Shown: one piece after another, positions 1 to 11,892 of the stretch | How positions within the stretch are numbered: the first letter of the stretch is position 1 | Layout of the letters: each line of letters opens with the position of its first letter | Assembly (NCBI GenBank): GCA_964360965.1 | Contig: CAYHYM010000015.1 | Coordinates: 1-11,892 of the forward strand | DNA from: an uncultured Gammaproteobacteria bacterium | Lineage (GTDB): Bacteria; Patescibacteriota; Microgenomatia; Daviesbacterales; UBA10151 | Direction: 5' to 3' | Length of the DNA stretch: 11,892 nt | The notes under the pieces: generated by a model | What the model was told of the DNA's origin: nothing | Seen by the model: the letters and a program-made list of their open reading frames with translations, nothing else | Databases searched by the model: none | Made by a program: the position numbers and the translations under genes

Positions 1-1728
1 AAAAGATGATTGAGACTGACCAATGATATTTCTGATCATTTTATTGGTAACAAAACGGCCAAATTTGGAAACCGTATAATCCAAAACTTCTGATTTGTGA
101 AAATCAGCAGTTTGGGCAATCTGATCTGTCCAGTAGCGGCGGACCACCGGGTCAGTCACATAGGGCAGTAGTTCCTGGACAAATTTAGCATCTGTCATCA
201 CCCTCATCACCTCCACAAAAGTAGATCCTGCCACTGACATAGCAGTTAACATGGCATTTCTGACTCCATGTTCAAATCTGGGACCAATAATACCTGTTCT
301 TTGAGGATCAAACAGTTTATACATCAACCCGATGATGGAGGCCACCACAAAATGTTTCTGCTCCTCACTGCTGGACTCCAGCATATTAAGGCCCAAAGGA
401 CGATCCAAATTTGAGGGATCAAAATAAATTACATCCTCCGCTCGAGAAGGCGGAATCAGCTCCAATATCTCCTCTGCAGCATCACCGTGCGGATCAATAA
501 AGGCCAAACCTTTGCCGGATAAAATATCCTGCAGTATTAAAGATTTCAAAAACTCGGTTTTGCCGGTACCGGTTCTGCCTATCACATACATGTGACGGCG
601 CCTGTCATCATCAGACAGATAAACCGGCCGGTCAATGCCGCGGAATATTGACCGCCCTAAAAAAAGACCGGAGGTGGGGATTGTTTCCGGAGCAGGGGCC
701 CCCTTAAATGACAACCACATAATGTGAGGAGTTTCCACGCTTTTATTGGGAAAATGGAAAATTGAGGATAGCTCATCTGATGTCAGAATGGAAGGTTTGG
801 TAAATCTGGGAGGATAACGGTAGATAAAATCAGTCATAAAGCCTTTTTCCGATCTGATTTTTAAAGAAGACAGAGAGTTGTAAGGGCCGGAAAACTGCTC
901 CAGGGCAGAGCGGATATTAGCAAGATGAGCTTTGGCCAAATCTTGACTTGTTGATGACACCACTATCCGTAATGTTGTTTCAAAACCCGGGCGGGATATC
1001 TTCCCCTCAACTGCCTCAATCTGCTTGGCATCAGGAGGAGGTTTGGGACTGTCTGGTTTGCCCGGATCTTTTTCCTTTTTCAGCCAGGCTCGGCCTCCAT
1101 CTTTCCAAGAATTGGCGGAGGGAGAAATCACAAGCTGTATTACTGCCCCTTCTTGAGGATCCATCTTGGCCAAAGATGAGGTGAGAGCGGAGAGCGGATC
1201 TGTCGGCAGATCACGAAAAGTTTTAAAAGGAAAAAAATCAGAGCTTCTTAGTTTCAAAGAAGCGTAGGCTGTCTGACCTTGCTCTGAAAAAATATTATAT
1301 TCAGGCACCTCTTGTATCTGGGCATCAGGGTAGGCTCCATTGATCTGTTTTTCCACCAAATCTTTCTGGTTGGCGTGGCATGACACCAAAAACCTGATAG
1401 ATTCATGCAAGGCCACAATTTCAAAGGACAGATAAGGCTGAGGTTTAAAAGCAGAAAACCATCCCCCACTTTTTCTTAGAGAGGCAAATTGGGCAAACAG
1501 CTGTTCTGCCGCATCAATTTTAATCTCATTATCCCTGGGCACTCTGATCTGAAGCAACACATTTTGCAAAGATTCCCTTTCCCTGTCTTGATATTTTATA
1601 AAACCAACCAGAAACCTCCAAAAATAAACTGCCATCCCTGCTACAGCAAGCAACAGGCCAAAAAGGCCTAAGATAATTAATACAAGGGTGACAAAATCCG
1701 GCGATGATTCATTTACTGCTACTTCCAT
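1..1728 (-). CDS. VirD4/TraG/TraD-like type IV secretion coupling-protein family P-loop ATPase (N-terminal 576 codons; C-terminus lies beyond the left window edge)
   Basis: Line-by-line hand translation of the reverse complement gives an uninterrupted 576-codon frame from ATG at 1728 down to base 1 (MEVAVNESSPDFVTLVLIILGLFGLLLAVAGMAVYFW...IFHFPNKSVETPHIMW...YVIGRTGTGKTEFLKSLILQDILSGKGLAFIDPHGD...). It has one N-terminal TM helix, a Walker A GRTGTGKT (556-579) and a following hhhDPHGD motif. GGAGG (1741-1737) lies 8 nt upstream of the ATG. It is absent from the ORF track only because no stop codon falls inside the window. Family assignment is from motif and architecture recall, not a search. 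Confidence 0.8.
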   Translation of the reverse strand, partial: MEVAVNESSPDFVTLVLIILGLFGLLLAVAGMAVYFWRFLVGFIKYQDRERESLQNVLLQIRVPRDNEIKIDAAEQLFAQFASLRKSGGWFSAFKPQPYLSFEIVALHESIRFLVSCHANQKDLVEKQINGAYPDAQIQEVPEYNIFSEQGQTAYASLKLRSSDFFPFKTFRDLPTDPLSALTSSLAKMDPQEGAVIQLVISPSANSWKDGGRAWLKKEKDPGKPDSPKPPPDAKQIEAVEGKISRPGFETTLRIVVSSTSQDLAKAHLANIRSALEQFSGPYNSLSSLKIRSEKGFMTDFIYRYPPRFTKPSILTSDELSSIFHFPNKSVETPHIMWLSFKGAPAPETIPTSGLFLGRSIFRGIDRPVYLSDDDRRRHMYVIGRTGTGKTEFLKSLILQDILSGKGLAFIDPHGDAAEEILELIPPSRAEDVIYFDPSNLDRPLGLNMLESSSEEQKHFVVASIIGLMYKLFDPQRTGIIGPRFEHGVRNAMLTAMSVAGSTFVEVMRVMTDAKFVQELLPYVTDPVVRRYWTDQIAQTADFHKSEVLDYTVSKFGRFVTNKMIRNIIGQSQSSF

Positions 1729-2055
1729 TTAAGCTGCCTCCTTCAGTTCTGAACCGGGATTTATTCTTCTTAGTTTTGCTTTAAGCCTTTCTAAAAAATT
1801 TTCTGATCCTGCTGTTCTTACCAAACTGCCACCCAAAACAGGCCTGGTTAAATCCTCTGCCAAAGATCCCATAAATTCTGCTCCAGTCTTTACCAATTCT
1901 GGTGTCTTGGGAAAAGAGGTTTCATCGTTTGTTGGTGTGACATCTTCTTTATTGACCGGTATTCCATGAGCATTAGTCTGATCTGTAATTTTTTGCACAT
2001 GATCCTCATCTATCTGATCTCTGGTGATGATATTCTCCTCTGGGACAGTGGGCAT
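1729..2055 (-). CDS. hypothetical small acidic protein (108 aa), translationally coupled to the downstream coupling-protein-like ATPase
   Basis: ORF track entry. Its TAA stop (1731-1729) directly abuts the ATG of the ATPase gene (TAAATG), and the ATPase SD GGAGG lies inside its last codons. No TM segment and no recognisable motif. The N-terminal half is D/E/T-rich and the C-terminal tail is basic (LKAKLRRINPG). Confidence 0.6.
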   Translation of the reverse strand: MPTVPEENIITRDQIDEDHVQKITDQTNAHGIPVNKEDVTPTNDETSFPKTPELVKTGAEFMGSLAEDLTRPVLGGSLVRTAGSENFLERLKAKLRRINPGSELKEAA

Positions 2056-2095
2056 ATTAGTAGTGTATCATACTGACTATGATTTTAAAGGTTAA
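2042..2095. promoter_or_regulatory. candidate bidirectional promoter in a 23-bp divergent gap, with a shared symmetric -10
   Basis: Only 23 nt (2056-2078) separate the two divergent ATGs. The near-palindrome GTATCATAC (2065-2073) reads TATCAT on + (2066-2071, 7 nt before ATG 2079) and TATGAT on - (2072-2067, 11 nt before ATG 2055). Weak -35-like hexamers are GGGACA (2042-2047, 18-nt spacer) for + and TTAACC (2095-2090, 17-nt spacer) for -. Neither ATG has an SD. Confidence 0.3.
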
Positions 2096-2792
2096 AAAAA
2101 TCAAAAAAAACACCGGAGATGTTTTTAGCATGATCTTTAAAAAACCCCAAAAATTTTTCTTTTATCCAGGACAATATTTGGAAATTATACTGCCCATAAA
2201 AAATGACCAACGAGGAAATTCTCGTAACTTTACTATCTCTTCCTCCCCCACTGAAAGGTATTTGATGATTACCACCAAAATTGGAGTTAGTCCATTTAAA
2301 AAATACCTGGAATTATTAAAAGTTGGAGATAGAGTTGAGTCTTCTCACCCAGCCGGCACCTTCACTTTAGATGAAACAGAACCAGCCATCTTTATAGCTG
2401 GTGGAATCGGCATTACTCCATTCAGAAGCATGATTAAATATGCTGTTACTAATGAACAAGTTCTTTCCTCCGGAAATAAAATTAAAACTCCAATTACTCT
2501 AATTTATTCTAATTCAGATAATAATTTTCTATTTAAAAAAGAATTGAAAAAATGGAAAAAGAATCTATCGAATCTCACTATCATTTATCATAACTCCAGC
2601 CAAAATGGCCGCCTCACTAAACTATACCCTATACCCTACCTTTCCGAAGGAAAGGCAAGCTCTGCTTATACCCTAAACCCTATCTACTATCTTGCAGGAC
2701 CACCACAGTTTGTCGATGATATGGAAAAGATTTTGTTTGATTTAGGAGTAGATCAGGTAAATATCCGCTATGATCGCTTTGATGGCTATTGA
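2079..2792 (+). CDS. ferredoxin-NADP reductase-like (FNR family) FAD/NAD(P)-binding oxidoreductase, stand-alone two-domain form
   Basis: 237 aa. It has the FAD-binding RxxS-type motif RNFTISSSP, the upstream FYPGQYLEI strand, the NAD(P)-binding IAGGIGITPFRSM (GGxGxxP) and a C-terminal YLAGPPQFVDDM (CGP-like motif with C to A). No Fe-S, haem or flavodoxin partner domain. Its last 9 codons plus stop lie in repeat copy A. Confidence 0.85.
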   Translation: MILKVKKIKKNTGDVFSMIFKKPQKFFFYPGQYLEIILPIKNDQRGNSRNFTISSSPTERYLMITTKIGVSPFKKYLELLKVGDRVESSHPAGTFTLDETEPAIFIAGGIGITPFRSMIKYAVTNEQVLSSGNKIKTPITLIYSNSDNNFLFKKELKKWKKNLSNLTIIYHNSSQNGRLTKLYPIPYLSEGKASSAYTLNPIYYLAGPPQFVDDMEKILFDLGVDQVNIRYDRFDGY

Positions 2793-2793
2793 T
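2764..2793. repeat. 30-bp direct repeat, copy A (TCCGCTATGATCGCTTTGATGGCTATTGAT)
   Basis: Identical base for base to 3946-3975, with mismatches immediately outside both ends (A2763/C3945 and A2794/T3976). It covers the final codons ..IRYDRFDGY and the TGA (2790-2792) of the FNR-like gene. Internally it is three phased ~10-bp units: CCGCTATGAT / CGCTTTGAT / GGCTATTGAT. Confidence 0.95.
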
Positions 2794-2797
2794 AGAG

Positions 2798-2803
2798 TAT
2801 AAT
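2798..2803 (+). promoter_or_regulatory. consensus -10 hexamer TATAAT, 6 nt upstream of the cassette ATG (possible leaderless transcript)
   Basis: TATAAT at 2798-2803, then AGAAAT, then ATG at 2810. There is no SD in between and no convincing -35. It sits inside the insert, 4 nt from its left boundary. Confidence 0.3.
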
Positions 2804-2809
2804 AGAAAT

Positions 2810-3928
2810 ATGGCTGATGTGGTACAAACTGAAGCTCCAACTCCTGTTAGTCATCAAGAAAAAGTGGCAGGTTTATACGGAGATAAATACTTACGTGAGT
2901 CAGAAGTTAGAACGCTACACTCTCTCCTTCAAGACCACCCATCAGTAATGGTCATGGGATCTATAGGCAGAGGTAAATCTACTTTTATGTCCGAGGCTTT
3001 TTACTATACCAGAGAGATGAAAAAGCATGGTGGAGTTGCTCGTTCTGTATTCTTTTTTGATCTCCATGAGCTTGATAGACATATCAGACTTCTGGAGGGA
3101 ACAGAAAGTACCCCTGAGGACATAGCAAAAACAGCCCATCCCATACTTGATTGGCTAGATCATCAGAGGCAAGGACCAGATCTACAGGATATACCACCTA
3201 CTGAGAGGCCAATACTTTTTATAGATGCTGGTGATGTTTTTTTCTTGGAGCATTTGGGTTCTGAATACTTTCCAGCGTATAAATCTACTCAATGGAGACC
3301 GATTGAACTATTAGAAGGCAAACCAGATGCACAGCAAGGTTATTTAAGACAGTACGTCAGACAGGCCAAAGCGGAAAAAGAGACCATCAGAGTTGATATG
3401 GCCCGAGTTTTAAATCGACCATTACCCACCCCTGAAACTCCCGAGCAAATAGAGCTATGGGTTAATTGGGCGATGCATAGATTTCCTAAATATCGAGCGT
3501 TCGAAGAAACAAGGGAGCAACTATTTAACAAAGTTATTCAGGCACTTCAAGAAGGAAGAGTCAGGGTGGTACTAACTGACCACGGTTATTCGAGAGAAAG
3601 TATGAAAGCAGGAGGAGAGGGAGTTAATAGGCAAGCATGTTTGTATATGCTAGAAAGGTATAACCAGCTGTTTGCTGACTCCTACCGATACGATCTGCCA
3701 GCAAGTTATCAAACAGGCAAGGCTAGAACATTTTTACAGAGACGGGGGGTAAATGATCTTGAATTACAAGATGAAATTATAGAAGCTACAGGGGCAGAAC
3801 ACAAACTACTAACACTGGCCATTACCCCAGAAGTTATTCAAACCCTTAATACTGCTCATTCAGAAGAACATAGAAAAGGAATTTTACAAAGAGCAGTTGA
3901 ATCCTATGTTGAATCCTATAAAAAATAA
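2810..3928 (+). CDS. orphan P-loop NTPase of unknown function (372 aa from ATG 2810; the ORF track starts it at TTG 2789)
   Basis: Walker A VMVMGSIGRGKSTF (GSIGRGKST at 2957-2983). Walker B-like hydrophobic strand ending in Asp, PILFIDAGD (3212-3235). A later VRVVLTDHG strand and a helical C-terminal half. I prefer ATG 2810 because TTG 2789 overlaps the upstream stop and adds only 7 residues. I recognise no specific family beyond the P-loop. Confidence 0.75.
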   Translation: MADVVQTEAPTPVSHQEKVAGLYGDKYLRESEVRTLHSLLQDHPSVMVMGSIGRGKSTFMSEAFYYTREMKKHGGVARSVFFFDLHELDRHIRLLEGTESTPEDIAKTAHPILDWLDHQRQGPDLQDIPPTERPILFIDAGDVFFLEHLGSEYFPAYKSTQWRPIELLEGKPDAQQGYLRQYVRQAKAEKETIRVDMARVLNRPLPTPETPEQIELWVNWAMHRFPKYRAFEETREQLFNKVIQALQEGRVRVVLTDHGYSRESMKAGGEGVNRQACLYMLERYNQLFADSYRYDLPASYQTGKARTFLQRRGVNDLELQDEIIEATGAEHKLLTLAITPEVIQTLNTAHSEEHRKGILQRAVESYVESYKK

Positions 3929-3945
3929 CTCATCTCGCCTCGCTC

Positions 3946-3975
3946 TCCGCTATGATCGCTTTGATGGCTATTGAT
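3946..3975. repeat. 30-bp direct repeat, copy B
   Basis: Perfect match to 2764-2793. Positions 3968-3975 encode the last two codons and the TAG stop of the minus-strand receiver gene. Positions 3946-3967 are non-coding yet still identical to copy A. Confidence 0.95.
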
Positions 3976-4342
3976 TAAAAAATTCATTGATGCGTCCAAC
4001 CACCTCCTGGGGCAGATGTTCAACTTTTAAAAGATAGCCCACTGCTCCCAAAGACAGGCAGTCTTTGATAATATCCTCCTGTCCCAGATTTGATAAAACC
4101 ATCACCGGAATATTTTTGGTTAAATCATTACCCTTTAAATCCCGCAGCACCTCCACCCCATTTTTTTTAGGCAACATGATGTCCAAAAGGATCAGGTCAA
4201 ATTTTTGATTTTGAGCCATTTTTATTCCTTCCTCTCCATCTTGAGCCACCATCACTTCATATCCAGCTTGAGTTAACACTCTTTTATAAAGATCAAAAAT
4301 AAACTTATCGTCCTCAATCAGTAAAATTTTTTTAGGATTCAT
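3968..4342 (-). CDS. single-domain response regulator (CheY-like receiver, no output domain)
   Basis: 124 aa. It has the N-terminal acidic pair ILLIEDD, the phospho-acceptor context DLILLDIMLP, a conserved S/T in VMVLSN and a K in YLLKV. Its ATG overlaps the trxB stop (ATGA at 4342-4339). Confidence 0.9.
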   Translation of the reverse strand: MNPKKILLIEDDKFIFDLYKRVLTQAGYEVMVAQDGEEGIKMAQNQKFDLILLDIMLPKKNGVEVLRDLKGNDLTKNIPVMVLSNLGQEDIIKDCLSLGAVGYLLKVEHLPQEVVGRINEFFNQ

Positions 4343-5277
4343 ATTATCTTAATATTCTCCAAATATTCTTCTACATCCATGGCGGCTTTACAGCCCATGC
4401 CGGCTGCGGTGACAGCTTGGCGATAATGATAATCCCCCACATCTCCTGCCACAAATACTCCTTCAACTGAAGAATAAGTCTCATTTTTTAAAACTACATA
4501 CCCTTTCTCATCTAATTCCACTTGTCCTTTTAAAAAATCTGTATTAGGTCTGTGGCCAATGGCAATAAAGACTCCATCTATTTGTATGGTACTAATCTTA
4601 CCATTTTGAGTACTTTTTATCTTCACTCCCGTTACTTTATCTTGCCCCAATACTTCTTCCAAGGTAGAATTCCAGATAAATTTAACATTTGGTTTACTTT
4701 TGACTAATTCTTGCAAAGCAGCTTGAGCCCTTAACTTATCTCTACGGTGTACCACTGTAACTTGTTGACATAGTTTAGCAAGATATGCTGCCTCCCTCAT
4801 GGCAGTATCCCCTCCTCCTACCACAATCACAGCCTTATCCTTAAAGAAAAATCCGTCACAAACCGCACAAGCTGAAACACCTTTCCCCCTCAGTCTTTGT
4901 TCTGACTCCAAATTAAGCCACATGGCAGAGGCACCGGTGGCTACGATTATGGCTTCAGTGGACAGCGGGTCCCCAGTTTCAGTTTTAATCTCAAAAGGAT
5001 TTTTTTTAAGATTTAAAGACACCACATCTTCATTGATAAATCTAACCCCAAACCTTTCTGCCTGTTTTCTAAATTTATCCATCAACTCTGGACCTTGGAT
5101 ACCACTTTCAAAACCCGGGAAGTCATCCACGTCTGTAGTTAACATCAGTTGCCCACCTGCCTCACGTCCTGCAATCACTACAGGATTTAAAGCTCCTCTG
5201 GCCCCGTAAATGGCAGCTGTTAAACCTGCAGGCCCAGAACCAATTATGATTAGTTTTTCAACTTGAGAATTTTCCAT
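4339..5277 (-). CDS. trxB: thioredoxin-disulfide reductase (low-Mr TrxR)
   Basis: 312 aa. FAD-binding GSGPAGLTAAIY, redox-active CAVCDG, NADPH motif GGGDTAMREAAYL...VHRRDKLRA, and C-terminal GVFVAGDV. Confidence 0.9.
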   Translation of the reverse strand: MENSQVEKLIIIGSGPAGLTAAIYGARGALNPVVIAGREAGGQLMLTTDVDDFPGFESGIQGPELMDKFRKQAERFGVRFINEDVVSLNLKKNPFEIKTETGDPLSTEAIIVATGASAMWLNLESEQRLRGKGVSACAVCDGFFFKDKAVIVVGGGDTAMREAAYLAKLCQQVTVVHRRDKLRAQAALQELVKSKPNVKFIWNSTLEEVLGQDKVTGVKIKSTQNGKISTIQIDGVFIAIGHRPNTDFLKGQVELDEKGYVVLKNETYSSVEGVFVAGDVGDYHYRQAVTAAGMGCKAAMDVEEYLENIKII

Positions 5278-5282
5278 GAAGG

Positions 5283-5933
5283 TTACTTCTTCTTTATGCT
5301 CAATATCAAGCTTGATGATAACAGCCCAAAGGCAGATCCCAAAAATCCCCCTCCCAAAACATCAGATAACCAATGCTCTCCCAGATATATTCTGGTCAAA
5401 AACATCATCAATGTAAAAGTGAGCATCGAAAATACTACCATAAATTTTAGACTGATGTTTAAACGGGAGGATAAAATAATTACTAAAAATATGGTGACCA
5501 AAAAGGCAGTCCTTAACATATGGCCTGACGGATAAGAAAAATTAGTCTGCACATAAAATGAGGGCAGGGTAGTTTCTAAAATGCTTCTGTGCAGTAAAAC
5601 AGGAGGAGCAGGATGAAACAACACCAGCTTGCCAAAAATTTCACCCAATGTGGCCGGTATAATCATCAGCCAGCCCAAAAAAGAGAACATTTTAAATCTT
5701 ATCAGGCTCAAAAAAGAAAATATGGCAGCAATTCCCACTGTTACTTCCACACTGCCAAATAAAGAAAAGTATGAAAAAAAAGTGTCAAAATTTCTGGGAA
5801 TACGATCTTGCAGCTTAACAGTGGTATCAAAGTCTATGCTTTGCCAAAACTCCTGCGCCACCGTGTAGGAAACAAAAGTAAAGATGGCAAAAAAAGCTAT
5901 GGACAGCAGCAATAACAGGAATTTAATCTTCAC
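5283..5933 (-). CDS. PAP2-family membrane phosphatase (phosphatidic acid / undecaprenyl-diphosphate phosphatase-like)
   Basis: 216 aa and polytopic. PAP2 signature motifs SYPSGH and TRIYLGEHWLSDVLGG (SRxxxxxHxxxD-type). The first K(x6)RP motif is degenerate (KLVLFHPAPP). It uses a GTG start at 5933, and an in-frame TAG lies 9 nt upstream. Confidence 0.85.
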   Translation of the reverse strand: MKIKFLLLLLSIAFFAIFTFVSYTVAQEFWQSIDFDTTVKLQDRIPRNFDTFFSYFSLFGSVEVTVGIAAIFSFLSLIRFKMFSFLGWLMIIPATLGEIFGKLVLFHPAPPVLLHRSILETTLPSFYVQTNFSYPSGHMLRTAFLVTIFLVIILSSRLNISLKFMVVFSMLTFTLMMFLTRIYLGEHWLSDVLGGGFLGSAFGLLSSSLILSIKKK

Positions 5934-5942
5934 AGTATAAAT

Positions 5943-6386
5943 CTACTCTACCACAACATTTCCCTCTACTCCCTTTTGCCGATGGTTGCCCACGCTGCAG
6001 AACATGCTAAATTGTCCATCCTTTGCGGGGATAAATTCTAAACTATCTTCCTGACCTCCTGATATAGTCTTTGTGGCCACACCCAGCTCTGTAATGGTTA
6101 AATTATGAGGAAGTTTTCCATTATTCTTTAAGATTATCTTAACCTTTTCTCCCTTTTTTAATGATATTTTGGCAGGAATCAGCTTAAAATCAGAAACCTC
6201 AACTATCAATTCATTTACTGTAACTTGATCAGCAGAAGAAGTGGCAGGAGTAGTTGGTTGTGCAACTGGACTCTCTGTGGGTAATGGAGAAGAATACGGT
6301 ATCTGTTGCCGAGACTGCGCCCACCAAAATACCAATATCAAGATTGCCAGTCCTACTAAAATCAAAATGCTATTTTGACGAGACAT
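5943..6386 (-). CDS. membrane-anchored cupredoxin-domain protein (type-1 copper-like fold)
   Basis: 147 aa. N-terminal TM anchor, a Pro/Thr/Ser linker, then a cupredoxin-like domain with candidate ligands His in LPHNLT and Cys/His in FCSVGNH (Cx4H). The usual HxxxGM axial Met position reads HRQKGV. Its ATG shares one base with the upstream stop (TAATG at 6388-6384). Confidence 0.7.
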   Translation of the reverse strand: MSRQNSILILVGLAILILVFWWAQSRQQIPYSSPLPTESPVAQPTTPATSSADQVTVNELIVEVSDFKLIPAKISLKKGEKVKIILKNNGKLPHNLTITELGVATKTISGGQEDSLEFIPAKDGQFSMFCSVGNHRQKGVEGNVVVE

Positions 6387-7093
6387 TATATTGATAATAT
6401 CTTAAATTTTGGCAAAAGTCTAGCTATCAAATTGCCCAGCAACAAAGAGATGATCAAGGAGTCAAAAGTCAGCATATTTTTAAAAATTAAATACATCACT
6501 GCCACAGCAAATCCGTAAAGCAGTCCCGGTTTAACCCGGGCAGGTGAAGTTTTAGGCTCTATCAGCATCACAGAAGTAAAAAAAAGCAGCGATGATGAGG
6601 TTAAGATACCAATTCCCTCCAGTGCAACTAAGGGTAATATGAAACCGGCTATCGGGGCCCATCTTTTTAATTTATACATCAGAATAGGTATCCAAATTAA
6701 AAAAATTGCCCAATGCACTCCACCTGCCCACCAGGAAGGATATGAAGAAAAAAAGATCTGCCCTAAAAAAAGACCGGAGGCTGCCGGATTAAAGATATGA
6801 CCTCCGTCAAGTTTGATTAAAAATTTAACAGCCATCGCCAAAAAACCGATTAAGAAAAGAGTTGGGGGCTTTTCTAAAAATTGGGCAGTAAGCCCAATAA
6901 TCAATCCCGAAATTGCCACAGAGGGGGAAAATGCCCATCTTTTTGTTTCCAAAAAATCAAACACCATCCCAAATGCAACTGTTGCCAAAACAGCAGGTAT
7001 TGTTTGCCAAAGGACTTTTTCCACCCCAAAAAAGACAAAACCAATAGCATACAGAGTAAGTAAAAACGCAGTGAGAAGTTGATATATGCTCAC
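6386..7093 (-). CDS. truncated RnfD/NqrB-family-like polytopic membrane protein
   Basis: 235 aa with about 7 TM segments. GGHIFNPAASGLFLG resembles the conserved (H)xFNPA motif of RnfD/NqrB. FFTSVMLIEPKTSP resembles their FFMxTDPxTxP motif. I see no S/TGAT covalent-FMN motif, and it is about 100 aa shorter than canonical RnfD. The start is GTG 7093 and is uncertain. Assignment is from motif recall only. Confidence 0.6.
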   Translation of the reverse strand: MSIYQLLTAFLLTLYAIGFVFFGVEKVLWQTIPAVLATVAFGMVFDFLETKRWAFSPSVAISGLIIGLTAQFLEKPPTLFLIGFLAMAVKFLIKLDGGHIFNPAASGLFLGQIFFSSYPSWWAGGVHWAIFLIWIPILMYKLKRWAPIAGFILPLVALEGIGILTSSSLLFFTSVMLIEPKTSPARVKPGLLYGFAVAVMYLIFKNMLTFDSLIISLLLGNLIARLLPKFKILSI

Positions 7094-7099
7094 AAAACC

Positions 7100-7108
7100 A
7101 TTCTAACA
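7100..7108 (-). promoter_or_regulatory. extended -10 (TGTTAGAAT) for the minus-strand five-gene operon
   Basis: The reverse complement of 7100-7108 is TGTTAGAAT. It is followed by GGTTTT and then the GTG start at 7093 (6-nt gap, no SD). There is no good -35. Confidence 0.3.
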
Positions 7109-7133
7109 AAATCGTCATCAATAAAACACCAAC

Positions 7134-7162
7134 TTGACCCAACTTAATTACTCTGTTAAGGT
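7134..7162 (+). promoter_or_regulatory. sigma70-like promoter for the sensory operon (TTGACC, 17 nt, TGT-TAAGGT)
   Basis: TTGACC at 7134-7139, a 17-nt spacer, a TG-extended -10 TAAGGT at 7157-7162, then 7 nt to ATG 7170. The AAGG inside the -10 could alternatively act as a weak SD. Confidence 0.35.
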
Positions 7163-7169
7163 ATTGTTA

Positions 7170-8198
7170 ATGCCCAAAGGATTCATCTCTCCTTTTTTAA
7201 TAATACTGATTGTTGTTCTGGCAGTGACCTCAGCTTACTTTTTCTTACTCCTTCCCAAAAAGGAAACCTTAAATCTTCATCAGATGAGCGATGTTGATCA
7301 CAAGAAAAAGATGCACAAAGTGGCAGTTTTGATAGGACAAGACGCTCATGCTCCTGCTTTTTTGGGTTTTAAGGAAAAAATGACCCAACTTGGATATATT
7401 GAAGGAAGCAATATCTCCTATCAGGTCTTAAATGGCAAGGGAGATGCCAAACTGGTTGAAAAATATGCTGAGGAGTTAGTTTCTCAAAATCCAGAGATAA
7501 TTGTCACCTCTTCCACATCTGCCACCAAACCTGTCATTAAACTTACCAAACAAATTCCCATTGTTTTTTTGGCCTCAGGCAATGTGGAGGAGCTGGTTGA
7601 GCATCAACCTTTCTCTGGCACCAATGTCACTGGTATCGCCTCAGCAGAAACAGACATCACAGGCAAAAGACTGGAATCTCTCCTGCAGCTTAAGCCTGAT
7701 ATGAAAAGGGTTGGTCTTGTATATAATCCCACCACCAATGCTTATAAAAAGGCTTACAATTTAGCCTACGATGCTGCCCCAAAAATCGGTTTGCAACTGA
7801 TTGATATACCTGTTGCAAGTATTGAAGAATCAACCAAAACATCACCAACACTTGCTCAAAAAAAATTAGATGCCATTCTGCTTCTTCCTACCGGAGGTAT
7901 CACAACTATTGCTGAACCACTAGTTAAGAGCGCCACACAACAAAAAATTCTCTCCTCCTGCGCCACTGAGGAAGCAATCAAAAATGGTTGCATGACAGGA
8001 TTGGTATCCAATCTAAAATCCATGGGGGTTCAGGGCGCAAGTATGGTGGACAGGATCTTTCAGGGAATGAAACCTTCGGAGATTGCCATTGAAAATGCCT
8101 TAACTTCAAACTTTGTTATAAACCTTAACACCGTCAAGAGTATGAATCTTAAGATTGCTCAAACGGTTTTAGAATCTGCAGACAAGCTGATCGAATGA
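7170..8198 (+). CDS. membrane-anchored ABC-transporter-type substrate-binding protein (ABC_sub_bind / PF04392-like), likely sensor accessory
   Basis: I prefer the internal ATG 7170 (MPKGFISPFLIILIVVLAVTSAYFF, a TM anchor) over the track's TTG 7134. KVAVLIG...AFLGFKEKMTQLGYIEGSNISYQVL...AEELVSQNPEIIVTSSTSATKPVIKLTKQIPIVFLASG...GTNVTGIAS follows the pattern I recall for this family. No permease or ATPase genes are adjacent. Its stop overlaps the kinase ATG (ATGA at 8195-8198). Confidence 0.8.
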   Translation: MPKGFISPFLIILIVVLAVTSAYFFLLLPKKETLNLHQMSDVDHKKKMHKVAVLIGQDAHAPAFLGFKEKMTQLGYIEGSNISYQVLNGKGDAKLVEKYAEELVSQNPEIIVTSSTSATKPVIKLTKQIPIVFLASGNVEELVEHQPFSGTNVTGIASAETDITGKRLESLLQLKPDMKRVGLVYNPTTNAYKKAYNLAYDAAPKIGLQLIDIPVASIEESTKTSPTLAQKKLDAILLLPTGGITTIAEPLVKSATQQKILSSCATEEAIKNGCMTGLVSNLKSMGVQGASMVDRIFQGMKPSEIAIENALTSNFVINLNTVKSMNLKIAQTVLESADKLIE

Positions 8199-10504
8199 AA
8201 GCTAAACTTCGGTTCAAAATCACCATTCTTTTTATCGCTGTTGCATTACTTCCCATTTTATTTGGAGGACTGTTGATTTTAAACAGGGCTCAAGAGAACC
8301 AATTACACCACATCAGGATAATGCAGCTTGACTTTATTCAAAGAGCTACCGAAGTCATCCAAAACAATATCAATCACCAGTTTGATGACTTTGAACAAAT
8401 CCCAGTTTCGGATCTGTCTTCTGAGAACAAAACAGTTGATTTTGAGGAGAAAAGGAAAAAGGTTTTAAACCAGCTACTCAAGATTAACAACGCACTTTTG
8501 GAAGTATCATTTGTCAACAACCAGGGCCTTCAGGAAGTTAAGCTCTCAAAACACCAGGTTATCAGCAAAGAAGATTTGGTTAATTTCAACCAAGATCCAA
8601 GATATCCCCAAATGCTTAATAATCCCAGGCAACTTTTTTTCTCATTTGACTTATCAAATCGGCCTGTTTTTACTCTATCACTTAAGCTCTATGATCAAAG
8701 AAGGCAATTTCAGGGGTTACTTTTGGCTCAGATTGATCCACAACTTCATAAAGTGGTTGAGAAAATCAAAGTCGGAATCACCGGGGAGGCATATATTGTG
8801 TCAAAAGAGGGTTTGGTGGTAGCCCATAAAAATCCCAGATTCACTCAACAAAAACAAGATTTTTCCCAGTTTTGTCCGGTTCAAAACTTCATAGGGGGCC
8901 ATGTTGATTCTGACAGTGCTGAATGCAGGTATAAAAATTATGCAGGAATAGAGGCGTTGGGAGCATTTCTGCCTATCTTATATACATCTTCGGTTGAAGA
9001 AAATACTCAATCTGTAACTTTATTGGCCGCTGTGACTGAGTGGCCAACCTCTGAGGCCTTACAAATTGTCACCACCTTACAAAATCTTATTGTAGGCATT
9101 TTGATTGCTGCAGCTGTTTTGTCCGTGGTGGCAGGAATACTTTTATCTCTCCAAATTGTCAACCCAATTGAAAAGCTGCAACAAGGAGCAAAACTAATTG
9201 GAGGAGGGCAATTAGATTACAGAATAGATATCAAAAGCGGAGATGAAATTGAAGATCTTGGTTCTTCCTTTAACACCATGGCAGAAAATTTAAGGCTGGA
9301 ATTTCAAAGGCAGCAACAAACTACCAGACTACTGCTTCGGCGTGATATAGAACTTAGAGAGATCAATGAGGAGTTGGAAAAAGAAAAACAACAAATCGTT
9401 GCTGAAAGAAATAAACTGGCGATAGTTCTATCGGGTGTGACCGATGCCGTCATCGCGGTGGATTTACATCGGCAAATTTTAATTTTTAATAAGGCCGCAG
9501 AAAATCTAACCGGGTATAGCGCCTATGAAGTGGTCGGTCAGGAAATTGAACAAGTTATCAAAATTTATGACGAAAATGGTCAAATTTCCCCCATCAATTA
9601 TTGTCCGATCCAACCTGTCGGCCTTGAGGGATCAACCTTTGCCAAAAAAGAACTCAAAATTATGGGAAAAGAAGAGAAGGAGAGTTTTGCCAATGTCTGG
9701 GCCGGACAAATCAAGGAAGGCCAAACCGCCAATATCGGTTGTATTTTAACTTTGCATGATGTCACTGCCGAACAACAGTTGGAAATAATGAAACTTGATT
9801 TTGTGTCCATGGCAGCCCATGAGCTTCGTTCACCCTTAACATCCATCAGAGGATATTTATCTGTTTTGATTGAGGAGGTCCAAGAAAAACTAACTGTAGA
9901 GCAAAAATCATTTTTAAACCGGATCAATATTGCCACCATCCAACTAGTGGCACTGGTGGAAAATCTGCTTAATGTTTCCCGCATTGAAAGAGGAATATTA
10001 ACTGTTAATCTGGAGGTTTCTGATTGGTTGGATTTGGTTCGCCAGTCTGTGGCTGATTTTGCAGACAGAGCCAAAGAAAAGAGTCTATCTTTGCAGTTTA
10101 TTGAACCAATCCAGCCTGCACCAAAAGTTTTGGCTGATAAATTAAGAATTGGGGAAGTGTTGTCTAATCTTTTATCTAATGCCATCAACTACACTCAAGC
10201 TGGAGGTCAAATTACAGTCTCTCTTGCGCAAAAAGATCAAGATGTCATCACTCATATCAAAGACACTGGTCAGGGTATACCACAAGATGCCATCCCTTAC
10301 CTTTTTACTAAATTTTTCAGAGTTTCAGGTAGCCTTGAACGAGGTAGTAAAGGCACAGGTTTGGGGCTTTATATTGCCAAATCAATCATTGATCTTCACC
10401 ATGGTAAAATCTGGGTTAACTCAGAGGAGGGCAGAGGATCAACTTTCAGTTTCTCTCTTCCTGTAGTTGAAGATTCTATTGACAAGATTGCTAAATTGGG
10501 ATAG
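8195..10504 (+). CDS. sensor histidine kinase: TM, Cache-like periplasmic domain, TM, HAMP, coiled coil, PAS, HisKA, HATPase_c
   Basis: 769 aa. It has two TM segments flanking a ~270-aa extracytoplasmic domain with the Cache-like GEAYIVSKEGLVVAH. HAMP region is PIEKLQQGAKLIGGG...EIEDLGSSFNTMAENL. PAS region is LSGVTDAVIAVDLHRQILIFNKAAENLTGYSAYEVVGQ. The H-box is MAAHELRSPLTSIRGY (His codon 9818-9820). N box is LLSNAINYT, G1 is DTGQGI and G2 is GTGLGL. Confidence 0.9.
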   Translation: MKAKLRFKITILFIAVALLPILFGGLLILNRAQENQLHHIRIMQLDFIQRATEVIQNNINHQFDDFEQIPVSDLSSENKTVDFEEKRKKVLNQLLKINNALLEVSFVNNQGLQEVKLSKHQVISKEDLVNFNQDPRYPQMLNNPRQLFFSFDLSNRPVFTLSLKLYDQRRQFQGLLLAQIDPQLHKVVEKIKVGITGEAYIVSKEGLVVAHKNPRFTQQKQDFSQFCPVQNFIGGHVDSDSAECRYKNYAGIEALGAFLPILYTSSVEENTQSVTLLAAVTEWPTSEALQIVTTLQNLIVGILIAAAVLSVVAGILLSLQIVNPIEKLQQGAKLIGGGQLDYRIDIKSGDEIEDLGSSFNTMAENLRLEFQRQQQTTRLLLRRDIELREINEELEKEKQQIVAERNKLAIVLSGVTDAVIAVDLHRQILIFNKAAENLTGYSAYEVVGQEIEQVIKIYDENGQISPINYCPIQPVGLEGSTFAKKELKIMGKEEKESFANVWAGQIKEGQTANIGCILTLHDVTAEQQLEIMKLDFVSMAAHELRSPLTSIRGYLSVLIEEVQEKLTVEQKSFLNRINIATIQLVALVENLLNVSRIERGILTVNLEVSDWLDLVRQSVADFADRAKEKSLSLQFIEPIQPAPKVLADKLRIGEVLSNLLSNAINYTQAGGQITVSLAQKDQDVITHIKDTGQGIPQDAIPYLFTKFFRVSGSLERGSKGTGLGLYIAKSIIDLHHGKIWVNSEEGRGSTFSFSLPVVEDSIDKIAKLG

Positions 10505-10515
10505 TCTTTAGAATA

Positions 10516-11703
10516 ATGGCAATTCTGGTAGGTGTCGGGGCATCTCAAAAAAAGGATCCTCAAGAGGCAATAGAGGAAGCCTTTAGCCAAGCGTCAAGCG
10601 GACTTTCAAATAATGCTCCCATCTTTATGACTCTTTTTGCTTCTCCCACAGTTTATGATCAACAGACTCTGCTGAAGACACTAAAAAGTAAAGCTCCCAA
10701 CGCAGTTATCATTGGCTGTAGTACGGCCGGAGAGATTACTTCTACCGCTGGCTCTTTAGATAGTTCTGTAGCTTTGATGGCTATCTACTCAGACACAATG
10801 AAGTTTATTCCCGGTGTAGGTTATAACATTCATCAAGATGCCAGGCAGGCTGGAAGAGGGTTGGGAGAAAGTATCTTAAAAACAGGAGGGGGAAAGCCCA
10901 AAGCCGGCCTGATTTTACCAGATGGGCTGGCAGGTAATGGAGCTGATGTGGTAAGAGGAGTGTTAGACGTCCTTGGTCAAGATTTCATGTTGGCAGGTGG
11001 AGCTGCGGGAGATGACTATTTATTTAAGCAGACTTTCGAATATCTTGATGATCAGGCGCTTAGCGGGGCAGTGGTAGGGGTAGGTCTTTATGGAGATTTT
11101 AGTTTTGGGATTGGGGTAAGACATGGTTGGATTCCCATTGGCATACCCAGAACAGCCACCAAATCAAAAGGAAATATCCTCTATGAACTTGACCATAAGC
11201 CGGCAATTGAGTTTTATGAGGATCATTTTGGCAAAGACAAAAGCCCGATTGATAAAAATGAACCCCTCGCCAGACTGGCTATTACTTATCCTATGGGTAT
11301 TCCTGCCCCCAATAAAGACGGCTATCTGATCAGAGACCCAATTACAGTAGATGATGCCGGAGCCATCACCTGCGCCGCAGAGATTCCAGAAGGCTCTGAA
11401 GTATATATTATGATTGGCAGCAAAGATGAAGCTATTGATGCTGCGGCTGATGCAGCCAATAAAGCACTGGCCGCAGTCTCTGGAAAAAAAGTAAAAGCAG
11501 TGTTTCTTTTTAATTGTATAGCTCGCAAAAAACTGCTGATGTCTAGAAAACAAGAAGAGATAGACACCATTAGAAAAGTAATTGGGCAAGATGTACCTTT
11601 AATAGGCTTTTACACTTATGGAGAACAAGCGCCTTTGGGTGGAGAAATTATCACTTGTTCATTTCATAATGAAACTGATGTCATCTTTGTACTGGCCGAA
11701 TGA
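10516..11703 (+). CDS. stand-alone FIST-domain protein (FIST_N + FIST_C; NosP-like candidate sensor)
   Basis: 395 aa. Characteristic FIST motifs are IIGCSTAGEI in the N-terminal half and LFNCIARKKLL ... IGFYTYGEQAP in the C-terminal half. It starts 11 nt after the kinase stop, so it is probably co-transcribed. Confidence 0.85.
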   Translation: MAILVGVGASQKKDPQEAIEEAFSQASSGLSNNAPIFMTLFASPTVYDQQTLLKTLKSKAPNAVIIGCSTAGEITSTAGSLDSSVALMAIYSDTMKFIPGVGYNIHQDARQAGRGLGESILKTGGGKPKAGLILPDGLAGNGADVVRGVLDVLGQDFMLAGGAAGDDYLFKQTFEYLDDQALSGAVVGVGLYGDFSFGIGVRHGWIPIGIPRTATKSKGNILYELDHKPAIEFYEDHFGKDKSPIDKNEPLARLAITYPMGIPAPNKDGYLIRDPITVDDAGAITCAAEIPEGSEVYIMIGSKDEAIDAAADAANKALAAVSGKKVKAVFLFNCIARKKLLMSRKQEEIDTIRKVIGQDVPLIGFYTYGEQAPLGGEIITCSFHNETDVIFVLAE

Positions 11704-11839
11704 TGGCTCTTTCAAATTTCAAATTTTTCCACCTCCTTTCATATATTTATCAGTTTTTTGTACATACTTTGTCAATACCAAAAATGGTCATTGATCATCC
11801 ATTTGTTAAAAATGAGGCTAAGTTCGAGTAAGAACTATC

Positions 11840-11892
11840 TGGCTCCCCCGAGAGGATTCGGACCTCTAACCTAGTCATTAACAGTGACCCGC
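11840..11892 (-). tRNA. tRNA-Asn (anticodon GTT), 3' ~53 nt only; the 5' part lies beyond the right window edge
   Basis: The reverse complement reads ..GGTCA-CTGTTAA-TGACT (anticodon arm; U33, anticodon GUU, A37), AGGTT (variable loop), AGAGG-TCCGAAT-CCTCT (T arm), CGGGGGA (acceptor 3' strand), G (discriminator) and CCA (encoded). The T loop has C where the near-universal U55 is expected. Confidence 0.8.

What the first reader, a model, noticed from the sequence alone, without database searches (positions are those of the whole stretch)
2764..3975. Perfect 30-bp direct repeat brackets a one-gene insertion exactly where two convergent genes would overlap
Seen directly:
- TCCGCTATGATCGCTTTGATGGCTATTGAT occurs at 2764-2793 and 3946-3975 (offset 1182 bp), with mismatches immediately outside both ends.
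- Copy A supplies the last 9 codons and TGA of the FNR-like gene.
- Copy B supplies the last 2 codons and TAG of the minus-strand receiver gene. Its other 22 nt are non-coding yet still identical.
- Deleting one repeat unit reconstructs a clean empty site in which the two convergent genes overlap tail to tail by 7 nt. The duplication is therefore what keeps both genes intact.
- The insert is almost all ORF (16 nt + 1119 nt + 17 nt) and carries its own TATAAT.
- The 30-mer is itself three phased ~10-bp units (CCGCTATGAT / CGCTTTGAT / GGCTATTGAT), each ending in TGAT, which resembles iterated protein-binding sites.

Established knowledge: IS and transposon target-site duplications are typically 2-14 bp. 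Long identical flanks that regenerate a gene's 3' end are the signature of site-specific integration (attL/attR).

Inference: no integrase, transposase or terminal inverted repeats are present. This is either a minimal cassette mobilised in trans or an undescribed insertion mechanism.
Basis: partly seen in the sequence, partly recalled or inferred. Interest (0 to 1): 0.8.

Follow-up and report, generated by a model that had tools for sequence, protein, structure and literature searches.

The report
One-gene insertion flanked by 30-bp duplication
A rare ATPase gene in an uncultured groundwater bacterium really is bracketed by two perfect 30-base copies of its neighbour's gene end, but comparison with relatives points to a one-off recombination accident at a rearrangement-prone spot, not a new kind of mobile cassette.

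Summary
TCCGCTATGATCGCTTTGATGGCTATTGAT occurs perfectly at 2764-2793 and 3946-3975. Both junctions were reassembled independently from replicate samples, so it is not a misassembly.

The window is a Daviesbacteria-like (Patescibacteria) contig from Hainich groundwater. Relatives share a conserved cluster: FNR-like gene, then S26 peptidase, NiSOD, TrxB and PAP2 on the opposite strand.

The bracketed gene encodes an AAA+/ORC-like ATPase from a tiny family: 11 representatives among 1.84 billion proteins. All copies found are divergent (≤~73% identity) and two of five are broken. They sit in at least three different contexts.

One homologue (52% identity) lies at the same position after the FNR-like gene, with the same 5-nt spacing from stop codon to TATAAT, but has no flanking repeat. 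The gene's presence there is therefore probably old, while the duplication is recent.

The 30-mer has no dyad symmetry. Its "phased units" are 9-nt codon repeats of the conserved C-terminus, R-Y-D/R-F-D/G-Y-stop. No recombinase, terminal inverted repeats or second copy were found.

Best reading: a recombination by-product, homology-facilitated or single-crossover, at an indel hotspot. A cassette mobilised in trans is not excluded.

The parts
2079..2792 (+). FNR-like flavin/NAD-binding oxidoreductase gene. The ENA gene call starts at 2130. The C-terminus is IRYDRFDGY followed by the stop.
   Evidence: Pfam NAD_binding_1 and FAD_binding_8. More than 3500 homologues, 62-66% identical in Daviesbacteria/Patescibacteria. 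The C-terminus is conserved in about 120 homologues.
2764..2793 (+). Copy A of the 30-mer. This is the native 3' end of the FNR-like gene (8 codons plus TGA).
   Evidence: The same coding sequence is present in relatives that have no insertion: L004 matches 28/30 and L001 27/30.
2794..3945 (+). The 1152-bp segment between the repeats: 16-nt leader with TATAAT, the ATPase ORF, and a 17-nt trailer.
   Evidence: GC is 0.413 against 0.405 for the window, and codon usage is unremarkable.
2798..2803 (+). TATAAT (-10-like box) 6 nt upstream of the ATG. The spacing suggests a leaderless transcript.
   Evidence: Read from the sequence. The same TATAAT lies 6-8 nt before the ATG in homologues L001 and L010. 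No -35 match was scored. The leaderless reading is inference.
2810..3928 (+). 372-aa P-loop ATPase (Walker A GRGKST, Walker B-like FIDAGD) of an AAA+/ORC-Cdc6-like fold. The family is uncharacterised and tiny.
   Evidence: Only weak Pfam hits, to AAA_16, nSTAND and ATPase_2. There are 11 representatives among 1.84e9 proteins. The AlphaFold2 model has pLDDT 87. Foldseek finds AAA+/ORC/PABY2304 with TM no higher than 0.41. The profile search against PDB sequences finds ORC1 at E=0.002. No PADLOC, PHROGs, NCBIfam, phage, plasmid or viral-contig hits.
3929..3945 (+). 17-nt trailer CTCATCTCGCCTCGCTC between the ATPase stop codon and copy B. Origin unknown.
   Evidence: It shows no similarity to the 3' flanks of homologues.
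3946..3975 (+). Copy B of the 30-mer. Of its 30 nt, 22 are non-coding and 8 provide the last codons and stop of the receiver gene on the minus strand.
   Evidence: No RNA structure or terminator is predicted.
3968..4342 (-). Stand-alone response-regulator receiver gene (124 aa). It occupies the position that S26 peptidase and NiSOD hold in relatives.
   Evidence: Pfam Response_reg, E=1.6e-25. Synteny comparison.
4339..5277 (-). Thioredoxin-reductase-like gene (TrxB), the right-hand syntenic anchor. It overlaps the receiver gene's start by 4 nt.
   Evidence: Pfam Pyr_redox_2. It is 74-77% identical to the TrxB of L005 and L024, in the same order.

Best explanation
The 30-bp repeat is a real and recent duplication of the FNR-like gene's tail. 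It most likely arose as a by-product of a single recombination event, not as the signature of a dedicated mobile cassette.

Proposed history (inferred):
- One haplotype already carried the accessory ATPase gene directly after the FNR-like gene, as L001 still does.
- Another haplotype had the FNR-like gene and the receiver gene overlapping tail to tail, as FNR-like and S26 genes do in relatives.
- The two were joined by homologous pairing in or through the FNR-like gene's 3' end on one side. On the other side there was either an illegitimate joint 30 nt upstream of the FNR-like stop (homology-facilitated illegitimate recombination) or, equivalently, a single crossover of a circularised fragment through that short homology (Campbell-type insertion-duplication).
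- Either route leaves the homologous tail on both sides of the imported segment.
- The product survived because it keeps both the conserved ...GY C-terminus of the FNR-like protein and the receiver ORF intact.

What is shown: the duplication, the synteny, the hotspot, the old and decaying nature of the ATPase gene family, and the absence of element hallmarks.

What is inferred: the two parental haplotypes and the type of joint.
For: 1. The convergent junction is naturally overlapping in relatives, by 4-10 nt in L003, L005, L024 and L029. It is repeatedly disrupted by unrelated insertions: a 298-aa ORF in L004, a roughly 30-nt hairpin element in L027, and the ATPase gene in L001.
2. The donor-type arrangement exists. 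L001 has the FNR-like gene, then the ATPase gene, then S26 on the opposite strand, with the same 5-nt spacing from stop to TATAAT as the window.
3. Over the 72 aligned non-loop residues available, the FNR-like tails of the window and L001 are reciprocal best matches at 82% (L001's match to the window ties with P0065). The ATPases are only 52% identical.
4. The linkage between the FNR-like gene and the ATPase gene is therefore probably old. The 30-mer is 100% identical including 22 non-coding nt, so it is recent. The repeat is thus unlikely to mark the original arrival of the gene.
5. L001, L004 and L008 have no flanking repeat above chance.
6. The ATPase gene is not behaving like an active element. 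All copies found are divergent (no more than about 73% identity). Two of five are broken: a 5-nt duplication causes a frameshift in L008/L009, and L010 has an in-frame TAG. Composition is native-like.
7. The 30-mer has no dyad symmetry, and synonymous sites of the same codons vary among relatives.
8. Homology-facilitated illegitimate recombination is a described route for inserting DNA with one homologous and one illegitimate joint (PMC3240628, found).
Against: - Neither parental haplotype was observed. No contig shows the FNR-like gene overlapping the receiver gene, and none shows the ATPase gene followed by S26 in this population. All 4 contigs carrying the FNR-like gene and all informative contigs carrying the receiver gene show the filled state.
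- 30 bp is at the lower limit for RecA-type pairing (general knowledge).
- The insert is trimmed very tightly to a promoter plus an ORF, which also fits a cassette.
- The identical left-junction position in the window and L001 would also be produced by a precise site-specific system.
- The phylogenetic argument rests on a 72-residue fragment with a 2-residue margin.
Confidence: 0.45

Rival explanations
1. Site-specific integration. The 30-mers are attL and attR of a minimal one-gene cassette, circular form 1182 bp, that targets the tail of the FNR-like gene. It would be moved in trans by a host or helper recombinase, as with cis-mobilizable elements or Xer-dependent modules.
For: - Perfect direct repeats with sharp edges regenerate a gene's 3' end.
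- The insert is essentially a promoter plus an ORF.
- The left junction is in the same position in L001, 5 nt from stop to TATAAT.
- Presence among relatives is patchy. The FNR-like genes that best match the window's (L027) and L001's (L029) both have empty sites.
- A XerC/D-like integrase lies about 4 kb from this cluster in relative L005.
Against: - No recombinase on the 12.4-kb contig.
- The 30-mer has no inverted binding arms. It consists of direct 9-nt codon repeats.
- L001 lacks any attR-like copy.
- Homologues sit at other sites, next to NiSOD or DUF2283.
- The 30-mer is not conserved at synonymous sites.
- No further copy was found in the protein, metagenome, viral, phage or plasmid searches.
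- The ATPase copies are old and divergent.
Confidence: 0.2
2. Intragenomic template switching during break repair or replication. Repair at the fragile convergent junction removed S26 and NiSOD, and copied 30 nt from the FNR-like gene's tail 1.15 kb away as a templated insertion. No second haplotype is needed.
For: - The locus shows other short local copy events. In L027 the 17-mer CAAGCTCTGCTTATACC with a GAA-loop hairpin is present both inside the FNR-like gene and 157 nt downstream at the junction.
- Tandem duplications occur nearby: 12 nt at 3896-3919, 7-nt repeats at 2622-2638, and a 5-nt duplication in L008.
- S26 and NiSOD are missing from their syntenic place in the window.
Against: - The receiver gene would have to have acquired its last two codons and its stop by chance from the copied 30-mer.
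- The junction between copy B and the receiver gene looks like a genuine ancestral overlap. The stop lies in GGCTAT, as in L005.
- No microhomology can be checked without the precursor sequence.
Confidence: 0.15
3. Target-site duplication from a 30-bp staggered cut made by a transposase, casposase or Cas1-like integrase acting in trans.
For: - A perfect duplication with sharp boundaries is what fill-in of a staggered cut gives.
- Cas1-family integrases duplicate long targets: 14-15 bp for casposons and about 30 bp for CRISPR repeats (general knowledge; casposase integration is the subject of PMC8464041, listed).
Against: - The insert has no terminal inverted repeats (read; the longest inverted pairs listed include none at its ends).
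- No transposase or Cas1 on the contig.
- 30 bp is outside the known range of transposon target-site duplications.
- Homologous copies have no duplication.
Confidence: 0.07
4. Assembly artefact, or a chimera of two strains.
For: Coverage is low, 3.3-5x. One contig (L019) ends inside copy B.
Against: - Both junctions were recovered identically in R1, R2 and an independent Logan assembly, with hundreds of unique bases on each side.
- A 30-bp repeat is spanned by single short reads.
Confidence: 0.03
5. The 30-mer is a functional DNA site, with iterated protein-binding units, kept in two copies by selection.
For: Three phased units each end in TGAT.
Against: - The period is 9 nt and equals the codons of the conserved RYD-RFD-GY C-terminus, which is present in all homologues.
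- Synonymous sites vary among relatives.
- Only this genome has a second copy.
- The adjacent receiver protein has no DNA-binding domain.
Confidence: 0.03

Closest known systems
Homology-facilitated illegitimate recombination and Campbell-type insertion-duplication
   Same: DNA is imported using one short homologous segment. The homologous segment ends up on both sides of the insert, no element-encoded enzyme is needed, and the boundaries are sharp. The donor-type arrangement is seen in L001.
   Different: It was not observed directly here. The homology is only 30 bp. Neither parental haplotype was recovered. DNA uptake and RecA activity in this organism were not examined.
attL/attR of integrative elements lacking their own integrase (cis-mobilizable elements, CIMEs; integrative mobilizable elements)
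   Same: Identical direct repeats bracket an insertion at the 3' end of a gene and regenerate that end. No recombinase lies inside.
   Different: The insert is 1.15 kb with one gene. The repeat has no inverted recombinase-binding arms. No cognate integrase was identified. The homologue at the same site in L001 has no repeat. Other homologues lie at other sites.
Xer-dependent modules (IMEX elements; pdif modules of Acinetobacter plasmids)
   Same: Very small cargo modules without a recombinase, bounded by sites of about 28-30 bp and moved by host enzymes.
   Different: dif-like sites are 11-6-11 dyads. This 30-mer shows 0 of 11 complementarity between the corresponding arms and is made of direct 9-nt units inside a coding tail.
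Integron gene cassettes
   Same: A single ORF of about 1 kb with no recombinase inside.
   Different: Cassettes are usually promoterless and end in an imperfectly palindromic attC next to attI and intI. None of these is present, and this unit carries its own TATAAT.
Target-site duplications of transposons and casposons, and CRISPR repeat duplication by Cas1-Cas2
   Same: A perfect flanking duplication with sharp edges. About 30 bp matches the length duplicated by Cas1-Cas2.
   Different: No terminal inverted repeats, no transposase or Cas1, and no CRISPR array. Transposon and casposon duplications are no longer than about 15 bp.

Membership tests
Integrative element with attL/attR (tyrosine-recombinase type, including CIMEs) | Identical direct repeats at both ends of the insert | tested here: met
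   30/30 identity at 2764-2793 and 3946-3975.
Integrative element with attL/attR (tyrosine-recombinase type, including CIMEs) | Core site with inverted recombinase-binding arms around a short crossover region | tested here: not met
   The 30-mer consists of direct 9-nt units. Comparing bases 1-11 with the reverse complement of bases 18-28 gives 0/11 matches (read from the sequence). No inverted pair at the 30-mer or at the insert ends is among the longest pairs listed.
Integrative element with attL/attR (tyrosine-recombinase type, including CIMEs) | Cognate integrase in the element or elsewhere in the genome | tested here: inconclusive
   None in the insert or on the 12.4-kb contig. The rest of the genome was not available. 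A Xer-like gene lies near the cluster in relative L005.
Integrative element with attL/attR (tyrosine-recombinase type, including CIMEs) | Independent insertions show the same att repeats | tested here: not met
   L001 carries a homologue at the same site without any flanking repeat. L008/L009 and L010 are in other contexts.
Integrative element with attL/attR (tyrosine-recombinase type, including CIMEs) | Empty-site and circular-junction molecules in the population | not testable with these tools
   No read data were available. All 4 contigs with the FNR-like gene and 4 of 5 contigs with the receiver gene show the filled state; the fifth ends in the repeat.
Xer/dif-dependent module (IMEX, pdif) | 28-bp site made of two 11-bp inverted arms and a 6-bp spacer | tested here: not met
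   No dyad symmetry in the 30-mer (sequence).
Integron gene cassette | attC with inverted core sites, and an adjacent attI/intI platform | tested here: not met
   No palindromic attC-like site at either end. No IntI on the contig.
Transposon or casposon | Terminal inverted repeats and a transposase or casposase; target-site duplication of 2-15 bp | tested here: not met
   The insert ends AGAGTATAAT... and ...CGCCTCGCTC are not inverted repeats. The only ORF is an AAA+-like ATPase. The duplication is 30 bp.
Recombination-generated insertion-duplication (homology-facilitated illegitimate or Campbell-type) | The duplicated segment is ordinary resident sequence that is homologous between donor and recipient | tested here: met
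   The 30-mer is the native tail of the FNR-like gene, present in all relatives. L001, which has the donor-type order, matches 27/30.
Recombination-generated insertion-duplication (homology-facilitated illegitimate or Campbell-type) | Both parental arrangements exist | tested here: inconclusive
   The FNR-like gene followed by the ATPase gene is seen in L001. Tail-to-tail overlap of the FNR-like gene with the next gene is seen in L003, L005, L024 and L029. No contig shows the FNR-like gene directly overlapping this receiver gene.
AAA+ ATPase (ORC/Cdc6-STAND-like) for the cargo protein | Walker A and B motifs and an AAA+-type alpha-beta-alpha core with a helical lid | tested here: met
   GRGKST and FIDAGD motifs are conserved. 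The AlphaFold2 model has pLDDT 87. Foldseek hits Pex1/6, PABY2304 and ORC with probability 1.0 but TM of only 0.30-0.41. The profile hits ORC1 at E=0.002. It is below the Pfam cut-offs for every family.

The most novel reading that the evidence does not exclude
The 30-mers are the recombination sites of a minimal cassette consisting of a promoter and one gene. The cassette targets the tail of the FNR-like gene in Candidate Phyla Radiation bacteria and is moved entirely in trans, using a non-palindromic site made of direct repeats that no described recombinase family uses. The clean reversibility, with both convergent genes restored on excision, would then be a designed feature.
Probability: 0.1. 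Interest if true: 0.75.

Novelty: new member of a known kind. Interest (0 to 1): 0.3.

Why it matters
If the ordinary reading is right, this is a well-documented natural example of how accessory genes are slotted between overlapping convergent genes in streamlined Patescibacteria genomes without damaging either neighbour. It also identifies a rearrangement-prone junction in a conserved redox gene cluster (FNR-like, S26 peptidase, NiSOD, TrxB).

A practical consequence follows under any mechanism. A 30-bp direct repeat makes the insertion precisely reversible by deletion, so presence or absence of the ATPase gene could vary within the population.

If the cassette reading were right, it would define a new, extremely small class of element mobilised in trans, in a phylum where mobile elements are poorly known.

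Tried and rejected
- **Assembly artefact: rejected.** Both junctions recur in three independent assemblies.
- **Phased binding sites: rejected.** The period is 9 nt and equals conserved codons.
- **Structured RNA or terminator in or around the repeats: none found.** Rfam found nothing at E≤1, fold z-scores were about 0, and no terminator was found.
- **Foreign composition of the insert: not seen**.
- **Defence-system, phage or plasmid origin of the ATPase: not supported.**
  - The window's protein has no PADLOC, PHROGs, phage, plasmid or viral-contig hits.
  - Distant family members give only weak mad8 P-loop matches.
- **Other copies of the 30-mer:**
  - None in viral contigs.
  - The single metagenome scan went on the ATPase family. 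It found only the source population and one 30% homologue beside an MBL-fold gene and DnaB (L023).
  - The single genome scan went on the FNR-like protein and returned 3 loci.
- **Decayed flanking repeats in L001, L004 and L008: none above shuffled controls**.
- **Chimerism of the window's FNR-like gene, as a trace of co-import: inconclusive.** Mosaic motif combinations are common across the family and the C-terminal part is only 36 residues.
- **A correction to an earlier inference.** I first read the FNR-like genes of L001 and the window as non-sister. That was driven by the hypervariable loop. Without the loop they are reciprocal best matches.
- **Genome-wide excess of GAA-loop hairpins: not found**.
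Full report
**1. The observation**

The 30-mer TCCGCTATGATCGCTTTGATGGCTATTGAT occurs at 2764-2793 and 3946-3975. There are no mismatches, and no third copy exists with up to 3 mismatches. None of 200 shuffles reached two matches. The sequence outside both ends is unrelated, so the boundaries are sharp.

- Copy A holds the last 8 full codons (RYDRFDGY), the TGA, and 2 nt of the preceding Ile codon of an FNR-like oxidoreductase (2079/2130-2792; Pfam NAD_binding_1 and FAD_binding_8).
- Copy B holds the stop, the Gln codon and 2 nt of the Asn codon of a 124-aa receiver protein on the minus strand (3968-4342; Response_reg, E=1.6e-25). Its other 22 nt are non-coding.
- Between the copies lie 16 nt containing TATAAT, a 1119-nt ORF, and 17 nt.
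- Removing one unit gives a 7-nt tail-to-tail overlap.
- The internal periodicity is 9 nt, not about 10.

**2. Not an artefact**

The window is a Hainich groundwater contig (ENA ERZ1292627, Hain_H51_01um_R2, 3.7x coverage).
- The left junction is identical in contigs from replicate R1 (L016) and in a Logan assembly of ERR3858113 (L017).
- The right junction is identical in R1 (L020) and Logan (L021).
- A contig from R3 (L019) simply ends inside copy B.
- No contig in this population shows an empty site.

**3. Genomic setting**

Homologues of the FNR-like protein are 62-66% identical and are labelled Daviesbacteria or Patescibacteria. Relatives share the following order:
- on the minus strand, a DUF8128/DUF87 ATPase gene and a small ORF;
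- on the plus strand, the FNR-like gene;
- on the minus strand, S26 peptidase, NiSOD, TrxB, PAP2 and a membrane protein (L003, L005-7, L024, L027, L029).

In L003, L005, L024 and L029 the FNR-like and S26 genes overlap tail to tail by 4-10 nt. In relatives, however, the downstream partner is S26, not the receiver gene. In the window, S26 and NiSOD are missing and the receiver gene sits directly downstream of TrxB.

The junction is a recurrent indel site:

| Locus | What lies at the junction |
|---|---|
| L004 | unrelated 298-aa ORF with no family match |
| L027 | insert of about 30 nt bearing a hairpin |
| L001 | homologue of the ATPase gene |
| L024 | DAO-family gene in a second slot, between NiSOD and TrxB |

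**4. The cargo**

The 372-aa protein has Walker A (GRGKST) and Walker B-like (FIDAGD) motifs.
- Its only Pfam hits are below threshold: AAA_16, nSTAND and ATPase_2.
- The AlphaFold2 model is confident (pLDDT 87) but matches only generic AAA+, ORC/Cdc6 and PABY2304 folds at TM 0.30-0.41.
- The family profile touches ORC1 at E=0.002.
- Nothing links it to recombinases, transposition ATPases, known defence systems, phages or plasmids. Distant members show a weak mad8 P-loop match.
- The family is tiny. It has 2 members in the 5.8-billion-protein word search, and 11 representatives in the full scan of 1.84 billion proteins.

**5. Where the homologues sit**

| Locus | Identity to the window's ATPase | Context and state |
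|---|---|---|
| L001 | 52% | FNR-like gene, ATPase gene, then S26 on the opposite strand. The ATPase TAG overlaps the S26 stop by 4 nt. No flanking repeat. |
| L010 | 73% over the N-terminal region | Divergent from NiSOD. Carries an in-frame TAG. |
| L008/L009 | 59% | Frameshifted by a 5-nt TAGAC duplication. Followed by a DUF2283 gene on the opposite strand. |
| L023 | 30% | Beside an MBL-fold gene and DnaB. |
| L011-L015 | 25% | In a metagenome-assembled genome labelled Nanoarchaeota. |

In the window, L001 and L010 a TATAAT lies 6-8 nt upstream of the ATG. This suggests a conserved leaderless promoter (inference). The ATPase gene's GC content and codon usage are unremarkable.

Taken together, this is an old, fast-evolving, frequently decaying accessory gene of this clade. 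It occupies variable slots in the redox cluster. It is not a recently spreading element.

**6. Timing argument**

The window and L001 have the same distance of 5 nt from the FNR-like stop codon to TATAAT. Outside the hypervariable loop, their FNR-like tails are reciprocal best matches: 59/72 residues, 82% (for L001 this ties with P0065). The margin is only two residues.

The simplest reading is that the junction between the FNR-like gene and the ATPase gene is shared by descent or by co-transfer, and is as old as the 52% divergence of the ATPase. The 30-mer, by contrast, is 100% identical across 22 non-coding nucleotides, so it is recent.

The repeat is therefore unlikely to mark the gene's original arrival. 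More likely it marks a later event. That event joined the ATPase gene's 3' flank to a segment beginning 30 nt before the stop of an FNR-like gene and running into the receiver gene and TrxB.

**7. Mechanism**

The best fit is recombination between a haplotype carrying the ATPase gene and a haplotype with the FNR-like and receiver genes overlapping. One side would be a homologous exchange. The other would be either an illegitimate joint (homology-facilitated illegitimate recombination, described in PMC3240628) or a single crossover of a circularised fragment through the short FNR-like tail. Both routes leave the tail duplicated. Selection would keep only products that preserve the conserved ...GY C-terminus and the receiver ORF. 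Confidence is 0.45. The parental haplotypes are inferred, not observed.

**8. Rivals**

- **Site-specific integration in trans (0.2).** It explains the precision and the patchiness. Against it: the missing dyad, the missing attR in L001, the other insertion contexts, free synonymous variation of the 30-mer among relatives, and no other copy anywhere searched.
- **Intragenomic template switching (0.15).** The locus shows other local copy events: the 17-mer present twice in L027, the 12-nt tandem duplication at 3896-3919, and the 7-nt repeats.
- **Staggered-cut target-site duplication (0.07).** There are no terminal inverted repeats and no enzyme candidate.
- **Assembly artefact (0.03) and functional iterons (0.03).** Both are disfavoured, as set out in sections 1 and 2.

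**9. Comparison with known systems**

The structure works like an attL/attR-bounded or insertion-duplication product. It fails the defining tests for four families: tyrosine-recombinase att sites (no inverted arms), dif/pdif sites (no 11-6-11 dyad), integron cassettes (no attC or attI), and transposons or casposons (no terminal inverted repeats; 30 bp is too long). It meets the descriptive criteria of a recombination-generated insertion-duplication, though the parental states were not found.

**10. Verdict**

This is a real, cleanly documented structural variant at a hotspot, with an unusually long and perfect flanking duplication. It is probably the product of ordinary recombination. Interest is modest (0.3). 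The residual chance of a genuinely new cassette mobilised in trans is about 0.1.

Noticed in passing
window 2639-2672; L027 1119-1148 and 1272-1305: A perfect hairpin CCTTTCC-GAA-GGAAAGG followed by CAAGCTCTGCTTATACC (itself AAGC-TCT-GCTT) lies in frame inside the hypervariable loop of the FNR-like gene. In L027 the same 17-mer occurs twice, each time preceded by a different C-GAA-G hairpin: once in the loop, and once between the FNR-like stop and the 3' end of S26. The stems differ but stay complementary. The proteins of only 3 of 120 homologues (P0003, P0004, P0005) carry the corresponding loop insert. It could be a miniature element that tolerates coding sequence, or a repair footprint.
   Followed up: partly
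window 2622-2638; matching loop region in L001, L004, L029, L003: The loop region of the FNR-like gene carries 7-nt tandem repeats (CTATACC or CTACCAA), a period that is not a multiple of 3. Copy number varies between relatives. L003 has a CCCC-TTCG-GGGG hairpin at this position instead.
   Followed up: partly
window 3896-3919: A perfect 12-nt tandem duplication, GTTGAATCCTAT twice, produces VESYVESY at the C-terminus of the ATPase. It lies just upstream of the 17-nt trailer and copy B.
   Followed up: no
L008 273-285 / L009 173-185; L010 373-375: Close homologues of the ATPase gene are broken. A 5-nt TAGAC tandem duplication causes a frameshift and stop in two samples, and L010 has an in-frame TAG where other copies have Gly or Arg.
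   Followed up: yes
L004 1292-2188 (-): An unrelated 298-aa ORF occupies the same junction between the FNR-like and S26 genes in a relative. It has no hit in Pfam, NCBIfam or PADLOC. Only a 4-nt TATT is shared at its two junctions.
   Followed up: partly
window 1-1728 (-) and 1729-2055 (-): A large DUF8128/DUF87 (VirB4-like) ATPase gene runs off the window's left end, followed by a 108-aa ORF with no family match. Both are conserved in synteny upstream of the FNR-like gene in all relatives, so they are not markers of an integrated element.
   Followed up: partly
window 11843-11892 (-); L002 11804-12166: A partial tRNA is cut off by the window's right end (Rfam 29.8 bits; ARAGORN finds none). 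On the longer ENA contig a small GIY-YIG nuclease-domain ORF overlaps the corresponding stretch.
   Followed up: no
window 3968-4342 and 7134-11703: S26 peptidase and NiSOD, present between the FNR-like gene and TrxB in every relative examined, are absent from the window. In their place is a stand-alone receiver gene whose start overlaps the TrxB stop by 4 nt. A dCache-HAMP-PAS histidine kinase, an ABC substrate-binding protein and a FIST protein lie 3-7 kb away.
   Followed up: partly
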